Origin: Candidatus Bipolaricaulota bacterium | GTDB lineage: Bacteria > Bipolaricaulota > Bipolaricaulia > RBG-16-55-9 > DRXL01 | DNA length: 64,000 nt | NCBI GenBank assembly: GCA_030550495.1 | Contig: JAUQPG010000001.1 | Location: 44,512 to 108,511, forward strand | Direction: 5' to 3' | In this document: positions 1 through 64,000 of the stretch, one piece after another | How the letters are laid out: every line of letters begins with the position of its first letter | Position numbering within the stretch: position 1 is the first letter of the stretch | Position numbers and translations under genes: made by a program | Notes under the pieces: model-generated | The model's input: only the letters and a program-made list of their open reading frames with translations | Told to the model about the DNA's origin: nothing | Database searches by the model: none

Positions 1-1365
1 TTGATCAAGAAGGGCAAGGCATACGTCTGTGATCTCTCGCCTGAGGAGGTCAGCGAATATCGGGGCAAAGCCATCATTCAAGACGGGAAGGTCATCACCC
101 CGCCGGGGAGAGAGAGCCCCTATCGCAATCGCTCCGTCGAAGAGAATCTCGATCTCTTCAGGAGAATGCGCGCGGGAGAGTTCCCCGATGGCTCAAAGAC
201 CCTGCGCGCTAAGATCGACATGGCTCACCCCAATTTAAATATGCGCGACCCCGTCATGTATCGCATCATGCGCGTTCCACACTATCGCACGGGCACGAAG
301 TGGTGCATCTACCCCACCTATGACTGGGCCCATGGACAATCTGATTCTATCGAGGGAATCACGCACTCGATCTGCACCCTGGAGTTTGAAGACCATCGGC
401 CGCTCTACGATTGGTTTTTAGATCAGTTGGGGGTCCACCATCCGCGGCAGATCGAGTTTGCTCGGTTAAATCTCACATATACGGTGATGAGCAAGCGTTA
501 TCTCTTGCAGCTGGTGCAAGAGGGCTACGTGCGCGGTTGGGATGACCCTAGGATGCCCACGCTGGCAGGGATGCGCCGACGTGGCTACACCCCAGAAGCC
601 ATCCACGAATTTGTCCGCCGCGTGGGGGTCTCCAAGCGCGAGAGCATCACGGAACTAGAGCTTCTGGAGCATTGTGTCAGACAAGACTTAAACAAACGCG
701 CACTCCGACGCTTAGCCGTGCTCGACCCGTTGAAAGTCGTCATCACGAACTACCCTGACGATAAAGTTGAGTGGCTTGAAGCGATCAACAACCCCGAAGA
801 CCCAAGTGCCGGTACGCGTCAGATCCCGTTCTCCAAAGTCATTTACATTGAGCGCGACGATTTTATGGAGAACCCGCCGAAAGATTTCTATCGCTTAGCT
901 CCTGGGCGCGAAGTGCGATTGCGCTATGCGTACTTTATCAAGTGTGCGGACGTCATCAAAGACGCCCACGGTAAGGTGATCGAGTTGCACTGCACGTATG
1001 ACCCAGCCACGCGCGGCGGAGACGCTCCCGACGGGCGCAAGGTGAAAGCGACAATTCACTGGGTCTCGGCGCAGCATGCTATTGAGGCCGAAGTGCGCTT
1101 ATACGATAAGCTCTTCACCAAGCCCGATCCGTTGGATGTCCCCGAGGGACACGATTGGAAGGAGAACATCAACCCGAACTCGCTCATAGTTTTAACGCAC
1201 TGCAAGCTCGAGCCCAGCCTAGCCGACGCCAAAGTCGGGGATCGCTTTCAATTTGAGCGCAAAGGGTACTTCTGCGTTGATCCGGACTCGACCCCAGAAC
1301 GATTAGTCTTTAACCGCACGGTGACGCTCAAGGGCGAGTGGGAGAAGGTAAGGCAGCAGGGCTAG
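1..1365 (+). CDS. glnS: Glutaminyl-tRNA synthetase, C-terminal 454 aa (5' end cut by window)
   Basis: Translation has class I GlnRS catalytic and anticodon-binding region (…[32 protein letters not shown]…, …[14 protein letters not shown]…). Frame is open from window start. Confidence 0.85.
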
Positions 1366-1398
1366 CTCGGTGCTTCCCTGGGGAGTACAATACTCTCG

Positions 1399-2208
1399 AT
1401 GCGCTCGGTATCGCTTGCCCCGGGATTAGAATTGATAGACCTGGCGCTCTTCTTGCCTGAACGCAGAGCGCTTGCTCTCGCTGACGTTCACTTGGGAATT
1501 GAAGACGCTCTCAAAGACGAAGGCATCCTCGTGCCAAGACAGCATCTTGCTCAAGTCCAAGAGAGATTAGAGCGTATCTTTAAAGAGCTCGCGATCACAC
1601 CTGCAGAACCATTAGAGAAAATTATTGTCAACGGCGATCTGCGCCATCAGTTCGGCCCGCTCTCGCGAATCGAGCATAAAGAGTCCAAAGAATTTCTGCG
1701 CTGGCTTGCTCCATGGACAGAACAAATTGTTCTCATCGAGGGCAATCACGACGGCTCGCTCCAGCACTTTGCCAATGAGCGCATTACAGTAACAAAGAGC
1801 CATAGCGAGGGCTACTGCTGGTTCGTGCATGGGGATGAGGCCCTCACTCCCAGCCCCTCTCCCGTGGGTCAGCCACGGGAGAGGGGTGGCCGCAAGGCCG
1901 GGGTGAGGGCCAAAGCGTGGCTCATCATCGGCCACGAGCACCCTGCCGTGGGCTTGCGCGATCCCGTCACTGGGCGCATAGAAATCTATAAGTGCTTTCT
2001 CGTGGGAACTTTCAAAGGGCACAATCTCTTGGTCTTGCCGTCGTTCAATCAGCTAGTGCGCGGCAGTGATCTCTTGAAAGAGCAGCCCCTCTCGCCATTC
2101 GTGCAGCAAAGCGATCTCGAAGAGTTTTCAGTCTATCCCGTCTCCGACGACGGACAGATCTATGAATTCGGCCCACTGCGCCGCTTACTCTCTCCCTCTC
2201 CCCTTTGA
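1399..2208 (+). CDS. Calcineurin-like metallophosphoesterase with an in-frame ~24-aa repeat-encoded insertion (TPSPSPVGQPRERGGRKAGVRAK)
   Basis: Motifs LADVHLG, IEGNHDGS, VHGDE and GHEHP. ATG 1399 sits 7 nt after TACAAT (1386-1391). Palindromic repeat at 1839-1911 lies between the GDE and GHEH motifs. Confidence 0.6.
   Translation: MRSVSLAPGLELIDLALFLPERRALALADVHLGIEDALKDEGILVPRQHLAQVQERLERIFKELAITPAEPLEKIIVNGDLRHQFGPLSRIEHKESKEFLRWLAPWTEQIVLIEGNHDGSLQHFANERITVTKSHSEGYCWFVHGDEALTPSPSPVGQPRERGGRKAGVRAKAWLIIGHEHPAVGLRDPVTGRIEIYKCFLVGTFKGHNLLVLPSFNQLVRGSDLLKEQPLSPFVQQSDLEEFSVYPVSDDGQIYEFGPLRRLLSPSPL
1839..1911. repeat. Nested palindromic repeat copy (a): GGCCCTCAC…CCCCTCTCCCGTGG-gtcag-CCACGGGAGAGGGG…GTGAGGGCC
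   Basis: Read directly: 9-bp outer inverted repeat and 14-bp inner inverted repeat. Lies inside the phosphoesterase ORF and preserves its frame. Confidence 0.6.
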
Positions 2209-2230
2209 GGGAGAGGGATACAGGTGAGGG
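2188..2230. repeat. Partial repeat copy (b): CTCCCTCTCCCC-tttg-AGGGAGAGGGA…GGTGAGGG, left outer arm missing
   Basis: Same inner hairpin as copy (d) plus the right outer arm. Spans the phosphoesterase stop and the folC RBS. Confidence 0.45.
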
Positions 2231-2234
2231 GAAG

Positions 2235-3512
2235 ATGACCTACGAAGCGATGCTCCAGAAACTCTATAATCTCAAGGGCACCGGGCTCGATTTGGAGCGC
2301 ATTTTAGGTCTGTTGGGAAACCCACACAAAAGCTTTCGCACCATTCGCGTCGCGGGCACTAACGGCAAGGGCTCGGTTTGCGCGTTCCTAGCGCAGATCT
2401 TACAAGAAGCGGGCTTGCGCATCGGGCTGTTTACCTCTCCCCATCTGGTCCATCCTGAAGAGCGCATTCGCGTCAATGATCGCGAGATCTCATGTGAAGA
2501 ATTTCACGCCCAGTTTGCGCGCATCTGGGCTGTGATCGAAGAGATCTATGGGGCTGAAAGCGAAAAGTATGCGCGGTTCTTCGAAGTGCTGACGCTGATG
2601 GCGCTCGATTACTTTCACAAAGAGCAAGTCGACTGGGCGGTGATCGAGTGTGGGGTGGGCGCACGGACAGACGCCACACGTGTTATCTCTGCTGAGGTCT
2701 CCGTCTTGACCAACGTCGAGCTGGACCACAAAGATTCTCTTGGGCAGACGATAACGCAAATCGCCTATCAGAAGGCTGCCGTCGTCTCCGACGGGGGAAC
2801 TTTAATCACCGCTGAGACCAAGCCCGAGGCGCTCGCGGAGATCGAACGCGAGTGTCGGCTCAAGAATGCGCGGCTGATTCAGCTCGATCTCTCAGGGCTT
2901 CGGGCAAAATCGAACAGTTGGGATGGCCAGTGCTTCGACTGGCAGGCTTGGAAAGGCTTGGAAATCTCGCTGTTGGGGGGGTATCAGCTTCAGAATGCCG
3001 CTTTGGCTGTTGCCGCTGCGAGTACTTTAGGCGAGCCCGCGATCACGGAGAGCGCGATCCGAGCAGGGCTGCGCAAGACTCGCTGGCCTGGTCGGATGGA
3101 GTTGCTCTGTAAAAACCCCTATGTTATGCTAGACGGGGCGAAGAACCCTGCGGGGATGCGGGCGCTGTGCACGGCGCTCTCCCCGTTGGAATACAAGCGT
3201 TGCATAGTAGTCTTAGGGATATCTGATCGCAAGGACGCAGCAGCCATGATCCGAGAGATCGTGCCCAAAGCTGACAGCGTGATCGTCACGCGCGCGGCCT
3301 TTCGGGGGGTCGACCCAGAATATTTAGCGTCTTTGATTCGGCCCTATGGTGTGCCCTGTACCGTTACATCAAAACCAGAGAGAGCCATAGAATTGGCCCT
3401 AGCTCAAGCACACCAACGCGATCTTATCTGTGTGACCGGATCGCTCTTTCTCGTGGGCGAGGTTCGGGCCTGGTGGAAAGGACAGGAGCATTCTTGTAAA
3501 GATTCTCATTGA
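2235..3512 (+). CDS. folC: Folylpolyglutamate synthase / dihydrofolate synthase
   Basis: Mur-ligase-family P-loop (IRVAGTNGKGSVCAFLA) and FolC-like body. ATG 2235 is preceded by GAGGGGAAG; the ORF-track start at 2205 is probably too far upstream. Confidence 0.8.
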   Translation: MTYEAMLQKLYNLKGTGLDLERILGLLGNPHKSFRTIRVAGTNGKGSVCAFLAQILQEAGLRIGLFTSPHLVHPEERIRVNDREISCEEFHAQFARIWAVIEEIYGAESEKYARFFEVLTLMALDYFHKEQVDWAVIECGVGARTDATRVISAEVSVLTNVELDHKDSLGQTITQIAYQKAAVVSDGGTLITAETKPEALAEIERECRLKNARLIQLDLSGLRAKSNSWDGQCFDWQAWKGLEISLLGGYQLQNAALAVAAASTLGEPAITESAIRAGLRKTRWPGRMELLCKNPYVMLDGAKNPAGMRALCTALSPLEYKRCIVVLGISDRKDAAAMIREIVPKADSVIVTRAAFRGVDPEYLASLIRPYGVPCTVTSKPERAIELALAQAHQRDLICVTGSLFLVGEVRAWWKGQEHSCKDSH

Positions 3513-3861
3513 GAACTTACAGCTCTTCGGCCATCACGGCGTGCACGAGCACGAACGCGCACGCGGTCAATTCTTTGCTGTTGACGCGGAGCTTGAATTC
3601 GATCTTCCTTCAAAAGACGAGCTTTCAGAAACTGTAGATTACGTCTGTGTGATCGAGCGGATTCGCGCCGTGAACGAATCGAGCTCGTTCTCTTTAATGG
3701 AGACATTTGCCCAGGCTATCGCCGAGGAGATCTTACGAAATTTCTCTAGAGTGCAGCGGGTGCGGGTGCGCGTGAGGAAGCTCCATCCGCCCTTGCCCTC
3801 GGATATCACCGTGGGGGCCATAGCCGCAGAGGTGATCCACGATCGCTCGCGCCTATATTAG
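3493..3861 (+). CDS. folB: Dihydroneopterin aldolase; start codon unclear, overlaps folC 3' end
   Basis: In-frame upstream extension reads LVKILIENLQLFGHHGVHEHERARGQFFAVD, the typical FolB N-terminus. No canonical start codon lies upstream of that conserved segment in this frame. Confidence 0.65.
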   Translation, partial: LVKILIENLQLFGHHGVHEHERARGQFFAVDAELEFDLPSKDELSETVDYVCVIERIRAVNESSSFSLMETFAQAIAEEILRNFSRVQRVRVRVRKLHPPLPSDITVGAIAAEVIHDRSRLY

Positions 3862-3862
3862 T

Positions 3863-4408
3863 TTGGGCTCGAACGTGGGCCATCGAGAAGAACAAATTCA
3901 AAGAGCTGTGAGCGCTTTGGCTCACAATGCTCATATAAAGATCTGTCGACAAGCTCGACTCTATGAGACCGAGCCCGTGGGCAGAGAAGATCAGCCTTGG
4001 TTTCTCAATACCGTCATCGAGATCGAGACCGACTTAACCCCGCGCGAGTTGTTAACAGTTTGCAAGCAGATTGAGCGTGCCCTTGGGCGGCAGGAGCATG
4101 GGCGCTACGGCCCGCGTGAGATCGACTTAGATATTTTGCTCTATGACGATATTGTCGTGAACGAGCCTGAGCTGCAGATCCCTCACGCTCAGCTCCCGCA
4201 GCGACGCTTTGTGCTAGTGCCCCTTGCAGAGCTCGCCCCAGAACATGTTCATCCCATCTTGCGCAAAACTATAAGAGAACTGCTCCGAGACCTGACAGAC
4301 CCCAAGGAGGTGAGGCCCTACGGTCACCGAGATTCTCATCGAGACAGTTGCTCCGGTGACACGTATCGCGCTCCTCGAAGACGGACGCCTCATGGAGATT
4401 CACTATGA
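3863..4408 (+). CDS. folK: 2-amino-4-hydroxy-6-hydroxymethyldihydropteridine pyrophosphokinase (HPPK)
   Basis: (AYIS)LGSNVG…IKICRQARLYETEPVG…REIDLDILLY…IPHAQLPQRRFVLVPLAEL. The conserved N-terminus starts a few codons upstream of TTG 3863. Confidence 0.75.
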   Translation: MGSNVGHREEQIQRAVSALAHNAHIKICRQARLYETEPVGREDQPWFLNTVIEIETDLTPRELLTVCKQIERALGRQEHGRYGPREIDLDILLYDDIVVNEPELQIPHAQLPQRRFVLVPLAELAPEHVHPILRKTIRELLRDLTDPKEVRPYGHRDSHRDSCSGDTYRAPRRRTPHGDSL

Positions 4409-5528
4409 CAACCCAGAGCGCATCCTGGGCAACATCTACAAGGGGATCGTGCGCGATATTCTGCCGGGGATCAACTCAGCCTTTGTCGACGTAGGGCTTG
4501 AGGAGAAGCTCTTTCTCTCGATTAAAGAAGTCAGTGACAGCCTGCTGCGCGAGCATCGCGCCGGCAAGAAATCTCAGATCCAGAAGCTCTTCAAGAGCGG
4601 CCAACAGATCATTTTGCAGGTGAAGCGGGAGGGGATCGGGACGAAGAACCCCCAAGGGACGATGAAGATCAGCCTTCCCGGGCGCTATTGGGTCTTCTTG
4701 CCCACGGATGAGCGCTTGGGGGTCTCACGACGGATCACCGATGAGCAGGAGAGCCGACGCCTCAAAAAGATCGCCAAGAAGCTTAAACGCAAAGGAGAGG
4801 GGCTGATTGCGCGCACCGCGGCTGCTGGTGCTTCTGAAGAAGACCTTGAGCGAGACTTCAATTATCTCTTGGGGACATGGAAAGGGATCGAAGAGCAAGC
4901 GCAGCGTGTGAAGGCTCCGGCGCTGCTCTATCGCGGGCCGGATCTCGTGCGCGCTTTCTTACGTGATCGCTTGATAGAAGACGTCAAACGCGTGGTAGTT
5001 GACAGTGAGCGCGTCTATCAGCAGATCAAGGATTTTCTCTCGTACATGCACATGGAAGAGTTCTTAGATCGTATAGAGCTCTATCGTGGGAAGCGGCCGC
5101 TCTTTGAAGTCCGCGGGGTGGAGAAACAATTACGAGAGAGCTTGCAGCCGCGGGTGCGCCTGCCTAGTGGGGGCTTCCTCGTGATTGCGGAGACCGAGGC
5201 GCTCACGGCCATTGACGTAAACACCGGCAGCGATGTGAGGCATCAGGATCAGGAGCAGGCGATCCTCAACACGAACCTGGAGGCTGCTGAGGAGATCCCG
5301 CGGCAGTTGCGGCTGCGCAAGCTGAGCGGGATTATCATCGCGGACTTTGTGGATATGAAGCGGCGCGACCACCTCGAAAAAGTGATTCACAAGCTTCAAG
5401 AGGAGCTGAAGAAGGACCGCGTGCCCGCGGATTTTGTGGACATTACGAAGTTAGGGCTGGTGGAGATCACGCGCAAGCGCGAGGGGGAGAGTTTGCTGGG
5501 CATGCTGGAGGAGGAAGAGGAGACTTGA
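4356..5528 (+). CDS. rng: Ribonuclease G/E family endoribonuclease (S1 plus catalytic domain)
   Basis: RIALLEDGRLMEIHYD…NIYKGIVRDILPGINSAFVDVGLEEKLFL…DVNTGS. The conserved N-terminal segment (TEILIETVAPV) lies in-frame upstream of the first GTG (4356) with no canonical start; RBS AAGGAGG at 4304-4310. Confidence 0.75.
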   Translation: MTRIALLEDGRLMEIHYDNPERILGNIYKGIVRDILPGINSAFVDVGLEEKLFLSIKEVSDSLLREHRAGKKSQIQKLFKSGQQIILQVKREGIGTKNPQGTMKISLPGRYWVFLPTDERLGVSRRITDEQESRRLKKIAKKLKRKGEGLIARTAAAGASEEDLERDFNYLLGTWKGIEEQAQRVKAPALLYRGPDLVRAFLRDRLIEDVKRVVVDSERVYQQIKDFLSYMHMEEFLDRIELYRGKRPLFEVRGVEKQLRESLQPRVRLPSGGFLVIAETEALTAIDVNTGSDVRHQDQEQAILNTNLEAAEEIPRQLRLRKLSGIIIADFVDMKRRDHLEKVIHKLQEELKKDRVPADFVDITKLGLVEITRKREGESLLGMLEEEEET

Positions 5529-5603
5529 AAGTGTCCGGGAAACACGCTAATATGTCTTGCTATAGACTGTGAACTGGCAACTTGCAACTGAGACCTATCT
5601 CGT

Positions 5604-5678
5604 GGGCGCATAGCTCAGCGGGAGAGCGCCTGCTTCACACGCAGGAGGTCCGAGGTTCAAGTCCTCGTGCGCCCACCC
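5604..5678 (+). tRNA. tRNA-Val (anticodon CAC)
   Basis: Cloverleaf read by hand: acceptor GGGCGCA/TGCGCCC, D-stem GCTC/GAGC, anticodon stem CCTGC/GCAGG with loop TTCACAC, T-arm CGAGG-TTCAAGT-CCTCG, discriminator A, CC. Confidence 0.9.
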
Positions 5679-5691
5679 GAAGGGGTATCTC

Positions 5692-5961
5692 ATGAAGACG
5701 CTCAATATCCCCGTCCCTGAAGACCTGCCTGATTTGCTGAAGATGTCCGACGAAGAATTTCGTAGGGAAGCCCAACTTTTACTTGCTACTAAGCTTTATG
5801 AACTAGGCAAGCTTACCGCGGGCATGGCTGCTCGCCTCGCCGGTGTGGACAGAGTCACATTCTTGACCCTGCTCGCTCGCTACCACGCCCCAGCAATCAA
5901 CCTCACAGGCGACGAAGTAATGCGTGAAATAGAAGCAGCTCGAGGGCTTGCCACGCCATGA
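5692..5961 (+). CDS. UPF0175-family antitoxin-like protein
   Basis: 89 aa: …EEFRREAQLLLATKLYELGKLTAGMAARLAGVDRVTFLTLLARY…, the typical UPF0175 signature. Overlaps the next gene by 4 nt. Confidence 0.6.
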   Translation: MKTLNIPVPEDLPDLLKMSDEEFRREAQLLLATKLYELGKLTAGMAARLAGVDRVTFLTLLARYHAPAINLTGDEVMREIEAARGLATP

Positions 5962-6443
5962 AGCGCCGCGTCTCCAATGCTTCCCCCGCCATCTTTTTAG
6001 CCAAGCTCGACCGGCTGGAACTGTTGCGCCTTGGCGTGGATGAAGTCTTGATCCCCACAGAAGTTCTCGCGGAACTTCGTGCCAAGCAAGATGATGTCAC
6101 TCAACACTTGGAGAAGCACCTGAACACGTGGCTCAGGGAATGTCAACTTGTTCAACGAGAAGCTGCGCAACTATTGATCGACTTGGACGAAGGAGAGCGG
6201 GCAGCCATAGCTCAAGCGTTACAAGAGCAAGCGATCAGCATAGCTACTGATGATATGGCCGCACGGCGCTTGGCGCGCCGCCTTGGCCTGGAGCCCATTG
6301 GCACAGTTGGACTGCTCTTAGCAGCCAAAAAGCGCGGGATGCTCCAATCTTTGCAAGCCGAGATCGGACGACTTAAGGCCTTGGGCTTTTGGATTGCTGA
6401 TGATTTAGTACGACAAGCCTTGCATGAGGCAGGAGAAACATAA
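5958..6443 (+). CDS. DUF3368 / PIN-like putative toxin (partner of UPF0175)
   Basis: 161 aa. N-terminus (AIFLAKLDRLELLRLGVDEVLIPTEVLAEL) resembles DUF3368 PIN-like nucleic-acid-binding proteins. Translationally coupled to the upstream small gene. Confidence 0.55.
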   Translation: MKRRVSNASPAIFLAKLDRLELLRLGVDEVLIPTEVLAELRAKQDDVTQHLEKHLNTWLRECQLVQREAAQLLIDLDEGERAAIAQALQEQAISIATDDMAARRLARRLGLEPIGTVGLLLAAKKRGMLQSLQAEIGRLKALGFWIADDLVRQALHEAGET

Positions 6444-6484
6444 CACACGCAGGAGGTCCGAGGTTCAAGTCCTCGTGCGCCCAC
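6444..6484 (+). repeat. 41-bp direct repeat of the tRNA-Val 3' part (anticodon nt 34 to acceptor end); attR-like
   Basis: 6444-6484 is identical to 5636-5676 (CACACGCAGGAGGTCCGAGGTTCAAGTCCTCGTGCGCCCAC); flanking bases differ. Confidence 0.85.
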
Positions 6485-8105
6485 TATACATATGCTCCTG
6501 CGCCGTGCCTGCCGGCAAAAAGAGCGTCACAATCAGGGCTAACACGGCAACGATCAACCCAACAATAAAGACCCAATGGAGCGCTGTCGCTAAGATCTGT
6601 TGGAGCGCGTCTAAAACGGGAGCCGGCAGCTGCGCCCGCGTCACTGGATTGATCAGCGCGTCGGGGTGGCGCAAAAGATCAGCTAACTTCTCTGCAGACA
6701 GCGAGCTGCCTAGCTCTGGGAGATTATTCACTTGCACCTGCATCTGAGCGCTCAGCACTGCTCCCATAACCGCAACACCGACCGCTCCCCCAATAGAGCG
6801 GAAGAAGACTATCCCCGACGTCGCTATCCCCAATCGATCGCGCGGCACTGAAGTCTGTACAGCAATTAGGAGCGTGATCATCGAGAAGCCCATCCCCGCC
6901 CCCGCGAGCGCTAAATAGCCCATCACTATGAGTCGGCTTGCCTCGGCATTCAGGGTTGCTAGCCCAAGAAAGCCCGCGACCAGCAGCCCAACCCCAAGCA
7001 ACGCTATAGGGCGGTAGCCAACTTTTAGGATCATCCGGCTCCCGATAATAGAGAAGCTGACCCAGCAGAGCATGAACGGCGTGAGCGCCGTACCCGCTTC
7101 GGTCGCCGTCGTCCCAATGACTCCCTGCACAAAGAGCGGGATGAACGAGAGCGAGCCGAACATCGCCATGCCAACAAAGAAGCCGTTCGCCGAAGAGACG
7201 CTAAAAATTCTGTGTCGGAAGAGCGCAAGCGGCACAATGGGTTCTTGCGCACGACGCTCCAAAGCTATAAAAAGCACGAGCAACACAACACAGATACCGA
7301 AGAGTCCCAGCTTCACGAGGGAGTCCAAACTCTGCTGTCCTAGGGCGAGTAGCAGCAACGTTGCCAAAGCTGTGAGCGTGATCGCTCCAGCATAGTCTAT
7401 TGTGACTTTTTTGCGATGGTCGCGCGGCTCGACGAGCGCCAGTCCGATCAAGACTGCTGCCGCGATCCCGAACGGGATATTGATATAAAAGACCCAGCGC
7501 CACGAGAGGTGGTCCGTGATGAAGCCCCCAATGAGCGGGCCGATGATGCTCGCCAGCCCCCAAACCCCACTAAAGAGCCCTTGCATCCGTGCGCGCTTTT
7601 CGAGTGAGTAGATCTCCCCGATGATCGTCATGCCCAGAGGCAGGAGCGCCCCGGCTCCCAAGCCCTGAATGGCGCGAAAGAACACAAGCTGACTCATAGA
7701 CGTCGCTGCCCCAGAGAGCGCCGATCCAATGAGAAAGATCGCGATGCCCAGTAATATAAAGCGCCTGCGCCCGTACAGATCCGAGAGCCGCCCCCACAAC
7801 GGCACAGTTACTGTCGAAGTCAGAATATATGCTGAGAAGACCCAACTATAGATATGCAAGCCTCCTAAGCTGGCGATCACTGTGGGCATAGCTGTCCCGA
7901 CGACAGTTGCTTCTAAAGCGCCAAGGAAGAGCCCAAGCATGACGCCGAGCGTGACGGTCGCCCGCCGGGAGGGCGTCAACGGGATCGGCTCAGCTACAGC
8001 GAGATTAGCTGCAAGGGGCTGCGCCTCCGCACACGCACCCCCAGATGATGAGTCCAGCTTGCTCATAAGGAGTGCGAGTATAGCACAAATGAGCAGGACG
8101 CTCAA
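6465..8105 (-). CDS. MFS transporter, DHA2 (EmrB/QacA-like, 14-TMS) family
   Basis: …LGALEATVVGTAMPTVIASLGG…GRLSDLYGRRRFILLGIAIF…GLGAGALLP… True start is probably an internal Met; the stop lies inside the tRNA-fragment repeat. Confidence 0.8.
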   Translation of the reverse strand: MSVLLICAILALLMSKLDSSSGGACAEAQPLAANLAVAEPIPLTPSRRATVTLGVMLGLFLGALEATVVGTAMPTVIASLGGLHIYSWVFSAYILTSTVTVPLWGRLSDLYGRRRFILLGIAIFLIGSALSGAATSMSQLVFFRAIQGLGAGALLPLGMTIIGEIYSLEKRARMQGLFSGVWGLASIIGPLIGGFITDHLSWRWVFYINIPFGIAAAVLIGLALVEPRDHRKKVTIDYAGAITLTALATLLLLALGQQSLDSLVKLGLFGICVVLLVLFIALERRAQEPIVPLALFRHRIFSVSSANGFFVGMAMFGSLSFIPLFVQGVIGTTATEAGTALTPFMLCWVSFSIIGSRMILKVGYRPIALLGVGLLVAGFLGLATLNAEASRLIVMGYLALAGAGMGFSMITLLIAVQTSVPRDRLGIATSGIVFFRSIGGAVGVAVMGAVLSAQMQVQVNNLPELGSSLSAEKLADLLRHPDALINPVTRAQLPAPVLDALQQILATALHWVFIVGLIVAVLALIVTLFLPAGTAQEHMYSGRTRT

Positions 8106-8920
8106 GCCCTGGCACGATTGATCTCATCGCGCAGGCTCAGAGCAGCGTGGCGCGCGGCGTGGGCAAAGTCTTCACTTGAGGAAGCGAAAATCACGCTGCG
8201 CGAGACGTTTATAATCGCGAGTTCCTTGTGAGCATTCACGCTATTCTTAACGGCTCTTTCTAGGTCGCCTGCTTGGGCACCTATGCCGGGGACCAAGATG
8301 GGCATCTCGTCGCCAACGATCCGACGAACGATAGCTAATTCATTGGGAGCCGTGGCCCCGACTACGACCCCAATGTTCTTGCGCGTGTTCCACTGGCGAG
8401 CTTTTTCAGCTACGTGCTGATAGAGCGGCTTGCCATCACAGTTCAATTCTTGAAAATCTCGCGCTCCAGGGTTGGACGTGCGCACGAGCAGAAACGTGCA
8501 CTTCTCTGAATACTCTAAAAACGGCGCGACAGAATCGAAGCCCATCAAGGGATTGACCGTCACGGCGTCGAAGCGATAATACTCAAAAAGAGCTTTAGCA
8601 TAAGCCCGAGCTGTATTCTCTATATCTCCGCGCTTGGCGTCGGCAATGATGGGGATCTCCTGGGGGATGAGCTCGCGCGTCTTATACAGAATCTCTAATC
8701 CCAACGGGCCGAGCATTTCGTAGAACGCGAGATTGGGTTTATACGCACAGACGAGATCGGCCGTCGCTTCGATGATCGCTCTATTAAATTCTAAGACAGC
8801 AGAAGGGCCGTGGCGCTCGCGCAAGAACGACGGCAGCCTTGGGAACTCTGAGTCGAGCCCAATGCAGAGCCAGCTGTTATTTCGTCGCGCAACAGCGCGA
8901 AGCTTTTCAAGAAAGCTCAT
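8102..8920 (-). CDS. pyrF: Orotidine 5'-phosphate decarboxylase (type 2)
   Basis: …WLCIGLDSEF…YKPNLAFYE…IIADAKRGDIENT… with the ~270-aa type-2 layout. Confidence 0.8.
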   Translation of the reverse strand: MSFLEKLRAVARRNNSWLCIGLDSEFPRLPSFLRERHGPSAVLEFNRAIIEATADLVCAYKPNLAFYEMLGPLGLEILYKTRELIPQEIPIIADAKRGDIENTARAYAKALFEYYRFDAVTVNPLMGFDSVAPFLEYSEKCTFLLVRTSNPGARDFQELNCDGKPLYQHVAEKARQWNTRKNIGVVVGATAPNELAIVRRIVGDEMPILVPGIGAQAGDLERAVKNSVNAHKELAIINVSRSVIFASSSEDFAHAARHAALSLRDEINRARA

Positions 8921-8972
8921 CAGGCGCTAGTATAACTTGTAACTGGGAACTTTTCACTTTAAACTGTCTTGT

Positions 8973-10283
8973 ATGCGCGTAGTGATTGTTGGGGCGGGAG
9001 AGGTAGGACGGAGCATTGCTGCCGCTCTTCAAACTGATCACGACGTCGTCGTCATCGAAAAAGACCCGGATCGGCTTCAGCTCCTCCAAGAGCTCGATGT
9101 GCTTGGGGTTCTTGGCAACGGCGCGAGCTTAAAAACCCTCAAAGACGCGGGAGCCGAGAGAGCTGACTTAGCCATCGCCAGCACCAATATCGACGAGGTG
9201 AATATCGTCGCTTGCGCAGCAGCTAAGCAACTGGGCGCACGGATCACTGTTGCTCGCGTACAAGATGCCGAATACCTCCAGACATGGAAGCGCGGCTATC
9301 TTGGGGTAGACGAGATGGTTTGCAGCGAGTTAATCACTTCTCAGGCGATCGCCGGTGTGATCGGGCTGCGCGGCGTGCGCGCATCAGATGAGTTTGCTGA
9401 CGGCAAGATCTTGATGACTGAGACCATCGTCGAAGAGAATTCCCCAGTGCTGGGGCTGCGCCTGCGCGAGGCAGTCGTCCCTCCAGACTGTAACGTCGCC
9501 AGTATCATCCGCGAGAACGCCGTGATCATCCCCCGCGGTGATGACCAAATCCTCGCTCATGACCGCCTCGTGCTCATCGGGACCCCAGAAGCCGTTCACG
9601 AATTTAACCGACGACTCAGTCTCTATCCCACTGTCAAGGAGATCTTGATCGTCGGGGGAGGTCGGATCGGCTTTCGTCTGGCCCAGATCTTGCAAGCTCG
9701 CGGGCTCAAACCCAAGCTTATCGAGCCCGACGAAGAACGCAGTCGCTGGCTCGCTGAGAATCTCCCCAATACGTTGGTGTTCCACGGCGACGGCACCGAT
9801 ATAGAACTCTTAGAGCGCGAAGGGCTCTATCGCTGCGACGTCGCCGTCAGTGTCATCGGCTCAGATGAACGGAACTTACTCTGTGGGCTCTTGCTCAAGC
9901 GTATGGGTGTCCCTCAGGTCATCGTGCGCGTCGAAGACCCTACCTTCATCACAATCTTTGAGCGCGTCGGGATCGATATTGCCATCAATCCCCGGCGGCT
10001 GATTGCAGAAGAGATTATCTCGTTCACGCGCGGGCGTATCGAGAAATCGCTCTCATTAGAGCACGATCGCGCTGAAGTGCTTGAGATCAAAGTCTCCCCG
10101 GAGAGCCCAGTGGTTGGGATTCCCTTGGCGCAAGCGCAGATACCAGCAGGGGTACTGATCGGCGCGATTGTGCGCGGTGAGAGCGTCATCATCCCGCGCG
10201 GGACGGATGTGCTTCAGCCGGGAGATCACGCCATCGTCTTCAGCACAAAAGAAGCCGCACAACAGATCGAGAAGCTCCTATGA
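8973..10283 (+). CDS. trkA: Trk potassium uptake protein TrkA (tandem RCK/NAD-binding domains)
   Basis: MRVVIVGAGEVGRSIAAAL… and a second IVGGGRIGFRLAQIL Rossmann motif; divergent from pyrF. Confidence 0.85.
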   Translation: MRVVIVGAGEVGRSIAAALQTDHDVVVIEKDPDRLQLLQELDVLGVLGNGASLKTLKDAGAERADLAIASTNIDEVNIVACAAAKQLGARITVARVQDAEYLQTWKRGYLGVDEMVCSELITSQAIAGVIGLRGVRASDEFADGKILMTETIVEENSPVLGLRLREAVVPPDCNVASIIRENAVIIPRGDDQILAHDRLVLIGTPEAVHEFNRRLSLYPTVKEILIVGGGRIGFRLAQILQARGLKPKLIEPDEERSRWLAENLPNTLVFHGDGTDIELLEREGLYRCDVAVSVIGSDERNLLCGLLLKRMGVPQVIVRVEDPTFITIFERVGIDIAINPRRLIAEEIISFTRGRIEKSLSLEHDRAEVLEIKVSPESPVVGIPLAQAQIPAGVLIGAIVRGESVIIPRGTDVLQPGDHAIVFSTKEAAQQIEKLL

Positions 10284-11746
10284 TGCGCCGCTGGGATCTC
10301 TCCGTAGACGTGCGGGCAGCGCTCCATGTAGTAGGGGTGTTGATCAAATGGTTCAGCGTCGCGTTTGTGCTGCCCTTGATCTACGCGATCTTTGCTCGTG
10401 AGATCTGGTGGCCCTATGCCCTAACGGGGGCTCTGGCCCTCCTGGGAGGGTGGGCCCTCGAGCGCGCGGCGTTCACCGAGAGAGATATCCGACCGCGCGA
10501 GGGCTTTTTCGTGGTCGCCTTGGCATGGGCCGTTGTCGCTCTTCTTGGCGCGATGCCCTTTGTGCTTCTGGGGGCCTTACGCCCTCTAGATGCCTACTTT
10601 GAGGCGATGAGCGGCTTCACGACCACAGGCGCAACTGTGATCGCCCACGTTGAGGGGCTGCCCAAGGCGTTGCTCTTATGGCGGGCATTTACGCAATGGC
10701 TCGGCGGGATGGGGATTATCGTCCTAGCTGTCGCGCTCTTGCCCAAGCTGGGCGTCGGTGGCTCACAACTTATGGACGCTGAGGCCCCAGGGCCAACCCT
10801 AGAGAGACTGACCCCACGAATTCGTGAGACAGCCCGGCTGCTGTGGGGGATCTACGTCGGCTTGACGGCTTTCGATGTGCTCTTGCTCGTCTTAGTTGGG
10901 AAGCTCTCGTGGTTCGATGCAGTCGCTCATGCGTTCACCACTCTCTCTACAGGCGGGTTCTCCACGAAAGATCCTGGGTTCACGGTGTTTTCCGGGGCAG
11001 CTCAATGGATCACTGTGCTGTTTATGGCCATAGGAGGGCTCAATTTTGCTCTGATCTATCGAGTAGTGGTACGACGCCAGTGGCGCTCTCTTCTTACAGA
11101 CACAGAAGCACGCTTCTATGGGGCACTCTTGGGCGGGGCGACGCTGGCCTTGTGGATCAATGTAGACGGGGGGATTGAGGGTCTGCGCCATAGCGCCTTT
11201 CAAGCTGTGAGCATCATGACCACGACGGGATACGCGAGCGCGGACTTTGAGCAATGGTCTCCAGCAGCGAAGATGATCTTGCTCGCCTTGATGTTCCTAG
11301 GAGGATGCGCAGGCAGCACAGCTGGCTCGATCAAAGTGATCCGGACGTGGCTGGTCTTTCGGTTTATCGCGCGCGAGACGCGGAATGTCATCCATCCCCA
11401 CGCGGTCTTGCCCATCCGGGTGAGCGGGCGCGTCGTGAGCGAGTCGATCGTGCGCGCGGTAGCGATCTTCGCTATCTTGTACGTGACGATCTTTGCCGTA
11501 AGTAGTGTGCTCTTGCTCTGGGACGCAGCTCGCGTAGGGTTGAATATGAACATAGTTGAGGCCGCCAGCGCTGTGGCGGCCACGTTGGGAAACGTCGGCC
11601 CAGGCTTTGGTCTGGTTGGGCCCCTGAGCACCTATGCCGAGCTTCCAGGGACGTCTAAAATCTTCTTGGTCTTTCTGATGTGGGCGGGGCGCTTGGAGCT
11701 CTTTCCCGTGTTGGTGCTCTTTGTGCGCAGCTATTGGAAGGGATAG
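10280..11746 (+). CDS. trkH: Trk potassium transporter membrane subunit TrkH
   Basis: 488-aa polytopic protein with TrkH selectivity-filter-like segments (SGFTTTGATV, LSTGGFSTKD, MTTTGYAS). Start overlaps the trkA stop. Confidence 0.85.
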   Translation: MMRRWDLSVDVRAALHVVGVLIKWFSVAFVLPLIYAIFAREIWWPYALTGALALLGGWALERAAFTERDIRPREGFFVVALAWAVVALLGAMPFVLLGALRPLDAYFEAMSGFTTTGATVIAHVEGLPKALLLWRAFTQWLGGMGIIVLAVALLPKLGVGGSQLMDAEAPGPTLERLTPRIRETARLLWGIYVGLTAFDVLLLVLVGKLSWFDAVAHAFTTLSTGGFSTKDPGFTVFSGAAQWITVLFMAIGGLNFALIYRVVVRRQWRSLLTDTEARFYGALLGGATLALWINVDGGIEGLRHSAFQAVSIMTTTGYASADFEQWSPAAKMILLALMFLGGCAGSTAGSIKVIRTWLVFRFIARETRNVIHPHAVLPIRVSGRVVSESIVRAVAIFAILYVTIFAVSSVLLLWDAARVGLNMNIVEAASAVAATLGNVGPGFGLVGPLSTYAELPGTSKIFLVFLMWAGRLELFPVLVLFVRSYWKG

Positions 11747-11750
11747 TACC

Positions 11751-12362
11751 ATGCGCGCGTTCATCGTCTTAGGGCATCGCGTACCGTTGACGCCCGATTT
11801 TTCGCTCAATGATCTTCCTGGCAGTGCTGGGCGCCTCGATATTCTCTGTCGTTGCGTGACCGCAGCGTTCTGTCTGTCTCATGGGATTCGGCGCGACGTC
11901 CTCGTCTACTTGGTCTTACAGGATCAAATCGTCGTGCGCTTGGAGGGCAGTCGGCTCAAGCACTTAAACCCCGACGAACGCTCGACAGCTGCTCTCATTC
12001 AGAAGGCCCTCAGAGCATTTGCTGAAAACACCTATAAAGATCGGGAGATCGAGAGCACGCCAGGGATCTTCATCGCGTCGGGGGGGCTCTCCGAAGCGCT
12101 CCAGAGCGCCCAAGGTTTGGGCCTGACGGTCTATTGGCTCCATGAGCATGGTACCCCTATACGCCACGAGAAGCTCGATGAAAACGCGGCGTTTGTGCTG
12201 AGCGATCATCTCGAGTTTTCCCCCCAGGACGTGGCGCTTCTTAAGATATTTCCCCAGTTGAGCGTGGGGCCGCTGTCGCTCCACGCCGATCACTGTATTG
12301 TGATCGTGCACAACGAGCTCGATGTGCGATTTGCACCTGCGTCGGGTTTCTCGCTAAGATAA
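11751..12362 (+). CDS. trmY: TrmY-like SPOUT methyltransferase (tRNA pseudouridine54 N1-methyltransferase family, archaeal type)
   Basis: MRAFIVLGHR…DLPGSAGRLDILCRCVTAAFCLSHGIRRDVLVYLVL…STPGIF…SLHADHCIVIVHNELD aligns along its length with archaeal TrmY (COG1901). Confidence 0.7.
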   Translation: MRAFIVLGHRVPLTPDFSLNDLPGSAGRLDILCRCVTAAFCLSHGIRRDVLVYLVLQDQIVVRLEGSRLKHLNPDERSTAALIQKALRAFAENTYKDREIESTPGIFIASGGLSEALQSAQGLGLTVYWLHEHGTPIRHEKLDENAAFVLSDHLEFSPQDVALLKIFPQLSVGPLSLHADHCIVIVHNELDVRFAPASGFSLR

Positions 12363-12477
12363 AATAAAATGAAGATTTGTCCCACTTGGCCTTAAGGGGT
12401 AGAATACAATGCACAGGGGAGATGGTCTTTTGAGGGATATAGAATCAAGCGGATCACCTCAAAAGGATCGGCTGGAG

Positions 12478-13116
12478 ATGATCCGGCGCCTCGAGGCCCA
12501 AGGGATCACTGACAAGAGAGTGCTCGAGGTGATGGGACGTATTCCACGCCATCTCTTTATCTCTAATGCCTTGTGGGATCACGCCTATGCTGATCATCCT
12601 GTGCCCATCGACTGCGGCCAAACGATCTCCCAGCCCTATATCGTCGCGTTGATGACCCAAGCCTTACAGCTTGAGAAAGGCGACCGGGTGCTGGAGATCG
12701 GCACGGGGTCGGGGTATCAGACGGCGATCCTGGCCGAGTTGGCCCAGCACGTCTACACGATCGAGCGCTTTGCCGAGCTCTCGGAGAAGGCGCGCAAGCT
12801 CTTGACCGACGCAGGATATACGAATATTAGCTTCCGGGTAGGGGATGGAACGCTCGGATGGCCGGAGGAGGCGCCTTTTGACAAGATCATCGTCACGGCC
12901 GCAGCACCAGATGTGCCCCCATCGCTGCTAGAGCAATTAGCCGAGGGTGGCAAGATGGTTATCCCTGTGGGGGGACGCCAGCTGCAAACACTCCTGGCGC
13001 TCACGAAAGAGCACGACAAGCTGCATCGCGAGGAGCTCTGCGCGTGCAGCTTCTTGCCGCTCATTGGCAGAGAGGGTTGGCCAGATCAAGAGACCTGGCT
13101 CCAGCACTTGTTATGA
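12478..13116 (+). CDS. pcm: Protein-L-isoaspartate O-methyltransferase
   Basis: …GQTISQPYIVALMTQAL…VLEIGTGSGYQTAILAEL… Promoter-like TTTGTC-18-TAGAAT at 12377-12406 argues the real start is ATG 12478, not 12409. Confidence 0.8.
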   Translation: MIRRLEAQGITDKRVLEVMGRIPRHLFISNALWDHAYADHPVPIDCGQTISQPYIVALMTQALQLEKGDRVLEIGTGSGYQTAILAELAQHVYTIERFAELSEKARKLLTDAGYTNISFRVGDGTLGWPEEAPFDKIIVTAAAPDVPPSLLEQLAEGGKMVIPVGGRQLQTLLALTKEHDKLHREELCACSFLPLIGREGWPDQETWLQHLL

Positions 13117-13208
13117 ACGGGGAAGGAGGGATGAGCTAGAGCAATTCTCTATAGCGTAGCGCGTCTCATGGTCGTATCAAAACTATTACGACACAACAAG
13201 GAGGTGCT

Positions 13209-14162
13209 GTGATGAACACAGTTCGATCTTATCTATTTGTTATAGGGATGGTCCTTCTCGTGGGGGTGCTGACTAGCTGTGCGGGAGGAGTCAAGCCACC
13301 CGCAGCTGTGATCACAAGTCCACAAAGTGGCGCCCAGTTTACGGTAAACCAAGCTATCGAGTTCTCGGGGGTGGCGAGGGACGATGCTGGTAAGGAAGTC
13401 ACAAAAGACGTCGTCTTTGAGTGGGACTTTGGCGACGGCACAACAGAGAAGGGCCAGAAGGTCTCCCATGCGTATGGTGCGAGTGGGACGTACACGGTCA
13501 AGCTGACGGTGAAGACCCTCGCTCAAGCCAACGAAACCAGCCCCAAGCTTGAACCTAAGCAAACGGCCCAGATCGAAATCACAGTAGTGACCGCTCTCTC
13601 AGTAGCGATCTCCGCCAGCGTCACGGAAGGGCCGGCTCCCTTGGAGGTGTCGTTCACCGCGGAAGTCCAAGGCACAGCAGCGAGCTACACCTGGGACTTC
13701 GGCGATGGCTCCACAAGCTCCGAAGCCAACCCAACGCATACGTTCACAGCTGAGGGAACATACATTGTGAGGCTCGTCGTGACGGCTCCTGACGGCAGCA
13801 CAGCTTCTGCGGAGAAGACGATCACTGTTACAGCCCCCCAGCAAGCATCGCGCAACCCTTATATCATCAAGATGGTGAGCACTGCTGATGGTCGACATTT
13901 CTTCGACCCAGCAGAGTTGACGATCAAGGTCGGCGAGACAGTTCGCTGGGTGAGTGAGTGTGCCGAGGGCATAACCTGTGTATATTCAGTCCAAGCGTAT
14001 CCCGATAAGATCCCCGCAGGCGCTGAAGCCTTCAATTCAGGACTCCTCACAGAGCGGGGGCAGTCGTTTGAGTATACGTTCACTATCCCTGGAGAGTACG
14101 AATACTTCTGCTTGTCCTACGAGCCCATGGGGATGAAAGGGAAGATTATCGTGCAGCCATAA
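13209..14162 (+). CDS. Lipoprotein with two PKD-like domains and a C-terminal cupredoxin-like domain lacking canonical His ligands
   Basis: Lipobox LLVGVLTSC after RBS AAGGAGG. Two FEWDFGDGT / [12 protein letters not shown] signatures. C-terminal …[19 protein letters not shown]…[19 protein letters not shown] resembles a plastocyanin fold with Cys and Met but no His. Confidence 0.6.
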
Positions 14163-14168
14163 CGAGAG

Positions 14169-14294
14169 AAGGCCCTCACCTTCGCCTGCACGCTGCGCGT
14201 GGGTTTCATCTTCGCCCGCCTGAGCGGGCGAAGGCAAACAGTCCAGACGAGGTCTGGCACGCGTAGCATGCCTACAGGGTGGGGTGAGGGCCTT
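14169..14294. repeat. Repeat copy (c), long variant: AAGGCCCTCACC…(internal hairpins)…GGTGAGGGCCTT
   Basis: 12-bp perfect terminal inverted repeats 14169-14180 / 14283-14294. Internal hairpins TTCGCCCGC-ctga-GCGGGCGAA and CCAGAC-gag-GTCTGG. Intergenic between the lipoprotein gene and ltaE. Confidence 0.5.
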
Positions 14295-14300
14295 AATACT

Positions 14301-15326
14301 ATGCGAAAGATTATAGACCTCCGCAGCGATACGGTCACTAAGCCCACACCCCCGATGCGCCGCGCCATGGCCGAGGCTGAGGTCGGCGATGACGTCTTCG
14401 GGGAAGATCCCACGGTCAATAAGCTCCAAGAATACGCGGCTCAGCTCTTCGGGCGCGAAGCGGCGCTCTTCGTTCCCTCCGGAACGATGGGCAATCAGAT
14501 TGCTATCAAAGTTCACACCCAACCGGGGGACGAAGTGATCGTCGAAGAAGCGTCTCATATCTTTAACTCAGAGATGGCGATGATGGGGGCGTTTTCAGGG
14601 GTCATCCCTCGGCCGATTCCCAGTGAGCGCGGCTTTCTGCGTTGGGAACAGATCGAGCGCGCTATCCGACCAAAAGTCTATTACTATGCACAGACGCGTC
14701 TGATCTGCTTGGAAAACACTCATAACTTCAAGGGCGGAGGTGTCTATCCTGTAGAGTGGGCCAGAGAGATCATCGAACAAGCACACGAGCGCGGCTTGGC
14801 CGTGCACTTAGATGGTGCACGGATCTTCAACGCTGCTGTAGCGACGGGGCGTTCCGTGCAAGAGCTTACAGAAGGCTTTGACTCGGTGATGTTCTGCTTG
14901 TCGAAGGGGTTGGGAGCGCCAGTGGGCTCGATGCTTGTCGGTTCCGCAGAGTTTATAGAGAAGGCCCGCAGAGTGCGCAAGATGCTCGGCGGCGGGATGC
15001 GCCAAGTCGGGATTCTCGCTGCCGCTGGGCTCTATGCCTTGGAGCATCACATTGATCGTCTTGCCGAAGACCACGAGAACGCGCGAGTGCTTGCGGACAC
15101 CCTAAAGGAGATCCCTGAGGTACGCCTTGAGCCCGTCGAGACCAATATCGTGATCTTCGAGCTCTCCAAGACACCCGCCGAAAAACTGATCGCTGAGCTC
15201 AAGCAAAGAGCTATCTTGGCTTTAGCGATTGGGCCGCGCCGGGTACGCTTGGTGACCCATCTGGATGTGTCGCGAGAAGACGTGCGGTACGCGGCTCAAG
15301 CCATTCGAGAGATTCTCCAAAAATAA
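14301..15326 (+). CDS. ltaE: Low-specificity L-threonine aldolase
   Basis: [43 protein letters not shown]…SGTMGNQIA…[12 protein letters not shown] (PLP Lys). Confidence 0.8.
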
Positions 15327-15327
15327 G

Positions 15328-15350
15328 GAGCCCCTTGGGGAGGGGCTCCA
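15328..15350 (+). terminator. Hairpin GGAGCCCC-ttgg-GGAGGGGCTCC directly after the ltaE stop
   Basis: 9-bp GC stem read from sequence. No strong U-tract follows, so the call is weak. Confidence 0.3.
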
Positions 15351-15506
15351 TCCCACCCGCTTGTGGAGTGGTGGTGAGAGGATGGTAGAGGGATTTTATT
15401 ATATCTTCACCCTCTTAAGCCGTCTGTAGCGGGGATCACATTGAAACTTTTTTCCCATTGGATGGTATTTATACATGTCGCGCTCTAGGCGCGGCAGACA
15501 GTTCCG

Positions 15507-15515
15507 TGCTATAAT
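15507..15515 (+). promoter_or_regulatory. Extended -10 element TGcTATAAT upstream of the solute-binding-protein gene
   Basis: TGCTATAAT sits 24 nt upstream of ATG 15540, with AAGGAGG at 15526-15532. Confidence 0.35.
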
Positions 15516-15539
15516 GGAGCGGACCGAAGGAGGCCAGCT

Positions 15540-16805
15540 ATGCGCGCAGCTATAAGCCGTCGCACGTTCCTCCACGCCCTTGGATTAGCAGCCGGGGCGT
15601 TCGTCTTAGGGCAGTACCGGGGCTTCAGCCAGCAGACAATGACTATCGGGGTTCTTGGCAGCACAGCCTCCCCCTTGGGCCAGGGGATTCTCAACGGGGC
15701 CCAGCTTGCCGCGAGCGAGCTCAACTTCAAACTTATCCCCGGAGACCTTGGGAGCGAGACTGATCCCGCCCGCGCTCGCGCCGTATTGAACGATCTCATC
15801 AGTAAGGGAGCTGATGCTGTCGTGGGGCTCTCGCGCCCAGACACGATTCCCGCGCTCTTGCTCGATATCCCTAGAGTAAAAAAGCCCTTGATCATCACGG
15901 GGACACCGCTGCTGGGAACCGATCAGGTCGCGGGGAACTTCGAGAACTTCAAATATATCTTCCGCGCGGGCATCGTCAGCGCTACTGCGCAGGCGTTCGA
16001 CGGTGGCGAGTTCGGCCGGGAGTTCTTGGTTGGGCGTCTCCTCAAAGAAAGAGTGCTTCGGTCAAACGCCGTTGCTATCGTAGGTGATCCGTCCAAGCAG
16101 AGCGCGGACTTCCGCGCAGCGTTGCTCCCCCGGCTGACACGAGCAGGTTTGGACGTCGTGGGCAATCTCGCCGATACCCAAGCTGGGGCTCTGTTAGAGC
16201 GCCTACAGAAGATCAATGTATCAGCAGCGATCACGGCATTCTTCGACACGAAAGTGGGGGCGGAGTTCGCGCAGGGCTGGTCCGCCAACAAGGTGAAAAT
16301 CGCGCTCTTTGGTTGGAACGAAGCGCTGCTCTATGACGACTTGAAGGGCGCGGCTAGGGGATACGTCGTCACAGATTTTGCGGCAGAGACCGAAAAAGTA
16401 GGTCCCAGGACGCTCGGGTTCTATAAGAAATACCAAGAGCAGTTCAAAGCGCGAGCGGTTTTCACTGCTGCAACGACATATGACGCTGTCTACGCCCTTG
16501 CTGATGCGCTCGGGCGCGCTCGGACTACCGAGGCTGAGGCCCTCGTCAAGGCTCTGGAAGGGACAAGGCTTCCAGGTGTCGTAGGGTTGATTCGGTTCTA
16601 CACCGTTGAGGAGCAGCAGCGAGATCCCTTAAAGATCGCAGTCGCCCACGATCAGGTCTACGGGCTCAACAAACTCAGTCCGGGGCCAGGGTTTGATGGG
16701 GTACGTCCTTTCTATACGCAGCTAGCTGCGGACGGCCGGCGAGTCGTGCTCTATCCCGATGAGTATGCGACCGGCTCGTACGTGCTGCCGCCGCATTTTG
16801 GATAG
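15540..16805 (+). CDS. TAT-exported periplasmic solute-binding protein (PBP type 1, LivJ/K-like); no cognate permease genes adjacent
   Basis: Twin-arginine signal MRAAISRRTFLHALGLAAGAFVLG, then a type-1 periplasmic-binding fold (…TIGVLGSTASPLGQG…KGADAVVG…). Confidence 0.6.
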   Translation: MRAAISRRTFLHALGLAAGAFVLGQYRGFSQQTMTIGVLGSTASPLGQGILNGAQLAASELNFKLIPGDLGSETDPARARAVLNDLISKGADAVVGLSRPDTIPALLLDIPRVKKPLIITGTPLLGTDQVAGNFENFKYIFRAGIVSATAQAFDGGEFGREFLVGRLLKERVLRSNAVAIVGDPSKQSADFRAALLPRLTRAGLDVVGNLADTQAGALLERLQKINVSAAITAFFDTKVGAEFAQGWSANKVKIALFGWNEALLYDDLKGAARGYVVTDFAAETEKVGPRTLGFYKKYQEQFKARAVFTAATTYDAVYALADALGRARTTEAEALVKALEGTRLPGVVGLIRFYTVEEQQRDPLKIAVAHDQVYGLNKLSPGPGFDGVRPFYTQLAADGRRVVLYPDEYATGSYVLPPHFG

Positions 16806-16830
16806 CACAAAAACGCAAGGAGGTTGCACG

Positions 16831-18729
16831 ATGAGACCCAGGGGAAACGGTCTAGGTCGAGCGTTAGTACTCACACTGCTGATGGTCATCATTGGTCTGA
16901 ACACCCCAGGGTTGCTCTCGCAGTCCCAGATTGAGAGTCTGGAAGCTCCGCGTGTGACGTACGTGCTCTTGCCGAAGACCCGGTGTGTTGTCGCGCCTCC
17001 TGCCCTGCCTGCAGATCGATGTCCTCCTGGCACCTTGCCTCCCCCAGATTTCATTACGGCAATTAATTGGATCGCTGCGGATGGGAGTGACTTTGAAGGG
17101 GCTATCGGCTACGAAGATATTAACAAAGATATCATCAAAGTGACGTTCCGCGTTTTGAAAGCTACAGAAGTGAAAGATGCCCCACCAGGAGCATTTAGAG
17201 CTGGGCAGATCTTCAGCTTTGAGCCCCCAGCGCAAACCAGCGACAAGGGGGCCTTTGGGTTTCGCATCTTTACTACTGTGCCCCAGGACGTCACGCTGGA
17301 AGTGACCCTCGAAGACGCGAAGAGAAACGTGAGCCAACCGAAGGTCTTCTCGTTTAAAGCTGTTGGCCCAGATCCGATCATCAGCGGGATTGTATTTCCC
17401 AGTGAGGTCCCTTTGGGAACAGAGCAAAAAGTCTTAGTAGGTTTTATAGACCGCGAAGGCCAGCTGAGCCGCGTCTATTTTCAGCTCATAAACTTCGATC
17501 CCAAGCGCATAGGGGACTGCTCGCTTCCCCTCGACCCCAACGGCATCGACGTGAGCGAGCAGGTCCTTGGGGAGAAGGAGGGGCAGTTAGAATTTCGCAT
17601 CAAGTGCAACAGTGCCCAGCGCATCAAACTCAAGCTCGCCCTTGTCGATCGCCAGGGGAATCGCAGTGACAAGCGGGGGGCTCTGGAGCAGCCCAGTGAC
17701 TTCGAATTCATTGCCGGGCGTAAGGTGGCTGAAGGGCTCTTCTTCCTCGATCAATTTGGGCAGAGTGGCAATGCTCCGGGACAATTCCTAAAGCCACAGG
17801 GGATCGCCGTAGACAGCCAAGGGCGTATCTACGTCGCCGATACAGAGAACCATCGCATTCAAGTCTTCGATCCCAGTACCTTCAAGCTCACCGAAAAACA
17901 ACCGATTGCCGTCTGGGGCAGCCAGTGTCTTTTGCGCACCGGTGAGGGGTGTCGCGATCCCGACGGAGGTGGGCCACTCGTCCCCGGCGACGGGCAGTTC
18001 AACGGCCCTACGGATATCGCTATTGACCCAACGGGCTATATCTACGTCGTCGACAGCGGCAACCATCGCATCCAGAAGTTTGACTCTACGGGAAGGTTTG
18101 TGAGCAAGTGGGGCACCAAAGGGAGTGGTGACGGGCAGTTTGAGACCCCCGTGAGCATCGCGCTCGACAGTTCAGGGAAGGTCGTCTACGTCGTAGAAAA
18201 GGGGAATCATCGCGTCCAGAGATTTGACGTCGTTGACGTAAGAACTGTGCGATTTTCGACCAAGTGGGGTAGCGAATGCAATCTGACCGTGACGCCTCCC
18301 ACGGGGCGCTGCATCGATCCTGACGGAGCGGGGCCGCTGCAGACAGGCGATGGGCAGTTCTTTGAGCCGCAGGCGATAGTCGTCGATGGCGCAGGGAATG
18401 TGTATGTCTCCGATGCGGGAAACCATCGAATTCAAAAATTTGACGCTAGCGGGAAGTTCTTGCTCAAGTGGGGGAGTCGCGGGCTTGCGCCAGGGCAGTT
18501 TGAGACTCCTCGCGGGCTGGCGTTCACGCGAGGGGGGATCTTACTCGTAGTAGATCAAGAGAACCATCGCGTGCAAGAGTTCAAGACTGATGGAAGCTTT
18601 GAGCGCCAGTGGGGGCGATTTGGCAGTGAAGAAGGGGAATTTAGGTTTCCTCAAGATATCGCAGTTGATAGCGCGGGTAACATCTATATTGTGGAGCTCA
18701 GCCGGGTACAGAAGCTCGGTAATTTTTAA
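16831..18729 (+). CDS. Secreted NHL-repeat six-bladed beta-propeller protein with ~300-aa N-terminal domain of unknown function
   Basis: RBS AAGGAGG at 16819-16825 and a signal peptide. Six NHL repeats (…GIAVDSQGRIYVADTENHRIQVFD…, …IAIDPTGYIYVVDSGNHRIQKFD…, …LAFTRGGILLVVDQENHRVQEFK…). Confidence 0.7.
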   Translation: MRPRGNGLGRALVLTLLMVIIGLNTPGLLSQSQIESLEAPRVTYVLLPKTRCVVAPPALPADRCPPGTLPPPDFITAINWIAADGSDFEGAIGYEDINKDIIKVTFRVLKATEVKDAPPGAFRAGQIFSFEPPAQTSDKGAFGFRIFTTVPQDVTLEVTLEDAKRNVSQPKVFSFKAVGPDPIISGIVFPSEVPLGTEQKVLVGFIDREGQLSRVYFQLINFDPKRIGDCSLPLDPNGIDVSEQVLGEKEGQLEFRIKCNSAQRIKLKLALVDRQGNRSDKRGALEQPSDFEFIAGRKVAEGLFFLDQFGQSGNAPGQFLKPQGIAVDSQGRIYVADTENHRIQVFDPSTFKLTEKQPIAVWGSQCLLRTGEGCRDPDGGGPLVPGDGQFNGPTDIAIDPTGYIYVVDSGNHRIQKFDSTGRFVSKWGTKGSGDGQFETPVSIALDSSGKVVYVVEKGNHRVQRFDVVDVRTVRFSTKWGSECNLTVTPPTGRCIDPDGAGPLQTGDGQFFEPQAIVVDGAGNVYVSDAGNHRIQKFDASGKFLLKWGSRGLAPGQFETPRGLAFTRGGILLVVDQENHRVQEFKTDGSFERQWGRFGSEEGEFRFPQDIAVDSAGNIYIVELSRVQKLGNF

Positions 18730-18754
18730 TGGGGAAAAGCCCAAGGAGGCAACG

Positions 18755-20041
18755 ATGTGCTCTCGTACGCGGGTGCTGATTATTACTCTTGTCTTAGGCG
18801 CGCTTAGTACGGTGTCAGCAGGGGTAGCTCAACAGAGCGGGGTCTTACAGATAGTCTTTCGCGTCCCTGATGGTAGCCCAATTCGCTCTTCGCCCGTGAT
18901 AGATCTTGCGAAGAACGCCATCTATTTTGGTGCCGACGATGGGAATCTCTATGCGATTCCCTTAATCAGTTCTGAGCAACCTCGGCGGCCCAAGTGGGTC
19001 TTCTCGCCCAACCCAGACCCAACTCAGCGTCGCCCTATGCGCGTAGCTCCGGTCATTGACGAGGCGCGCAACAGAATCTATATCGGGGCCGACGACGGCA
19101 AACTCTACGCTGTGGACCGAGACACAGGGCAGCTCGTTGAGGGATTTAGGCCTGCTACGGACGAGGGCAAGCGTCCAGCTCCTATCCGAGTCGTCCCAGC
19201 CCTGGATCAACCTCGAGGGAGGCTCTATGTGGGGGCTGATGACCAACAAGTGCAAGATATCAATCTTGTCACGAACGAATTAGCACAGACGTTTAATAGG
19301 GCCAAAGGGGCTATCCGTGCTGCGCCGATAGTCGATTTCGTCAAGACTGCTGTCTATTTTGGTGCCGATGACGGTAGATTCTATGCGATCTCTCGCGAAG
19401 ACTTCAGTGAGCAGCAAGATATATTTAAACCCATAGCGATCGGCAGTCCAATCCGTGGCTCGCCGCTCTTGGATATCCTTGGCACCGAAGGTGCAGCTAT
19501 CTACTTTGGCGCAGACAACGGGGTCTTCTACGCGATCGATCGCGCTGGAAGCGATATCTATAAGTTTGAGACCTTTGGGCCGGTCCGCACCAAAGCTGCT
19601 GTCGATCCCATCAAGAATGCAGTCTACTTCGTCTCCGATGACGGGAGGCTCTACGCGCTCTTCCGCAGCGACGAGAAAGATAGTAAGGGCCAGCCCATCA
19701 AGGGCCGAGAGCGCGGCAAACAGAAGTTCGCTATCACCATTGTGACCGATAACAATCCCAACCCCTTCGATGGCGACCTGCCGCGCTCGTCGCCGGTTGT
19801 TGATCGCCGCTTAGGAGCCACTGGAACAGGGACCATCATTGTTGGGTCTGTGGACGGCAGACTCTATGGGATTAATCCAGACAGCGGGCGCGCTCAATTT
19901 ATTCTTGCCGTGCCGGGCGCTGGCACCGATCCCCGCGCAGCAATCCGTACTACTCCGGCACTCTACGTTAGCGGCCCAAGTTCGTCTATAGAGATCTATC
20001 TCGGTGCAGACGATGGTGGGCTTTACGTCGCGCGCCGGTAG
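18755..20041 (+). CDS. Secreted PQQ-like / BamB-like beta-propeller repeat protein
   Basis: RBS AAGGAGG at 18743-18749 and a signal peptide. Eight repeats of hydrophobic-YFGADDGxLYAID type (IYFGADDGNLYAI, IYIGADDGKLYAVDRDTGQ, VYFGADDGRFYAIS, …). Confidence 0.6.
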   Translation: MCSRTRVLIITLVLGALSTVSAGVAQQSGVLQIVFRVPDGSPIRSSPVIDLAKNAIYFGADDGNLYAIPLISSEQPRRPKWVFSPNPDPTQRRPMRVAPVIDEARNRIYIGADDGKLYAVDRDTGQLVEGFRPATDEGKRPAPIRVVPALDQPRGRLYVGADDQQVQDINLVTNELAQTFNRAKGAIRAAPIVDFVKTAVYFGADDGRFYAISREDFSEQQDIFKPIAIGSPIRGSPLLDILGTEGAAIYFGADNGVFYAIDRAGSDIYKFETFGPVRTKAAVDPIKNAVYFVSDDGRLYALFRSDEKDSKGQPIKGRERGKQKFAITIVTDNNPNPFDGDLPRSSPVVDRRLGATGTGTIIVGSVDGRLYGINPDSGRAQFILAVPGAGTDPRAAIRTTPALYVSGPSSSIEIYLGADDGGLYVARR

Positions 20042-20117
20042 GGGATTAGATTATGGAAGTCTGAACTGCTACAATAGTTTGGGCAAAAAAAGCTCAGCAC
20101 ATAAGGAGGTGGCACGC

Positions 20118-23100
20118 ATGGGCCGCTGGATCAGGTGCACGCGAGCAAGCTCGATGCGGCGGAGTTTAGGGATTGTTTTGATCGTTGCCTTTGCTGTGTT
20201 GATATGGGGATCGGGTCGACTGATGGTGTGGAGCCAAGCGGGTGGCCCTGCGTTGCCAGAGCTGCATCCCATTAGCTTGGTGCTGAGCCCCGCTTCCCCT
20301 GTCGATAAGGGCGCCTCTGTCCTTGCGCGCGCCAAGATCGTCAACACAGGAGGAAGCCCCGCCCCGCGCTTCACTGTTGAATTTTTCTATCGACTCAAGA
20401 GCGATCCCACTCGCCCTTGGGTGAGCTTCCCCGACGGCAAGGGGCTTGTCATAGTATCCCAAGGGCTCAGCCCCCGTGACCAGGCCATTACGGTCGAAGG
20501 AATACTAGACACCTCGAAGGCCGAAATCGAGCCGGGAAACTATGAGATCAAGGTCTTAGTCGATTCCACCAATCAGATCTCTGAAGAAGATGAGACCAAT
20601 AACGAATTGATAGTGGGCTTACAGATCCGCCCGTCACGGTTGAACAAGCCTGATCTCCTTCCCATCGCGCTCACGTTCGACCCGGCATCACCCTTGGATA
20701 TTAACGGCAGGACAACAGTGACGGTGACGATTCGCAACGGCGGCCCTGTGGATGCCAGCGCGTTTGAAGTACAATATCTCTTCTGTAAGCTCCTTGCACC
20801 GCGCAGCACATGTCCACCAGATCAGATGGCTGAATTTGCCCGCGTGGCTCTTCTTGAAGGATTGAAAGCTGGCGAGGAACGCTCTGAAAAAGCCGAGTTC
20901 CCTAATCCCCAGAATCCAACCCTGGCCCAGCTTGAGCCCGGGACCTATCTCATCCAAGTGCGAGTTGACCCTCCACGCAAAGAGCAGCCTAACGGGGCTG
21001 TCGAAGAGCAGGATGAGGCGAACAATGCGTTGACGGCCTATCTCATGGTCAAAGGGCCAGAGCTCTATCCGGAAGGCCTCGTGCTCATGCCCACACCGGT
21101 CCGCGCCGGCGACGAAGTTCTCATCACAGTGCAGATTGCGAACGTAGGCGACGCCCCGGCAAGCAATGTCATGGCTGCGTTTGTGATAGACGGGCGGCGC
21201 TTCGCCACCACGACGGTATCAGAGATCGCCGCTAGGGCTGTTACAGGGGAGCCGGGACGTCAGGTTGCGCAAGTAGGCCTCAAGACCGGAGAACTTTCTT
21301 TGCAGCCGGGAGTCCATGAGCTGCAAGTCGTCGTCGACCCCGATAATCGCGTTAGTGAGCTCGATGAGACTAATAATATCTTGGCCACGGCACTCACTAT
21401 CCAGCCTCCTTTGCCCAGTTTGCCAGAGCTGACCCCCAAGAGCTTGTTTGTGACTCCAGCATCGCCTATCGAGCAGGGGAAAGGCACAGTTACAGCAGAG
21501 ATCCTCAACAACGGGACAAAGATCGCCGAGGGGTTCGATGTCGAATTCTCCGTGCGTGAAACTGGACGCCTGCGCTGGAATCCCATCCCGTGTACGGCCA
21601 ACTGCATTACTAATAAACTCAACCCCAACGCCGAGTTAACGGCGCAAGCCCAATTGCCTGCGCTTGCCCCAGGAACCTACGAAGTCCGCGTCCTGGTCGA
21701 TCCTCAAGGGCGCGTCGCAGAATTGGACGAGACCAACAACGAGATGATCATCAGTTTTCGCGTGATCCGGCCGCGTCGCCCTGACTTAGCCATCGTTCAG
21801 TTAGCATTTGATCCAGCGTCGCTCACCGCGTACCCAGGGCAACCTGTGCGAGCGCTCTTTATCGTGGAGAACCTTGGGGATGCCCAGGCTCCTGCCTCCC
21901 TTGCCCACTGCACCTATCGTCGGCTGGAAGACTTTGCAGCTCAGCCAACACTCTTTGCTCAGGTCTCCGTACCAGCTCTCGGGCCTGGGGAACGCTTCAG
22001 CGCCGAATGCCGCGCTGAGATAGTCCGGCCCGGTTTCTATGAGCTGACCGTGATTCTCGATCCCACCAACGCTGTGGACGAACAGAACGAGGGCAACAAT
22101 ATTGCCACAAGCGGCACAGGCATCCCAGGCCAACCGAGCCCGCAAGGGCAAGCGTTGCTCATCGTCGGGCCGGATCTCGTGCCGGATCGCGCTACGCTGA
22201 AGGTCAAGCGCCCTGGTGTCCCTGAGGCCCTAGTGCCCAGCCTTGAGGTCACTCAAGGGGAAGTGCTCGCCCTTGAAGTGACCGTCAGAAACACTGGGCA
22301 AGTCGCGGCCGGAGGCTTCGACGTAGCTTTCTGTATCCGAGAGTACTTCTCCCAGCAGCCGTGCGCAGAGATCGGGACACGATCTCGAACGACGGGTTTA
22401 GGGCTGACTGACGAATTTATCGCGAAGACGCAAGTGAGCACAGAGTCCTTCGCACCGGGAGTCTACGAGATCGGGGTTATTGTCGATCCGCCGACGCCCG
22501 AGCAACCCTTCGGACGCGTCGAAGAAGTCAGTGAACAGAACAATTACATTGGAGGGCCTCGCGCTGCCCGCGGCTTCCAACTAGTAATCGTAGGGAAGCC
22601 AGATCTGACCTTCCGTGAACCGTTGGTCTTCCAGCCCAGCGGGCCTGTGCCCATCGGCACGCTCTTAGGGGTCTTCGCCGATATTCAGAACATTGGGGCG
22701 GGTCGGACAACCCGCGACTTCAAAGCTGAATTCGCCTTCCGCCGAGTCGACGACCCCGCTCACCCCAACCCCGAGTTTACGGTCTTCGGCACGGCGATCA
22801 TCACAGACCTTGAGGTCGGGCGGGAGAAGGCCAAGCAGGTCAAAGCCGAGCTGGATACAAGCAATCTCGTGCCAGGGCTCTACGAGATCCGCGTCATGAT
22901 CGATCCCGAGAACGTGATCCCGGAGCTGAATGAGACCAATAACGTGCAGACGGCGCGAATAGCTATCGGCGGAGCTGTCGGGCTGGTCGACCTGGCGGTG
23001 CTCAGCTTGACCCTTACTCCCAATCAGCCGGTGGTATCGCGCGGGCAGATTGTGCGGTTCTCCGCCGTGATCGCTAACTGGGGTGCTGCAGCTTCGGGGC

Positions 23101-23342
23101 CGTTCTCCGTAGAATTTAGCTATCGCAATCTGCTCGGCTCCTCAGGAACCGATCCGGTCTTCAGTCGCCAGACCGTGACAAACCTAGAGGGCGGTGCCCG
23201 GACAACCATCGTGGCGCAGCTCAATACGGTCTCGCTTAGCCCAGGAACATACGAGATCGCGGTGACGGTAGACCCGGAGAATCGCATATCTGAACCTGAT
23301 GAGACCAACAATCGTCTGGTGATCTTCCTCACAGTGAACTGA
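20118..23342 (+). CDS. Large (~1075 aa) secreted protein made of ~10 tandem CARDB-like domains
   Basis: TGcTACAAT at 20067-20075 and RBS AAGGAGG. N-terminal TM/signal segment. Each ~100-aa unit ends in (D/E)ETNN, e.g. …VLVDSTNQISEEDETNNELIVGL…, …VVVDPDNRVSELDETNNILATAL…. Confidence 0.65.
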   Translation: MGRWIRCTRASSMRRSLGIVLIVAFAVLIWGSGRLMVWSQAGGPALPELHPISLVLSPASPVDKGASVLARAKIVNTGGSPAPRFTVEFFYRLKSDPTRPWVSFPDGKGLVIVSQGLSPRDQAITVEGILDTSKAEIEPGNYEIKVLVDSTNQISEEDETNNELIVGLQIRPSRLNKPDLLPIALTFDPASPLDINGRTTVTVTIRNGGPVDASAFEVQYLFCKLLAPRSTCPPDQMAEFARVALLEGLKAGEERSEKAEFPNPQNPTLAQLEPGTYLIQVRVDPPRKEQPNGAVEEQDEANNALTAYLMVKGPELYPEGLVLMPTPVRAGDEVLITVQIANVGDAPASNVMAAFVIDGRRFATTTVSEIAARAVTGEPGRQVAQVGLKTGELSLQPGVHELQVVVDPDNRVSELDETNNILATALTIQPPLPSLPELTPKSLFVTPASPIEQGKGTVTAEILNNGTKIAEGFDVEFSVRETGRLRWNPIPCTANCITNKLNPNAELTAQAQLPALAPGTYEVRVLVDPQGRVAELDETNNEMIISFRVIRPRRPDLAIVQLAFDPASLTAYPGQPVRALFIVENLGDAQAPASLAHCTYRRLEDFAAQPTLFAQVSVPALGPGERFSAECRAEIVRPGFYELTVILDPTNAVDEQNEGNNIATSGTGIPGQPSPQGQALLIVGPDLVPDRATLKVKRPGVPEALVPSLEVTQGEVLALEVTVRNTGQVAAGGFDVAFCIREYFSQQPCAEIGTRSRTTGLGLTDEFIAKTQVSTESFAPGVYEIGVIVDPPTPEQPFGRVEEVSEQNNYIGGPRAARGFQLVIVGKPDLTFREPLVFQPSGPVPIGTLLGVFADIQNIGAGRTTRDFKAEFAFRRVDDPAHPNPEFTVFGTAIITDLEVGREKAKQVKAELDTSNLVPGLYEIRVMIDPENVIPELNETNNVQTARIAIGGAVGLVDLAVLSLTLTPNQPVVSRGQIVRFSAVIANWGAAASGPFSVEFSYRNLLGSSGTDPVFSRQTVTNLEGGARTTIVAQLNTVSLSPGTYEIAVTVDPENRISEPDETNNRLVIFLTVN

Positions 23343-23378
23343 ATGGACAAGCGCAACACAATAGAGTAAGATGAGAAT

Positions 23379-23485
23379 GGGCCTTAACCCGGTGATCGAA
23401 CCGCGTCCCCAGAGGCTGCTTTGGGAGACCCCGCCCAGGCCCTGAGGATGCATCAGCCTGTGGTTAAGGCCCTTTCTCTTTTATA
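23379..23485 (+). terminator. Long stem (GGGCCTTAACC…72 nt…GGTTAAGGCCC) followed by CTTTCTCTTTTAT
   Basis: Perfect 11-bp inverted repeat 23379-23389 / 23462-23472, then a T-rich tract, directly 3' of the CARDB gene stop. Confidence 0.35.
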
Positions 23486-23707
23486 GACGAGCGCGTGAGC
23501 TGCTCTTCGTGACGGTGTTCACAATATAAATGCTGCGCGAGCTGACGCTCTTGGCTTGTGTTAAGGGCGATAGCAGGGCTTTGGCCGGCATGGCGAGGAC
23601 ACTCGTCCCATCCCACCAAGACAAATCCCCGCAGAGGCCTCGACAGCAGTCCTTCAGAAGCCTCTTCCCATCGCGTATAACAGGGGGCGCTCAGGGGAGG
23701 TGCGCAC

Positions 23708-24862
23708 GTGGGCACGTCACGGCTGGTCATAGTAGTTCTCGCCCTCTCTCTGCTGGGCGTGGTTATGGTCGCCAGTGCGAGCCTGCCCATCGCGGCTCTT
23801 CGCTACGAGCAGCCCTCGTATCTTTTGGTCAAGCATCTCATCGCCCTTGCTCTTGGGCTCATCGCTCTCTGGGTCTGCTCCAGAATAGATTATCACGTCT
23901 TCTTCAGAATAGATCATATACTCTTGCTGACGGCCTTGGGGTTGGCTGCCCTGACGCTCATTCCCGGCTTGAGCGTGCGCGGGAGCTGGCTGCGCCTCCC
24001 TGGGCCCTTCCAGCTCCAGCCTACAGAGTTCTTAAAATTCGCTCTGATTATCTCGTTCGCGGCGTTCTCCGTGCGTAAAGGGGAGCACATTCAAGAATTC
24101 TCCGACGGGGTCTTGCCCGTACTCATTTCGACGACATGTGCAGCCCTCATAGCGCTCAAACAATCCGACTTCGCTATGGCGCTGATCTTTCTGCTCATAG
24201 CCTTGTGTATGCTGTTTATTGGGGGGGCACGGCTGACCCATCTCGGCGGGGTCGTCTTAGCTGCTATGCCCACTTTGGCTCTGTTGCTGATCACTGCGCC
24301 CTATCGCTTCGGCCGACTCTTAGCATTCTTAGACCCGTTTAAATACAGCACGACTGAGGGCTATCAGCTCATTCAGTCGCTCACCGCCCTTGGGTCTGGA
24401 GGGATCTTCGGGCGCGGCCTAGGCGAGAGTCGAGCCAAGCTATTTTTTCTCCCAGAACCGTATAACGATTTCATCTTTGCGATCATTGGGGAAGAACTGG
24501 GTTTGCTCGGTGGGCTCCTCGTCGTCGGGCTCTTCGCGTATCTCCTATACGTCGGCTATAGCATTGCATGCCGAGCACCAGATCGGTTTGGGATGCTACT
24601 CGCTGCGGGGATAACGTTCACGATCGCGGCTCAAGCCGCGATCAACGTAGGAGTCGCTACCGGGATATTGCCTGTGACGGGCTTGACGCTGCCGTTCATT
24701 AGCTATGGCGGCTCGTCGCTCATCGTTTCGTCGGCGATGACCGGAACTCTGCTGAACATTGCGCAAAGGGGCTCCCATGAAGACGTTTCTCGTCTGTGGG
24801 GGCGGGACAGGAGGGCATCTCTATCCCGCTCTCGCCACGATAGAAGGGTTACGGCGCACTGA
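23708..24862 (+). CDS. ftsW: SEDS-family peptidoglycan glycosyltransferase FtsW
   Basis: 10-TMS FtsW/RodA pattern (…PTEFLKFALIISFAAF…, …GSGGIFGRGLGES…PEPYNDFIFAIIGEELG…). The 3' end overlaps murG by ~86 nt. Confidence 0.8.
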   Translation: MGTSRLVIVVLALSLLGVVMVASASLPIAALRYEQPSYLLVKHLIALALGLIALWVCSRIDYHVFFRIDHILLLTALGLAALTLIPGLSVRGSWLRLPGPFQLQPTEFLKFALIISFAAFSVRKGEHIQEFSDGVLPVLISTTCAALIALKQSDFAMALIFLLIALCMLFIGGARLTHLGGVVLAAMPTLALLLITAPYRFGRLLAFLDPFKYSTTEGYQLIQSLTALGSGGIFGRGLGESRAKLFFLPEPYNDFIFAIIGEELGLLGGLLVVGLFAYLLYVGYSIACRAPDRFGMLLAAGITFTIAAQAAINVGVATGILPVTGLTLPFISYGGSSLIVSSAMTGTLLNIAQRGSHEDVSRLWGRDRRASLSRSRHDRRVTAH

Positions 24863-25904
24863 GCCACGCGCTCGCCTCGTTTATGTAGGCAGCCGCTACG
24901 GACTCGAGACGCGAGTCCTGCCGCGATACCCGTGGATTGAATTTTATAAGCTCCCTATTCGTGGGATTGCTCGGCCGGGCCAGCGCCCCTTGTGGGCCCT
25001 CTGGGCGCTCCTCGCGATAGCACAGCTCCCGGCCGCGCTCGCTCAAGCCCTCTTCATTATCGCAACAGTGCGTCCTACGGCAATCATCGGTTTTGGAGGC
25101 TACGGGGCCTTTGCTCCGCTCGTGTGGGGAGTTCTCTTCAGAATCCCGATCTTTCTCCATGAGCAGAATCTCATTCCCGGGATGGTGACACGACTCTTTG
25201 CCCCCTGGGCAAGAAAAGTCTTTCTCACCTACCCCCAAACGGCCTGCTATCTCCGGGCACGGCACGTCATCGTGACCGGACTGCCCGTCCGCCCAGAGAT
25301 CCTTTCAGCTCGCCCTGATCATAGCCAGTTCGGATTGTACCCTGAGAGAAAGACCGTGCTGGTCTTTGGAGGCAGCAGAGGATCACAGATTCTTACAGAC
25401 GTTGCGCTCGCAGCACACCAGTATCTAAGTGACGTTCAGTTTTTGATTGTCTCACCCTCTTTCCCCTTGACGAGGAAGAGCGAGAGGGTAGTTCTCGTCC
25501 CATATATTCACGAGATGGGCACAGCTTTAGCAACAGCCGACGTCGTCATCTGTCGCGCTGGCGCTGCGACGTTAGCAGAACTCGTTGCTGTGGGTAAGCC
25601 CGCTATAGTTATCCCTTGGCCAGGCGCTGCGAACGATCATCAGACAATGAATGCTAAGGCTTACGCCCATCTTGGAGCTTTTTCTATAGTCCCAGAGTCT
25701 GAGCTCACCCCCCAACGGCTCGTGGAGGAGATCCAAAAAGCCCTCACCCAAAGCCGTGCCCCCCATATCAGAGGCCAGGGTGAGGGAGCGCTAAACTCTA
25801 TCTTATGCGAGGTGCTTTCCGATGCGACCAAAGAGCACGATACAGCTCCACTTTCTTGGGATCGGCGGCGACGGTATGAGTGGGTTGGCCAAAGTCTATT
25901 CTGA
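24777..25904 (+). CDS. murG: Lipid II GlcNAc transferase MurG (C-terminal ~25 aa encoded by or extended through a repeat copy)
   Basis: MKTFLVCGGGTGGHLYPALA…; GT28 C-terminal domain (…ICRAGAATLAEL…). Tail …ALTQSRAPHIRGQGEGA… is encoded by repeat copy (f). Confidence 0.85.
   Translation: MKTFLVCGGGTGGHLYPALATIEGLRRTEPRARLVYVGSRYGLETRVLPRYPWIEFYKLPIRGIARPGQRPLWALWALLAIAQLPAALAQALFIIATVRPTAIIGFGGYGAFAPLVWGVLFRIPIFLHEQNLIPGMVTRLFAPWARKVFLTYPQTACYLRARHVIVTGLPVRPEILSARPDHSQFGLYPERKTVLVFGGSRGSQILTDVALAAHQYLSDVQFLIVSPSFPLTRKSERVVLVPYIHEMGTALATADVVICRAGAATLAELVAVGKPAIVIPWPGAANDHQTMNAKAYAHLGAFSIVPESELTPQRLVEEIQKALTQSRAPHIRGQGEGALNSILCEVLSDATKEHDTAPLSWDRRRRYEWVGQSLF
25740..25787. repeat. Repeat copy (f), short variant: GCCCTCACCC-28 nt-GGGTGAGGGa, at the murG/murC junction
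   Basis: 9/10-bp outer inverted repeat read from sequence. Translated in-frame as the MurG tail; MurC ATG 25822 follows. Confidence 0.45.
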
Positions 25905-27216
25905 GCTGGGATGGCGCGTCACCGGCTGCAATATCGAAGAGAACCGACGCACCCAGCAGCTCCGCACTTTGGGTATCCCTATCACAATCGGGCACGATCG
26001 CGCCCATCTCCAAAGTGCTACCCATCTCATCGTCTCCTCAGCCATCCCTTCAGATAATATTGAGCTGCTCGAAGCCCAGCGTCTTGGGTTGCCCATTCTC
26101 CATCGGCTCGATCTGCTCAATGAGCTTACAAAAAGTCGGTACACCATCGGGGTAGCCGGCACCCACGGCAAGACCACGACTACAGCAATGATCACGACAC
26201 TCCTCGAGCGTGCCTGGCTCGACCCGACGTTTGTGATTGGTGCAGCCTCCCCTACCTTGGGCACCCATGCTCGTCTGGGGTTAGGACGATATCTTGTCGC
26301 CGAAGTCTGCGAGAGCGATGGACGCTTCGTGCAGATTCGCCCTAACATCGCTGTGATCACCAATATCGGGCGGGATCATCTCAATTTCTACGGGAGCGAA
26401 GCAGCACTCTTAGAGAGCTTCACGCGCTTTGCCCGTCAGAGCGAGCTGTGCATTGCATGTGCCGATGACCCTGGGGCATGCCGTGCCGTCATTGAGCGTA
26501 TTCCTACAGCGCTCACCTATAGCATCGAGCGCCCCGCAGACTTAGTCGCCCACGATATAGCGTTCTCTCAATTCCATACGACATTTGAGATCTCCTGGCG
26601 CGGACGCCGCGTAGGGAGAGTTGAACTTCTTTATGCCCCTGGTATCCATAACGTCTATAATGCCCTCGCCGCCCTGTTAGTCGGCCATACCCTAGGGCTT
26701 CCGTTCGCCGACATGGCGGCACACCTGAGAGATTTCCGGCTTCCGGAAAGACGCTTCCAAGTCCTGGTCAATAACGGCATCACGATTGTTGACGATTACG
26801 CCCACTTGCCCGAACAGATCCAACGTAACCTCCAAGCGATCCGGCACAGCTGGCATCCGCCCCGGATCGTCGCGCTCTTCCAGCCCCATCGCTTCACACG
26901 CACGTATTATCTGGGGCAAGAATTCAGCACCGCGTTCGATCTCGCTGATACCGTAGTTCTCACCGACATCTACCCGGCATTTGAGCCTCCCATTCCTGGG
27001 GTAGATGTGGGAATGATTGTCGAGGCGCTGCGGCGCCGTCACAAAGACGTTACGTATGTGCCTCGTGGGGAAGATTTCGCCCTTCGGGTGCAGAAGCTCT
27101 TACGTCCTGGGGACTTTGTCATCGGCTTTGGCGCGGGTGATCTTGGGGAAGAGCTCTCTCGTCTGGCCCAAGTCTGGAACGAACAGAAAGGGGAAGACCA
27201 TGGGAAAGCTCGCTAG
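25822..27216 (+). CDS. murC: UDP-N-acetylmuramate--L-alanine ligase
   Basis: …IQLHFLGIGGDGMSGLA…GVAGTHGKTTTTAMI… and Mur-ligase C-terminal domains. Confidence 0.85.
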   Translation: MRPKSTIQLHFLGIGGDGMSGLAKVYSELGWRVTGCNIEENRRTQQLRTLGIPITIGHDRAHLQSATHLIVSSAIPSDNIELLEAQRLGLPILHRLDLLNELTKSRYTIGVAGTHGKTTTTAMITTLLERAWLDPTFVIGAASPTLGTHARLGLGRYLVAEVCESDGRFVQIRPNIAVITNIGRDHLNFYGSEAALLESFTRFARQSELCIACADDPGACRAVIERIPTALTYSIERPADLVAHDIAFSQFHTTFEISWRGRRVGRVELLYAPGIHNVYNALAALLVGHTLGLPFADMAAHLRDFRLPERRFQVLVNNGITIVDDYAHLPEQIQRNLQAIRHSWHPPRIVALFQPHRFTRTYYLGQEFSTAFDLADTVVLTDIYPAFEPPIPGVDVGMIVEALRRRHKDVTYVPRGEDFALRVQKLLRPGDFVIGFGAGDLGEELSRLAQVWNEQKGEDHGKAR

Positions 27217-28111
27217 AGCACTCCAAAGCCGACTGCGTGGCGTTGTCAAAACCCAAGAGCCCTTAGCGCGACACACGTCGCTGCGCATTGGCGGTCCAGC
27301 AGATTATTTTGTCATCCCCGCTTGCATAGAAGATATCTTAGAAACGCTAGAGTTCACCCGTGAGCACGGCTTACCATGGATAGCTTTAGGGAACGGCACG
27401 AATGTGCTCTTCCTCGATGAGGGCTACCGAGGGGTGATTATCAAGCTTGGGCCAAGACTTGGGCATATAGAGACCCTTCAGAACACCGTGCGCGCCCAAG
27501 CAGGAGCCAGCTTAGCGGCTCTCATCTCCCATGTCCGTTCCCTAGGGTTACGCGACCTCGACTTTCTCGTGGGAATCCCCGGAAGCGTCGGAGGAGCTCT
27601 TGTGATGAACGCGGGCATCCCCGAAGGGACTATCTCCGACGTGGTCACCCAGGTAGGGGCATTGACTTTTGCCGGAAAATTCATTACGCTTAAGAGTGAC
27701 GAATGTCGGTTCGGCTACCGGTCGAGCCGGTTCCAGCAGGAACGACTCATTGTGATAGAGGGAGAATTTGCCTTGGGAAGAGGGAAATCGTGGGATGGTG
27801 AAGAGTTACTCAGGCGGCGCAAGGAGCGCCAGCCCCTGGGGATGCCCAGCCCAGGCTGCGTCTTTCGTAACCCGGTAGGGGTAGGAGCTACGGCAGGCCA
27901 GCTCATCGACCAAGCGGGACTGAAGGGCTACCGGGTGGGAGGAGCGCGAATATCCCCAAAGCATGCGAACTTTATCGTCAATGAAGGGGGGGCGACCAGC
28001 CGCGACGTCCTCCAGCTAATTGACATCACCCGGTCAGTTGTGCTTAAATACTGGGGGGTGGAGTTGAAGCTGGAGCTCGCCGTCGTCGGAACGTGCGGCG
28101 TGCAGTATTAA
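27200..28111 (+). CDS. murB: UDP-N-acetylenolpyruvoylglucosamine reductase
   Basis: …EPLARHTSLRIGGPADYFV…ALGNGTNVLFLDEGYRGVII…; ATG 27200 overlaps the murC stop. Confidence 0.85.
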   Translation: MGKLARALQSRLRGVVKTQEPLARHTSLRIGGPADYFVIPACIEDILETLEFTREHGLPWIALGNGTNVLFLDEGYRGVIIKLGPRLGHIETLQNTVRAQAGASLAALISHVRSLGLRDLDFLVGIPGSVGGALVMNAGIPEGTISDVVTQVGALTFAGKFITLKSDECRFGYRSSRFQQERLIVIEGEFALGRGKSWDGEELLRRRKERQPLGMPSPGCVFRNPVGVGATAGQLIDQAGLKGYRVGGARISPKHANFIVNEGGATSRDVLQLIDITRSVVLKYWGVELKLELAVVGTCGVQY

Positions 28112-28779
28112 TATTTATAATAGCGATCATCGGGCTTGTGCCCGTACTGCCGTGGCACAAGTACCTAGCCATACGAGAGATCACCGTCAAGGGTGGTGAG
28201 AGGATTCAAGCCGAGACGGTCTTCCAGAGCCTGCCCATTACCGTGGGGATGAGTTGGCTGACGGCCGATACCCAGGCCGCCAGAGAAGCCCTCTTGCGCC
28301 TCCCTGACGTCCGTGATGCTCGAGTTACCAAGAGATTATGGGGGCAGATAGAGATTCTCTTACAAGAGCGAGAGCCGTTGGCCCTAGCTCGCTTAGGTCA
28401 CAAGCTCTTCTGGGTCGACACCGAGGGGGTCCTCTATGCCGAGGCTCAGGGGGGCTTCGGCCCGATCCTCGTCGAACCTCAGACCGTCGAGACCGAGCGC
28501 GGCCGTCGCCTCGCCGAGCTCTTTTATCTCGTCCCGTTGAGAGCTCTGATGACCAGCCCTGGACATCTGCTCAACTCTATTACAACAATCCGATTCGAAG
28601 GGAGCACCATGATTCTGTCGTTGCGAGATGGCCCGGATGTCTTCTTATCCATCTATGATGTCCGGTGGGAATTGGCAAAACTTCGGCGGGTCCTCAGCGC
28701 CCTAGCAGGGCGCCACCCGCATCGGATCGATCTGCGATTTGAGCGCGCTGTAATTCTTCAAGAGCAAGCTCGTCCGTGA
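28093..28779 (+). CDS. ftsQ: Cell division protein FtsQ/DivIB (TM segment plus POTRA)
   Basis: N-terminal TM (VLIFIIAIIGLVPVLPW) then POTRA-like IREITVKGGERIQAETVFQSLP. Position between murB and ftsA fits. Confidence 0.65.
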   Translation: MRRAVLIFIIAIIGLVPVLPWHKYLAIREITVKGGERIQAETVFQSLPITVGMSWLTADTQAAREALLRLPDVRDARVTKRLWGQIEILLQEREPLALARLGHKLFWVDTEGVLYAEAQGGFGPILVEPQTVETERGRRLAELFYLVPLRALMTSPGHLLNSITTIRFEGSTMILSLRDGPDVFLSIYDVRWELAKLRRVLSALAGRHPHRIDLRFERAVILQEQARP

Positions 28780-28796
28780 GGGATGGTGATGAGGGA

Positions 28797-30056
28797 ATGG
28801 GGGAGATCATTGTCGGCCTAGACATAGGCACTACAAAGGTGGTCGCCCTCGTCTGTAATGTCGAGGACGGCCAGATCGAGATCATCGGGATGGGGAAGGC
28901 CCCCTCTCATGGCCTAGAGAAAGGGGTTGTAGTCGACATCGGCGAGACGACGGCTTCTATTAAACGCGCTATTGAAGAGGCCGAAAATATGGCCGATGTC
29001 AAGATCGAGCGCGTCTACGCGGGAATTGCGGGAAAGCACATTCAGAGCATTAACAATTCTGGGACAGTCTCGATCTCCCGGGAGAGTCGGATCATCACTG
29101 TAGAGGATGTCCAACGGGTGATCGATACGGCGCAAGCCGTGCAGATTGCCCCAGATAGTCAGCTGATCCATGTTATCCCACGTCAGTATATTGTAGACGG
29201 CCAAGAGGGGATCACGGACCCCGTAGGCATGATTGGGACACGCCTTGAGGTCGATGTGCATATCGTGACCGGCTCGATCACAGCCGTACACAATATCCGG
29301 CGATGCGTAGAGAACCTGGGGATCGAAGTGGAACAGATCGTGCTGCAACCATTGGCTTCGTCCTATGCCGTGCTGACAGAAGCCGAGAAGGAGCTTGGGG
29401 TCGCTTTGATGGACATCGGGGGCGGCACCACAGATATTGCGATCTTCCGCGATGGCGATATTTGGTTCAGCAAGATCATCCCTATCGCGGGCGAGCATAT
29501 CACTAACGACATCACAGTAGGGTTGCGAGTCAGCTACGAAGAAGCCGAGCGCATCAAGATCCAAGAGGGGCTGCCGCGCATCACCGACGAGGCTGCCGAA
29601 GAAGAACGCATTGAGATCACGACCATCAGCGAAGAGAAGAAGCTCATCTCAAAGAGAAAGCTCGCGAAGATCATCGAGCCCAGATTAGAGGAGCTCTTCG
29701 ATTTAGCGATGGGTGAGATCGAAGACGTCGGCTATCGCGATCTCATCCCTGCGGGGATCGTCTTGACAGGAGGCACATCGCTCTTGAAAGGGCTACCGGA
29801 GTTCGTCTCTGAGCGTTATGACATCTCGGTGCGGCGTAGTCTTCCTCCTCAGGGGATTCACGGGTTGCGCGATATTGTCGAAAGCCCAATCTATTCGACG
29901 GTCATTGGCTTAGTCAAATACGCTGTGGAGTCGAAGGAGTATCGCTACCGAGAGCCATCGCGTCGCTACTGGAGCGTCACGCGTTCTCAGAGCAGGGGGT
30001 TTAGCGGGCTCTTGGGGCGGCTGCTGCGCTGGCTCAACCGGTTCTTCCGGGGTTAG
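28797..30056 (+). CDS. ftsA: Cell division protein FtsA
   Basis: …IIVGLDIGTTKVVALV… actin-like ATPase fold and a C-terminal amphipathic tail. Confidence 0.85.
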   Translation: MGEIIVGLDIGTTKVVALVCNVEDGQIEIIGMGKAPSHGLEKGVVVDIGETTASIKRAIEEAENMADVKIERVYAGIAGKHIQSINNSGTVSISRESRIITVEDVQRVIDTAQAVQIAPDSQLIHVIPRQYIVDGQEGITDPVGMIGTRLEVDVHIVTGSITAVHNIRRCVENLGIEVEQIVLQPLASSYAVLTEAEKELGVALMDIGGGTTDIAIFRDGDIWFSKIIPIAGEHITNDITVGLRVSYEEAERIKIQEGLPRITDEAAEEERIEITTISEEKKLISKRKLAKIIEPRLEELFDLAMGEIEDVGYRDLIPAGIVLTGGTSLLKGLPEFVSERYDISVRRSLPPQGIHGLRDIVESPIYSTVIGLVKYAVESKEYRYREPSRRYWSVTRSQSRGFSGLLGRLLRWLNRFFRG

Positions 30057-30064
30057 GGGGTTCT

Positions 30065-31162
30065 ATGAGCCGAGGCGGATTGGCACGGATTAAAGTGATC
30101 GGCGTTGGGGGTGGCGGGGGCAATGCCGTTGACCGCATGAAGAAAGCCAAGATCAAAGACGTTGAGCTGATTGCGGTCAACACCGATGCCCAGGTGCTCT
30201 CGATCATCGAAGCCGATCGGACCGTTCAGATTGGGGCGAAGCTCACCGCGGGATTGGGGGCTGGGGGCAACCCGGAGATCGGGCGCAAGGCCGCCGAAGA
30301 GTCCGAAGCTGAGCTTGCAGCCCTCTTAGAAGACACCGATATGATCTTCTTGACGGCAGGGATGGGTGGGGGCACCGGCACGGGGGCTTCGCCGGTGATT
30401 GCGCGCTTAGCTCGCGAAGCGGGCGTCCTCACTGTGGCCGTGGTGACCAAGCCCTTCTCGTTTGAGGGGCGACTGCGCGCAGAGCGCGCCAAGAAGGGCA
30501 TCGAGGAGCTCAAACAGTATGTCGATACGCTCATCGCCATCCCCAACGACCGATTGCTGAAGGTCGCCCCTCCAGAGATGCCCCTCGTCAAGGCGTTCGA
30601 GCTCGCTGACGATATCTTGCGCCAAGGCATTCAGGGTATTACCGATCTCATCACCACGCCGGGGATGATCAATCTCGATTTTGCCGATATTGAAGCGACG
30701 ATGCGCAACGCTGGGACGGCGCTGATGGGGATTGGGGAGGGGGAGGGGGAGAACCGCACCCGCGATGCCGCGCGCAATGCGATCACCAGCCCGCTCTTAG
30801 AAGGCTCCATCGAGGGGGCTCAAAAGCTCATTCTCAATATCACCGGGGGTCCGGATCTCTCCCTCGAGGAGGTCACCGAGGCGGCCTCCCTGATCAAAGA
30901 GACCCTCTCGGATCAGGCGGATATCTTCTTTGGCGCCGTAGTACGCGAGGGATTCGAACGCGTGCGCATCACCGTGATCGCGACGGGGTTCAAGGAGCGT
31001 GAGGAGCTCTCCAAAGAAGAGAAGCTTGAGCGCGGCCTCGAGATACTCGAAGACGACGAAGAAGAGTTGATCGAGAAGGTCGAGCGCAGCATCCGCAAGG
31101 ACCGAGCTCGCTCCGATGATTGGGATATCCCGACGTTCCTCCGCAAGCGCAAGAGCGACTAG
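30065..31162 (+). CDS. ftsZ: Cell division GTPase FtsZ
   Basis: …IKVIGVGGGGGNAVDRM…, GTP motif FLTAGMGGGTGTGASPVIA, T7 loop NLDFADI. Confidence 0.9.
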   Translation: MSRGGLARIKVIGVGGGGGNAVDRMKKAKIKDVELIAVNTDAQVLSIIEADRTVQIGAKLTAGLGAGGNPEIGRKAAEESEAELAALLEDTDMIFLTAGMGGGTGTGASPVIARLAREAGVLTVAVVTKPFSFEGRLRAERAKKGIEELKQYVDTLIAIPNDRLLKVAPPEMPLVKAFELADDILRQGIQGITDLITTPGMINLDFADIEATMRNAGTALMGIGEGEGENRTRDAARNAITSPLLEGSIEGAQKLILNITGGPDLSLEEVTEAASLIKETLSDQADIFFGAVVREGFERVRITVIATGFKEREELSKEEKLERGLEILEDDEEELIEKVERSIRKDRARSDDWDIPTFLRKRKSD

Positions 31163-32289
31163 AAGTCCATTCTGATGGGCATACAGACGTACAAGAAGCC
31201 CTGATCGGCCTCGCTATCTCCTGGCTCGAGCAACCCCGCGCTTTCCGCATCCGCCAGCCATAACGTGACTTCCTCGCTCTCGAGGCGCTTGAGCGCATCT
31301 ATGAGATACTCCGCGCGAAAGCTGATCTTGATGGGCTTAGCTTTCTTCTTCAGGGGGAGCTCTTCGTGAGTCTCCCCCTTCTCTGCTGCTTGTGAGCTCA
31401 CCCGTAAGAGAGTATTTTCTACGCTCAAGATCACAGCGTCGGACTCTTCAGCAGCTGTGATCTGGGCGCGCTGCAGCGCCTCCAAGAAGCGCTTCCTCTC
31501 TAAAGAGATGCCGATGGGGTTCTCCCTGGGAATGACCTTCTCAAAATCAGGGTATGCTTCTTCAATGAGCCGCCCGACAAAGACGACCGACCCAGCCTTG
31601 AAAAAGAGATAATTCTCAGACTGATAGAGCTCGACGGTTTCTGATTCTAGTTGAGCCAAGATCCCCGCCAAGTCGCGCAGGGAGTCTGCGGCGACGAGAA
31701 ACTCCCCTTCTTGAGAAGCTCTCTGCGCTAAGCGTTCGGACTTGAGCGCCAGGCGATACCCGTTCGTCGCCACAACCTTCAGGGTCTCTTTCTCTAAGAC
31801 CAAGTTGACGCCAGTCAGGCTCAGCCGAGACGTCTCGCGAGCAGGAAGCGCCGCATACGCGACAAGCTCTAAGCTCCTCTCAAGCTGAGACTTCTCTAGC
31901 ACACAGATGGGTTTGTCTGGTAGGGACGGTACCTCAGGATAGTCCTCTAACGAGAGCCGGAAGAGATCAAACGTCACCCCACCAGAGACGATCTCGACTT
32001 TGCCCGTGCCGGGAATCGTCTTGAGCTCAACAGTATCAGCGGGAAGAGTGTTCGCGATCCTCACGAGGAGTTCGCCGTTGAGCACTAATGCTTCATCGCC
32101 GTCGCGGTTCTCTATCGGGACGGAGCACCAGATAGCGCGCTCGAGATCCGTCGCATACAGCGTGAGTTGATTCTTCTTGACCTCGAGCTTCACCCCAGCC
32201 AAGATCGGCATACTGGTGGCTCTCCCGATGGCGCGACTGACGGTCTTCACCCCTGCGAGAAATTCGTTCCGTCCGCACGAAAATTCCAT
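31159..32289 (-). CDS. dnaN: DNA polymerase III beta sliding clamp
   Basis: 376 aa with three-domain clamp layout (MEFSCGRNEFLAGVKTVSRAIGR…ILAGVKLEVKKNQLTLYATDLE…). Convergent with ftsZ; no dnaA nearby. Confidence 0.85.
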   Translation of the reverse strand: MEFSCGRNEFLAGVKTVSRAIGRATSMPILAGVKLEVKKNQLTLYATDLERAIWCSVPIENRDGDEALVLNGELLVRIANTLPADTVELKTIPGTGKVEIVSGGVTFDLFRLSLEDYPEVPSLPDKPICVLEKSQLERSLELVAYAALPARETSRLSLTGVNLVLEKETLKVVATNGYRLALKSERLAQRASQEGEFLVAADSLRDLAGILAQLESETVELYQSENYLFFKAGSVVFVGRLIEEAYPDFEKVIPRENPIGISLERKRFLEALQRAQITAAEESDAVILSVENTLLRVSSQAAEKGETHEELPLKKKAKPIKISFRAEYLIDALKRLESEEVTLWLADAESAGLLEPGDSEADQGFLYVCMPIRMDF

Positions 32290-32316
32290 ACTCTATCCTC
32301 CTTCCTTGCCAGCAAC

Positions 32317-32922
32317 TCACAAGAGCGACTCCACGGCCTTCCAGATCTGCTCAGCGAGCTCAGAGGCTGGGCGTGTCCCGTCTAATAATAAACTTCCGGG
32401 GGTCTGTTGCGCCAGCTCGCGATAGCCCCGGCGTACCCGCTCGTGAAACTCCAGCCCCGCGCGCTCCAGCCGATCAAACGCGCTGCGCTTGCGCGCAAGA
32501 GCCACCTCTACCGGGACATCGAGAATAATCGTCATAGACGGCTCTATCCCCTCAGTCGCTATGGTATTGAAATGGCGCACCAAAGTTAAGTCGAGGCCCC
32601 GGCCATAGCCCTGATACGCCAAGCTCGCCATAGCAAAGCGATCCGCAAGCACTACTTGGCCTGCCTGGAGCGCCGGGCGCAGCACCGTGCGCGTCAGCTC
32701 GCTGCGCGACGCTTCATAGAGCAAGAGCTCCGTCAGAGGCTCCATCTCTAAGGGGCGTTCTAGCAAGATCTCCCTGATCTGCTCCCCCACAGGAGTGCCG
32801 CCGGGCTCCCGTATTACTAAAGGCTCTATCCCGTATGCCTGCAAGCGCTTGGAGAGCGCGCGGAGCTGCGTGGACTTTCCGCACCCGTCAATCCCCTCAA
32901 AGACGATAAAGACTCCCTTCAT
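32317..32922 (-). CDS. tmk: Thymidylate kinase
   Basis: MKGVFIVFEGIDGCGKSTQ…; LID/DRx motifs. Confidence 0.85.
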   Translation of the reverse strand: MKGVFIVFEGIDGCGKSTQLRALSKRLQAYGIEPLVIREPGGTPVGEQIREILLERPLEMEPLTELLLYEASRSELTRTVLRPALQAGQVVLADRFAMASLAYQGYGRGLDLTLVRHFNTIATEGIEPSMTIILDVPVEVALARKRSAFDRLERAGLEFHERVRRGYRELAQQTPGSLLLDGTRPASELAEQIWKAVESLL

Positions 32923-33386
32923 TGGGGCTCACGAGCGCTTCGGCGCTCCAAGATCACGAGAGCGAACAGCACAAAGCCCGTCCCCATAACAATTGCCGTG
33001 TCAGCGAGATTGAAGATAGGCCAACTCAGATCGTGCCAGCGGAGCTCGAGAAAATCAATGACTGCTCCCCGCATGAATCGATCCGTCAGATTGCCCAAGG
33101 CTCCCCCAGCAATGCACACTAGTCCAATGGTCATAGACCGACGCTGCGGCGGGCCCCACAGCAACAGCCCTATAATTGCGAAACTGACAAGAGCTGCAAG
33201 AACCGCGATTACACCCCCAAATCCCTGAAAGAGCCCAAATGCCCCGCCGTCGTTCCACGTGAGCGTTAAGCGCAAGACCCCATCGATGAGCTCAACCGGC
33301 CGGCCGGGCTCCAAAATCTTAAGAGCTAGCGCCTTACTTGCTTGATCGAGCGCCACTATCCCTGCAATAGCCACGAGTGCCTTCAT
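32919..33386 (-). CDS. lspA: Lipoprotein signal peptidase II
   Basis: …LDQASKALA…WNDGGAFGLF…FNLADTAIVMG…; start taken at MKALVAI. Confidence 0.8.
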   Translation of the reverse strand: MKALVAIAGIVALDQASKALALKILEPGRPVELIDGVLRLTLTWNDGGAFGLFQGFGGVIAVLAALVSFAIIGLLLWGPPQRRSMTIGLVCIAGGALGNLTDRFMRGAVIDFLELRWHDLSWPIFNLADTAIVMGTGFVLFALVILERRSAREPQ

Positions 33387-33476
33387 TGGGTTCAGTATAG
33401 CACGAGAGAGATTGAAGGTCAAAGCCCTCTTGCACACAGAGCGCCATTTATGCTATTATCTCTAAGGTGAAGCCCC

Positions 33477-35114
33477 ATGACTGCGAAGCCCTGGCTCCGC
33501 CACTACCCCGACGACATCCCCCATACCCTGACATATCCGGAGAAGCCGCTCTATGATTTTCTCGATCGTTCCGCAGAGCAGTACGAGAAGGCACCAGCAC
33601 TCGTCTTCTTCGGGCAACGGATCACGTACGGGCAACTACGCGAACTTGTCGATCGCTTCGCCGCAGCGCTGATCCAGATCGGGGCCCAGCCCGGGGAAAA
33701 GATCTCGCTGATGCTCCCCAATATCCCGCAGTTTGTCATAGCGTTCTACGGAGCGCTCAAGGCGGGCGTGACTGTCGTTCAGACTAACCCCCTCTACACC
33801 GAGGACGAACTCCATGTGATCTTAGGGGATTCGCAAGCCGAGACGCTCATCACGCTTGATCGCTTCTACGAAAAAGTCTTGCACGTCCAAGGGAAGACGA
33901 ATTTGAAACGCATTATCGTCACGGGAGTACAGGAGTTCTTCCCAGGGCTGCTGCGCTTAGGGTATTTGCTCAAAGAGCGCCCCAAACGCATACGCCCAAG
34001 CCCGCCGAACGTCTATCTCTTCTCAGACTTGATTCGCAGTGCCCCAACACATCCCCCACAGATCCCCGTGCGCTCAAGCGATATCGCGCTCTTTCAGTAT
34101 ACCGGGGGAACGACGGGCATCCCCAAGGGCGCCATGCTCACCCATAAGAATCTTGTGGCGAACACACTGCAAGCGCGCTCGTGGTTCCCGCGCGCCCGAC
34201 CTGCCCAAGAGACGTGCTTGTGCGTGCTCCCGCTCTTCCATGTCTATGCCATGACAGTAGCGCTCAATCTCTCGATGGCGCTCGCGGCAGCACTCATCTT
34301 AGTCCCGCGCTTCCAGATAGACGAACTCTTAAAGATTATAGATCGTGAGCGCCCCTCGCTCTTCCCCGGCGCGCCGACGCTCTATGCAGCTATTGCCAAC
34401 CATCCCCGCGTGAAGGACTATCATGTCAGCTCAATCAAGGCATGTATCAGCGGCTCCGCACCGCTTCCCTTGGAAGTCAAACGGCGCTTTGAGGAGCTGA
34501 CCGGTGCGGTGCTCGTCGAAGGTTACGGGCTCTCAGAAGCCTCTCCCGTGACCCACTGCAATCCGCTCTATGGCAAGCAAGTTCCAGGGAGCATTGGCAT
34601 CCCCTTCCCCGACACCGATGCCAAGATCGTTGACCCAACGTCAGGGCAAGAGCTGCTCCCAGGAGAAATCGGTGAATTGATCGTCCAAGGCCCACAAGTG
34701 ATGGCAGGCTATTGGAACCGCCCTGACGAGACAGCCATGGCTCTGCGTGGCGGCTGGCTCCACACGGGAGATCTCGCCCGCATGGACGAAGATGGGTATT
34801 TTTATATTGTTGATCGTCTCAAAGAGATGATCATCTGTTCGGGGTTGAAGGTCTACCCGCGCGAGGTTGAAGAGGTGCTCTATAAACACCCTAAAGTGCT
34901 CGAAGCCGCGGTCATCGGGGTGCCCGATCCCTATCGCGGGGAGACCGTGAAGGCTCTTATCGTGCCCAAGCCTGGGACAAGCCCCACAGCCGATGAGATC
35001 AAAGCGTTTTGCGCGGAGCATCTGGCAAAATACAAGGTGCCCACGATCGTTGAGTTTCGCGACTCGCTGCCCAAGAGCATCGTGGGGAAGATCTTGAAGA
35101 GGGATCTGCGATGA
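33477..35114 (+). CDS. Long-chain fatty-acid--CoA ligase (AMP-binding family)
   Basis: AMP-binding motifs LFQYTGGTTGIPKGAMLTHKN, …GYGLSEASPV…, …GWLHTGDLARMDEDGYFYIVDRLKEMI…. Confidence 0.8.
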   Translation: MTAKPWLRHYPDDIPHTLTYPEKPLYDFLDRSAEQYEKAPALVFFGQRITYGQLRELVDRFAAALIQIGAQPGEKISLMLPNIPQFVIAFYGALKAGVTVVQTNPLYTEDELHVILGDSQAETLITLDRFYEKVLHVQGKTNLKRIIVTGVQEFFPGLLRLGYLLKERPKRIRPSPPNVYLFSDLIRSAPTHPPQIPVRSSDIALFQYTGGTTGIPKGAMLTHKNLVANTLQARSWFPRARPAQETCLCVLPLFHVYAMTVALNLSMALAAALILVPRFQIDELLKIIDRERPSLFPGAPTLYAAIANHPRVKDYHVSSIKACISGSAPLPLEVKRRFEELTGAVLVEGYGLSEASPVTHCNPLYGKQVPGSIGIPFPDTDAKIVDPTSGQELLPGEIGELIVQGPQVMAGYWNRPDETAMALRGGWLHTGDLARMDEDGYFYIVDRLKEMIICSGLKVYPREVEEVLYKHPKVLEAAVIGVPDPYRGETVKALIVPKPGTSPTADEIKAFCAEHLAKYKVPTIVEFRDSLPKSIVGKILKRDLR

Positions 35115-35746
35115 GAGAGTTTATTGCGCGTCTGCACCTTACGACACCGCCCTGCTTCCCCGAACCCTCTGTGTGGTTGACCCCTGAAGAAATCCGCGCG
35201 TTGGAGAGGTTCAAGACGTGGCGACGCCGTCAAGACTGGCTGGCCGGTCGCTGGGCCGCTAAAGGGCTTATACGACAATATCTCCTGGAGACAGCCAATC
35301 TCGCACTTGATCTTGTCCAGATTGAGATCGGGAACACTCCTACAGGGGCACCGGTGCTCCAGCGACCGCTCTGCAGTGACATACATATCTCGATCGCTCA
35401 CAGCGCGGGGTATGGATTGGCGGGGCTAGCGCTGGGCACTCCCATTGGCGTGGATTTACAACATATCCGTGCGGTGCGTCTCGATTTACACGAGCGTGTG
35501 CTCAGCGAACAGGAGCGCATGCAACTTGCTCGCTCTTTCGTTGGGCAAGAGCTCGAAGGGCTCCTTGTCTTTTGGGCACTCAAAGAGGCCACGATCAAAA
35601 CCCAGCGCATGCGTCCGGTCCCATCGTGGCGCGAGATCGCCGTCAACCTCACGGAACCTGGATACGCTGAGATTCGTATACGATCGCAGAAACTGGCGGC
35701 TCAATGGGGTCGGTGGCGAGAGTTCATCTGGGCGTGTGTGCTCTGA
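35111..35746 (+). CDS. 4'-phosphopantetheinyl transferase (Sfp/EntD type)
   Basis: …ISIAHSAGYGLAGLALGTPIGVDLQHIR…WALKEATIK…; start overlaps the upstream stop. Confidence 0.65.
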   Translation: MREFIARLHLTTPPCFPEPSVWLTPEEIRALERFKTWRRRQDWLAGRWAAKGLIRQYLLETANLALDLVQIEIGNTPTGAPVLQRPLCSDIHISIAHSAGYGLAGLALGTPIGVDLQHIRAVRLDLHERVLSEQERMQLARSFVGQELEGLLVFWALKEATIKTQRMRPVPSWREIAVNLTEPGYAEIRIRSQKLAAQWGRWREFIWACVL

Positions 35747-35786
35747 GCCCTGCCGGCCAGGGGTAGCTGAGTGAATACAAAATACT

Positions 35787-36677
35787 ATGACCCCACGTCC
35801 GCATCAGCCGGTGATGGTCGCTGAAGTTTTAGAAGCTTTGGCGATCAAGCCCAACGGTATCTATCTCGACGGCACTGTCGGCGGTGGCGGCCACGCGCGC
35901 GAGATCGCGTCGCGCTTACAGAACGGGCTTTTGATTGGGCTGGATTGCGACCCAAGGGCATTAGAGATCGCTCGTGCGCATCTCCAGGAATTTTCACATC
36001 GTGTGAAGCTCGTTCACGCGAACTTCGCCCAGCTCGACAAAGTCCTGGACAACCTAGGAATTCAGCATGTAGACGGAATTCTTTTAGATTTAGGGGTCTC
36101 GCTCACGCAGCTTGATACAGCCGAGCGCGGGCTGAGCTTCCGCCTCGAAGGTCCTCTCGATATGCGCCTCGACCCAACTCAAGAGCTGACCGCGGCTGAT
36201 TTAGTCAATTCCCTCGACGAGCGCGAGCTTGTGCAGATCTTTCGGGAGTATGGGGAAGAGCGCTGGGCCGCACGCATCGCGAAAAATATTGTACGCGCGC
36301 GCCGCACCGCGCCTATTAAGACGACGACAGAATTAGTGAAGATCATTGAGCGGAGCATTCCCCCAGCTGTGCGCTATAAGAGCCACATTCATCCGGCAAC
36401 CCGCATCTTCCAGGCCCTGCGCATCGCTGTCAACAATGAGCTTGAAAATCTGCAGAAAGCCTTGACAGTAGGATTTGAGCGTCTCGCTCCTGGGGGTCGT
36501 TTCGCCGTGATCTCGTTTCACTCGCTGGAAGATCGCATTGTGAAGAGATTCTTTCGTGCGCAGCTCAAAGCAGGCCAAGCCGAGCAGATCTGGGGACCAC
36601 TCCGTCCCTCACCTCAAGAATCTGCCCAGAACCCGCGCGCCCGCAGTGCCAAACTCCGCGCTCTGCAGAAGGCTTGA
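35787..36677 (+). CDS. rsmH: 16S rRNA (cytosine1402-N4)-methyltransferase RsmH/MraW, located away from the dcw block
   Basis: …YLDGTVGGGGHAREI…LDLGVSLTQLD…FHSLEDRIVKRFF…. Confidence 0.85.
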   Translation: MTPRPHQPVMVAEVLEALAIKPNGIYLDGTVGGGGHAREIASRLQNGLLIGLDCDPRALEIARAHLQEFSHRVKLVHANFAQLDKVLDNLGIQHVDGILLDLGVSLTQLDTAERGLSFRLEGPLDMRLDPTQELTAADLVNSLDERELVQIFREYGEERWAARIAKNIVRARRTAPIKTTTELVKIIERSIPPAVRYKSHIHPATRIFQALRIAVNNELENLQKALTVGFERLAPGGRFAVISFHSLEDRIVKRFFRAQLKAGQAEQIWGPLRPSPQESAQNPRARSAKLRALQKA

Positions 36678-36756
36678 CAAACGCTTTTAGAGCAAGCAAA
36701 ATAATCTTCTGGGAGGGTTGAGCACCCTTGCCTTCTCTCCCGGTGAGAGGCATCAT

Positions 36757-37368
36757 ATGAGAGCGCAGATCATCGAATTCCAAACAGGCAGAGGCCTTCC
36801 CAAGGAGGCCTTTGACCAGATCGCCCCTGCGGTGAGCGAGGGCCATTTAGTCGTCTTTCCCACCGAGATCTCATACGTCGTCGGAGGGAATGCGTTCAAC
36901 CAAAACTTAGTCAATCGCGTGCGCGCTTTACGACAAGATCCTCAAGGCCCCTTGGCTCTCTATATCAGTAGTATTACGGAGTTTCGGCTCTACGTCGTGC
37001 CTGTCTTGCCACGACTGCGCCGCGCTCTTGAGCGCTGCTTGCCCGGTCCTTATGGGGTTATTGTGCGCGCGACGCAAGCAGCTCCCAGGGCCTGTGTCAG
37101 CAGTGCCGGAACTATCGAGGTCCACATGCCCGCCAGCCAATCGTACCAAATGTTCTACGAGGCGAGCGGGCGCCCGCTTGTTGGAGTCAAGCTTGATCTG
37201 GTGCGCCGCGAGGACGTCTTAGACAGATTCGGCGAGCACGCCGATCTCATCGTGCTCACCAACGAGCCGATGAGCCCGCAAAGCTACGCACTGCTCGATT
37301 TCACTCAGGACCCACCTACCGCTCGAGAAGGGGAGCTGCCAAAGTGGCTGAAATCGTATATAGATTAG
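36757..37368 (+). CDS. YrdC/Sua5-domain protein (threonylcarbamoyl-AMP synthase-like)
   Basis: …GHLVVFPTEISYVVGGNAFNQNLVNRVRALRQDPQGPLALYI…; start ATG 36757 with upstream GGTGAGAGG. Confidence 0.55.
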   Translation: MRAQIIEFQTGRGLPKEAFDQIAPAVSEGHLVVFPTEISYVVGGNAFNQNLVNRVRALRQDPQGPLALYISSITEFRLYVVPVLPRLRRALERCLPGPYGVIVRATQAAPRACVSSAGTIEVHMPASQSYQMFYEASGRPLVGVKLDLVRREDVLDRFGEHADLIVLTNEPMSPQSYALLDFTQDPPTAREGELPKWLKSYID

Positions 37369-39050
37369 TGAGGCTCAAAACGATTGACGATGGGCTGGCG
37401 CCAGTCGCGCCCGAAAGCCCGAGGGGTGATCTTCGGGCCGATGGGGGCTTGGCGCCGTTTATATTCGCTCTTTTGAATGAGCATGACGATCTGGCGCACG
37501 ACACCCTCAGGAAGTTGCAGCGCTTGCGCGATCTCCTTAGGGCTCTGGTTGCGCTCCACGTATGCTTCGAGCACGCGATCTAAGTCGCGATAGGGCGCAG
37601 GAAGATCTGCTTCGTCTGTTTGATCTGGGCGCAGCTCAGCTGTAGGAGCGCGCTCGAGGATACTTTGAGGGATGACTGCAGCTTGTGTGTTGCGCCAACG
37701 AGCCACCTGATAGACTCTCGTTTTTGTGAGATCTTTCAGAACTGAAAATCCCCCGGCCATGTCTCCGTAGAGCGTCGCGTACCCCACAGCGAGCTCGCTC
37801 TTGTTGCCCGCGGTCAGCACGAGGGCCCGAAATTTGTTTGCCAACGCCATCCACAGAACAGCGCGCACGCGCGCTTGGATGTTCTCTTCAGTCACATCGG
37901 GTTGGGCCTCACCAAACACGGGAGCAAGCGTCTGCAACGCGCTCTCGTAGAGCGAGTCTATATCGATTTCCAGAAGCTGAATCTTCAGATTGCGGGCAAT
38001 CTGGGTTGCGCTGTCGCGACTGAGCTGCGATGTGAATCGTGAGGGCAGAAAGACCCCAAGCACGTTCTCCGGGCCGAGGGCATCGGCAGCGATGCACGCG
38101 ACGAGCGCCGAATCGATTCCCCCGGAAAGCCCAACGATGACTCTTTGGAAGCCGTTCTTGCGCGCGTAGTCTCTCGTCGCGAGCACCAACGCACGATAGA
38201 TCTCCTCGGCTTCAGGCAGAGATGGCTCGATGCGCGGGACTCTTCGCTGGGCAGGGTAACGGCCCACAGCTCGTGGGAGCTTGACCGCCCCGTTCAATAG
38301 TGTAGCTCGGCTTGGCGGTGCTAGCGAGAGATCAGCGATTAATAGATCTTCTTCAAAAGCTTTTGCTCGTGCTATCAGCTTCCCCTGGTGATCATAGATC
38401 AAGCTCTGGCCATCGAAGACGAGCTCGTCTTGGCCGCCTACAAGATTGCAGAGCGCGACGGCGACGTGCTCTTGAGTGCTGTGCTTGGCGAGTAAACGCT
38501 CGCGCTGAGAGGGCTTATAGATCTCATAGGGCGAAGCCGAGATATTGATAATGAGCTGCGCTCCCGCACGCGCCTGGGCAATCACCGGGCTGTTAGAACA
38601 CCACAAGTCTTCGCAGATCGTAACCCCAAACGAGAGCGCTCCGTCAGTAAAGATCGAAAAGCGCTCGCCGGGGTGGAAGTAGCGCAGTTCGTCGAAGACC
38701 CCATAGTTGGGCAGGCAGTGCTTGCGATAGATCCCAATAAGCTGTCCATCGCATATGACGGCTGCTGAGTTATATCTGTGATTCTGATCGAGCTCGACGA
38801 ACCCGACAATTGCGACGAGATCACGCACATGAGGGATGATCTCCGTGAGCGCTGCTTGCGTCGCTTGAAGAAAGTCATTGCGGAAGACCAGGTCTTCTGG
38901 GGGATAACCGGTGAGCGCCAGCTCAGGGAACGCCATGATATCAACGTGCTCAGCACGGGCGTGCCCCAGATACTCTAATATTTTCTTGGCGTTGCCCTTA
39001 AGATCACCAACGGTCGTGTTGATCTGAGCAAGGCCGATTCGGACATTCAT
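37365..39050 (-). CDS. nadE: Glutamine-dependent NAD+ synthetase (CN-hydrolase plus NAD synthetase domains)
   Basis: N-terminal nitrilase-like MNVRIGLAQINTTVGDL…FPELALTGYPPEDL… and C-terminal P-loop-like VIVGLSGGIDSA. Confidence 0.85.
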   Translation of the reverse strand: MNVRIGLAQINTTVGDLKGNAKKILEYLGHARAEHVDIMAFPELALTGYPPEDLVFRNDFLQATQAALTEIIPHVRDLVAIVGFVELDQNHRYNSAAVICDGQLIGIYRKHCLPNYGVFDELRYFHPGERFSIFTDGALSFGVTICEDLWCSNSPVIAQARAGAQLIINISASPYEIYKPSQRERLLAKHSTQEHVAVALCNLVGGQDELVFDGQSLIYDHQGKLIARAKAFEEDLLIADLSLAPPSRATLLNGAVKLPRAVGRYPAQRRVPRIEPSLPEAEEIYRALVLATRDYARKNGFQRVIVGLSGGIDSALVACIAADALGPENVLGVFLPSRFTSQLSRDSATQIARNLKIQLLEIDIDSLYESALQTLAPVFGEAQPDVTEENIQARVRAVLWMALANKFRALVLTAGNKSELAVGYATLYGDMAGGFSVLKDLTKTRVYQVARWRNTQAAVIPQSILERAPTAELRPDQTDEADLPAPYRDLDRVLEAYVERNQSPKEIAQALQLPEGVVRQIVMLIQKSEYKRRQAPIGPKITPRAFGRDWRQPIVNRFEPH

Positions 39051-39059
39051 ACAGCTATC

Positions 39060-39941
39060 TTAATCGACGTCCTGGCTGGGAGCAAAGCTGATAGCCCTGG
39101 GGGTTGGGCGTGCCAGGTAGACGGCGTAGTGCTCGTGGGCGAGGAGTTGAGCAGCGTGTTGCGTTTTGGCCGACGAGGCCCACGCCGCGTAATATGTTGG
39201 TCCGCTGCCGCTCATGCCCCAGAGCTCCGGCTCAAGCTCTTTGAGCAGCTTGCGCAGCGCGTGCAGCGCCGGGCAGAGCGCAAGCGCTGCGTCTTCGAGA
39301 TCATTAGCGCAATCTATATCTTCGTAAAGTCGTGCTGGTGGAGGCTGCCAGCCCTGACGGCACAGCTCATCGTAGTGGCGATAGACCTCTGCTGTCGACA
39401 GCGCACTACTTGGTGGCATAGTGAGCACAAAGCTGTGGTCAGCCAAGCGCTCAGGGAGCTTTTCTAAGAGTTCGCCGCGGCCGCGCCCGCGACAAAGCCC
39501 CCCTACGAAAAAATATGGGACATCGCTGCCGAGCTGGAGCGCGAGCTCCTGGAGCTTAGCAGAGTTAAGTGCCAACCGGAAGAGCTCATTGAGCCCGACG
39601 AGCGTGGCGGCCGCGTCGCTGGAGCCGCCGCCCAAGCCCGCTCCCACGGGGATGCGCTTTTCCAAGCGCACGTGAACGCCATCAGCTATCCCAAAGCGAG
39701 CTCGTATGAGCTCCGCTGCGCGATAGACAAGGTTCTCCTGCCCCTTGGGGAGCGCCCAGGGACTTGAAATTTCTAGAGAGATTTCGGCGCTCTCGGTGAG
39801 CTCTAGCGTGAGGGTATCGTGCAGGTCTATGCTCTGAAAGAGGGTCTCGATCTCGTGATATCCATCGGAGCGCTTCCCCAAGACCCGTAGGCCCAGGTTG
39901 ATCTTGGCACAAGCGTTAATGACGAGCTTGGCCTTGCTCAT
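39060..39941 (-). CDS. ispE: 4-diphosphocytidyl-2-C-methyl-D-erythritol kinase
   Basis: MSKAKLVINACAKINLGLRVLGKRSDGYHEIETLFQSIDL…PVGAGLGGGSSDAAA…. Confidence 0.8.
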   Translation of the reverse strand: MSKAKLVINACAKINLGLRVLGKRSDGYHEIETLFQSIDLHDTLTLELTESAEISLEISSPWALPKGQENLVYRAAELIRARFGIADGVHVRLEKRIPVGAGLGGGSSDAAATLVGLNELFRLALNSAKLQELALQLGSDVPYFFVGGLCRGRGRGELLEKLPERLADHSFVLTMPPSSALSTAEVYRHYDELCRQGWQPPPARLYEDIDCANDLEDAALALCPALHALRKLLKELEPELWGMSGSGPTYYAAWASSAKTQHAAQLLAHEHYAVYLARPTPRAISFAPSQDVD

Positions 39942-41142
39942 AGACGATGTGCCCTCGCGCGATTACGGCGCGCACAAAGCGTCCTTCATGCCCAATAAAG
40001 TACGGAATCTGTTTATAGTTCTCCAGGTTGAGCACGACGAGATCCGCGCGCTTGCCTGGCTCTAGGCTCCCTGTAATATGAGCGCGGCGCAGGGCCGCTG
40101 CTGCGTTGAGCGTCGCGGCTGTGAGCGCCTCTTCGACAGTCATCCCCATCTTCAGCACAGCCAAAGCGATCATGAAGAACATCGAATAGATGAGACACGT
40201 TCCGGGGTTGAAATCCGTCCCTAGTGCGACGGCAAGCCCCGCGTCGATCATCCTACGAGCAGGAGCATACTCTGCGTTGAGGGAGAACGCCGTCCCTGGC
40301 AGGAGTACCGCGACGACGCCCGCACGCTTGAGCGCTTCTATCCCTCGCTCAGAGACGTGCAGAAGATGATCTGCGGAAATAGCGCCAAGCTCGGCGGCGA
40401 GCTCAGCTCCCCCTAGAGGGCTCAGCTCATCGGCATGAATTTTTAGCCCTAAGCCCGCTCGGTGACACGCACGCAGAATCTCGCGGCTCTCTTCGATACT
40501 GAAGAAGCCCCGTTCGCAGAAGACATCGCCGAATTCTGCGAGCTTTTCAGCGCGCACGCGCGGCAGCATCTCCGTGATGATCTCTTGGATATATTGAGAT
40601 TTTTCGACCCCCGCGGGCACAGCGTGTGCCCCGCAGAACGTCGGCACGATCTCGATGGGCATCGTCTCTTTGAGTCTTTGGATAACTCGCAGGAGCTTCA
40701 GCTCGTTTGGGGTGTCTAATCCGTAGCCGCTCTTAATCTCAACCATCGTCGTGCCGAGGCGTACCATCGCTTGAAGAAAACTTCTAGAGAACTCATAAAT
40801 TTGATCTTCTGAAGCTTGACGAACCTTCTCGACAGTAGTCAGAATGCCCTTGCCGTACTTTTCGCCTTGGCAGCGGGCTAAGAACTCATCTTCGCGGGTT
40901 CCATAGAAAACCGCGTGGGTATGGGGATCGACTAAGCCAGGGATCACGACGCCGCCCTGAGCGTCAAGCGCTTCTGAGATTTGAGAATGGCGCAAGTCGG
41001 ACATGGAGCCGAGCTGCACGATGACACCGTCTTCAATCTTCACATAGGCATTATGTACGACGGTGAGCCGGCGCATAGCTTGGTGGCCTAGGGCATGGCG
41101 CCCATGAGGAGTGACAAGCTGTCCAATGTTGATCACGAGCAT
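39916..41142 (-). CDS. hutI: Imidazolonepropionase-like amidohydrolase (no other hut genes nearby)
   Basis: …VIPGLVDPHTHAVF…KSGYGLDTPNELKLL…KIHADEL…; -10 TATAAT sits 11 nt upstream of ATG 41142 on the minus strand. Confidence 0.7.
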   Translation of the reverse strand: MLVINIGQLVTPHGRHALGHQAMRRLTVVHNAYVKIEDGVIVQLGSMSDLRHSQISEALDAQGGVVIPGLVDPHTHAVFYGTREDEFLARCQGEKYGKGILTTVEKVRQASEDQIYEFSRSFLQAMVRLGTTMVEIKSGYGLDTPNELKLLRVIQRLKETMPIEIVPTFCGAHAVPAGVEKSQYIQEIITEMLPRVRAEKLAEFGDVFCERGFFSIEESREILRACHRAGLGLKIHADELSPLGGAELAAELGAISADHLLHVSERGIEALKRAGVVAVLLPGTAFSLNAEYAPARRMIDAGLAVALGTDFNPGTCLIYSMFFMIALAVLKMGMTVEEALTAATLNAAAALRRAHITGSLEPGKRADLVVLNLENYKQIPYFIGHEGRFVRAVIARGHIVYEQGQARH

Positions 41143-41238
41143 AGTGCTTTGATTATACCGGGAGTGTGCGCTAGCGGGCCAAGCTCCCCTCTTGACAAAT
41201 GTCTTGGTTGACGCTATAGTGCTGCGGGTGACCAAGCT

Positions 41239-41601
41239 GTGGCGACGATTCCCAAGCTCTCCAGGGAAGAGCTGCTCGAGCTAGAAGCGGAACTCCTGCA
41301 ATCGCTCTGGCGCGACGGCGCGGCGAGCGTCCTACGGCTGGAGCAGCGCTTGGGGCGTCCTGCCGCGGAGCTTCTTGAGGGCCTTGAGGACCTCATGCGC
41401 AAAGAGTACGTCTACCTCCATTGGCCCTCTCTGTACAACCCGCTGCAGTCTGTCTATTATCTGACGACGAAGCTGCGCAAGAGAATCGCCGCGATGCTCA
41501 AAGACACCCCACGCTATCGGATGAAGGTCTTTTGGGAGCTGCTCTGTCGTGAGCAAGAGGGCCTTCCCCCACGCGATATTCTGAATGTCCCGACGGTCTA
41601 A
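41239..41601 (+). CDS. Hypothetical 120-aa protein, no family recognised
   Basis: ORF divergent from hutI that overlaps the mutY start by 17 nt. Coding status supported only by length and position. Confidence 0.3.
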   Translation: MATIPKLSREELLELEAELLQSLWRDGAASVLRLEQRLGRPAAELLEGLEDLMRKEYVYLHWPSLYNPLQSVYYLTTKLRKRIAAMLKDTPRYRMKVFWELLCREQEGLPPRDILNVPTV

Positions 41602-42697
41602 AGAACCCCTGCAAGATGCGCTCCTGGCTTGGTACAGCCGTCACCGGCGCGATCTCCCCTGGCGCCAGACGACAGATCCGTACTATATCTTGGTCTCCGA
41701 GATCATGCTGCAGCAGACGCAAGTCGAGCGCGTGCGCCAGTACTACGAGAGATTTATCAAGCAGTTTCCCACGCTGGAGCAGCTTGCGCGTGCCCCCCTC
41801 GATGACGTCTTAAAAGCGTGGGAGGGGCTGGGCTACTACGCCCGCGCGCGCAGCTTACACAAAGCCGCGCAGATTATCCTGCGGGACTACAACGGAAAGA
41901 TTCCCAGCACGCGCGCAGAGTTGCTGAAGCTCCCTGGAATCGGGCGCTACACGGCTGGCGCGATCTTGAGCATCGCGTTTGGGCAGGATGAGCCTGTTGT
42001 CGAGGCGAATGTCCGTCGGGTCCTGGCGCGGCTGTTCGCCTTACGTCACGCCCAGACCTACGGGCAGCTCGAGGAGCTGGCACGAACGCTCTTACCCCCC
42101 AAGAGAGCTGGGCTCTTCAATCAAGCGCTGATGGACCTTGGCGCGATGATTTGTGTCTCGCGAGAGCCACGGTGTCTCATCTGCCCGCTTAGCAAGCTCT
42201 GCCGAGCGCGGCGGCTTGGGATACAGAACGAGCTGCCCGTGCGCGCGCAAGCTCATTCTAAGCCCCACTACGACGTCGCCGTGGGGATCATCTGGAAGGG
42301 TGATAAGATTCTCATCACCAAAAGACCTGACGATGGGCTTTTAGGGGGGCTGTGGGAGTTCCCTGGGGGCAAGCGCCGGCCCCTTGAATCCCTCGAAGAC
42401 TGCGTGCGCCGCGAAATCTTCGAAGAAGTGAATATCCGCGTGCGCGATCTGAAACACTTCATGACGGTGCGTCACGGGTATTCGCACTTTCGCGTGACGC
42501 TCCATGTCTTTGAGGGGCTCTATGCAGGGGGCCGGCCCCGCTGTCGTGGCTGCACGGCCTGGGCGTGGGTCAGCCCCGAAGAGTTGCCCAAGTACGCGTT
42601 CCCATCGGCAAATCAGAAGATCATCGCTAAATTATTTGACGCTCTCGACAAGACTACGGTAAACTTTCGCCAACGAGCACAGAGCACAAAGGAGTGA
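41585..42697 (+). CDS. mutY: A/G-specific adenine DNA glycosylase with C-terminal Nudix domain
   Basis: …YYILVSEIMLQQTQVERV…GLGYYARAR…, Fe-S loop CLICPLSKLC, C-terminal Nudix (GLWEFPGGK…REIFEE). Confidence 0.8.
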   Translation: MSRRSKEPLQDALLAWYSRHRRDLPWRQTTDPYYILVSEIMLQQTQVERVRQYYERFIKQFPTLEQLARAPLDDVLKAWEGLGYYARARSLHKAAQIILRDYNGKIPSTRAELLKLPGIGRYTAGAILSIAFGQDEPVVEANVRRVLARLFALRHAQTYGQLEELARTLLPPKRAGLFNQALMDLGAMICVSREPRCLICPLSKLCRARRLGIQNELPVRAQAHSKPHYDVAVGIIWKGDKILITKRPDDGLLGGLWEFPGGKRRPLESLEDCVRREIFEEVNIRVRDLKHFMTVRHGYSHFRVTLHVFEGLYAGGRPRCRGCTAWAWVSPEELPKYAFPSANQKIIAKLFDALDKTTVNFRQRAQSTKE

Positions 42698-42701
42698 CAC
42701 C

Positions 42702-44789
42702 GTGGTTACCCGCGAAGTCTTCTGGAACATCTCGCCCCTTGGTGAACTGATCTTCTATCTCATCGCTCTGATCGCTGTCGTGATCTTTGCCTATGGTATC
42801 TATAGTCACGTGCGCCGCATCCTCCAGGGCAAGAGGGTTTCTTTCACTGTACGCCCGTTATTAGCCAAACTGAGCGCAGCGATAGCGAGCATCGCGGCCA
42901 ATAGAACTATTCTGCGCCATGACGCCCCTGCCGGCATGATGCACTTTTTAATCATGTGGGGCTTCATTGTGCTCTTCATCGGCACGGTCATCGTCACGAT
43001 TGAGTACGATCTGTTTCAAAAGATTTTGGGAATGGAGCACGGCTTTTGGGTCGGCTCGTTCTTCTTGGGGTACGAAGTGATCTTGGACACGCTGGGCGTG
43101 CTCTTTCTCATCGGGTTGATCTGGGCGCTGATACGGCGTTATGGGCTCAGGCCGCCGCAGCTGACGTGGAAGCCGTTAGATTTGGCACTGCCCCTGTGGC
43201 TGTTGTTCATCGGGATCACGGGCTTTCTCGTCGAGGGCTTGCGCCTGGCGGCGACGGCGGCAGAATTAGGGTACGATCCGCGCTGGTCGTGGGCGGGCTT
43301 TCTCGTCTCACAGTGGGTGCAGACTGCTTCCGTTGGGACATTGCGCGCATGGCATTTGGCTCTGTGGTGGATGCATGGGCTTTTAGCGTTGGGCTGGATC
43401 GCGTATCTGCCCTATGCACCGAAAGTAATGCACATTCTTTCAGCTGGGGTCAATCTCTTCTTCCAAGATATGCGTCCGCGCGGACGTTTAGAACTGTTAG
43501 ATGTCGAGGGCGCATTCGAGCGCAATGAAGTCTTGGGCTTTCAGACCCTGAAGGACTTAACGCGCAAAGACTTTTTAGATTTAGCGAGCTGCACCGAGTG
43601 CGGGCGCTGCGAAGCGAACTGTCCCGCGCATCTATCGGGGAAGATCCTCTCACCGCGCGAGATTATTTTAGAGTTACGCACCCACGCAAATGAAGAGTTT
43701 CCTGCATTTGGCAGGCCCAAAGAGCATAAACAGATCATTGGGTACTCGATCAAGCCTGAGGAGATCTGGGCGTGCACAACATGCATGGCCTGTGTCGAAG
43801 TCTGTCCGGTCTTCATCGATCCCTTGAATAAAATTATAGAGCTGCGTCGCAACGAAGTGATGATCCAAGACAAGTACCCTAAGGGGTTCACCGACGTTTT
43901 CAAGGGAATGGATGGGCGCGGCAACCCTTGGGACATGCCCGCGTCTGAACGCTTAGCGTGGATAAAGGGCCTCGACGTACCTATCGTTTCGGCATTAGCT
44001 GCGTCCAACCCCAGTCCAGATTTTGAGTATCTCTTCTTCGTTGGTTGTGCCGCGTCGTTCGATCCCCGGACGCAGAAGATCGCCCGCAGCGTCGTGAAGA
44101 TCCTACAGCACGCTCAGATTAAATTTGCCGTGCTCGGCGAGGAAGAGGGCTGCACCGGCGATCCTGCCCGCCGCATCGGCCATGAATATATCTTTCAGAT
44201 CCTCGCGAAGCAGAACATCGAGATTTTTAACAATTATAACGTCAAGAAGATCTTGACGATCTGCCCGCACTGCTTCAATACTCTCAAGAACGAATATCCT
44301 GCGCTGGGCGGGCAGTACGAAGTCGTCCATCATACGCAGCTCATCGAGCAATTACTGAGAGACGGACGGCTCCAGCTCACCCAAGAGATCCCGGCGACGA
44401 TTACGTATCACGATTCGTGCTATCTGGGGCGCTACAATCGTATCTTCGACGCACCGAGGGCTATCTTACAGAAGATTCCAGGTGTGAAGCTCGTGGAGAT
44501 GGAGCGGCATCGCGAGCGCGGGATGTGCTGCGGCGCGGGTGGCGGGCTGATGTGGCTTGAAGAAGAACCCGGCAAGCGCGTCAACGAACTCAGAGTCCAG
44601 CAAGCGCAAGCTGCGCTTGACGTTCATCTTCGCCGGCCAGCGGCCGGCGAAGCCGTACGGTCTAGGCGAAGCCTGGTGGCGAGCGCCTGTCCCTTCTGCA
44701 TGATCATGCTCGAAGATGGGATTAAGTCAAAGAACGCCGAGTTTGAGAACAAAGATATTGCAGAATTGGTCGCGGAGGCGCTGGGTTAG
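42702..44789 (+). CDS. Membrane-anchored HdrD/DsrK/GlpC-like Fe-S oxidoreductase (N-terminal ~5-TMS His-containing domain, 2x[4Fe-4S], two CCG domains)
   Basis: CTECGRCEANCP…CTTCMACVEVCP ferredoxin motifs. CCG-type Cys clusters (…FFVGCAAS…ILTICPHC… and …YHDSCYLGRYN…GMCCGAGGG…). N-terminal 220 aa hydrophobic with conserved His. Confidence 0.65.
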   Translation: MVTREVFWNISPLGELIFYLIALIAVVIFAYGIYSHVRRILQGKRVSFTVRPLLAKLSAAIASIAANRTILRHDAPAGMMHFLIMWGFIVLFIGTVIVTIEYDLFQKILGMEHGFWVGSFFLGYEVILDTLGVLFLIGLIWALIRRYGLRPPQLTWKPLDLALPLWLLFIGITGFLVEGLRLAATAAELGYDPRWSWAGFLVSQWVQTASVGTLRAWHLALWWMHGLLALGWIAYLPYAPKVMHILSAGVNLFFQDMRPRGRLELLDVEGAFERNEVLGFQTLKDLTRKDFLDLASCTECGRCEANCPAHLSGKILSPREIILELRTHANEEFPAFGRPKEHKQIIGYSIKPEEIWACTTCMACVEVCPVFIDPLNKIIELRRNEVMIQDKYPKGFTDVFKGMDGRGNPWDMPASERLAWIKGLDVPIVSALAASNPSPDFEYLFFVGCAASFDPRTQKIARSVVKILQHAQIKFAVLGEEEGCTGDPARRIGHEYIFQILAKQNIEIFNNYNVKKILTICPHCFNTLKNEYPALGGQYEVVHHTQLIEQLLRDGRLQLTQEIPATITYHDSCYLGRYNRIFDAPRAILQKIPGVKLVEMERHRERGMCCGAGGGLMWLEEEPGKRVNELRVQQAQAALDVHLRRPAAGEAVRSRRSLVASACPFCMIMLEDGIKSKNAEFENKDIAELVAEALG

Positions 44790-47173
44790 ATCCACACTCC
44801 TGGGATCGTCCGCCCGCAATTGGGGCAGTGCCCATCGCGAAGTCTGTTTTGTAGAATCGCAAACCCATAACGCTCGATGAGCAGCGCCCCACACCCTGGA
44901 CAGTATGTGTTCTCATAGCGCCCGGTCATGCCAGGGAGATTGCCCGTGTAGACGAAGTGCAGCCCCGCGTCGTAGCCGATCTGCGCCGCACGGATGAGCG
45001 TCTCTGCCGGAGTATTGTCCGAATCGGTCATCTTGTAGTCTTTATGAAACGCTGTGACGTGCCATGGGATATCCGGGGAGATCGAGACTAAAAACTTCGC
45101 GATCTGTCTTAGCTCGTCGTCGGAATCGTTGAAGCCCGGAACGACAAGCGTCACGATCTCCAGCCAAAAGCCCAGCTCGTGCACCATCGCAATGCCGTCG
45201 AGGACTTTCGATAAGACCGCTCCCAGCACACGATAATTTTTATCTTGAAAAGACTTTAGGTCTATCTTGTAGCAATCGAGATGCGGGCGCAGATACTGTA
45301 AAACTTCACGGGTCGCGTTGCCGTTGGAGACATAGCCCGTGAGCAACCCGAGCTTTTTGGCTTCTTTGAAGACTGCTACGGCCCACTCTGAGGTGATCAA
45401 GGGCTCGTTATATGAGCTGATGACGGCGCGCGCGCCGTAGCGCTGAGCTAGACTGACAAGCTCTTCTGGCGTGACGTCGTGAGGAAGTGCGCCGGCGCTT
45501 GTGTCGCGCAAGGTCTGCGAGATCTCCCAGTTTTGGCAGTTTTTCACAAGGCAGAAACCCGCTAGATAGCTGTGAGTTGTGTCGTCTATCTCTAGGTTAT
45601 AAACCGGCCCCTGATATGGTTCACGGCATATAGAGCGGATTGGAACCAGATAATAATCAGACGTCTCGCGATAGCGCCGCGGGACGGTCTTGTCCTTGTA
45701 CCAGACGATAGTATATTGCTCCGCGGCCTGGTACACGTGCCGATCCTCAATTTGCTTTGTCTGTGGCTGTACATTGATATAGAGTGAGGGAAGATTCCCT
45801 AGTTGGAGGACAAGCCATGCGACTCCATAAGCCAGAGCACGGGATTTCGTCGTGACCGTTATCTTGCCGTTTTCGTAGCAATGCCCATCTCCGTGGGTAT
45901 AAGCTTCCAGAAAGGCTTGGATAATTGACGGCGGAGCCTTAAAGATGACCTCTGGAACTCGCTTTTCCTGCGACTTCGCGCCGCAGAGCCGCTCAAAGAG
46001 CCAAGCTACTGATGCTTTGGTGACCTCCACGGCGAGGGTGGTGCGACGGCGAACGCGTCGAGCTGTCACGTCGAAGAGTTCTTGGAGCAGGGTACAGATC
46101 TCGTTAGCTAGTCTGTGTTCTTGCGGCCCAAGGGCGAAGATGAGTGTGCGGCTGTTAGGGCGCCCCTTCTCGAGGACTACGCAGCCTTCGGCGCAATAAT
46201 ACCCGAGGAGTCGAGCGAGGCGTTCCTCCACGGGGAGATAGAGAGGGACTCCAGGTCTATGCTCTTTCAAGAAGCGAACTCGGCCGCCTTCTATTACGAG
46301 GCGCTGCCTGCGCTCTTCTTGCCACAGCCCGCGATAGACTTTACTGCGCACGTGCCGTATGTAGGATGGGTCCTTACCTAAAGCTTGTCCCAGTTCTCGT
46401 GAGCTTACTCCTTCCTGGGTAGCGACCATGAGCCATTCGACTTGATGCGGCGCCAATTTGTGAGGGATCTTATAGGAGGGGTGCAACTCTTCTAAGAGAG
46501 CGGACACGTCCAACGTTACTGATGTGGAGCAGGTAAAGCGCTTTGGGATGACTAAGAAATGGTGGGGTGTGAGTTCTTCAGCTCTTACGATCTCGATAGG
46601 GCCCCCTTCAGGGTTCGTGGTGGCGTAGAGACGATGGTCGGGAGTGCAGCGAAGCGCTGGGAGGTAATAAGGCTTAATAGTGATCAGCTCGCCTTCATAG
46701 TAATGCTTGAAGGCGGCCTGCACAGGGCGAAGCTCGCCAGCCTCCGTGACCACCTGGAGCTGGGGACGTGAAGCTTCTCCGTCGGGGAGCATTAGTCTCT
46801 CTTCTCCCAAACAGAAAATCTCTTCAATAGAGAGGACTCCTCGCTCGGTCGTCACAGGCGTTTCTGGGGAGAAGCAGTATGGGCAATGCAGATCGCATCC
46901 GAGCATCCCAAATGTGAGTGTGCGTGCGCCAGGCAACACGTGATAGAACGGCTTTTTCTCGATGGGGTCCAACCCCAACGAGCTGACATACCCCCAGGGC
47001 ACGTAGAGTTTTCCGTCTCTATTGAAGCGCACCTGGCAGATACCCCGTTTCCCCTCGAAGATCACGCAGCGATGAGCGCACGCATAGCAGCGCACTCTCT
47101 TATCGTCGAGCTTCTCGTAGAGCTCGCCCTCGCGCGTACGCGCATCGAGCAGCTCTGCAAGCGTCGCGATCAT
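44786..47173 (-). CDS. AmmeMemoRadiSam-system radical SAM enzyme interrupted by a 446-aa intein
   Basis: Extein is …RCYACAHRCVI…GICQVRFN…GCDLHCPY|…|CQNWEISQT… plus the C-terminal half (…LPGMTGRYENTYCPGCGALLIE…). Start ATG 47173 with upstream GAGGGG. Confidence 0.75.
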   Translation of the reverse strand: MIATLAELLDARTREGELYEKLDDKRVRCYACAHRCVIFEGKRGICQVRFNRDGKLYVPWGYVSSLGLDPIEKKPFYHVLPGARTLTFGMLGCDLHCPYCFSPETPVTTERGVLSIEEIFCLGEERLMLPDGEASRPQLQVVTEAGELRPVQAAFKHYYEGELITIKPYYLPALRCTPDHRLYATTNPEGGPIEIVRAEELTPHHFLVIPKRFTCSTSVTLDVSALLEELHPSYKIPHKLAPHQVEWLMVATQEGVSSRELGQALGKDPSYIRHVRSKVYRGLWQEERRQRLVIEGGRVRFLKEHRPGVPLYLPVEERLARLLGYYCAEGCVVLEKGRPNSRTLIFALGPQEHRLANEICTLLQELFDVTARRVRRRTTLAVEVTKASVAWLFERLCGAKSQEKRVPEVIFKAPPSIIQAFLEAYTHGDGHCYENGKITVTTKSRALAYGVAWLVLQLGNLPSLYINVQPQTKQIEDRHVYQAAEQYTIVWYKDKTVPRRYRETSDYYLVPIRSICREPYQGPVYNLEIDDTTHSYLAGFCLVKNCQNWEISQTLRDTSAGALPHDVTPEELVSLAQRYGARAVISSYNEPLITSEWAVAVFKEAKKLGLLTGYVSNGNATREVLQYLRPHLDCYKIDLKSFQDKNYRVLGAVLSKVLDGIAMVHELGFWLEIVTLVVPGFNDSDDELRQIAKFLVSISPDIPWHVTAFHKDYKMTDSDNTPAETLIRAAQIGYDAGLHFVYTGNLPGMTGRYENTYCPGCGALLIERYGFAILQNRLRDGHCPNCGRTIPGVWI
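45539..46876 (-). other. Intein with LAGLIDADG homing-endonuclease domain, inserted in the CxxxCxxC motif of the radical SAM gene
   Basis: Begins Cys1 (CFSPETPVTTERG = block A). Block B TPDH. Two LAGLIDADG-like motifs (LARLLGYYCAEGCV; IIQAFLEAYTHGDGH). Blocks F/G VYNLEIDDTTHSYLAGFCLVKN, then extein Cys+1. Confidence 0.7.
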
Positions 47174-47177
47174 CGAG

Positions 47178-47984
47178 TTACCCCTCATAGAACGCGTAGC
47201 ACCCATAGCCCACAACTCGGAATCTATCCCCCGCTGTATCCCCGGAATTGCGATAGTCCAAGAGCTTCGCTTTCCATCCGTGATCACGAGCAATCTGCAT
47301 CAGTGTCAGGATCGCGGTCTTCCCGCAGGCTTCGACGCGCTCCTCCATCAACGCAAAATCGAAATTTTCAATGGCTCGGTGGGCTAGAGCGTCGCGCCCT
47401 ACGGCTTCCTCGTAGGGATAATAGTGGCTCAGATCCGAGCTGACAATAATGAGATCTATGTCTTCTAGATATGGCGCGAGTGTTCGTGCTAGATTGCGAT
47501 AGTCGCATTCGCCCGTCAAGATGGGGAAGATCTCACAGTTGGGAAGCACAGTCTGCACGAAGGGGAGCTGCACTTCTAAAGAATGCTCTGGAGCATGAGC
47601 GTTGGGATTATTCTGGAGATCGCCGCGCTCGAGGGCGCGAGCGATCAAGCCTTTGGCGCACTGTACCAAGCCGAGCGGGGTCTGCCAGGCGTCACAGTCT
47701 ACAATTGCCGCGCCGACGAAGTAGACGTAGTGTGCCGGGCCAAGAAGAAGCACTCTTAACTGAGAACTGTCAAACTTGGAACTGTAAACTGTTTTGTAGC
47801 CCGTTGCCGCCACCGGCCCAGAGTAGACATACCCAGCGTGGGGCACGATCAGCCCGCGCAGTCTGCCTCCAAGTGTCTTGGGCTGTGCTTGAGCAAGCAA
47901 AGTCTCGACGGTCTTGCGCAAGCGCTCCGAGCTTGCAGGATAGAAGCTTCCTGCGACGGCTGCAGGCCGAATGCGCTCCATCAC
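47178..47984 (-). CDS. Memo-like protein (AmmeMemoRadiSam system protein B)
   Basis: MMERIRPAAVAGSFYPA…IVPHAGYVYSGPVAA… typical of the MEMO1/DUF52 family. Stop lies 4 nt upstream of the radical SAM start. Confidence 0.75.
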   Translation of the reverse strand: MMERIRPAAVAGSFYPASSERLRKTVETLLAQAQPKTLGGRLRGLIVPHAGYVYSGPVAATGYKTVYSSKFDSSQLRVLLLGPAHYVYFVGAAIVDCDAWQTPLGLVQCAKGLIARALERGDLQNNPNAHAPEHSLEVQLPFVQTVLPNCEIFPILTGECDYRNLARTLAPYLEDIDLIIVSSDLSHYYPYEEAVGRDALAHRAIENFDFALMEERVEACGKTAILTLMQIARDHGWKAKLLDYRNSGDTAGDRFRVVGYGCYAFYEG

Positions 47985-48069
47985 GTCCTCCTGTGCCTCC
48001 CATCATTGTCAAGGGACGCCACTTCACTTATACTCCTAATGCGACCAAAAAACAAGAGAGGAGATTTGT

Positions 48070-49485
48070 ATGAGCTATCGCATCGAGAAGGACTCCCTTG
48101 GCGAAGTCAAAGTCCCGCAGGACGCCTACTGGGGCGCGCAGACCCAACGCGCCGTCGAGAATTTCCCCATCAGCGGGGTGCGCTTCCCCCGCACGTTTAT
48201 CCGTGCGTTAGGGTTGGTGAAGCTGTGCGCTGCCAAAGTCAATGCGCAGCTGAAATTACTTGACGAGCGTCATGCTCAGGCTATCGAGCAAGCCGCCCGC
48301 GAAGTCGTCGACGGCAAATTAGATGAGCACTTCCCCATCGATATCTTTCAAACGGGTTCAGGCACCTCGACAAATATGAACGCCAACGAAGTGATTGCTA
48401 ACCGCGCGTGCGAAATTTTAGGAGTCAAGCGCGGCGACAAGACCGCCGTGCACCCCAACGATCATGTCAATCTGGGGCAGTCGTCCAATGACGTGATCCC
48501 CGCGTGCGTGCACATCTCCGCGGCGCTCGCCGTGCATGAGCAACTCCTGCCCGCTTTAGAACACTTACAGAAAGCTCTTGAAGCCAAAGCCCGCGAATTT
48601 TCAGATATCGTCAAGACCGGGCGCACACACTTGATGGACGCTATGCCCGTCACGTTGGGGCAGGAGTTTTCCGGGTACGCTGCGCAAATCGCGCTCGCGA
48701 GAGAGCGCATCGAAGCCGTGCTCCCTAGACTCTATGAGTTGGCTCTGGGGGGCACAGCTGTTGGCACGGGGATCAACACGCACCCCGAATTCGGGAAGAG
48801 AATTGCCCAAGCCCTCGCGCAAGAGACAAAAATTGCTTTTAAAGAGACGCGCAATCACTTCGCGGCGCAAGCCGCGATGGAGACTGCCGTGGAGCTGAGC
48901 GGTGCGCTGAAAGCATTGGCTATTGCACTTTACAAGATTGCTAATGATTTGCGATGGATGAACTCCGGCCCGCAAGCGGGCCTCGCGGAGATTCGGCTCC
49001 CGGCGCTCCAGCCCGGCTCTTCGATCATGCCCGGCAAAGTCAATCCCGTCATCCCCGAAGCCGTGATGATGGTCGCCATGCAAGTCATGGGCAACGACAT
49101 CGTCATTACACAAGCCGCGGCGTCGGGGAACTTCGAGCTCAATGTTGCTCTACCCGTGATCGCCCATAATCTATTGCAATCGCTGGCGATCTTGAGCAAC
49201 GCGTGCCGCGTCTTTGCCGACAAGTGTATTATGGGCATCGTCGCCAATCGCGAGCACATGGAGCGTCTCGCGAATCAGAACGCGATCCTCGCGACGGCGC
49301 TCAACCCGTATATCGGCTACGATAAAGCTGCCGAAGTCGTCAAGAGGGCGATGGCTGAAGGGAAGACGATCCGCGAGGTCGTCCTCGAGATGAAGCTCTT
49401 GCCCCCAGAAAAGCTCGACGAAGTCCTAGACGTGCGCAAGATGACTCAAGGGGGCTTCATTGCGGGTGTGGGAGGCGGTGGCTGA
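48070..49485 (+). CDS. fumC: Class II fumarate hydratase (aspartase/fumarase superfamily)
   Basis: …[21 protein letters not shown]… and the GSSxMPxKxN signature ([11 protein letters not shown]). Confidence 0.8.
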
Positions 49486-49509
49486 GTGCTGATCGCAGCC
49501 GAAAATCCT

Positions 49510-49941
49510 TCAGCGTTGGCCAAGCAATTCTGTGAACGTGAAAACGGAGCCGTGGACCTGTCGTGCGAGCTGTTCCGCACGCTCGCGATCGCCCAAAGCG
49601 ACAATCCCGTGGCCCATCGGCGTGTGTAGCTCCGAACTCTTGACGAAGAACGCGCTGTCAGCCTTGAGCCACGCTTCGCCTTCGTAATCGTGTACCCAGA
49701 AGACGGCAACATCTTCTCGATGGGCTTTAGAGAAGGCGAGCATATCCCCAATGTCGTCGAAGGAGCGCCACGTGCCCTCACGAGTGAGATACGCGGCGGC
49801 AAAACGCGCCTCGCTGATGATCATCCCGCACTGAGCACACCTGTCGCGCCCGTAGCGAATCTGTGGAGGGCGCTCCCGCGACGCTTGACATCCTGAGAGG
49901 CTCACAGCAACGAGCGCGACCAAAAACGCCCTGCGGGTCAT
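49510..49941 (-). CDS. nosL: NosL copper-chaperone lipoprotein
   Basis: Lipobox LSGC then …DRCAQCGMIISE…, the NosL CxxCxM signature. Confidence 0.7.
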   Translation of the reverse strand: MTRRAFLVALVAVSLSGCQASRERPPQIRYGRDRCAQCGMIISEARFAAAYLTREGTWRSFDDIGDMLAFSKAHREDVAVFWVHDYEGEAWLKADSAFFVKSSELHTPMGHGIVALGDRERAEQLARQVHGSVFTFTELLGQR

Positions 49942-50762
49942 TCCAGCGCCCCCCGATGACGAAAGATCACGACACTCAGCGCAAGAGCTGACACTGTCCA
50001 TCCCACAAGCAGCGCGAGCAAGAAGGGCACCAGCGCATCGCCAAACGCGCGCAGCGCATACAGCCCTGCCGGGCCTAAGATCTCTAAATCTCCCTGAACG
50101 ATCAAGACTGCCAAGAGCTTAAAGCTCTGTAACGGGTTGAGCAGCGCCAGACTGAAGAGCTGTCCCACGCTGAGCCGGAGCACGAGCGCTGTGCCCATGA
50201 CGCCAAGATCGCTCAAGAACACTAAGAGAAGCCAGACGAAGAGCGCTGTGCCCATCGCGGTGGCTCCCTTCCGCGCCAGCGCCGAGATCAAAAACCCCAC
50301 AGCCAAACTCAGCAAGACCAGCAATACCGTCAGGCCCCACAGCGCAAGATAGAGATCGCTCTGAACGACCCCCCCGTGCCACGCGATCAGAAGCCCGCTT
50401 ATGCCAAAGCCTGCGCTCAGCGCTGCTATCAAAGCGAAAGCCAAACCGAGATACTTCCCGATGAGCACTTCGGCGGCGCTGACGGGTTGCGCCAAGAGAA
50501 AGAGCAGCGTGCCGCGCTCGCGCTCCCCAGCGATGCTCAATGCCCCCAGGGTCAGCCCCATCAGCGGGACGATCAAGAGGATCAGATTGATAAGACTGGC
50601 TCCGGTGCGCCCAAAGCCAGCGACCCCATAACTTCCCAGAGCGCTCAGTCCCAACCACATCAATGCCGACGCTAACGCGACAAAGACGAGCGCATAGAGC
50701 CACAGCCATCTATTGCGCCGCGCCTCTCGAACCTCTCTGTGAGCAAAAAGCAGCGTGTTCAT
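49938..50762 (-). CDS. nosY: ABC-2 type permease NosY
   Basis: Six-TMS ABC-2 permease immediately downstream of the nosD-nosF ORF, with the ABC-2 hallmark …SIAGERERGTLLFLLAQPV…. Confidence 0.7.
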   Translation of the reverse strand: MNTLLFAHREVREARRNRWLWLYALVFVALASALMWLGLSALGSYGVAGFGRTGASLINLILLIVPLMGLTLGALSIAGERERGTLLFLLAQPVSAAEVLIGKYLGLAFALIAALSAGFGISGLLIAWHGGVVQSDLYLALWGLTVLLVLLSLAVGFLISALARKGATAMGTALFVWLLLVFLSDLGVMGTALVLRLSVGQLFSLALLNPLQSFKLLAVLIVQGDLEILGPAGLYALRAFGDALVPFLLALLVGWTVSALALSVVIFRHRGALE

Positions 50763-52849
50763 AAGAGCTCAGAGACCCCTCTCCCGTCAATGTGCTCGAT
50801 CTGCACCAACCGCCCTTGTTCGAGCACCAACACCCGGTCAGCAACAGCGAGGATCTCATTATGGTGATGCGACGAGAAGATCAGCGTCTTTCCGGAGCTT
50901 TTGAGTTCGTTCAGCAGCTGCAAAAACTCTTTGCGGGTCTGGGTGTCGAGGCTCGCCGTTGGCTCGTCCAGGAGCAAGATCGGCGGATCGCCTAAGAGCG
51001 CTATAGCGAGCGCTACGCGCTGCTTCATCCCCCCAGAGAGCGTGCCAATTCTTTTATGCAAGAATTTGTCAAGCCCTAAACGCTGTATCACCGGGGGAAC
51101 AGCTTCTCGCAAGACGCCCTTCAGCCGAGCAAAGAAGAGAAGAGCTTCGCCGACGGTGAAGTCGTCAGGAATCTGAATCTGTTGGGGCACGAAGCCCAGC
51201 AAGCGTCGCACTTCTTTCCCTTGCCGGTGTGGATCGAGCCCGTCAAGCGCGATGGCTCCGTCATAGCGCAGCAATCCCAACAGACAGTGCAAGACCGTAG
51301 ATTTGCCTGCGCCGTTGGGCCCCCACAGCGCGAGGGCTTCGCCTGCCCTCACCGTGAACGAGAGATTCTCAACGGCTATAACATGGCCGAAGCGCTTGGT
51401 GAGGCCGCGCACGACGATCTCCCCCTCACCCCCAGCCCCTCTCCCCTTTGAGGGAGAGGGGAGCAAGGGGTGAGGGATAAGCCAGCGCACAACGCCCCAT
51501 CCGAAGCCGATGATTAGACTGATCCCCACAAACAACAACCATCCTGTCGCTGCTTGTGGCATCCCACTCCGTAGCGATGCTGCGCGCGCGAATTCCAAGG
51601 TCGGCAGTACCGGCGTCATCAGCGGCTGCGGGTCTATAAGCTTTGGCTGCGGCTGGAAGATAGGCAAGGCCCGCGCCGCAAACTCCAACGCTTGGATCGC
51701 CGGGCTGTAGAGAAAGAGCTTCATCTGGGGGTGTCGGTCTAGTAAGTCCTCGACAAGCCGTTCAGACTTGTAGGGCAGATCGCCTAAGCCGTCGCCGTCG
51801 GCGTCATAGCCGAGATAATCCCCCCAAAAGTTTCTCTCCCAGAGGTTGCCCACCAGCTGGCCCCCGCCAGCGATCCCCACGTGCTCAAAGTTCTCGATGA
51901 AGCTATTTTCAGTGAAGAGATCCCCGCGCACCGACGGCAGCATCATCACGGCCGTCTCGTTATAGGCGAAGAGATTCTTGCGAAAGACGACCGGCGTCTC
52001 TGGAGCTGACGGCGAGTTGTCGACAAAGACCCCGACGCTGTTGTCGGCGATCACGTTCTCGGCGACAGAAACGCTATCAGAGTCTTTGAGGCCGATGCCG
52101 TAGCCGCTGGGACCGCGATGCCCTAGAGAGAGATTCTTTGCTATCGTCACGCCCCGGCTGTACATAGCGTAGATACCCACAAAGTTTTTGAGCAGCGCGT
52201 TCTCTTCTATCCGTATCTCTTGAGCATACATGAGATGGATGCCGTAGCGCCCGCCTACAAAGCGATTCCCCCACACCGACACATTCTGCGAGTACCAGAT
52301 GATAGCATCGCGGGCGTTATACGTTTCGTTCTCTTGAATGAGCACGTCGGAGCTGTACCATACGCGAATTGCGTCGCCGCGCTCGGCCTCAGAGACGTCC
52401 AACCCAACGATCTTGTTACGACGGATGACGCTCCCCGGCGCGTCCTTGAGATAGATCCCAAAGAGCACATCAGAGAGCGTATTCTCTTCGATGATCGCAC
52501 GCGGAGCTTCAACTAAGATCGCTGAGTCTTCGTGGGCCAGGCTGCGCCCAGAATTTTTGAGCACAAAGCCCTTGAGCATGACATCTGGGGCAGTGACGCG
52601 CACGATAGTGCCCTGCCCCTGGCCGTCGAGCACAGCTCCCTCACTGATTAGAGTCAGGGGTTTATCAATGACGATTGGGCCGGTGTAGACCCCTTGAGGC
52701 ACGCGCAGGGTCGCTCCTGACGGCGCAGAAGCGATCAAGGCTTGGAGGGCCCTCATCCCTGGCCCCTCTCCCGTGGGGGAGCCACGGGAGAGGGGAGCTA
52801 AGAGAGCTATGCTCACAAGCAGTATGCCTAACGCTCTAATCAGCGTCAC
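50759..52849 (-). CDS. nosD: NosD (periplasmic beta-helix) fused in one ORF to NosF (ABC ATPase); linker encoded by a palindromic repeat
   Basis: Signal peptide; parallel-beta-helix repeats (…NKIVGLDVSEAERGDAIRVWYSS…). TM segment, repeat-encoded …PHPLLPSPSKGRGAGGEGE…, then Walker A GPNGAGKST, LSGGMKQRVALA, Walker B LLLDEPTASLD. Confidence 0.7.
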   Translation of the reverse strand: MTLIRALGILLVSIALLAPLSRGSPTGEGPGMRALQALIASAPSGATLRVPQGVYTGPIVIDKPLTLISEGAVLDGQGQGTIVRVTAPDVMLKGFVLKNSGRSLAHEDSAILVEAPRAIIEENTLSDVLFGIYLKDAPGSVIRRNKIVGLDVSEAERGDAIRVWYSSDVLIQENETYNARDAIIWYSQNVSVWGNRFVGGRYGIHLMYAQEIRIEENALLKNFVGIYAMYSRGVTIAKNLSLGHRGPSGYGIGLKDSDSVSVAENVIADNSVGVFVDNSPSAPETPVVFRKNLFAYNETAVMMLPSVRGDLFTENSFIENFEHVGIAGGGQLVGNLWERNFWGDYLGYDADGDGLGDLPYKSERLVEDLLDRHPQMKLFLYSPAIQALEFAARALPIFQPQPKLIDPQPLMTPVLPTLEFARAASLRSGMPQAATGWLLFVGISLIIGFGWGVVRWLIPHPLLPSPSKGRGAGGEGEIVVRGLTKRFGHVIAVENLSFTVRAGEALALWGPNGAGKSTVLHCLLGLLRYDGAIALDGLDPHRQGKEVRRLLGFVPQQIQIPDDFTVGEALLFFARLKGVLREAVPPVIQRLGLDKFLHKRIGTLSGGMKQRVALAIALLGDPPILLLDEPTASLDTQTRKEFLQLLNELKSSGKTLIFSSHHHNEILAVADRVLVLEQGRLVQIEHIDGRGVSELL
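51423..51476. repeat. Repeat copy (d): CCCTCACCCC-cag-CCCCTCTCCCC-tttg-AGGGAGAGGGG-agcaa-GGGGTGAGGG at the NosD/NosF junction
   Basis: Nested 10-bp outer and 11-bp inner inverted repeats read directly; in-frame within ORF 50759..52849. Confidence 0.6.
52748..52795. repeat. Repeat copy (e): GGCCCTCAtCCC…CCCCTCTCCCGTGG-gggag-CCACGGGAGAGGGG; right outer arm absent
   Basis: Inner hairpin identical to copy (a). Encodes …LSRGSPTGEGPG… immediately after the NosD signal peptide. Confidence 0.5.
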
Positions 52850-53498
52850 GCTGTGCCTCCAGCGAGATTACGATCGGACCGATACGAATGGGAATCTTTT
52901 GTTCTATGGCTTGACGGATCACGCGACGGTAGTGCAGGCCGAGAGCCACTAAGAGCGCCGCTGCGACAGCAAGCCAGAAGCCGGCTTGCAGCTCGGCGAC
53001 CGTCTTGAACTGCCCCACCGTGCCTACGCCAAAGACTGGGGGAGTAAACGGCGGGATGCGCAGCGGCGCGTTGGGATCAAGCTCATGCCCATACCGATAG
53101 AGCCAGAAGTACATATCTCCCAAAAATATAGCAGGGAAGAGCATAGCGGGGAGAGCGAGCACCGCCGCCCAGCGCCGCCGCGTGTACGCGAGCGTACTGG
53201 CGAGCAACGCTGCCGCCCCAATCGCCAACGGTGCCAAGAACTTCTCGACCTGCGCGGCCTGGTTGAGCTTCTTCATCCCGACGTAATGATTGAGATTGTC
53301 TACTTCGGTGACGTCCCCTGATAGATGTGTCACGTAGACGGCGACGCGCAGCCCTCCTGGATATTGCGGCGCCATGAGCGTCAGGCTCCAATACGGGAAG
53401 AGCACCGAAAGCAACACAAGCCACGACGCGATGGTGAAAAGGGCGCGGGGAAACCGAAAGGGATCCTCCGCAAGCCATGCTCTCAATCGCTCGCTCAT
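52836..53498 (-). CDS. Polytopic membrane protein at the nosB position of clade II nos clusters (NosB-like)
   Basis: 220 aa, ~5 hydrophobic segments, no recognisable motif. Call rests on synteny between nosZ and nosD. Confidence 0.4.
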   Translation of the reverse strand: MSERLRAWLAEDPFRFPRALFTIASWLVLLSVLFPYWSLTLMAPQYPGGLRVAVYVTHLSGDVTEVDNLNHYVGMKKLNQAAQVEKFLAPLAIGAAALLASTLAYTRRRWAAVLALPAMLFPAIFLGDMYFWLYRYGHELDPNAPLRIPPFTPPVFGVGTVGQFKTVAELQAGFWLAVAAALLVALGLHYRRVIRQAIEQKIPIRIGPIVISLEAQRDAD

Positions 53499-53502
53499 AG
53501 CG

Positions 53503-55500
53503 CTAGGGCTCCACTAAGAAGTACCCGACCATCTCTAAGTGTAGCGCTGAGCAGAACTCAGTGCAGTAGAAGACGAACGTGCCGCTCTGGTCTGCGTCGA
53601 ACTCGACTGTTCCTGTCTCGCCCGGCTCTAAGCTCATATGAATATTGTATCCGCCCAGAGCAAACGCGTGAGAAGCATCGCGCGCCCGCTCGATGTTCGT
53701 GATGTGCCAGATCACGTGATCGCCCTTCTTGACAGTGATGCGCTCGGGATAGAAGTGGCTGCGCACCGCGGTCATCCAAATCTCTACAACGCGACGCCCG
53801 TTCTCATAGCGCACCTCGACGCGCTCGCGCCCAGGCTCAGTCGCATTGGGGTCCTTAGCCATCTTCACTGCGTTCCAGCCGACCTCGGGATACACTTCAA
53901 AAGGCTTGAGCTTGTCAACCTTGATCATCTGGGCGTAGTGGGGCTCGCCAATACCGATGGGCATATCATAGAGCAGTTGCATCTTCTCGCCACTGATGTC
54001 TATGAGCTGGAAGTTCTGCGGGTGGAGCGGCCCCACAGGCACGAAGCGATCGACGGACCATTTGTTGAGGGCGACAACATACTTGCCGTCAGGAGAGACC
54101 GTGTCCCCTTCCGCCGCAGCGATGTGCCCAATATTATAGTGCACCGGGAGCTTCTCGACGAGCTTCCACGGCTCTTTCCCGTCTGTACGATACGGCCCGC
54201 CTAACGTCCATTTTGCCACCGCGCTGTCCAAGAACATCGACGTATACGCGAAGCCCTTGTCGTCGTAGACCGTGTGCAACGGCCCCAAGCCGAGCTCGAC
54301 TTGCGCTTCGACGACGTCTTCAAGTCTTAAGATGGGCACGCCGTAGGCATCGCGCTCAGTTGGCCCTGCAGCAATTGCTTTCTGAATCTTCTCAAACGAA
54401 TAGACCGTCACGTGGGGATCGAGCTTGCCCCCAACCACGATATACTCCCCTCCAGGGGTGACGTCCACGCCGTGCGGGCTTTTGGGCTCCGGAGCGAAGA
54501 AGAGCACTCCAGACTGGGCCGCTGTCTCTAAGCGAATGACGCGCATCCCGCTGATTGTTTCGTATTGCCCGTTCTGGAGAAGCTCTTCAGCTTTCTTCCA
54601 ATTGATGATGTGCAGAAAGTCCATCTCGTTCTTGGCTGTGCCGGCTTCGAAGGGGGGCTTGCCTTCTTCAATGCCGCCGGTGGCCATCTCGGAATTGAAC
54701 GAGTTGCAGAAGACCCAGCCCTCAGAGACTTTCTTTCCCGCATCACACAGGTCTTGCCAATAGGGGGGCAGCTCGATCTGGAACGATCGCGCGGGATCGA
54801 CGCGCCCCTGAGCCCGATCAAATGCCCAGAACGTGATCACTCCCCGGTATTTCTCTCTGTACTCGTCAAGTGAAGCGTACTGCCAGCCCAGAGGCACGGC
54901 GTATTGCGGGCCTTCGACGACGTACTCAGTGTTAGGGGTGACAAACCCGCCGCCGTGATCGCTAATAGCGTTTGGATTCTTGAGAATCTGCTTGGTCTCG
55001 AAATCTCTCAGGTCAATCACAGCAAGTCGGGCGTTGGCCTTGTCATTAATAAAGAGAAATTGCCCGTCGTACTCGCCGTTGGTCTCGGAGAGCGCCGGGT
55101 GGTGCGTATCGCCCCAAAGAATAGGCTTGCCGTTAGCTGCGCCGCCGGCTAAGACTTCCATCGTCTCTTTTTCGCCGTAGCCGTAGCCCTGCCACGGTTC
55201 GGGCGTGAAGACGCCGATGACTTTCAGCAAGCGCATAGACGGAATCCCGATGACCAGCACTTGCCCAGAATGCCCCCCTGACGCAAAGAGAATATATTCG
55301 TCATATTTGCCTGAGGGGACATACGTCTTGAGGGCTGCTGTGATGTCATCGTGGGTCAGGCCGCGCGCTTGGGCGATCTGCAAGACTTCTGTGGGCAGGC
55401 CTGCTTGGGGTGTCTGAGCTGTCTTGGGTGCTTGCCCGCCACAGCCGACGACAAAGAGACTGAGAACGACAAGGACGACAATCGTCAGAGAATTTTTCAT
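53503..55500 (-). CDS. nosZ: Nitrous-oxide reductase NosZ, clade II (Sec/lipoprotein signal, CuA cupredoxin tail)
   Basis: Signal peptide MKNSLTIVVLVVLSLFVVGCGG (lipobox, no twin-Arg). Seven-bladed propeller body. C-terminal CuA motif HAFALGGYNIHMSLEPGETGTVEFDADQSGTFVFYCTEFCSALHLEM. Confidence 0.85.
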   Translation of the reverse strand: MKNSLTIVVLVVLSLFVVGCGGQAPKTAQTPQAGLPTEVLQIAQARGLTHDDITAALKTYVPSGKYDEYILFASGGHSGQVLVIGIPSMRLLKVIGVFTPEPWQGYGYGEKETMEVLAGGAANGKPILWGDTHHPALSETNGEYDGQFLFINDKANARLAVIDLRDFETKQILKNPNAISDHGGGFVTPNTEYVVEGPQYAVPLGWQYASLDEYREKYRGVITFWAFDRAQGRVDPARSFQIELPPYWQDLCDAGKKVSEGWVFCNSFNSEMATGGIEEGKPPFEAGTAKNEMDFLHIINWKKAEELLQNGQYETISGMRVIRLETAAQSGVLFFAPEPKSPHGVDVTPGGEYIVVGGKLDPHVTVYSFEKIQKAIAAGPTERDAYGVPILRLEDVVEAQVELGLGPLHTVYDDKGFAYTSMFLDSAVAKWTLGGPYRTDGKEPWKLVEKLPVHYNIGHIAAAEGDTVSPDGKYVVALNKWSVDRFVPVGPLHPQNFQLIDISGEKMQLLYDMPIGIGEPHYAQMIKVDKLKPFEVYPEVGWNAVKMAKDPNATEPGRERVEVRYENGRRVVEIWMTAVRSHFYPERITVKKGDHVIWHITNIERARDASHAFALGGYNIHMSLEPGETGTVEFDADQSGTFVFYCTEFCSALHLEMVGYFLVEP

Positions 55501-55502
55501 AG

Positions 55503-55955
55503 CTATCTCCTCCTTCGAGTTTTCTGCTGAGTTGTTTCACGCAGCGCGCGAGCGAGATCCTCCAGGGTCGTCCCCTGGAGATAGTTTCTGATCTGGTCGC
55601 GCACCGGCTTCCAGCGAGAGTGATGCGGGCAGGGATGCTGATCGCTGCAGCCGGCCAGCCCGATCACGCAGCTTTCCAAGGCGGCTGTGCCGTCAATCGC
55701 TTGAACGATCTCATAGAGCGTGATCTGCGAAGCCGGGCGAGCCAGGGCAAAACCCCCGTGCGGCCCGCGCGTCGAAGCGAGAATCCCTGCGCGCGTCAGC
55801 GTCTGAAAGACTTTTCCGAGAAAGTGCTGGGGAATCTTCTCGCGTTCAGCAAGCTCCTTCACCGGGCTAGGCTGTCCTGATTCTGATTGGCTGAGCGCCA
55901 GCTGGGTCAGCGCCCGGATCGCATATCCTGCCGCATTGGAGTAGAGCATCGTCAT
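55503..55955 (-). CDS. Rrf2-family (NsrR/IscR-like) transcriptional regulator with three-Cys cluster site; first gene of the nos operon
   Basis: N-terminal wHTH (…GYAIRALTQLA…PVKELAEREKIPQHFLGKVFQTL…) and C-x6-C-x5-C (ESCVIGLAGCSDQHPCP). Stop lies 2 nt before the nosZ start. Confidence 0.75.
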   Translation of the reverse strand: MTMLYSNAAGYAIRALTQLALSQSESGQPSPVKELAEREKIPQHFLGKVFQTLTRAGILASTRGPHGGFALARPASQITLYEIVQAIDGTAALESCVIGLAGCSDQHPCPHHSRWKPVRDQIRNYLQGTTLEDLARALRETTQQKTRRRR

Positions 55956-55987
55956 AATTCAGATATTCGGACCTTGATATCTGAATT
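55956..55987 (-). promoter_or_regulatory. Perfect 11-10-11 inverted repeat AATTCAGATAT-N10-ATATCTGAATT abutting the Rrf2 start codon and overlapping a TATAAT
   Basis: Read directly. On the minus strand: …gggaTATAATtcagatat-caaggtccga-atatctgaatt-ATG. Confidence 0.4.
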
Positions 55988-56051
55988 ATATCCCACAACA
56001 CAGAGGGTGCAATGATCCGCGTCATGACACGAGCTGACTCAGATCATTTTT

Positions 56052-56909
56052 CTAGTTCTTTGTTATCTGGATTTGAAAGAGCTTGGGCCAATATTTGCCC
56101 GTGACGAAGAGCCGGTCACCTTGGGCATCGTAGGCAATGCCGTTGAGCACGTCGACGCGGGCATGACGATCTTCAGGTTTCAAAAGTCCTGTTAGGTCGA
56201 TCCAACCCACGACGCGCCCCGTCTCCGGCTGAATGATCGCGATGCGATCCGTCTGCCAGACATTGGCGTAGATCAGCCCGTTAATATATTCTAATTCGTT
56301 GAGGCGCACGACTGGCCCCTTGTCGTCACGGACTTCTATGCGCCCGATCTCTTGCAGCGTCTCTGGGTCCCACACAAAGAGCGTCGCCGAGCCGTCGCTC
56401 ATAATGAGACGGGTGCCGTCGTGAGTGATCCCCCAGCCCTCCGTGGGATAAGAGAACTCTTTCAGCAATGTGAACGTCTCGCGATCGTAGACGAACCCCT
56501 TGCGATGCTGCCACGTCAGCTGAATGATCTTGTCGCCCCAGATAGTGATCCCTTCGCCGAAGATCTCATCGGGGAGCCGATGGATCTGCAAGACCTTCCC
56601 GGTCTCTAGCTCGACCTTGCGCAGGGAAGATTCCCCCCACATCCCCGTCCCTTCGTACAGAATATTGTCCTTGTAATAGACCAACCCTTGAGTAAACGCA
56701 CCAGGATCATGGGGAAAAGTCTTCAGCACTTTATAGCCGTAGACGGGGATCTCTTCCGAAATTTTCACGGCGCTGACAGCGCCCTCGTGCGTCCCAGGCA
56801 AGTATGTATAAAAGAGCAGTGCCCCGGCGAGCGCCAACAAGATGATCCCTACGATGACGAAGATCCGGTTCATGCGCATCCTTTCCATATTATTGAACGT
56901 TGAACGCAA
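56052..56909 (-). CDS. Glutaminyl-peptide cyclotransferase (beta-propeller glutamine cyclotransferase family)
   Basis: N-terminal TM anchor, then …YKVLKTFPHDPGAFTQGLVY…LYEGTGMWGESSLRKVELETGKV…GEGITIWGDKIIQLTWQHRKGFVYD… typical of the plant/bacterial glutamine cyclotransferase family. Confidence 0.65.
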   Translation of the reverse strand: MRSTFNNMERMRMNRIFVIVGIILLALAGALLFYTYLPGTHEGAVSAVKISEEIPVYGYKVLKTFPHDPGAFTQGLVYYKDNILYEGTGMWGESSLRKVELETGKVLQIHRLPDEIFGEGITIWGDKIIQLTWQHRKGFVYDRETFTLLKEFSYPTEGWGITHDGTRLIMSDGSATLFVWDPETLQEIGRIEVRDDKGPVVRLNELEYINGLIYANVWQTDRIAIIQPETGRVVGWIDLTGLLKPEDRHARVDVLNGIAYDAQGDRLFVTGKYWPKLFQIQITKN

Positions 56910-56923
56910 AACTCGGAACTCTT

Positions 56924-57262
56924 TTAGAATCCTCGCCCTACGGTATCAACGTGGACTATGTTCTCACAGACCACTACAGAACCCGTTGAGGCGACTTGAT
57001 GATCGATGCGAGTGCCATCAGAACGGGTGACGGTAACCTTGGCCACGCGCCCTCCCTTGGGGATGTATGCCACACAGCTGCCGCGCATCTCGCTCTTCCA
57101 GTCTGAAGGAGACTCGAATCTGATCTCTACAAATGGGCGCACCACTAGTTCATTGGGAATCTGCGGTTGGCTCTGCGCCGTCTGCCACAAAAACTGTACC
57201 CCGATCACCAATGCCAACAAAAACGCCACCGAACCCACGACGAACATCAGCTCGCGCTTCAT
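56924..57262 (-). CDS. Hypothetical small membrane-anchored protein
   Basis: 112 aa with an N-terminal TM helix and no recognised domain. Positioned between the glutamine cyclotransferase and rsmD. Confidence 0.3.
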   Translation of the reverse strand: MKRELMFVVGSVAFLLALVIGVQFLWQTAQSQPQIPNELVVRPFVEIRFESPSDWKSEMRGSCVAYIPKGGRVAKVTVTRSDGTRIDHQVASTGSVVVCENIVHVDTVGRGF

Positions 57263-57289
57263 TCTCTATCTCCCCCTTTCGCAAGTATT

Positions 57290-57859
57290 TTACTTGAAAG
57301 CCCCCCAGCGGTAAAACCAGAGACGATTATCCCCATAGGTGCGCACATCGCAAGACCTTAAAAGACCGTATTCTCTCTGGATTTGCTCTTTCTTAAAGAT
57401 CTCGGTCACGACGAGCGCTCCTGAGGCGAGTATGGGGTGGGCTGCAAGCTGAATCAAAGTCTTATGAGCAAGCTCCTTCCCATAGGGCGGGCCAATGAAG
57501 ACTATATCAAACTGCTCCCCATGACGGTGAAGGAACTCAATCGCTCTAAGCGCATCCAACCGATAGAGCCTTGTCTGTGCAGAGAGCCCGAGATTCTCTA
57601 TATTCTTTCGGATGATCTGACACGCTTCATCAGAGACATCGACAAAGACGCACGAACGCGCGCCGCGGCTGAGGGCTTCCAGCCCAATACTCCCCGTGCC
57701 GGCAAAGAGATCGAGAAAGCGTGCATCTACGACGGAGTCGCCGAGAATATCAAAGAGCGCGGCGCGCACCGCCTCGCGCATCGGCCGCAAGAACCTCTTT
57801 ATCCTTGGCGTTGGTTCGATGAGAGGACGTCCGCTCAACCGCCCGCCAATGATGCGCAT
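57290..57859 (-). CDS. rsmD: 16S rRNA (guanine966-N2)-methyltransferase
   Basis: MRIIGGRLSGRPL…RPMREAVRAALFDIL…LDLFAGTGSIGLEALSRGA…FIGPPY. Confidence 0.8.
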   Translation of the reverse strand: MRIIGGRLSGRPLIEPTPRIKRFLRPMREAVRAALFDILGDSVVDARFLDLFAGTGSIGLEALSRGARSCVFVDVSDEACQIIRKNIENLGLSAQTRLYRLDALRAIEFLHRHGEQFDIVFIGPPYGKELAHKTLIQLAAHPILASGALVVTEIFKKEQIQREYGLLRSCDVRTYGDNRLWFYRWGAFK

Positions 57860-57900
57860 GACCTATGCTAGCGTATCTGGGGGCTGGGAGCAAGAACAAT

Positions 57901-58641
57901 CTAAGCGACGGCAGCCATTAAGAACTCACGTACAGTTTGGCTGAATCTCTCTGGGTGTTCGATGGGGGGAGCGTGCCCGCACCGGTCAAAGAAGACCAGC
58001 TGCGCATTAGGCAGGTGCTGCTGAAACTGATACGCGACACTGGGCGGGGTGACCTCGTCTTGTGCGCCCCAGATAAGCAACGTTGGCACCTTCACTTTCG
58101 CAAGCTCATCGTCCATTCTGTAATCTCGAGTGACTTTGGCAACGCGGATGAGAAAGCGCACGTACTGGCGGTCCTGAAGCTGCTGATAGACCTGCTCGAT
58201 GAGATCTTCGCTGATATGGCGCTTATCAAAGAAGATTTTTTGCGCTTGCTCGCGGATGAATTCTTTGTTAGGTTTGGGCAGGGCGCCATCGGAGAGATGG
58301 CGTTCGTAGAGCCCAGCGCTGCCTGCTAGGATGAGCTTTGTCACGCGATGGGGATATTTGAGGCAGAAATCGAGAGCCACTTGGCCCCCTAAGGAGTTGC
58401 CGCAGAGGGCTGCTTGCTCGACCCCTTTATAATCTAAAAACTCTTTGACAAACTCCGTCAGCGGCTGCAGCGACGAGATGGGCACAGAGCCATCAAGGGG
58501 AAACTTTGGTGCTAAGACGTGGAAGTCTTGAGCTAACGTTGGGATGCAGGAAGCCCAATTATCTGGTCCGCCGAAGAGCCCATGAAGGAGCAAAACTGTT
58601 GGCCCCTGCCCTGCCTCAAGATACTCAAATGCCTCCTGCAT
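57901..58641 (-). CDS. Alpha/beta-fold hydrolase
   Basis: HG motif LLLHGLFGG, nucleophile elbow GNSLGG, C-terminal His (…CGHAPPIEHPE…). Confidence 0.65.
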   Translation of the reverse strand: MQEAFEYLEAGQGPTVLLLHGLFGGPDNWASCIPTLAQDFHVLAPKFPLDGSVPISSLQPLTEFVKEFLDYKGVEQAALCGNSLGGQVALDFCLKYPHRVTKLILAGSAGLYERHLSDGALPKPNKEFIREQAQKIFFDKRHISEDLIEQVYQQLQDRQYVRFLIRVAKVTRDYRMDDELAKVKVPTLLIWGAQDEVTPPSVAYQFQQHLPNAQLVFFDRCGHAPPIEHPERFSQTVREFLMAAVA

Positions 58642-58725
58642 GAAGCCTCCTCGCATTTTTTAGTATCTTTGGGCTTTTCTGTGCATGATTGTAGCATCCC
58701 TTGGTTGTCTTGTCAATAGAGATTG

Positions 58726-58935
58726 AGGAAGGAGGAGAGGGCCTGACCCATACGGATTCGAACCGCCTCCTTAGCGGTCTGGGGAAAAATCCCGCGGGGG
58801 TGCGGGCAAAACCCTGGACCGCCGGCGGACCCTTGCGGGCCCGCTCTCGGATGCACCATGCGCGGGCCAAGCCCTCTTTGCTCAAGGAGGTGATGAGTGC
58901 ACCGCTAACTGCTTCTATCATACCAAGGGCTTCCT
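58726..58935. other. GC-rich structured intergenic element (candidate ncRNA / riboswitch-like leader or MITE); identity unknown
   Basis: ~210-nt GC-rich island in an otherwise AT-rich 490-bp gap. Long-range inverted repeat AGAGGGCCTGACCC (58735) / GGGCCAAGCCCTCT (58892). Internal 7-bp hairpin GGCCCGC-17nt-GCGGGCC. No convincing ORF. Confidence 0.2.
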
Positions 58936-59144
58936 GACTTCTGACACAAGCACGGGGGATAAAAACAAAACATCGCTTCTGATGATGATAAATCGCGTTT
59001 GCTTGATCTTTTTCCTCATAGGATCGGAGGAATCGCTTCTTTTTGTTTTGATAGAGCCTTCCGAAGCTGATAATCCCATTTCTGTCCCCAATGCCCTCTT
59101 CTGGGATATAATACAACGGTACCGAGAGTACCAAGGAGGAGACT

Positions 59145-59927
59145 ATGAGAAAGATCTTGATCGTTGCATTTGCGTTGACGCTGATATGGGCCCTGACGGG
59201 AACTGCTCAGAAAGTTATGGACTCCGGGAAGTTTCTCTATCAGACTATCAGCAAGACGAGCGCTAAGACCGAAGTCGCTGGGGAAGAATCCTTCAAGATC
59301 GAAGAGCTTGATCAGAATAGACTCAAGATCACATCGAACTTTGTTGCTAAGTCCCAAGACTTGATCTCGCAGTTTGAGACCGATAAGCTCTTCAACGAGA
59401 CGATCATCGTCGACAAAGACTGGAAACTCCTAGAATATTCTCTGCAATCGGAGACGGCGCGGGGGAAACTGAACGTGTCCGTGAAAGTCGAGGGCCAGAT
59501 CGCTAAGATCACGTTTCAATTCAAGGGCACCGACGGCAAGGAACAGAACCAAGCCCGCGAGGTTATCCTAGAAGACGAGTTCGTGACCACGGGCATCGCA
59601 GCAGGACAACTGATCGTCATTCAGAAGATCATCACGCTCAAGATGAAGGAGCAGAAGAGAACTTTTCTCGCGCTGGACCCGACAAATATCGAAAAGCCTC
59701 TGATTGAATTGACGGTCGAGCGCCTCAGCCCCGTGAAGATCAAGAGCGGTGCCAAAACCCTTGATGCTCAACGTGCTAGCCTCAAGCGCGCTGATGGGGA
59801 ATTCGCTTTAGAAATCTTCTCTGCAAGCGATGGGACCCTCTGGGGATTTGCGGGGGAGTCTGCGACGACCAAACTCGTCGGCTATCGTCAGGACCTCTTC
59901 CCTGAAGGCTTTGAGGTGCTCAAATAG
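59145..59927 (+). CDS. Secreted hypothetical protein (signal peptide), first gene of a MacB-type ABC operon; lower GC than surroundings
   Basis: MRKILIVAFALTLIWALTGTAQ signal. RBS AAGGAGG, -10 TATAAT ~30 nt upstream. GC visibly lower (~48-50%) than neighbours. Confidence 0.4.
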   Translation: MRKILIVAFALTLIWALTGTAQKVMDSGKFLYQTISKTSAKTEVAGEESFKIEELDQNRLKITSNFVAKSQDLISQFETDKLFNETIIVDKDWKLLEYSLQSETARGKLNVSVKVEGQIAKITFQFKGTDGKEQNQAREVILEDEFVTTGIAAGQLIVIQKIITLKMKEQKRTFLALDPTNIEKPLIELTVERLSPVKIKSGAKTLDAQRASLKRADGEFALEIFSASDGTLWGFAGESATTKLVGYRQDLFPEGFEVLK

Positions 59928-59929
59928 CT

Positions 59930-60616
59930 ATGGGGGCTATCGTCTCCGCACAGAGCGTGAGTAAGATCTATCAGATGGACAGCGTGCATGTCGTCGCGCT
60001 CGACGACGTCAGCTTCTCTATTGAAGATGGGGAATTTGTCGCGATCATGGGGCCGTCGGGCTCAGGCAAGAGCACTCTCATGAATCTCATAGGGTGTTTG
60101 GATAAGCCCACGTCGGGGACCATCTCGATCGATGGCACAGACGTCTCACGGCTCAACGATCGACAGTTGGCGCGCCTGCGTGGCTCACAGATTGGCTTTG
60201 TCTTTCAGACGTTCAATCTTATCCCGAGAATCGATGCACTCGCGAACGTTATGCTCCCCATGACGTTCGCGGATAAGATCCCCCCTAAGGAGCGACGTCC
60301 ACGTGCCCAAGCTCTGTTAGAGAGCGTAGGCCTGGGCCGTAGACTCCATCACTTACCCAGTGAACTGTCTGGAGGTGAGCGCCAGCGCGTCGCCATCGCT
60401 CGGGCTTTAGCCAACGATCCCAAAATTATCTTGGCAGACGAGCCCACAGGCAATCTCGATACCAAGACGGGAAAGGCGATCCTGGATCTCTTCGTCGAGC
60501 TCAATAGAGCCGGACGGACCGTGGTCGTGGTCACGCACGACGCCGCAGTCGCTTCCTACGCACGCCGCGTCCTGTATCTGTTAGATGGCAAGATCGTAGG
60601 AGATGAGCGCCGATGA
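59930..60616 (+). CDS. ABC transporter ATP-binding protein (MacB/LolD type)
   Basis: Walker A GPSGSGKST, Q-loop, signature LSGGERQRVAIARAL, Walker B ILADEPTGNLD. Confidence 0.85.
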   Translation: MGAIVSAQSVSKIYQMDSVHVVALDDVSFSIEDGEFVAIMGPSGSGKSTLMNLIGCLDKPTSGTISIDGTDVSRLNDRQLARLRGSQIGFVFQTFNLIPRIDALANVMLPMTFADKIPPKERRPRAQALLESVGLGRRLHHLPSELSGGERQRVAIARALANDPKIILADEPTGNLDTKTGKAILDLFVELNRAGRTVVVVTHDAAVASYARRVLYLLDGKIVGDERR

Positions 60617-61941
60617 GTATTCGTGAAGCTTTAAAGCTGAGCTGGACGAATATCCGCGCGCATAAGCTGCGCAATGCACTGGCTATTGTCAGTGTCACTA
60701 TCGGGATCGCGTCAGTAATCGCGATTGTCACAATGACTACAGGGCTCCAAGATGCGTTGCTCGATACTCTCACGAAAGATCTCTTGCGAGCGAATATGAT
60801 CACGGTGAACGTCGAGGGGAGCACGGGGCTCTTTGGAACAGCCCAGGTCTTCTCTAGTCGTGATGTCGAGTATTTACGAAAGATCCCGGGCGTGAAGGCT
60901 GCTGACGTCATCGGGCGTGTGCGCGGGGATGCCCTGTATTTCAATAATCGTCGGCTGCTCGATGCGACAACTCGTATTACAACGAGCAAAGAACTCATCC
61001 CCCTGGACGCTGGACGCGGTGTCCAAACGAAGGGCGAGATCGTCATCGGGGCGCGCATCGCGGAGATCATCTGTCGGCGGATGATCGCGGAAGAGCGCCA
61101 GATCCCAGAAAACGACGAAGCCCTCAAAGAAGAGTGTAAAAGCCCTGGGACAAAGCCCGCACTGGCGCAGCGCATCTTAGGGCAATCGCTGAAATTGCGT
61201 TTTCTGGGAGCTGACGGTCAATTGAGTGAAGACGAACCTCAGATCGTGGGGATCGTGAAAGATTCGCAATTTATCATCGGCACGGCGTGCTACGTCGGCC
61301 CGGACTATCAGGGATTCACTGAGACGATCGATGGAGTCGAGGTCCCTGTCTATTCCGGAGTCATCGTGAGCGTCTCGGATTTGGGACAGCTAGGCACTGT
61401 CAAAAAAGCCATCGAGGAGTATTTTACTAACCCGAACTCTTCGGATGCGCGCAAGCTCCTTGGTGAGGAGAAGAAAATCGAGATCAACACCCTCGAAGAG
61501 ATCATTAGCGAGATCAAGAAGAGTTTTTTACAGTTCACGGCGTTCTTGGGGGCGATTGCGCTAGTCGCACTCTTAGTCGGGATGATCGGCGTGATGAACA
61601 TTATGCTGATCACGGTGAAGGAGCGCACGCGCGAGATCGGCGTGATGAAGGCGACTGGGGCGACGCGTACAGCAGTGCTCAAGCTCTTTCTTACCGAGTC
61701 GACGATTATCTGTGTTGTAGGAGCGGTGTTGGGCGTGCTCTTCGGGATGTTTCTCTCTATATGGTTCATCAAATTGACCGTTGCTTTGGCGCAAGGGCTG
61801 CGCGAGATCCCCTTCGTGTTTGTGCCCACATGGTACCTCATTGCTGTGCTCACGGGAATAGCTGTTGGGGTCTTGAGCGGGCTCTATCCGGCTTGGCAAG
61901 CCGCGCGGGTCAATCCCATCGAAGCCTTGCGCTACGAGTGA
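60613..61941 (+). CDS. ABC transporter permease, FtsX/MacB type with large extracytoplasmic domain
   Basis: N-terminal TM, ~250-aa periplasmic domain, then C-terminal 3-TMS FtsX bundle (…IGVMKATGATRTAVLKLFLTES…). Confidence 0.8.
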   Translation: MSIREALKLSWTNIRAHKLRNALAIVSVTIGIASVIAIVTMTTGLQDALLDTLTKDLLRANMITVNVEGSTGLFGTAQVFSSRDVEYLRKIPGVKAADVIGRVRGDALYFNNRRLLDATTRITTSKELIPLDAGRGVQTKGEIVIGARIAEIICRRMIAEERQIPENDEALKEECKSPGTKPALAQRILGQSLKLRFLGADGQLSEDEPQIVGIVKDSQFIIGTACYVGPDYQGFTETIDGVEVPVYSGVIVSVSDLGQLGTVKKAIEEYFTNPNSSDARKLLGEEKKIEINTLEEIISEIKKSFLQFTAFLGAIALVALLVGMIGVMNIMLITVKERTREIGVMKATGATRTAVLKLFLTESTIICVVGAVLGVLFGMFLSIWFIKLTVALAQGLREIPFVFVPTWYLIAVLTGIAVGVLSGLYPAWQAARVNPIEALRYE

Positions 61942-62784
61942 TCACTTGATGGCTTTGATGAACGCGATCGTATGAGTGAGCCAGAGCTGTTCGTTCTCTA
62001 TGCGAAGATTCAAGCCAGCGCTCACCCCGGCACGCGCCAGCTCCTCCATAACTATCTTTAAATTTTCTGTGCGAATTGGGTCAGTGATCACGTTCATCCA
62101 TTCGTCGTAGGTGCGGTCACGATGCCAAAGCAAGCTCTTGTGGACTCGTACCCCGGCACGCTCGATGAGCTGGACAAGCTCTGTGGGTGCAAGCATCCGG
62201 GCGTGCGAGGGATCGCGCAGGCGCTCCAGCGCATTGTGCAATCTGGCTTCACGTGCATCTTCTGAAGAGACCGTGTCGGAGATCACCAAGCGTCCTTCGG
62301 CTTTGAGCACGCGCACCATCTCGTGAAGCTCCCGTTCTGGTTGGGGAAAGTGATGGATCGCCAATCGACAGACGACGACATCGAATTCTTCGTCTTTGAA
62401 AGGCATATGCTCCGCTTCTCCTAAGACGAAGTGCACGTTGCGCACCTTAGAGCGATGCCGGATCTCTCGGGCTTTGGCGAGCATCCCCGGAGAGATATCT
62501 ATTCCTACGACCTCGCGAACATAGGGTGCTAAGACGAAGCTCACTAATCCTGTGCCGCAGGCGACGTCGAGCACGCGATCGTCGGGGCTGGCCTGGGCGA
62601 GCTGAACAATCTGCTCTAATAGAGCGCGCTCTTGAGGAGAGATCTCTCGACGGAACCAGCGCTCGGCTTGCCGATCAAACTCCTCCTGCACTATGAGATC
62701 ACGTGGATCCATGCCCCTAGGGTAAACGCTCTCTATCCTTGCGTCAAGTTTCCGTAAAGAGTTGACAGATTCCCCAATGCTCAA
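61942..62784 (-). CDS. Class I SAM-dependent methyltransferase (Methyltransf_11-like)
   Basis: Motif I VLDVACGTGLVS, post-I IDISPGML, motif II/III …FDVVVCRLAIHHF…. Confidence 0.7.
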   Translation of the reverse strand: MSIGESVNSLRKLDARIESVYPRGMDPRDLIVQEEFDRQAERWFRREISPQERALLEQIVQLAQASPDDRVLDVACGTGLVSFVLAPYVREVVGIDISPGMLAKAREIRHRSKVRNVHFVLGEAEHMPFKDEEFDVVVCRLAIHHFPQPERELHEMVRVLKAEGRLVISDTVSSEDAREARLHNALERLRDPSHARMLAPTELVQLIERAGVRVHKSLLWHRDRTYDEWMNVITDPIRTENLKIVMEELARAGVSAGLNLRIENEQLWLTHTIAFIKAIK

Positions 62785-62820
62785 GTACGATGACTAGACT
62801 CTCAATACCGTGGAGGTCCT

Positions 62821-64000
62821 ATGATGCACAAGATAGATTGGGCAGCTCTTGGCAAAGAGACGACACAGATGCTCTCTGAACTGATTCAGATTGATACGAC
62901 CAACCCGCCGGGGAACGAAGACAAAGCTATTGAGTATCTGCAAGAAAAGCTTGCTCGCGAGGGGATCGCCAGCGAAGTTTTCGAAAAAGAGCGTGGGCGC
63001 GCCAATCTCATCGCGCGACTGCAGGGCAAACGTCCCGGCAAAAGATTATTATTGCTCTCGCACGTGGACGTTGTGCCCGTGCCTGATCCCAAGAAATGGA
63101 CGTATCCCCCGTTCAGCGGGGCTATCGCTGAGGGATACGTCTGGGGCCGCGGCGCGCTCGACATGAAGAACATCACGGCTGTGCATTATACGGTCTTCTC
63201 GCTCTTCAAGCGCATGAATATAGACTTTGCTGGCGAGCTGATCTTCGCCGCGACCGCCGACGAAGAGAAAGGGTCTAATTACGGAGCGGAATGGCTGGCC
63301 AAGACTCACCCCGAAAAACTTCGCGCCGATTGGTGTCTCACCGAAGGCGGCGGGATGCCCCTCCAGATTGGCCCCAAAACTTTTTATACCATCGAGAGCG
63401 TCGAGAAGGGCCTCTGGTGGTTCAAGGTGCGCGTGAAGGGGGCGTCAGGGCACGGCTCGCTCCCGCACCCTGACAACGCGTTAGCGAAAGCCGCGTATAT
63501 TATCGATCGCGTCTCGAACTATACATTCCCGAAAAGAATTGCCCCAGCGGTGCGTGAATTTATACTCAAAGCTGGCGACGCCCTCGGGCCGGAGATCAAA
63601 AAGCTCGCGCTCGTGCTTGTGGACGAATCCCAAGAAGTAGATCTCTCGCTCCTGCCCCAGGACTCCCCCATCAGCGCGACACTACTGAATGCTCTTGTGC
63701 GCACGACGATCTCCCCAACGATGATCCACGCTGGGGTGAAAGAGAATGTCATCCCCGATAGCTGCGAATTTGTTCTCGACTGTCGGCTCGTGCCTGGCTA
63801 TACCCAACAAAAAGTGCGTGAAACAGTTTTGGAGCTTGCCGACAGATATAAAAACGATATCGAGATCGAGACGATTCAGCAACACGACGTCTCTGAGTCT
63901 CCCATTGACGACCCGTTCTATAGGCTGATCGAGCAGACAGTGCGCGAAGAGCTTTTCGGCGTGGAGACGATCCCCATCATGTTGACGGGCGCGACGGACT
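62821..64000 (+). CDS. M20-family metallopeptidase (ArgE/DapE/CPG2-like), 3' end beyond window
   Basis: Translated by hand from ATG 62821 because the frame is open to the window end and absent from the ORF track: …LLLSHVDVVPV…, metal ligands in …ATADEEKGS… and …GASGHGSLPH…. Confidence 0.75.
   Translation, partial: MMHKIDWAALGKETTQMLSELIQIDTTNPPGNEDKAIEYLQEKLAREGIASEVFEKERGRANLIARLQGKRPGKRLLLLSHVDVVPVPDPKKWTYPPFSGAIAEGYVWGRGALDMKNITAVHYTVFSLFKRMNIDFAGELIFAATADEEKGSNYGAEWLAKTHPEKLRADWCLTEGGGMPLQIGPKTFYTIESVEKGLWWFKVRVKGASGHGSLPHPDNALAKAAYIIDRVSNYTFPKRIAPAVREFILKAGDALGPEIKKLALVLVDESQEVDLSLLPQDSPISATLLNALVRTTISPTMIHAGVKENVIPDSCEFVLDCRLVPGYTQQKVRETVLELADRYKNDIEIETIQQHDVSESPIDDPFYRLIEQTVREELFGVETIPIMLTGATD

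Follow-up and report, generated by a model that had tools for sequence, protein, structure and literature searches.

A 64,000-nucleotide stretch of DNA from a hot-spring Bipolaricaulota bacterium, referred to below as the window, contains six GC-rich palindromic elements (c1 to c6). They are distributed among a metallophosphoesterase gene and its junction with folC, the intergenic space upstream of a threonine aldolase gene, murG, and a gene in which NosD is fused to an ABC ATPase (Table 1). An initial annotation of this DNA had listed these elements as members of a dispersed palindromic repeat family of the MITE or REP kind; each of the six is present where it had been placed, and the existence of such a family is supported by the analysis described here.

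Table 1. Coordinates of the palindromic elements and their host genes in the window.
Feature	Position	Strand	Composition or remark
Calcineurin-like metallophosphoesterase gene, host of c1 and c2	1399..2208	+	
c1, double-sided element	1839..1911		In frame within the metallophosphoesterase gene
c2, single-sided element	2188..2231	+	CCCTCTCCCC-TTTGA-GGGAGAGGG-ATACA-GGTGAGGGG
c3, 126-bp intergenic palindrome	14169..14294		12-bp perfect outer arms AAGGCCCTCACC / GGTGAGGGCCTT
murG, host of c4	24759..25904	+	Open reading frame extends 83 nt into murC
c4, decayed double-sided element	25740..25787		Arms GCCCTCACCC / GGGTGAGGGAGC kept, inner hairpin eroded
NosD fused to ABC ATPase (NosF-like), host of c5 and c6	50759..52849	-	
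Lone half-stem CCCCTCTCCC	50776..50785		At the NosD-ABC 3' end, directly ahead of the nosY start
c5, double-sided element	51423..51476		CCCTCACCCC-CAG-CCCCTCTCCCC-TTTGA-GGGAGAGGGG-AGCAA-GGGGTGAGGG
c6, single-sided element	52748..52795	-	Minus strand: CCCCTCTCCCGTGG-CTCCC-CCACGGGAGAGGGG-CCA-GGGATGAGGG

The copies lie far above the expectation for a sequence of this composition. Within the window, CCCTCACC is seen 11 times against 1.9 expected, a count reached in 0 of 100 shuffles, CCCCTCTCCC with at most one mismatch is seen 13 times against 6.3 expected, and four 9-mer classes (GGGNGAGGG, GGGAGNGGG, and their complements) are seen 19 times against 5.0 +/- 2.2. Pairwise matches extend over 34 nt at 94% for c1 and c6, 23 nt at 96% for c1 and c5, and 24 nt at 100% for c2 and c5. 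The single-strand folds are very stable, reaching -66 kcal/mol for c1 (z -7.7) and -45 kcal/mol for c5 (z -5.1).

The anatomy of the family differs from the fixed termini and variable cores that had been proposed for it. Its constant part is instead the inner hairpin with one mirror arm: the module CCCCTCTCCC-loop-GGGAGAGGGG plus the arm GGGGTGAGGG is present in c1, c2, c5, and c6, and it forms a repeat unit in which the hairpin leads through a short linker to the arm and whose opposite strand runs CCCTCACCCC-CAG-CCCCTCTCCC. Single units are represented by c2 and c6, c4 is an eroded double-sided copy, and c3 has the arms alone in common with the others. Since c1 and c5 bear arms on both sides, they appear as nested palindromes. 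The shared outer arms of the original description do recur among the copies, but c2 lacks the left arm and c6 the right one; likewise, the inner hairpin described there as usual is carried by c1, c2, c5, and c6 but not by c3 and c4, which share just the 10-12 nt arms. The seemingly variable core of c4 is explained by decay of its hairpin, as a relative retains an intact element at the same murG site.

Judged by its sequence, this family, which had not been recognized by name, is the already described and very widespread repeat known as BoxC, PIT, TM_ECO, or the "intrastrand triplex motif", on record from E. coli and cyanobacteria (PMC4666352, PMC5100583). Earlier descriptions are due to Bachellier in the 1990s, Hoyne and Maher (2000), and Holder et al. 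(2015; PMC4666352), and Kaplan et al. (2016; PMC5100583) named the motif HPG1/HPG2 G-quadruplex-hairpin motifs. A total of 143 copies has been reported for Enterobacter asburiae. It is defined by a C-rich stem, a loop of 3-6 nt, a complementary G-rich stem, a linker of about 3 nt, and a second, mirroring G-rich block; the published pattern is CCCTCNCCC-N3-6-GGGNGAGGG-N3-GGGNGAGGG, and E. coli sequences are also given (PMC4666352). With the linker range relaxed to 2-8 nt, c5 fits this pattern on both strands. All three blocks are found in c2 and c6, whose linkers measure 5 and 3 nt, respectively, and whose G-arms each deviate from the published form by a single position (GGTGAGGGG for c2 and GGGATGAGGG for c6), and also in c1, which has longer loops. 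No match to the published triplex-motif pattern was found in c3 or c4. Outside the window, the exact 23-mer CCCTCAYYCCYRGCCCCTCTCCC, which connects the arm to the stem, is present in more than 120 stretches that come from many phyla, including Chloroflexota, Proteobacteria, Cyanobacteria, Planctomycetota, Acidobacteriota, Armatimonadota, and one Bipolaricaulota metagenome-assembled genome, with stems conserved and loops variable. As for RNA families, Rfam at gathering thresholds returned a tRNA only, and a search with E up to 1 yielded nothing beyond meaningless matches to miRNA precursors on c5, so that no known RNA family fits.

The likeness to BoxC/PIT/TM_ECO extends from the order of the parts (C-stem, loop, G-stem, short linker, mirror G-arm) to an identical A-to-T difference (GGGAGAGGG versus GGGTGAGGG), and it includes multiple copies in both orientations, some of them as inverted pairs, conserved stems with varying loops, and an association with local sequence variability. 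There are also differences: the window copies have stems of 10 nt rather than 9, their linker is CAG/CTG (or longer) in place of TTA/CCG, some of them are double-sided "nested palindromes", and the host is a thermophilic member of the Bipolaricaulota. The motif copies of E. coli K-12 are reported solely between genes, and both E. coli studies report none within open reading frames, whereas four of the six window copies lie in frame within genes (PMC4666352, PMC5100583). Because the E. coli motif is reported as intergenic only, the in-frame copies represent a new behaviour for a known repeat. The intergenic-only location is a property of the E. coli copies and stands outside the sequence definition of the motif.

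Five of the six copies had been said to lie within or across open reading frames with the frame intact. This holds for c1, c4, c5, and c6, which are in coding sequence, but c2 straddles a stop codon and c3 is intergenic. In c1, the left arm CCCTCACTCC and the linker CAG are followed by a 14-bp perfect hairpin (1854-1867/1873-1886; CCCCTCTCCCGTGG / CCACGGGAGAGGGG), a small hairpin GGCCGCAAGGCC, and the right arm GGGGTGAGGG, together encoding the in-frame peptide ALTPSPSPVGQPRERGGRKAGVRA. A protein alignment places this site, hypervariable across orthologues, between HGDE and WxxIGHEHP, and the peptide is predicted to be disordered: an AlphaFold model of the phosphoesterase gives pLDDT values under 50 for residues 153-160 and 162-169 and predicts no secondary structure between the strands at 140-143 and 174-177. 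In a DNA alignment of relatives, c1 is absent from L127, has lost the hairpin through a 24-bp deletion in L125, and shows an 18-bp deletion and decay in L126. Further downstream, the phosphoesterase stop codon (TGA 2206-2208) sits in the loop of c2, the remainder of which is intergenic, and the c2 arm GGTGAGGGGAAG lies immediately 5' of the folC ATG (2235-2237), resembling a ribosome-binding site. The phosphoesterase and folC genes overlap (ATGA) in L126 and L127, which have no c2, and an insertion of about 44 bp is carried there by the window and L125. Comparison of c1 and c2 with the empty sites revealed no direct repeat indicative of target-site duplication, a test limited by the divergence of the relatives.

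The long palindrome c3 lies between the stop codon of a PKD/plastocyanin-like gene (14162) and the ATG of the threonine aldolase gene (14302). A GTG-initiated frame at 14199-15326 was considered as a gene spanning c3 and rejected as an artefact: the Pfam Beta_elim_lyase match begins at residue 40 of that frame, which places the real start at ATG 14302. The core of c3 is branched and unique (fold -83.6 kcal/mol, z -8.6), and no second copy of it was found in the window or in any other locus examined. Since only the arms are shared with the other copies, its membership of the family is uncertain, and c3 may be something else. In murG, c4 adds the in-frame peptide ALTQSRAPHIRGQGEG to the variable C-terminal part of MurG; at this site the relative L211 carries an intact CCCTCACCCCCAGCCCCTCTCCCCTGCGAGGGAGAGGGAAGACAGGGATGAGGG, and L212 has a decayed copy, as in the window.

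The NosD-ABC gene carries c5 and c6. Read on the minus strand, c5 encodes PHPLLPSPSKGRGAGGE, which forms the linker between the NosD membrane helix and the fused ABC ATPase domain, and c6 contributes the in-frame peptide PLSRGSPTGEGPG directly after the NosD signal peptide. The related locus L128 has c5 with its whole core inverted; its c6 has a perfect arm and carries the 5-nt loop in reverse orientation (GGGAG instead of CTCCC). In L129, c5 survives as a decayed copy with an arm on one side, and c6 is missing. The lone half-stem near the end of the gene is conserved in L128 and is possibly a relic. The repeat was also considered as the creator of the NosD-NosF fusion, but this fusion is widespread without it in Bipolaricaulota, Chloroflexota, and others, and is genuine rather than repeat-made.

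It might be supposed that the hairpins are selected cis-acting signals, such as terminators or attenuators, mRNA-stabilising stem-loops, or donors of ribosome-binding sites. The stable folds would suit such a role, as would the position of the c2 arm just 5' of folC, with c2 uncoupling folC from a gene that it overlaps in relatives. The same holds for c5, where conservation is highest in the right arm (GGGGTGAGGGGGAG), which is upstream of a GTG located where the ABC domain starts. However, four copies reside within coding sequence and in both orientations, close relatives lack, delete, or flip the elements with gene order unchanged, no T-run follows any element of the window, and no promoter or terminator activity was found for the E. 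coli motif (PMC4666352). The NosD-ABC fusion is continuous in many phyla, which makes an internal start unnecessary. Taken together, a function as cis-acting signals appears unlikely.

All four coding copies occupy linkers or loops that are hypervariable in length across orthologues, and the orthologues carry repeat-like peptides in various frames at these sites. The expectation that copies would be read through in frame proved true for several, which add peptides rich in Pro, Ser, Gly, and Arg, and the idea that they survive in genes only as frame-preserving versions agrees with indels of 18, 24, and 54 bp between relatives. In general, however, the element is not devoid of stop codons, only three to five of the six reading frames being stop-free in any one element. 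Comparison of orthologues, which had been proposed as a check, revealed that relatives differ in whether an element is present, in internal deletions, and in the orientation of the loop or of the entire core. Based on these sequence comparisons, the DNA is conserved and the encoded peptide is not. Selection of the inserts as flexible Pro/Ser/Gly/Arg-rich protein linkers, with DNA palindromy as a secondary feature, would account for the placement of the coding copies and for their low-complexity, disordered peptides, but it is quite improbable given that the peptide is unconserved: at the c5 site, owing to the inverted DNA core, L128 encodes PHPQPLSPVRERGARGEGE where the window encodes PHPLLPSPSKGRGAGGEGE. 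Moreover, there are orthologues without the insert or with very short loops, identical DNA is found between genes too, and selection on so loose a peptide could not explain exact DNA identity across phyla.

The copies in the window probably act as selfish or neutral DNA: orthologous sites may or may not be occupied, short deletions remove the hairpin, loops or entire cores are inverted, and copies decay. The places that retain them would be gene junctions and disordered linkers of proteins, in which an additional Pro/Ser/Gly/Arg-rich peptide would do no harm, and within genes only stop-free versions whose length is a multiple of three would survive. In other phyla, 54 of 128 motif copies are spanned by an open frame of at least 150 nt on both sides, compared with 1760 of 2271 random positions, although this test for a location inside a gene is crude in GC-rich DNA, and only cases with Pfam domains on both sides are counted as established. 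The window presents a known repeat in a new host and with a new habit, in frame within a cell-wall enzyme, a phosphoesterase, and a nitrous-oxide-reductase maturation protein, and the repeat makes its host sites hypervariable across the whole phylum. Genome annotation is affected, since copies of the repeat may be behind what looks like a low-complexity "linker", a change of frame between orthologues, or a shifted gene end.

Another explanation, proposed for E. coli, views the motif as an adaptive "instability generator", maintained for the formation of triplex, H-DNA, or G-quadruplex structures that raise local recombination and mutation. The sequence shows the mirror symmetry on which G*G-C, A*A-T, and T*A-T triads depend, with the folding computed here covering Watson-Crick pairs only. 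E. coli and the present genome share this conserved mirror-repeat geometry (GGGAGAGGGG / GGGGTGAGGG), the host sites are hypervariable, and published work shows that the single strand forms a triplex in vitro and that local variability is raised, but no triplex was found in double-stranded DNA or in vivo (PMC4666352). Any long palindrome would be expected to be equally unstable, the organism lives at high temperature, and a group-level benefit offers a weak explanation for an identical sequence in many phyla. Hence, maintenance of the motif as an instability generator is improbable.

An origin of the repeat is suggested by other genomes, in which the genes lying between inverted motif copies belong to PF04480 (DUF559). 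DUF559 frames abut motif copies in L061, L006, L080, and L012, and motif-like hairpins also occur beside DUF559 in L075, L056, and L078. The DUF559 flanks in L080 are identical to c5 outside the loop, comprising the 23-mer, the G-stem, and the following AGCAAG. In 80 metagenome loci chosen by DUF559 homology alone, using a search with a five-sequence alignment (an eight-sequence alignment being too divergent), the density of motif 9-mers is 11-14 per kb up to 100 nt from the DUF559 gene, 0.3-1.2 per kb at 300-600 nt from it, and 0 inside it; as these loci are those nearest in sequence to a DUF559 query that was itself found beside a motif copy, the association applies to that subfamily (47-67% identity) and to E. 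coli YcjD rather than to all DUF559. Upstream and downstream flanks from the same locus have a median inverted-repeat score of 19, compared with 9 for flanks of different loci, and a score of at least 16 is attained by 45 of 70 DUF559 loci versus 7 of 70 controls. The motif-flanked cassette is defined as a PF04480 frame of about 105-130 codons between two inverted hairpin-plus-arm units; such cassettes measure 400-610 bp, with terminal inverted repeats (TIRs) of 30-45 bp around the gene, and the stem variants of DUF559 subfamilies include CCCTCTCCC and CCCCCTCCC. Some cassettes lie in frame inside the genes for LeuRS, MetRS, MetH, and a helicase (HrpA), flanked on each side by Pfam domains. 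The best-defined cassettes showed no target-site duplication.

The ycjD gene of E. coli K-12, annotated as encoding a DUF559 domain-containing protein, has its stop codon within a decayed motif hairpin. About 100 nt 3' of ycjD there is a partial copy of the ycjD 3' end, and about 80 nt further a perfect TM_ECO. No connection of DUF559 or YcjD with BoxC/TM repeats was found in the literature searched, outside which subscription journals lay, and an earlier description is possible. Plasmids were considered as a vehicle for DUF559, but only 14 plasmid records were obtained, mostly chromids or mislabelled chromosomes, and they gave no evidence for this. The genes found between inverted copies also bear on the view that the elements form a REP/REPIN family moved by a RAYT tyrosine transposase, or that they are a chance or compositional product of a GC-rich genome. 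The elements are indeed dispersed short palindromes, some paired as in REPINs, but they lack both a GTAG-type 5' tetranucleotide and any similarity to REP sequences, the genes in question are not Y1 transposases, and chance is excluded by the shuffles and by the long exact matches between copies; this view is therefore highly improbable.

The repeat unit of the window has the same sequence as the TIRs of DUF559 cassettes from other phyla, and its copies, as far as this identity indicates, probably derive from such cassettes by loss of the gene. If a cassette had its arms outward, recombination between its two palindromic hairpins could have collapsed it to the order arm-hairpin-arm. No cassette was found in the window or in the related loci, and DUF559 was not detected by tblastn or with an HMM from eight DUF559 sequences in the window or in about 50 kb of related Bipolaricaulota DNA; accordingly, it is the sequence identity of the repeat that ties the cassettes to this genome. 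DUF559 may mobilise the repeats, and this lineage may have, or may once have had, such a gene. We know of no mechanism by which a PD-(D/E)XK nuclease alone moves DNA. With identity, behaviour, and origin weighed jointly as a single explanation, it is likely that the elements are copies of the pan-bacterial GC-rich BoxC/PIT/TM_ECO repeat and gene-less derivatives of DUF559 cassettes.

A broader proposal is that BoxC/PIT/triplex repeats in general are the TIRs and gene-less remnants of pan-bacterial selfish cassettes of about 450 bp that encode a DUF559 (Vsr-like) endonuclease and whose stop-poor ends permit in-frame "stealth" insertion, the nested palindromes of the window being collapsed cassettes. 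This proposal is about as likely as not to be true. With few stops in the repeat ends, which encode flexible Pro/Ser/Gly/Arg peptides, cassette and relics alike can sit in frame within essential genes. Such stealth insertion would require no splicing, and it would apply to the cassettes in LeuRS, MetRS, MetH, and HrpA as well as to the relics in NosD, MurG, and the phosphoesterase. BoxC/PIT repeats have been unexplained since the 1990s, and DUF559 cassette ends may explain their origin. If true, the proposal would provide a testable explanation for the origin and spread of BoxC/PIT/TM and for the function of the DUF559 family, including E. coli YcjD.

Several known systems share features with these elements. 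The Rickettsia palindromic elements (RPE), which Ogata et al. reportedly described in 2000, are said to be AT-rich, about 100-150 bp long, and confined to Rickettsia. Like the coding copies of the window, they are short palindromic repeats that lie in frame in protein genes and add a peptide at tolerated surface positions, but their sequences are presumably unrelated to those of the window. The REP/REPIN-RAYT system offers a second parallel, with many gene-less dispersed copies of a repeat that also flanks, in inverted orientation, one small nuclease-type gene. In the present case, however, the flanked gene encodes a DUF559 PD-(D/E)XK endonuclease instead of an IS200/IS605-like Y1 transposase, the repeat has a hairpin-plus-mirror-arm design without GTAG or GT(A/G)G, and mobilisation by DUF559 is putative. 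Finally, the EDxHD/Vsr-like homing endonucleases of the I-Bth0305I family have been grouped with VSR and DUF559 (PMC3424549) and are mentioned in PMC9403480. They resemble the cassettes in that a small Vsr-fold nuclease gene acts as a selfish insert in conserved host genes. Unlike them, the DUF559 cassette has no surrounding intron or intein, is bracketed by inverted repeats of 30-45 bp, and is apparently translated as part of the host protein, with homing as a putative activity.

All six palindromic elements (c1-c6) proposed in the initial annotation were found in the window at the positions it had assigned. The word CCCTCACC occurs 11 times in the window against 1.9 expected, CCCCTCTCCC with at most one mismatch 13 times against 6.3, and the 9-mer classes GGGNGAGGG and GGGAGNGGG, together with their complements, 19 times against 5.0 +/- 2.2; this abundance is not due to chance. 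Pairwise comparison of the copies gave matches of 94% over 34 nt (c1 and c6), 96% over 23 nt (c1 and c5) and 100% over 24 nt (c2 and c5), the likeness of c3 and c4 to other copies being limited to arms of 10-12 nt. Single-strand folding is very stable (c1, -66; c3, -84; c5, -45 kcal/mol; z of -5 to -9). The constant unit consists of a hairpin (CCCCTCTCCC - loop - GGGAGAGGGG), a short linker and a mirror arm, GGGGTGAGGG, and reads CCCTCACCCC-CAG-CCCCTCTCCC on the opposite strand; it is this unit, not the pair of fixed termini originally described, that stays constant. Because the arm is present on both sides of the hairpin in c1 and c5, these copies look like nested palindromes. Assignment to a REP/RAYT family, or to chance, is extremely improbable, as both are ruled out by sequence and shuffles.

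Repeat copies, DUF559 cassettes and accompanying features (window positions unless a comparison locus, L, is named)
Feature	Position	Strand	Structure	Context
c1	1839-1911		arm on both sides of hairpin	inside metallophosphoesterase gene, between HGD and GHEHP motifs
c2	2188-2231	plus	single unit	across 3' end of metallophosphoesterase gene; loop supplies stop codon
c3	14169-14294		perfect 12-bp arms, unique branched 100-nt palindrome between	intergenic; overlying ORF an artefact of an upstream GTG
c4	25740-25787		both arms kept, centre eroded	within variable C-terminal part of MurG
c5	51423-51476		arm on both sides of hairpin	linker from NosD membrane helix to fused ABC ATPase
c6	52748-52795	minus	single unit	immediately after NosD signal peptide
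Half-stem	50776-50785		lone CCCCTCTCCC	NosD-ABC gene/nosY junction; conserved in relative L128
Further copy	L129:2865-2905			3' end of unnamed gene upstream of nosD in a relative
NosD-ABC gene	50759-52849	minus		
murG ORF/murC overlap	25822-25904		83 nt	
murG position	L001-L004:2041-3001			four metagenome assemblies, same species
Inverted repeat outside family	23373-23478		17-nt arms, 94% complementary, 72 nt apart	between large CARDB protein gene and ftsW
Inverted repeat outside family	61093-61219		22-nt arms, 86% complementary, 83 nt apart	
DUF559 in LeuRS	L061:1640-2330			Pfam host domains both sides
DUF559 in MetRS	L006:2080-2720			Pfam host domains both sides
DUF559 in MetH	L133, L137 (whole loci)			Pfam host domains both sides
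DUF559 in DEAH helicase	L135 (whole locus)			Pfam host domains both sides
DUF559 in L143	whole locus			weaker case: sub-threshold DNA-methylase match, downstream side only
ycjD region, E. coli K-12	L130:1530-2340			stop codon in loop of decayed motif hairpin

Searching full texts for both purine blocks identified the unit as the triplex motif TM_ECO of Holder et al. 2015, CCCTCNCCC-N3-6-GGGNGAGGG-N3-GGGNGAGGG, formerly named BoxC or PIT, with 3610 copies found across 262 proteobacterial genomes; cyanobacteria also have numerous GC-rich triplex motifs (PMC4666352). Both strands of c5 match the published pattern if the loops are slightly relaxed. Scanning the 23-mer CCCTCAYYCCYRGCCCCTCTCCC against one genome per species returned at least 120 stretches, distributed over many phyla, in which the stems are conserved and the loops vary; among the matches listed, L039, L043, L044 and L013 are perfect double-sided copies like c5. 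The family is therefore known and already named, and the window elements are members of BoxC/PIT/TM, c3 less certainly. The initial annotation had described an unrecognized, MITE-like family lying mostly in frame; the MITE-like character and the in-frame placement stand, whereas its anatomy and the absence of a family name do not. In vitro, single-stranded TM_ECO adopts a triplex, which was undetected in duplex DNA or in vivo, and sequence variability is locally raised near the copies (PMC4666352). An adaptive instability function driven by the triplex is unlikely and is not needed to explain the copies.

Window proteins are nearest to those of Candidatus Bipolaricaulota (Acetithermum autotrophicum, 76% identity), and metagenome contigs, among them some from Great Boiling Spring sediment, match the window at 99.8% identity. 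At the four coding sites (c1, c4, c5 and c6), length is hypervariable across the Bipolaricaulota orthologues, and many of these have repeat-like peptides (PSP..., GRG, GEG, RER) in differing frames; more distant homologues have plain short loops. Among the relatives, c1 is missing from L127, has lost its hairpin through a 24-bp deletion in L125 and shows an 18-bp deletion and decay in L126; c2 is missing from L126 and L127, in both of which an ATGA overlap joins the two genes, and c6 is missing from L129. In L128 (NosD-ABC protein 92% identical to that of the window), the c6 loop is flipped (GGGAG for CTCCC), as is the whole inter-arm core of c5, resulting in a different encoded peptide. The double-sided element in murG is intact in L211 but decayed in the window and L212. 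Every intragenic indel is a multiple of three, and stops occur in one to three of the six frames of each element, so in-frame copies are survivors rather than products of a special element property. In an AlphaFold model of the phosphoesterase (mean pLDDT 86), the c1 peptide is a loop between strands 140-143 and 174-177 with no predicted secondary structure, and pLDDT falls below 50 at residues 153-160 and 162-169. The palindromic element turns over at the DNA level, at sites tolerating extra disordered peptide, and what is conserved is its DNA, not the peptide. That the inserts are selected protein linkers is accordingly very unlikely, as it is the DNA that is retained and the peptide that varies. 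Regulatory hairpins would explain c2 at most, and this reading is improbable given the intragenic copies, both orientations, and gain and loss between relatives. The c2 arm GGTGAGGGGAAG lies immediately 5' of the folC ATG; c3 was rejected as coding.

Several observations concern the host genes themselves. The 696-aa NosD-ABC protein joins NosD to a NosF-like ABC ATPase via a membrane helix, a fusion common in Bipolaricaulota, Chloroflexota and other thermophile-rich lineages; creation of this fusion by the repeat was rejected because several phyla have it without the repeat. The half-stem at the end of this gene may be a relic copy. The gene upstream of nosD encodes 220 aa in the window and 252 aa in L129. 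MurG orthologues share the overlapping tail ATKEHDTAPLSWDRRRRYEWVGQSLF, whose conservation presumably reflects the MurC frame. In the four metagenome assemblies, murG is unrecorded between ftsW and murC despite an intact ORF, the sole entry there being an antisense ORF of 103 aa.

Some pan-bacterial copies fall in very long ORFs. The leucyl-tRNA synthetase of L061 contains a DUF559 domain (PF04480, a Vsr-like PD-(D/E)XK endonuclease domain) between two inverted copies. Among the CCCTCAYYCCYRGCCCCTCTCCC matches listed, DUF559 homologues occur in 7 of 120 loci and all are flanked by motif-type hairpins, even where the retrieving CCCTCAYYCCYRGCCCCTCTCCC copy is far from DUF559; the DUF559 flank in cyanobacterial L080 is the same as c5 except for the loop, down to the AGCAAG after the G-stem. 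For a repeat-independent test, DUF559 homology was the sole criterion for retrieving 80 metagenome loci, each with flanks of 600 nt. Motif 9-mers reached 11-14 per kb within 100 nt either side of the DUF559 match, 0.3-1.2 per kb at 300-600 nt and zero inside the gene, and the motif lay within 200 nt upstream in 48 of 75 evaluable loci, within 200 nt downstream in 48 of 75 and on both sides in 37. Compared as inverted repeats, same-locus flanks had a median ungapped score of 19 versus 9 for different-locus flanks (scores of at least 16 in 45/70 DUF559 loci versus 7/70 controls); variant stems on one side therefore co-vary with those on the other. These elements span 400-610 bp, with terminal inverted repeats of 30-45 bp that form a complete hairpin-plus-arm unit; the hairpin is outermost in most and the arm in a few (L147, L186, L194), and no target-site duplications were seen at them. 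The frame is open on both sides in about one in eight cassettes. Thus, in many other bacteria, the BoxC/PIT/TM unit constitutes the inverted ends of DUF559 cassettes, an association shown for the DUF559 subfamily nearest to the query, plus YcjD. Repeat-DUF559-repeat cassettes also lie in frame within housekeeping genes, at inter-domain linkers.

The ycjD gene of E. coli K-12 carries the annotation DUF559 domain-containing protein. Its 3' end is partially duplicated ~100 nt downstream, and perfect TM_ECO number 9 follows ~80 nt past this duplicate. In a PD-(D/E)XK survey, an intron homing endonuclease falls in one group with VSR and DUF559 (PMC3424549). DUF559 proteins (odds ratio 14) and 'endonuclease domain-containing protein' are enriched among predicted targets of programmed inversion (PMC9881135), and flanking inverted repeats may cause this enrichment. 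Neither the window nor ~50 kb of related DNA yielded a DUF559 gene. The sequences suggest that the window copies are gene-less derivatives of DUF559 cassettes. Single-unit copies would be solo cassette ends, and the arm-hairpin-arm form of c1 and c5 would be what remains when the two palindromic hairpins of a cassette with outer arms recombine with each other. TM1 and TM2 of E. coli form an inverted pair 16 nt apart (PMC4666352); such pairs could represent both cassette ends after loss of the gene. The intragenic window elements stay in frame with their host genes, at sites that tolerate them.

Earlier work on TM_ECO found neither promoter nor terminator activity and no link to mobile elements (PMC4666352), and a search of open-access literature for a connection between DUF559 and BoxC/TM found none. 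The DUF559 connection would be new relative to the known family. The window variant differs from TM_ECO in its 10-nt stems and CAG/CTG linker. Its location inside genes is a further difference: the 23 TM_ECO copies of E. coli K-12 are intergenic without exception (PMC4666352), and Kaplan et al. 2016, who described the same sequences as G-quadruplex-hairpin motifs, found none within ORFs (PMC5100583).

Follow-up and report, generated by a model that had tools for sequence, protein, structure and literature searches.

How does a tRNA gene come to be followed, a few hundred nucleotides further on, by a second copy of its own 3' half? In the window, which is the whole stretch of 64,000 nucleotides (64 kb) analysed here, from an uncultured Bipolaricaulota bacterium, the two copies enclose nothing but a pair of genes resembling a toxin-antitoxin module. 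The question is whether this islet is the remnant of a larger integrated element, a small unit that is moved as such, or the product of events that involved no site-specific recombinase. The following features of the window bear on it.

5525 to 5553, plus strand: promoter-like site upstream of tRNA-Val, TTGAAA-17 nt-TAATAT (promoter scan)
5604 to 5675, plus strand: tRNA-Val(CAC), intact, CCA not encoded, functionally attL (host 5' part plus repeat) (ARAGORN, Rfam)
5636 to 5676, plus strand: left copy of the direct repeat, starting at the anticodon and ending on the base after the discriminator (exact match)
5677 to 5691, plus strand: 15-nt spacer at the left edge of the insert, with a Shine-Dalgarno-like GAAGGGG (sequence reading)
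5692 to 5961, plus strand: antitoxin-like gene, 89 aa, UPF0175 / COG2886, helix-turn-helix family (Pfam E = 4.1e-23)
5958 to 6443, plus strand: toxin-like gene, 161 aa, DUF3368 / COG2405, PIN-fold nuclease (Pfam E = 8e-11)
6444 to 6484, plus strand: right copy of the direct repeat, attR-like tRNA 3' half (exact match)
6465 to 8105, minus strand: MFS transporter gene, host neighbour outside the insert (Pfam MFS_1 E = 6e-58)

The tRNA-Val(CAC) gene is the only tRNA gene in the 64-kb window. It is called at 5603-5678 by ARAGORN and matched at 5604-5675 by Rfam (71.2 bits), which gave no matches besides tRNA, and its sequence is identical to that of the tRNA in those relatives where the site is empty. 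The 41-bp repeat, CACACGCAGGAGGTCCGAGGTTCAAGTCCTCGTGCGCCCAC, occurs exactly twice in the window, both times on the plus strand and with 41/41 positions identical, as an earlier note on this DNA had described. A third copy was not found in the 64 kb with up to 3 mismatches allowed, and the chance expectation from 100 shuffles is zero. The left copy starts on the first anticodon base (CAC, 5636-5638) and extends past the discriminator A at 5675; the tRNA 3' part is repeated at both ends of the enclosed DNA, and the tRNA is intact at one of them. The anticodon loop is a canonical crossover sublocation of tRNA-targeting integrases. The right copy was also considered as a terminator or a structured RNA, which was ruled out by the lack of a T-run after it and by folding at the level of shuffled sequences (z = -1.0 and -1.4 at the repeat region, not significant).

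Between the repeats lies a unique insert of 767 bp (5677-6443), which together with one repeat copy makes an 808-bp unit. Its gene content is limited to the overlapping UPF0175 / DUF3368-PIN pair, and its junctions are tight: the antitoxin ATG stands 15 nt after the left repeat, and the toxin stop TAA (6441-6443) is followed by the right repeat with 0 nt between them. Neither pseudogene debris inside the insert nor a local inverted repeat (attC-type palindrome) at its ends was found. GC is 0.54-0.56 in the insert vs 0.55-0.59 outside, and the atypical composition looked for in a genomic island was not detected. The RNase G gene lies upstream of tRNA-Val and assigns the window to the Bipolaricaulota (Acetothermia). 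On the other side, the MFS gene of the opposite strand has its final 6 codons and its stop in the right repeat; the stop TGA is read from the complement of 6465-6467, within the portion of the repeat that corresponds to the T-loop. An integrase was not found in the window by tblastn with the integrase of the clade (E <= 10); a regular expression for recombinase box I/II regions had a GHMP kinase as its sole match, and Pfam on 17 of the 59 window ORFs gave housekeeping genes only. The insert has no integrase of its own, its two ORFs matching only UPF0175 and DUF3368 above the Pfam cut-off. The earlier note had described about 770 bp occupied by this pair alone, an islet lacking an integrase and an MFS gene that ends inside the right repeat, and in each of these points it was correct.

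The closest sampled relatives reveal what the locus looks like without the insert. Ten related loci have an uninterrupted site (L001, L002, L006, L009, L014, L039, L043, L046, L047 and L048), with the gene order RNase G - tRNA-Val - MFS - pyrF - trkA and nothing between the tRNA and MFS; their RNase G proteins are at 85-93% amino-acid identity. They have no homologue of the toxin-antitoxin pair, and their MFS ORF stops antisense within the true tRNA, so that the MFS 3' end overlaps a tRNA 3' half in the window and in the empty sites alike. Because relatives have empty sites, and because the DNA to the right of the right repeat (TATACATATGCTCCTGCGCC...) resembles the sequence that follows their tRNA, the 808-bp unit is an insertion and the right repeat is the displaced original 3' half of the tRNA. 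The predicted attB junction would consist of the tRNA 5' half, the 41-bp repeat and TATACATATGC, and the predicted attP junction of ...GGAGAAACATAA (the toxin-gene side), the 41-bp repeat and CCGAAGGGGTATCTCATG. The attL/attR-type signature of integration proposed by the earlier note is supported by these empty sites and by an integrase gene at the same tRNA in L005 (see below), both of which came from the comparison of the tRNA-Val locus among relatives that it had recommended. The duplication conserved without any variation of the inserted DNA, which the same note had named as evidence against insertion, was not seen, the sites of relatives being empty.

The same data make it scarcely credible that the arrangement is a conserved structural or regulatory feature, a chance repeat or an assembly artefact. 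The right repeat is well conserved and provides the MFS C-terminus, and the arrangement recurs in an independent assembly (L032); but zero matches are expected by chance, the folding of the repeat is not significant, and most relatives have neither the second copy nor the pair, so the empty sites already refute a structural role. Against an artefact, the arrangement is reproduced in independent assemblies from other samples (L032, L034 and L035-L037).

The two genes of the insert are co-directional with the antitoxin-like gene first, and its stop overlaps the toxin start in an ATGA at 5958-5961. Both proteins pass the curated Pfam cut-offs (UPF0175, 81.3 bits with a cut-off of 27.9; DUF3368, 42.1 bits with a cut-off of 27.3), and both are matched by the PDC-S70 HMMs of PADLOC (toxin-like, E = 1.9e-38; antitoxin-like, E = 1.6e-8). 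The AlphaFold model of the toxin-like protein has a pLDDT of 92.5 (19 homologues), and its best PDB fold matches are the PIN/VapC proteins 1o4w, 5h4g and 2mdt. This PIN fold is combined with conserved acidic residues: E39, E80 and D98 are invariant across the 19 toxin homologues, and at the first acidic position of PIN proteins the family has N or D, the subfamily of the window Asn. Searches of NCBIfam, PHROGs and PDB sequences with the pair proteins gave no matches; the toxin had no match in plasmids, and no viral contigs with the tRNA 3' end, the toxin or the integrase were found. The combination of COG2886 (UPF0175) and COG2405 (DUF3368) has been predicted to be a PIN-type type II toxin-antitoxin system (PMC2701414, PMC5499597), and for one representative of PDC-S70, protection of E. 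coli B from the phages T4, T5 and T7 has been reported (bioRxiv 10.1101/2024.09.26.614923). Judging from its sequence, the pair of the window is a predicted toxin-antitoxin module and a candidate phage defence.

In comparison with L036, omega is 0.05 for the antitoxin and 0.10 for the toxin, and the pair is under strong purifying selection; dS is 0.94-1.27 for the pair genes and 1.06 for the flanking MFS gene. Because omega is 0.05-0.10 and dS equals that of MFS, the pair is old, functional and roughly as diverged as its surroundings. In a scan for promoters and terminators, the site at 5525-5553 was the sole promoter-like site on the plus strand upstream of the pair, and neither kind of site was detected from the tRNA to the toxin stop. 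Since the sole promoter-like site precedes the tRNA and no terminator intervenes, transcription of the pair probably starts at the tRNA-Val promoter and reads through, and the pair would then be freed via tRNA 3' processing.

Among relatives, the islet has a patchy distribution. It is present in L032, the same organism from another sample (SRR27730027; 99.4% identical), and in another lineage of about 77% nucleotide identity (L035, L036 and L037) the pair stands at the same place behind a similar left junction. At the right junction of this lineage, a 54-nt spacer follows the toxin gene and the repeat is 37 nt long with one mismatch. L046 and L047 are empty though nearest to the L035-L037 lineage, with an MFS dS of only 0.10 between L035 and L046, and the clean empty site in L046 vs the islet in L035 is compatible with excision restoring attB. 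On a neighbour-joining tree of MFS, carriers of the pair fall into two clades, each with empty sisters, a pattern that takes either repeated precise loss or gain on more than a single occasion. In L008, roughly the first 25 nt of the cassette follow the tRNA, and then comes other DNA including an AbrB/PIN pair. This junction is the scar of a deletion or replacement, and the left junction of the insert is retained in a related version in L036 and in a scar version in L008.

In L033, the pair is 79% identical and the similarity is limited to the two genes and their ribosome-binding site; a tRNA fragment upstream of the L033 pair had been considered, and the alignment shows none. At nine loci with homologues that are more distant (57-63% identity), a tRNA is not found in the vicinity and flanking repeats were not above shuffled controls; on this evidence, the idea that the toxin-antitoxin family itself targets tRNAs is rejected. 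The earlier note had left two readings side by side, the eroded stump of a larger element and a minimal tRNA-targeting toxin-antitoxin cassette. The first is the better supported of the two, and the second lacks support in so far as it ascribes the targeting to the toxin-antitoxin family.

The right repeat itself is conserved well above neutral expectation, with 41/41 positions in the window and 36/37 in L036 despite a dS of about 1; in L032 it has 2 mismatches, although L032 and the window are 99.4% identical. This conservation is most simply explained by gene conversion, with the tRNA copy that lies 808 bp upstream as the donor; alternatively, the repeat may be under selection as a working recombination site.

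The tRNA-Val junction is furthermore an insertion hot spot, with at least 6 other insertions in relatives:

L013: insertion of 1.25 kb, 26-nt repeat
L041: insertion of about 1.95 kb, 14-nt repeat (tRNA fragment at the far end), Phd-like cargo
L044: insertion of about 1.15 kb, repeat not detectable
L034 (strain 98-99% identical to the window): the pair, a 43-nt tRNA-Val fragment, NYN, a 23-nt fragment and a NosD-like gene
L045/L049: NYN and Phd/PIN, repeat of about 124 nt including 54-57 nt of chromosomal flank past the tRNA
L008: AbrB/PIN

The NYN of L034 is a PADLOC HEC-09 match, and in L051 the cargo at the tRNA-Val site is MNT; the cargo at this junction in relatives is mostly toxin-antitoxin-like or defence-like. 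None of the roughly seven different insertions contains a recombinase gene. The L045 contig, which has repeated ends, was considered as a circular excised form; its ends coincide with expected assembly-graph branches, so that it proves nothing.

The diversity of these repeats bears on whether a site-specific recombinase was involved at all. DNA from the tRNA-Val region might have entered by RecA-dependent (Campbell-type) or illegitimate recombination, in which case a homologous stretch would have been duplicated on entry and then spread by homologous recombination via the conserved flanks. The repeat of about 124 nt in L045/L049, with its 54-57 nt of flank, resembles plain homology rather than an att core, repeat lengths at the site vary (14, 23, 26, 37, 41 and 124 nt), and presence and absence are out of step with the tree. 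However, the left boundary of the 41-bp repeat lies in the anticodon loop and those of L013 and L034 at the T-arm, and both are canonical sublocations for integrases that target tRNA genes. In L005, exactly this tRNA has a tyrosine integrase gene next to it. A stretch of 41 bp is also of marginal length for integration via RecA, and an earlier event would still be required to place a tRNA fragment on the incoming DNA. We consider entry by such routes very unlikely.

Integrases that could have acted here are encoded in the clade. In L005, a XerD-like tyrosine integrase starts 64 nt after the tRNA-Val(CAC) that adjoins RNase G; only its first 52 codons are seen before the contig ends (JBKBIX010000078.1), and these are 81% identical to the integrase of L066. 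The latter is a 313-aa XerD-like tyrosine integrase directly downstream of a tRNA-Val(UAC), and it belongs to a larger element with a resolvase. An integrase of the same family (85% identity) stands behind a tRNA-Ala(UGC) in L071, in an element of more than 10 kb with resolvase, DnaB and ParE genes. The L066 element was found because a 149-aa orphan gene, which recurs in several islets and adjoins the integrase in L066, was followed as a marker; the protein had no match in Pfam, NCBIfam, PHROGs or PADLOC. In L040, the region upstream of the integrase and about 6 codons of it are kept, followed by unrelated DNA. In L041, L068, L004 and L007 (81% nucleotide identity) and in L013 (72%), the DNA found in L066 immediately past the integrase begins 17 nt after tRNA-Val(CAC), and the integrase is absent. 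These five loci are integrase-less derivatives of the L066-type element family. The clade thus possesses tRNA-targeting integrative elements, one of them at the counterpart of the window's tRNA, where its decay can be traced stepwise down to integrase-less islets.

We favour the reading that the islet is an eroded integrative element reduced to its addiction or defence module, and hold it to be fairly probable. A mobile element would have inserted into tRNA-Val(CAC) by site-specific recombination of the tyrosine-integrase type, with a crossover in or near the anticodon loop. The tRNA 3' half borne by the element would have rebuilt the tRNA at the left end, and the host 3' half would have been pushed to the right end, where it still encodes the end of MFS. 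The integrase and all remaining element genes would have been deleted afterwards, and the UPF0175 / DUF3368-PIN pair would have been retained as addictive and/or useful for defence. On this reading, the islet of the window would once have carried an integrase. With two repeats in place, the insert could be lost precisely, and gene conversion could probably act on the two copies, which would account for the patchy presence and absence among relatives.

Several lines of evidence are in favour of erosion: the empty sites of relatives, the erosion series, full elements of the family at other tRNAs, survivors that are mostly toxin-antitoxin-like or defence-like, a pair that is functional and old, ordinary deletion visible in L008, and a sole promoter-like site that precedes the tRNA. 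Others weigh against it. The cassette of the window has no homology to the L066, L071 or L005 elements; with its clean interior and tight junctions, it looks as a purpose-built minimal cassette would; and a passive scar accommodates the conserved right repeat only via gene conversion. In addition, GC does not distinguish the insert, and carriers occur in two clades with empty sisters. The L066-type derivatives have repeats of 14 nt and 26 nt in the T-arm or acceptor vs 41 nt from the anticodon loop in the window, and because repeat lengths and starts differ in this way, a different element or integrase may be responsible.

Some of these points are what would be expected if the islet were a minimal promoterless cassette, excised and integrated in trans at the tRNA-Val 3' half by the integrase of a resident element. 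Such a cassette would never have had an integrase of its own, or would have ceased to need one; it would behave like a cis-mobilizable element (CIME) or, in a looser sense, like an integron cassette caught behind a strong promoter. Its boundaries are perfectly compact and its right repeat is conserved beyond neutral expectation. The pair occurs in two separate clades with empty nearest relatives, including L035 and L046 at an MFS dS of 0.10. The tandem cassettes of L034 are split by tRNA-Val fragments (43 nt and 23 nt), integrases of the clade adjoin tRNA genes, among them the counterpart of the tRNA-Val(CAC) of the window, and 0 of about seven insertions at the site has a recombinase. On the other hand, neither a circle nor an attP junction was observed, and the L045 contig could just as well be an assembly-graph bubble; the L008 scar, the truncated integrase of L040 and the right junction of the L036 lineage suggest ordinary deletion and not a clean exchange of cassettes. 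An informal inspection of the junctions showed no shared recombination motif besides the tRNA fragment, and the dS of the pair equals that of its flank, which fits long vertical residence. On balance, movement in trans is unlikely as the origin of the islet. A bolder version, in which the tRNA-Val 3' half would be an integron-like platform where XerD-like integrases of resident elements stack promoterless toxin-antitoxin or defence micro-cassettes in tandem and remove them in trans, is a distinctly doubtful proposition. If it were true, each cassette would end in a tRNA-Val fragment and be captured behind a constitutive tRNA promoter, and the conserved right repeat would be a working recombination site.

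On the erosion reading, the locus provides a natural example of the decay of a mobile element in a small genome down to an addiction or defence module, with intermediates kept at the same tRNA in relatives (an intact integrase, a truncated one and none). In addition, a hot spot of integration and defence and a family of integrases that target tRNAs are documented for a candidate phylum that has no cultured members, as well as a toxin-antitoxin pair that seemingly depends on a tRNA promoter for its expression. Current understanding is left unchanged by this, and the importance of the locus would rise only with a demonstration that its cassettes move in trans.

How does the islet compare with known systems? 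As to its cargo, it agrees with the COG2886-COG2405 system and PDC-S70 in both Pfam families, in overlapping co-directional genes, in the PIN fold and in the PADLOC matches. The pair departs from that system in lacking its own promoter or operator region, in its position 15 nt behind a tRNA and in having Asn at the first acidic position. Integron gene cassettes often carry toxin-antitoxin modules, and the islet resembles them as a compact promoterless unit of one or two genes behind an upstream promoter, with tandem units split by a repeat that is like a recombination site. Unlike an integron cassette, it has no attC-type palindrome, IntI or attI, and its repeat is a tRNA 3' half.

Closer counterparts are found among elements integrated into tRNA genes. 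Tyrosine integrases reportedly insert islands and prophages into tRNA genes at their 3' part, as Reiter et al. are said to have described in 1989, and Williams is said in 2002 to have distinguished sublocation classes in the tRNA, namely the anticodon loop, the T-loop and the 3' end. The islet shares with such islands and prophages an intact tRNA at one end, a tRNA 3' repeat at the other and identity that begins in the anticodon loop, and also relatives with empty sites, reuse of the same tRNA and tandem cassettes (L034). It differs from them in having no integrase, attP arms or other element genes and no atypical composition, and at 767 bp it is far below the size of any known autonomous element. 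Some elements, known as cis-mobilizable elements or CIMEs, consist of attL and attR around DNA without recombination or transfer genes; they are probable deletion products of integrative conjugative elements, and they can stand in tandem with other elements at one site. With attL, attR and no recombination or transfer genes, the islet has the make-up of a CIME, and a candidate for a cognate integrase acting on it in trans is the one encoded at the same tRNA in L005. What sets the islet apart is that the cargo is a single toxin-antitoxin pair and the host an uncultured member of the Bipolaricaulota. In its structure, the islet is a classical scar of integration into a tRNA gene, ordinary in kind but a clear example of it.

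A family of XerD-like integrases is present in Bipolaricaulota, its members being 79-91% identical to one another, and one member lies directly downstream of each of three tRNA genes, Ala-UGC, Val-UAC and Val-CAC:

L071 9775-10855, integrase of the full element at tRNA-Ala
L066 6604-7683, integrase of the full element at tRNA-Val(UAC)
L005 6178-6473, integrase at tRNA-Val(CAC), the counterpart of the window's tRNA

Since the same family stands behind three different tRNA genes, easy switching of the target among tRNAs is suggested. The integrase of the tRNA-integrating element in L066 adjoins a gene for a 149-aa orphan protein, which is still kept by the integrase-less islets. This protein family, comprising 18 clusters, is confined to Bipolaricaulota and has no match in Pfam, NCBIfam, PHROGs or PADLOC. 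In the element family, a conserved segment of ~130 nt separates the integrase from the 149-aa gene. It contains a promoter-like TTGACA...TGCTTTAATATA as well as a GC hairpin with nine T after it, and possibly represents a small RNA belonging to the element:

L013 9461-9910 (-), L066 6001-6450, L068 6001-6450, and L041 and L004, 149-aa orphan protein gene
L013 9330-9480 (+) and L066 6450-6575 (-), conserved ~130-nt segment

In all relatives the ORF of the MFS transporter enters tRNA-Val antisense, where its stop codon is the complement of the T-loop TCA:

L001 11274-11295, with equivalents in L002, L006, L009, L014 and L046-L048, and window 6465-6484, overlap of the MFS 3' end with tRNA-Val sequence (in the window, with the second copy of the tRNA 3' half)

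The tRNA sequence thus dictates the last six MFS codons. When window positions 5676-5678 were compared with L001, L002, L006, L014 and L036, the 3' CCA of tRNA-Val proved variable within the clade, being encoded in several close relatives and absent from the gene in the window genome, L009, L007 and L011; nor is this trait uniform when the left junctions of the insertions are set against the right ones.

An NYN-domain cassette protein and its relatives belong to these loci:

L034 528-1172, L045, and L061-L063, NYN-domain cassette protein and relatives

L034 (JAWAQJ010000145.1) was deposited under Candidatus Methanomethylicaceae archaeon, but across the toxin gene and the MFS flank it shares 98-99% identity with the Bipolaricaulota window; the contig is almost certainly mis-binned, and the same may hold for P0139, an integrase that bears the label Caldarchaeum. 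L045 (1-2045) and the empty-site contig L049 both come from one metagenome, FWPU. The 2045-bp L045 contig, with NYN and Phd/PIN genes, has 87 nt repeated between its ends and may represent either a circle or a bubble in the assembly. Its repeat unit joins tRNA-Val nt 5-75, less one deleted nucleotide, to 54-57 nt of chromosomal flank, the same as in L049, and is unusually long because this non-tRNA flank is included. For the NYN-domain protein of these cassettes there is a match to HEC-09, a PADLOC candidate (1e-14), and three IMG/VR viral contigs encode relatives of 65-67% identity.

Follow-up and report, generated by a model that had tools for sequence, protein, structure and literature searches.

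A predicted class-1 intein with a LAGLIDADG homing endonuclease in the cluster-binding motif of an AmmeMemoRadiSam radical SAM enzyme

The 64,000-nucleotide stretch of Candidatus Bipolaricaulota DNA analysed here (the window) contains a gene for a radical SAM enzyme of the AmmeMemoRadiSam system that is interrupted by a 446-aa insert, which separates the third cysteine of the CxxxCxxC iron-sulfur cluster motif from the first two. What is this insert, and how might an enzyme whose cluster motif is split become complete? Based on the sequence and the predicted fold, we consider it highly probable (about 0.88) that the insert is a class-1 intein with a LAGLIDADG homing endonuclease and a helix-turn-helix-like module, placed in frame between Cys 2 and Cys 3 of the motif, and predicted both to splice and to home. 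Such proteins currently carry no annotation beyond "radical SAM protein" or "pyruvate formate lyase activating enzyme", and automated pipelines can be misled by their twofold length.

Organization of the interrupted gene

The features of the locus are as follows (window coordinates).

44789..47173, minus strand: precursor gene of the intein-interrupted AmmeMemoRadiSam-system radical SAM enzyme, 795 aa, 90.2 kDa; stop codon 44786-44788
47181..47984, minus strand: AmmeMemoRadiSam system protein B (Memo-like), upstream operon partner; TIGR04336 253 bits, cut-off 26
46877..47173, minus strand: N-extein, 99 aa, ending GCDLHCPY; motif Cys 1 and 2 are Cys-7 and Cys-3
45539..46876, minus strand: putative intein, 446 aa, 51.0 kDa, class-1 type, with Cys1 and a C-terminal Asn
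46838..46876, minus strand: block A CFSPETPVTTERG, intein aa 1-13, including the Cys1 nucleophile; TIGR01445 matches residues 1-84
46625..46651, minus strand: block B RCTPDHRLY with the T-x-x-H motif; TPDH is aa 78-81
46337..46405, minus strand: conserved helix-turn-helix-like segment SSRELGQALGKDPSYIRHVRSKV; weak HTH_38 match, E = 0.03, below the cut-off
46178..46219, minus strand: LAGLIDADG motif 1 LARLLGYYCAEGCV, aa 220-233, containing LLGYYCAEG; predicted catalytic Glu230
45953..45967, minus strand: endonuclease K-x-V-P motif, EKRVP
45881..45925, minus strand: LAGLIDADG motif 2 IIQAFLEAYTHGDGH, aa 318-332, containing AYTHGDG; predicted catalytic Asp330
45539..45604, minus strand: blocks F/G, VYNLEIDDTTHSYLA / GFCLVKN, with block-F His435, penultimate Lys445 and terminal Asn446
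44789..45538, minus strand: C-extein, 250 aa, beginning CQNWEIS; Cys+1 codon 45536-45538

The longest reading at the locus is an open reading frame of 835 aa with a TTG start (44786..47293, minus strand), and it was this reading that an earlier note on the same DNA had taken for the gene. The frame itself is present, but the precursor is likely to have 795 aa, starting from the ATG at 47173. The TTG start was discarded because of the overlap with the Memo-like gene, whereas the ATG lies 4 nt past the Memo stop, has a GAGGGG ribosome-binding site 8 nt upstream and agrees with the database gene call (P0001, 795 aa, with 3 residue differences from the window). In the 835-aa numbering, the insert extends from CFSPETPV to CLVKN (residues 140-585); it begins with Cys and ends with Asn, and is flanked by GMLGCDLHCPY on the N-terminal side and by CQNWEISQ on the C-terminal side. 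The position given for it in the earlier note, 45539-46876 between Cys 2 and Cys 3 of the motif, turned out to be exactly right, and the motifs quoted there (CFSPETPVTTERG, TPDH, LARLLGYYCAEGCV, IIQAFLEAYTHGDGH and VYNLEIDDTTHSYLAGFCLVKN) all lie within it, the last of them, quoted as blocks F/G, being intein aa 425-446.

The gene for protein B lies directly upstream, and the gene order with the Memo-like protein B upstream is the same in loci L001-L004. The gene for the AMMECR1-like protein A is adjacent neither in the window locus nor in the related loci. The composition of the insert was also considered as a signal of foreign DNA, and this was rejected: its overall GC (0.545) is near that of the extein (0.564) and of the window (0.566), and only GC3 differs clearly (0.585 in the intein versus 0.696 in the extein). 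A search of all six-frame ORFs of at least 80 aa with a profile built from alignment A3 revealed no inteins in the window other than that at 45539-46876.

The precursor is matched by TIGR04337 at 282.6 bits (cut-off 220), and the match is split in two stretches. In-silico excision yields an enzyme of 349 aa with a contiguous CDLHCPYC, as had been predicted, and with one unbroken TIGR04337 match of 301.3 bits; its computed mass is 39.2 kDa, which replaces the previous estimate of approximately 44 kDa. The sequence GCDLHCPYCQN aligns with GCLMRCLYCHN of the E. coli pyruvate formate-lyase activating enzyme (PFL-AE), which includes Cys29, Cys33 and Cys36. Cys+1 aligns with Cys36, the third [4Fe-4S] ligand, and this bears out the role that the earlier note had assigned to it. 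It should be noted that the unspliced precursor still reads CDLHCPYC, with the intein Cys1 in the third position, and that the two ends of an intein lie side by side. The statement of the earlier note that the enzyme is unable to bind its cluster before splicing is an inference.

Splicing and endonuclease features of the insert

The insert contains the features of a class-1 intein, namely Cys1 in block A, the T-x-x-H motif, a terminal Asn followed by Cys+1 (LVKN/CQNW) and a predicted Hint fold, together with those of a two-motif LAGLIDADG endonuclease, that is, two helices, each ending in an acidic residue (E230 and D330). Profile searches, which had been proposed as a check, gave matches exceeding the curated cut-offs: 48.2 bits for LAGLIDADG_3 (PF14528; cut-off 22.5), 35.1 bits for TIGR01445 intein_Nterm (cut-off 24.5) and, with the insert scanned alone, 37.5 bits for Intein_splicing (PF14890; cut-off 35.8), the score of the latter in the full protein being 35.1, under the cut-off. 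In a phmmer search of PDB sequences, the intein matched PI-PkoII with E = 1.7e-24 across both LAGLIDADG motifs; in this alignment motif 1 corresponds to LAKLLGYYVSEG, EKRVP to KRIP and motif 2 to FLEGYFIGDG.

The AlphaFold (AF2) model of the precursor has a pLDDT of 86.9. The best Foldseek match to the PDB was 7qsu (E = 4.6e-26, TMt 0.79), followed by 2cw7, 7qss, 1vde and 1dq3, and the matches also include the mini-inteins 4e2u and 6rpp. The match of the insert to intein and endonuclease models is far beyond chance. The rest of the model, outside the intein, matches the PFL-activase 3c8f. In the cluster loop the pLDDT is below 50 (model residues 92-96 and 547-562), so the geometry of the junction cannot be judged from the model. 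The segment SSRELGQALGKDPSYIRHVRSKV belongs to an insert of three helices (precursor residues 242-280 of the model), which separates the N-terminal splicing lobe from the endonuclease. Its motif is strongly conserved, and the segment and the endonuclease have both been lost from the mini-inteins P0167 and P0229; the helix-turn-helix-like insert is probably an extra DNA-recognition module.

Based on an alignment of 120 insert-bearing homologues (mafft, fast setting), Cys-7, Cys-3, Cys1, the block-F His (H-11), the terminal Asn and Cys+1 are present in all 120 sequences. Invariant residues were also found in block A (C1, T6, T10, G13), in block B (C77, T78, P79, D80, H81; alignment A3), in LAGLIDADG motif 1 (G225, Y227, C228, E230, G231), in motif 2 (G329, D330, G331) and in the K-x-V-P motif (K305, P308), and both LAGLIDADG acidic residues were invariant in 59 aligned sequences. 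The earlier note would have given up the intein if homologues of the same length carried the segment as an ordinary domain. Homologues of this length do occur, but the splice-junction residues are kept in all of them, and they exist side by side with intein-free and mini-intein alleles. An ordinary conserved domain of proteins of about 800 aa was rejected on account of the invariant junction nucleophiles and of the intein-free and mini-intein alleles among the closest relatives.

The C-terminal junction has two less usual residues. Block F reads VYN, with Asn at a position where Asp is the usual residue, and block G lacks the penultimate His, having Lys445 instead. The penultimate His is the usual helper of Asn cyclisation; it is common but not obligatory in class-1 inteins, and inteins without it are known to splice. 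Lys445 had been described as atypical. It is indeed not His, but this is no oddity of the present copy, since a non-His residue is the norm of the family (Ser in 58 of the 120 homologues, Lys in 38, Ala in 16, Gly in 5, His in two and Asn in one).

The missing penultimate His would suit a different explanation, in which the insert is a domain derived from a Hint/endonuclease element that does not splice, or simply a disabling insertion, the locus being a pseudogene or a two-domain protein of other function. We regard this as very improbable. Although the cluster motif that the insert interrupts is indispensable, the exteins are strongly conserved (mean identity 66%, with scores above the cut-off of TIGR04337), the nucleophiles are invariant in 120/120 homologues, and hundreds of independent assemblies have an unbroken frame.

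Intein-free alleles, distribution and mobility

The intein-free proteins P0121 and P0122, of 348-349 aa, share 90-91% identity with the spliced sequence, and intein-free homologues with 84-91% identity have the same uninterrupted motif GCDLHCPYCQNWEIS. Alignment to them, as recommended in the earlier note, leaves a single gap, precisely between CDLHCPY and CQNWEIS. At the DNA level, the intein-free locus L001 reads TGCCCGTAC directly followed by TGTCAAAAT, and the similarity of the window to it breaks exactly at the limits 45539..46876. The best 120 matches of a second protein search came without intein-bearing relatives and are not a fair sample of intein frequency.

The intein allele was found in at least 164 species representatives from about eight phyla in a species-representative genome collection. 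Hundreds of independent assemblies carry it with an unbroken reading frame, and one of the carriers, Ca. Fervidibacter sacchari PD1, has been cultured and fully sequenced. The allele is genuine and occurs widely among uncultured bacteria.

Two syntenic loci, L001 (intein-free) and L002 (intein-bearing), have flanking DNA with 97.2-97.8% identity and are set apart by a clean indel of 1359 nt; the differences between them are clustered within 18 nt on either side of the junction, which resembles a co-conversion tract. P0006 has an extein 91% identical to that of the window, while its intein is just 43% identical. Over 119 homologues, the identity of the extein does not correlate with that of the intein (r = 0.02), and the mini-inteins P0167 and P0229 occupy the same insertion site. 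The lower GC3 of the intein also speaks for mobility.

These data bear on whether the endonuclease is still in use. If the intein were an immobile relic, inherited vertically with splicing kept and the endonuclease dead, uniform length would be natural (445-446 aa in 94/120 homologues), and the splicing residues would have to stay whatever the mobility. This reading is nevertheless unlikely. Inteins only 41-63% identical to the window intein all keep the GDG, the KxVP Lys and both acidic residues of the LAGLIDADG motifs, which indicates purifying selection on the nuclease. Presence and absence of the intein between loci approximately 97% identical in DNA, different intein lineages in near-identical exteins, the uncorrelated divergence of intein and extein and the co-conversion-like differences near the L001/L002 junction also speak against it. 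A mobile intein that splices remains our preferred reading.

Proposed maturation and comparison with known systems

From the sequence we infer that protein splicing and DNA cleavage by the intein occur, and we suggest the following pathway. Translation would give the 90-kDa precursor, in which Cys1 attacks the carbonyl of Tyr(-1) in an N-S acyl shift. The N-extein would then pass to Cys+1 by trans-thioesterification. Cyclisation of Asn446, without a penultimate His and probably with the help of the invariant block-F His, would free the 51-kDa intein, and an S-N shift would restore a normal peptide bond. The predicted product is a 39-kDa enzyme with contiguous CDLHCPYC, in which Cys+1 serves as the third iron-sulfur ligand. 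The free intein may act as a homing endonuclease, cutting intein-less alleles at the site coding for CPY/CQN and being copied in by repair. Such homing would account for the patchy distribution of the intein and for the turnover of its lineages.

It is possible, albeit tentative, that the intein also works as a redox-gated maturation switch. In this case, a Cys-3/Cys1 or Cys1/Cys+1 disulfide formed under oxidising conditions would stop the first splicing step, and the oxygen-labile enzyme would be completed only when the cell is reducing. This proposal would extend the intein reading rather than take its place. The insertion site is such that every precursor has a Cys-3-x-x-Cys1 pair (CPYC, a CxxC), and the arrangement C(-3)-P-Y-C1 was found with both cysteines in 120/120 homologues. 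There is a precedent in the intein of the radical SAM protein MoaA from P. abyssi: according to two reviews (PMC3922620 and PMC10663303, both citing Callahan et al. 2011), its splicing is controlled by a native Cys-3/Cys1 disulfide, which blocks it until reduced, and this control has been read as protection of an oxygen-labile enzyme. Similarly, the Pab PolII intein makes a Cys1/Cys+1 disulfide (PMC3922620). The persistence of the allele in many lineages with intact junctions is also consistent with a switch. However, the invariance of Cys-3 follows from its role as a cluster ligand and therefore says nothing about selection for a trap. Furthermore, the patchiness, the lineage replacement and the 90-91% identical intein-free alleles suit a selfish element, the host being fine without the intein.

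Whether or not a switch exists, the splice nucleophile Cys+1 and the potential redox-trap partner Cys-3 are two of the three Fe-S ligands; hence, the maturation of the enzyme is physically entangled with the thiol redox state and with cluster assembly. The allele in at least 164 species offers a large natural set for tests of conditional protein splicing beyond MoaA, and the intein-free, mini-intein and divergent-lineage alleles, in loci near-identical in DNA or extein, form a useful set. Inteins predicted to splice without a penultimate His, between Tyr(-1) and Cys+1, may also serve protein engineering.

A broader proposal, which we consider doubtful, is that the radical SAM superfamily as a whole has an intein hotspot, just ahead of the third Cys of CxxxCxxC, with splicing chemically coupled to the thiol/iron-sulfur state of the cell. 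The precursor would then present a pseudo-motif, CDLHCPY-C1, with the intein nucleophile in place of the third ligand and Cys+1 adjoining. It could be held by a Cys-3/Cys1 or Cys1/Cys+1 disulfide, or by Zn2+ or an Fe-S cluster on these thiols, and reducing, cluster-replete conditions would free the active enzyme. Hints of a hotspot come from related inteins at the same site in several radical SAM families, namely AmmeMemoRadiSam, B12-binding (HpnJ/BchE-like), SPASM-type and PA0069/Rv2578c-type enzymes, and from the protein P0272, which has two inteins within a single motif, their +1 residues being the second and third ligands.

Among known systems, the P. abyssi MoaA intein is alike in its oxygen-labile radical SAM host and in combining Cys1 with an N-extein Cys-3 (CPY/C in the window), while its host is MoaA of an archaeon rather than a bacterial AmmeMemoRadiSam/PFL-activase-like enzyme. 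By analogy, the MoaA intein would lie before the third Cys of CxxxCxxC and be homologous to the window intein at the same site. Inteins in radical SAM enzymes are also represented by the NCBIfam models NF045703 (tetraether lipid synthase Tes, intein-containing) and NF038136 (intein-containing Rv2578c family). Residues 51-440 of the window intein align to positions 218-603 of NF045703 (E = 2.4e-9). Related inteins from other radical SAM hosts align with this model across the N-junction (P0251 139-603 to 145-611; P0261 155-661 to 148-657), which suggests the same insertion point. The host families are different, however, and with a score of 36 bits, far under a cut-off of 1700, the window protein is a member of neither. 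An NCBIfam exception model for the intein-bearing AmmeMemoRadiSam enzyme does not exist. In the literature searched on inteins in radical SAM and iron-sulfur proteins, a description of the AmmeMemoRadiSam allele was not found, and nothing relevant was found on inteins in Tes. In the survey by Novikova et al. 2016 (PMC4760082), whose main text makes no mention of radical SAM hosts, inteins reside for the most part in proteins of replication, repair and nucleotide metabolism. This picture widens with the present intein, which is widespread in bacteria and sits in a metabolic radical SAM enzyme.

The solved archaeal-type intein endonucleases PI-PkoII (2cw7), TliVMA/PhoVMA (7qss-7qsu), PI-SceI (1vde) and PI-PfuI (1dq3) likewise have a Hint domain split by a two-motif LAGLIDADG nuclease with an accessory DNA-binding module. 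They are only 13-20% identical to the window intein over the fold alignment and reside in DNA polymerase and V-ATPase, whereas here the accessory module is the three-helix insert and the penultimate residue is not His. The extein resembles E. coli PFL-AE (3c8f/3cb8/8fo0) in its radical SAM core (fold match TMt 0.64); PFL-AE has no intein, and the window enzyme, a TIGR04337 member, has extra N- and C-terminal Cys-rich segments with CxxC pairs. Thus, an intein in a radical SAM enzyme is of a kind already known from MoaA, Tes and Rv2578c, and the one described here is a new example of it.

The precursor gene and its insert

The earlier note had placed a minus-strand reading frame at positions 44786–47293 of the window, and this frame is present as described. 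It carries a 446-aa insert (CFSPETPV to CLVKN, residues 140–585 of the 835-aa reading) whose proposed limits proved exact, with ...GMLGCDLHCPY on the N side and CQNWEISQ... on the C side. The intein motifs claimed for the insert were all located in their expected places. The features are as follows:

42702–44789, plus strand: gene for a CCG-domain Fe-S protein
44789–45538, minus strand: C-extein
45539–46876, minus strand: 446-aa intein
46877–47173, minus strand: N-extein, beginning at ATG 47173
47174–47293, minus strand: extra stretch of the 835-aa reading
47181–47984: upstream gene for the Memo-like AmmeMemoRadiSam protein B (TIGR04336, 253 bits)

The reading frame is real, but its length of 835 aa needs correction. 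That reading starts at a TTG codon inside the 3′ end of the upstream Memo-like gene, and the likely start is the ATG at 47173, which gives a precursor of 795 aa. This ATG lies 4 nt past the stop of the Memo-like gene and is preceded by GAGGGG 8 nt upstream, an arrangement that indicates a tightly coupled operon. The database counterpart of the precursor (P0001, 795 aa, three residue differences) begins at the same ATG. With this start, the calculated masses are 90.2 kDa for the precursor, 51.0 kDa for the insert and 39.2 kDa for the spliced enzyme, so the product of about 44 kDa expected earlier has to be replaced by the last value.

Scanned alone, the insert exceeded the curated cut-offs of three intein and LAGLIDADG profiles.

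Profile matches of the insert scanned alone, in bits
LAGLIDADG_3: 48.2, cut-off 22.5
Intein_splicing: 37.5, cut-off 35.8
TIGR01445, intein N-terminal region: 35.1, cut-off 24.5

It could also be aligned to the intein parts of models for intein-containing V-ATPase, RNR, IF-2, Pol II and Tes. Among solved structures, its sequence matched PI-PkoII (E = 1.7e-24), with both LAGLIDADG motifs and KxIP covered, and the Thermococcus/Pyrococcus VMA inteins. An AlphaFold model of the whole precursor (alignment of 59 homologues, mean pLDDT 86.9) gave intein homing endonucleases as the best PDB fold matches, namely 7qsu (E = 4.6e-26, TMt 0.79), 2cw7, 7qss, 7qst, PI-SceI and PI-PfuI; the next match was the PFL-activating enzyme 3c8f, on the extein part (TMt 0.64). 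Three conserved helices (…LGKDPSYIRHVRSKV…) separate the N-terminal splicing lobe from the nuclease; this segment matches HTH_38 weakly and is probably an extra DNA-recognition module.

The insert is an intein in a radical SAM enzyme. The earlier interpretation was right wherever it could be checked, and it needed correction only on where the ORF starts, on the mass of the product and on how unusual the penultimate residue is.

The restored cluster motif and the splicing residues

The precursor matched TIGR04337 (AmmeMemoRadiSam system radical SAM enzyme) in two stretches with 282.6 bits. The 349-aa sequence spliced in silico matched the same profile in one stretch (residues 18–348 to profile positions 3–333) with 301.3 bits, against a cut-off of 220. 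The predicted junction, with CDLHCPY joined to CQNWEIS, reads ...GCDLHCPYCQNWEISQTLR. When the spliced sequence was used as a query, natural homologues free of the intein turned up (P0121–P0126, 348–356 aa, 84–91% identity), and alignment to them left a lone gap precisely between CDLHCPY and CQNWEIS, in agreement with the earlier prediction. The spliced GCDLHCPYCQN was aligned to GCLMRCLYCHN of E. coli PFL-AE, whose Cys29/33/36 hold the radical SAM [4Fe-4S] cluster as its three ligands. This alignment bears out the claim that Cys+1, the splice nucleophile that opens the C-extein, is itself the third cluster ligand.

It is plausible, as had been proposed, that the enzyme would be unable to bind its cluster until spliced. 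It should be noted that the precursor sequence still reads CDLHCPYC, with the intein Cys1 occupying the third position. The two splice junctions adjoin in the Hint fold, so that the precursor could conceivably undergo some thiol-metal or disulfide chemistry. In the cluster loop the model cannot be relied on, with pLDDT <50 at residues 92–96 and 547–562.

The first protein search returned at least 120 full-length relatives (about 795–870 aa, 53–68% identical), nearly all of the 120 with the same three Pfam domains. Invariant in the alignment of these 120 sequences were the N-extein cysteines Cys-7 and Cys-3, Cys1, the block-F His, the terminal Asn and Cys+1. Likewise without variation were TPDH of block B, GDG, the KxVP lysine and, in the 59 sequences aligned, the LAGLIDADG acidic residues E230 and D330. 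The intein was 445–446 aa long in 94 of the 120 homologues. The invariant residues and the uniform length point to purifying selection that acts on splicing and nuclease functions alike.

The penultimate Lys in place of His is present, but it is not atypical within the family: the residue is S in 58 homologues, K in 38, A in 16, G in 5, H in only 2 and N in 1. Therefore, lack of the penultimate His characterises the family as a whole and is not peculiar to the window copy. Block F reads VYN (window 45596–45604), with Asn in the window intein and in 118 of the 120 homologues; in class-1 inteins this position is usually Asp (VYD...). The block-F Asn and the non-His penultimate residue suggest that the residues catalysing Asn cyclisation are somewhat unusual.

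Judging from this anatomy, splicing would follow the standard class-1 pathway via Cys1, Cys+1 and Asn446, the last residue of the intein. The Asn446 step would proceed without a penultimate His, with the invariant block-F His435 as its likely helper. The freed LAGLIDADG enzyme would then home into empty alleles.

Empty, filled and reduced alleles

Four related loci (L001–L004) are syntenic with the window, sharing genes for fumarase, Memo-like B, radical SAM enzyme, CCG-domain Fe-S protein and a MutY-like protein. The radical SAM gene of L001 is intein-free, and those of L002–L004 contain a 453-aa intein. As a side observation, the radical SAM gene and the convergent CCG-domain gene share a stop-codon overlap at 44786–44789 in the window, the same spot in L001 (7082–7611) holds two additional small genes (a 93-aa ORF and a HicA-toxin-like ORF), and L002–L004 have only the 93-aa ORF there.

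The flanking DNA of L001 and L002 was 97.2–97.8% identical on either side of CCGTAC|TGTCAA, where the two loci differ by a clean 1359-nt indel, and the empty site (L001 6262–6321) reads ATGCTCGGCTGTGATCTACACTGCCCGTAC|TGTCAAAATTGGGAGATCTCG.... The window and L001 DNA were 76–82% identical, with the match interrupted precisely at 45539–46876. The L002 protein (P0006) and the window protein shared 91% identity in the extein and only 43% in the intein, while the inteins closest to that of the window (60–63%) sit in exteins only 72–77% identical. No correlation between extein identity and intein identity was seen across 119 homologues (r = 0.02).

Mini-inteins that lack the HTH and nuclease region through a clean deletion, as seen in an alignment including intein-free and mini-intein forms, occupy this site in P0167 (533 aa, Bipolaricaulia) and P0229 (528 aa, Anaerolineae). 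After P0001, the window intein has its nearest relative in the N-terminal splicing lobe of P0167 (65% over 130 aa). GC3 was 0.585 in the intein (45539–46876) versus 0.696 in the extein (44789–45538 plus 46877–47173), at similar overall GC; the same contrast was found in L002 (0.570 versus 0.704 for the host gene).

Within 18 nt on either side of the junction, 10 of 36 nt differed between L001 (6262–6321) and L002 (6262–6291 plus 7651–7680), against a background of about 2.5%, including an E-I to M-L change just downstream of the insertion point. The pattern is reminiscent of a co-conversion tract or of target-site immunity, but is suggestive only, because small clusters of differences also occur elsewhere in the gene. 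Judged by these alleles, the classical homing cycle appears to be represented stage by stage, from the empty site through invasion and decay of the nuclease to a mini-intein up to loss, evidence that the element may be mobile now or was recently.

A survey of one genome per GTDB species, with an alignment of 13 of these inteins as the query, gave 164 confirmed relatives. The 80 loci listed came from Chloroflexota (Anaerolineae, Chloroflexia, Thermoflexales, Caldilineales), Acidobacteriota (Blastocatellia, Pyrinomonadaceae), Rokubacteria/Methylomirabilota, Planctomycetales, Latescibacterota, Armatimonadota, Bipolaricaulota and a Syntrophothermus MAG. The window intein was at most 51% identical to any of these 80, and its extein was about 88% identical to a UniRef protein of Ca. 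Acetithermum autotrophicum (P0007). From this value and the 91% shared with P0006, the window probably stems from a member of Bipolaricaulota/Acetothermia. The cultured Ca. Fervidibacter sacchari PD1 (Armatimonadota) carries the allele in its complete genome (L083, NZ_CP130454, about 3,785,951–3,787,309; intein 42% identical), which makes in-vivo splicing tests feasible.

Comparison with other radical SAM inteins

An exhaustive phmmer search with the window intein against 1.84 billion cluster representatives found 73 clusters at E <= 1e-30 and 1144 at E <= 1e-10. Among the best 150 representatives, 35 complete proteins had the architecture CxxxCxx|C…N|C. The related LAGLIDADG inteins at that position (P0245–P0381) were 26–47% identical to the window intein, and their penultimate residues were also mostly non-His. 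Based on NCBIfam, the hosts examined included other AmmeMemoRadiSam clades, B12-binding HpnJ/BchE-like proteins, one SPASM-type maturase-like protein and one PA0069/Rv2578c-family protein. This distribution suggests that the site before the third Cys may be an insertion hotspot across the radical SAM superfamily. P0272 (946 aa, AmmeMemoRadiSam-type) holds two inteins within one cluster motif, CNWL|C…HN|CRY|C…AN|CQNF: the first is a mini-intein, the second a LAGLIDADG intein, and cluster cysteines 2 and 3 each stand at the +1 position of one of them.

'Exception' models for intein-containing radical SAM proteins of the Tes (NF045703) and Rv2578c (NF038136) families are already part of NCBIfam. 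We found no description of an intein in an AmmeMemoRadiSam enzyme in the literature searched, and the main text of the large 2016 intein survey does not mention radical SAM hosts (PMC4760082). The allele is apparently a new, undescribed member of the intein endonucleases in radical SAM enzymes, already plentiful in public sequence data under uninformative names. We consider it of moderate interest: its splice nucleophiles are entangled with Fe-S ligands, its site is used repeatedly within the superfamily, and its alleles (empty, full-length, mini-intein and divergent-lineage) make a natural experimental series.

The closest described case is the intein of P. abyssi MoaA, also a radical SAM enzyme. 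There, a native disulfide between N-extein Cys-3 and intein Cys1 prevents splicing until reduction, which was interpreted as protection of an oxygen-labile enzyme (PMC3922620, PMC10663303). The window intein has the same C(-3)-x-x-C1 arrangement, since insertion before the third Cys of CxxxCxxC yields it automatically, and we infer that the MoaA insertion site is identical. The most interesting possibility for the window intein is that Cys-3 and Cys1 might form a redox trap, as in MoaA. As a cluster ligand, Cys-3 would be conserved in any case, and its invariance is no evidence for such a trap.
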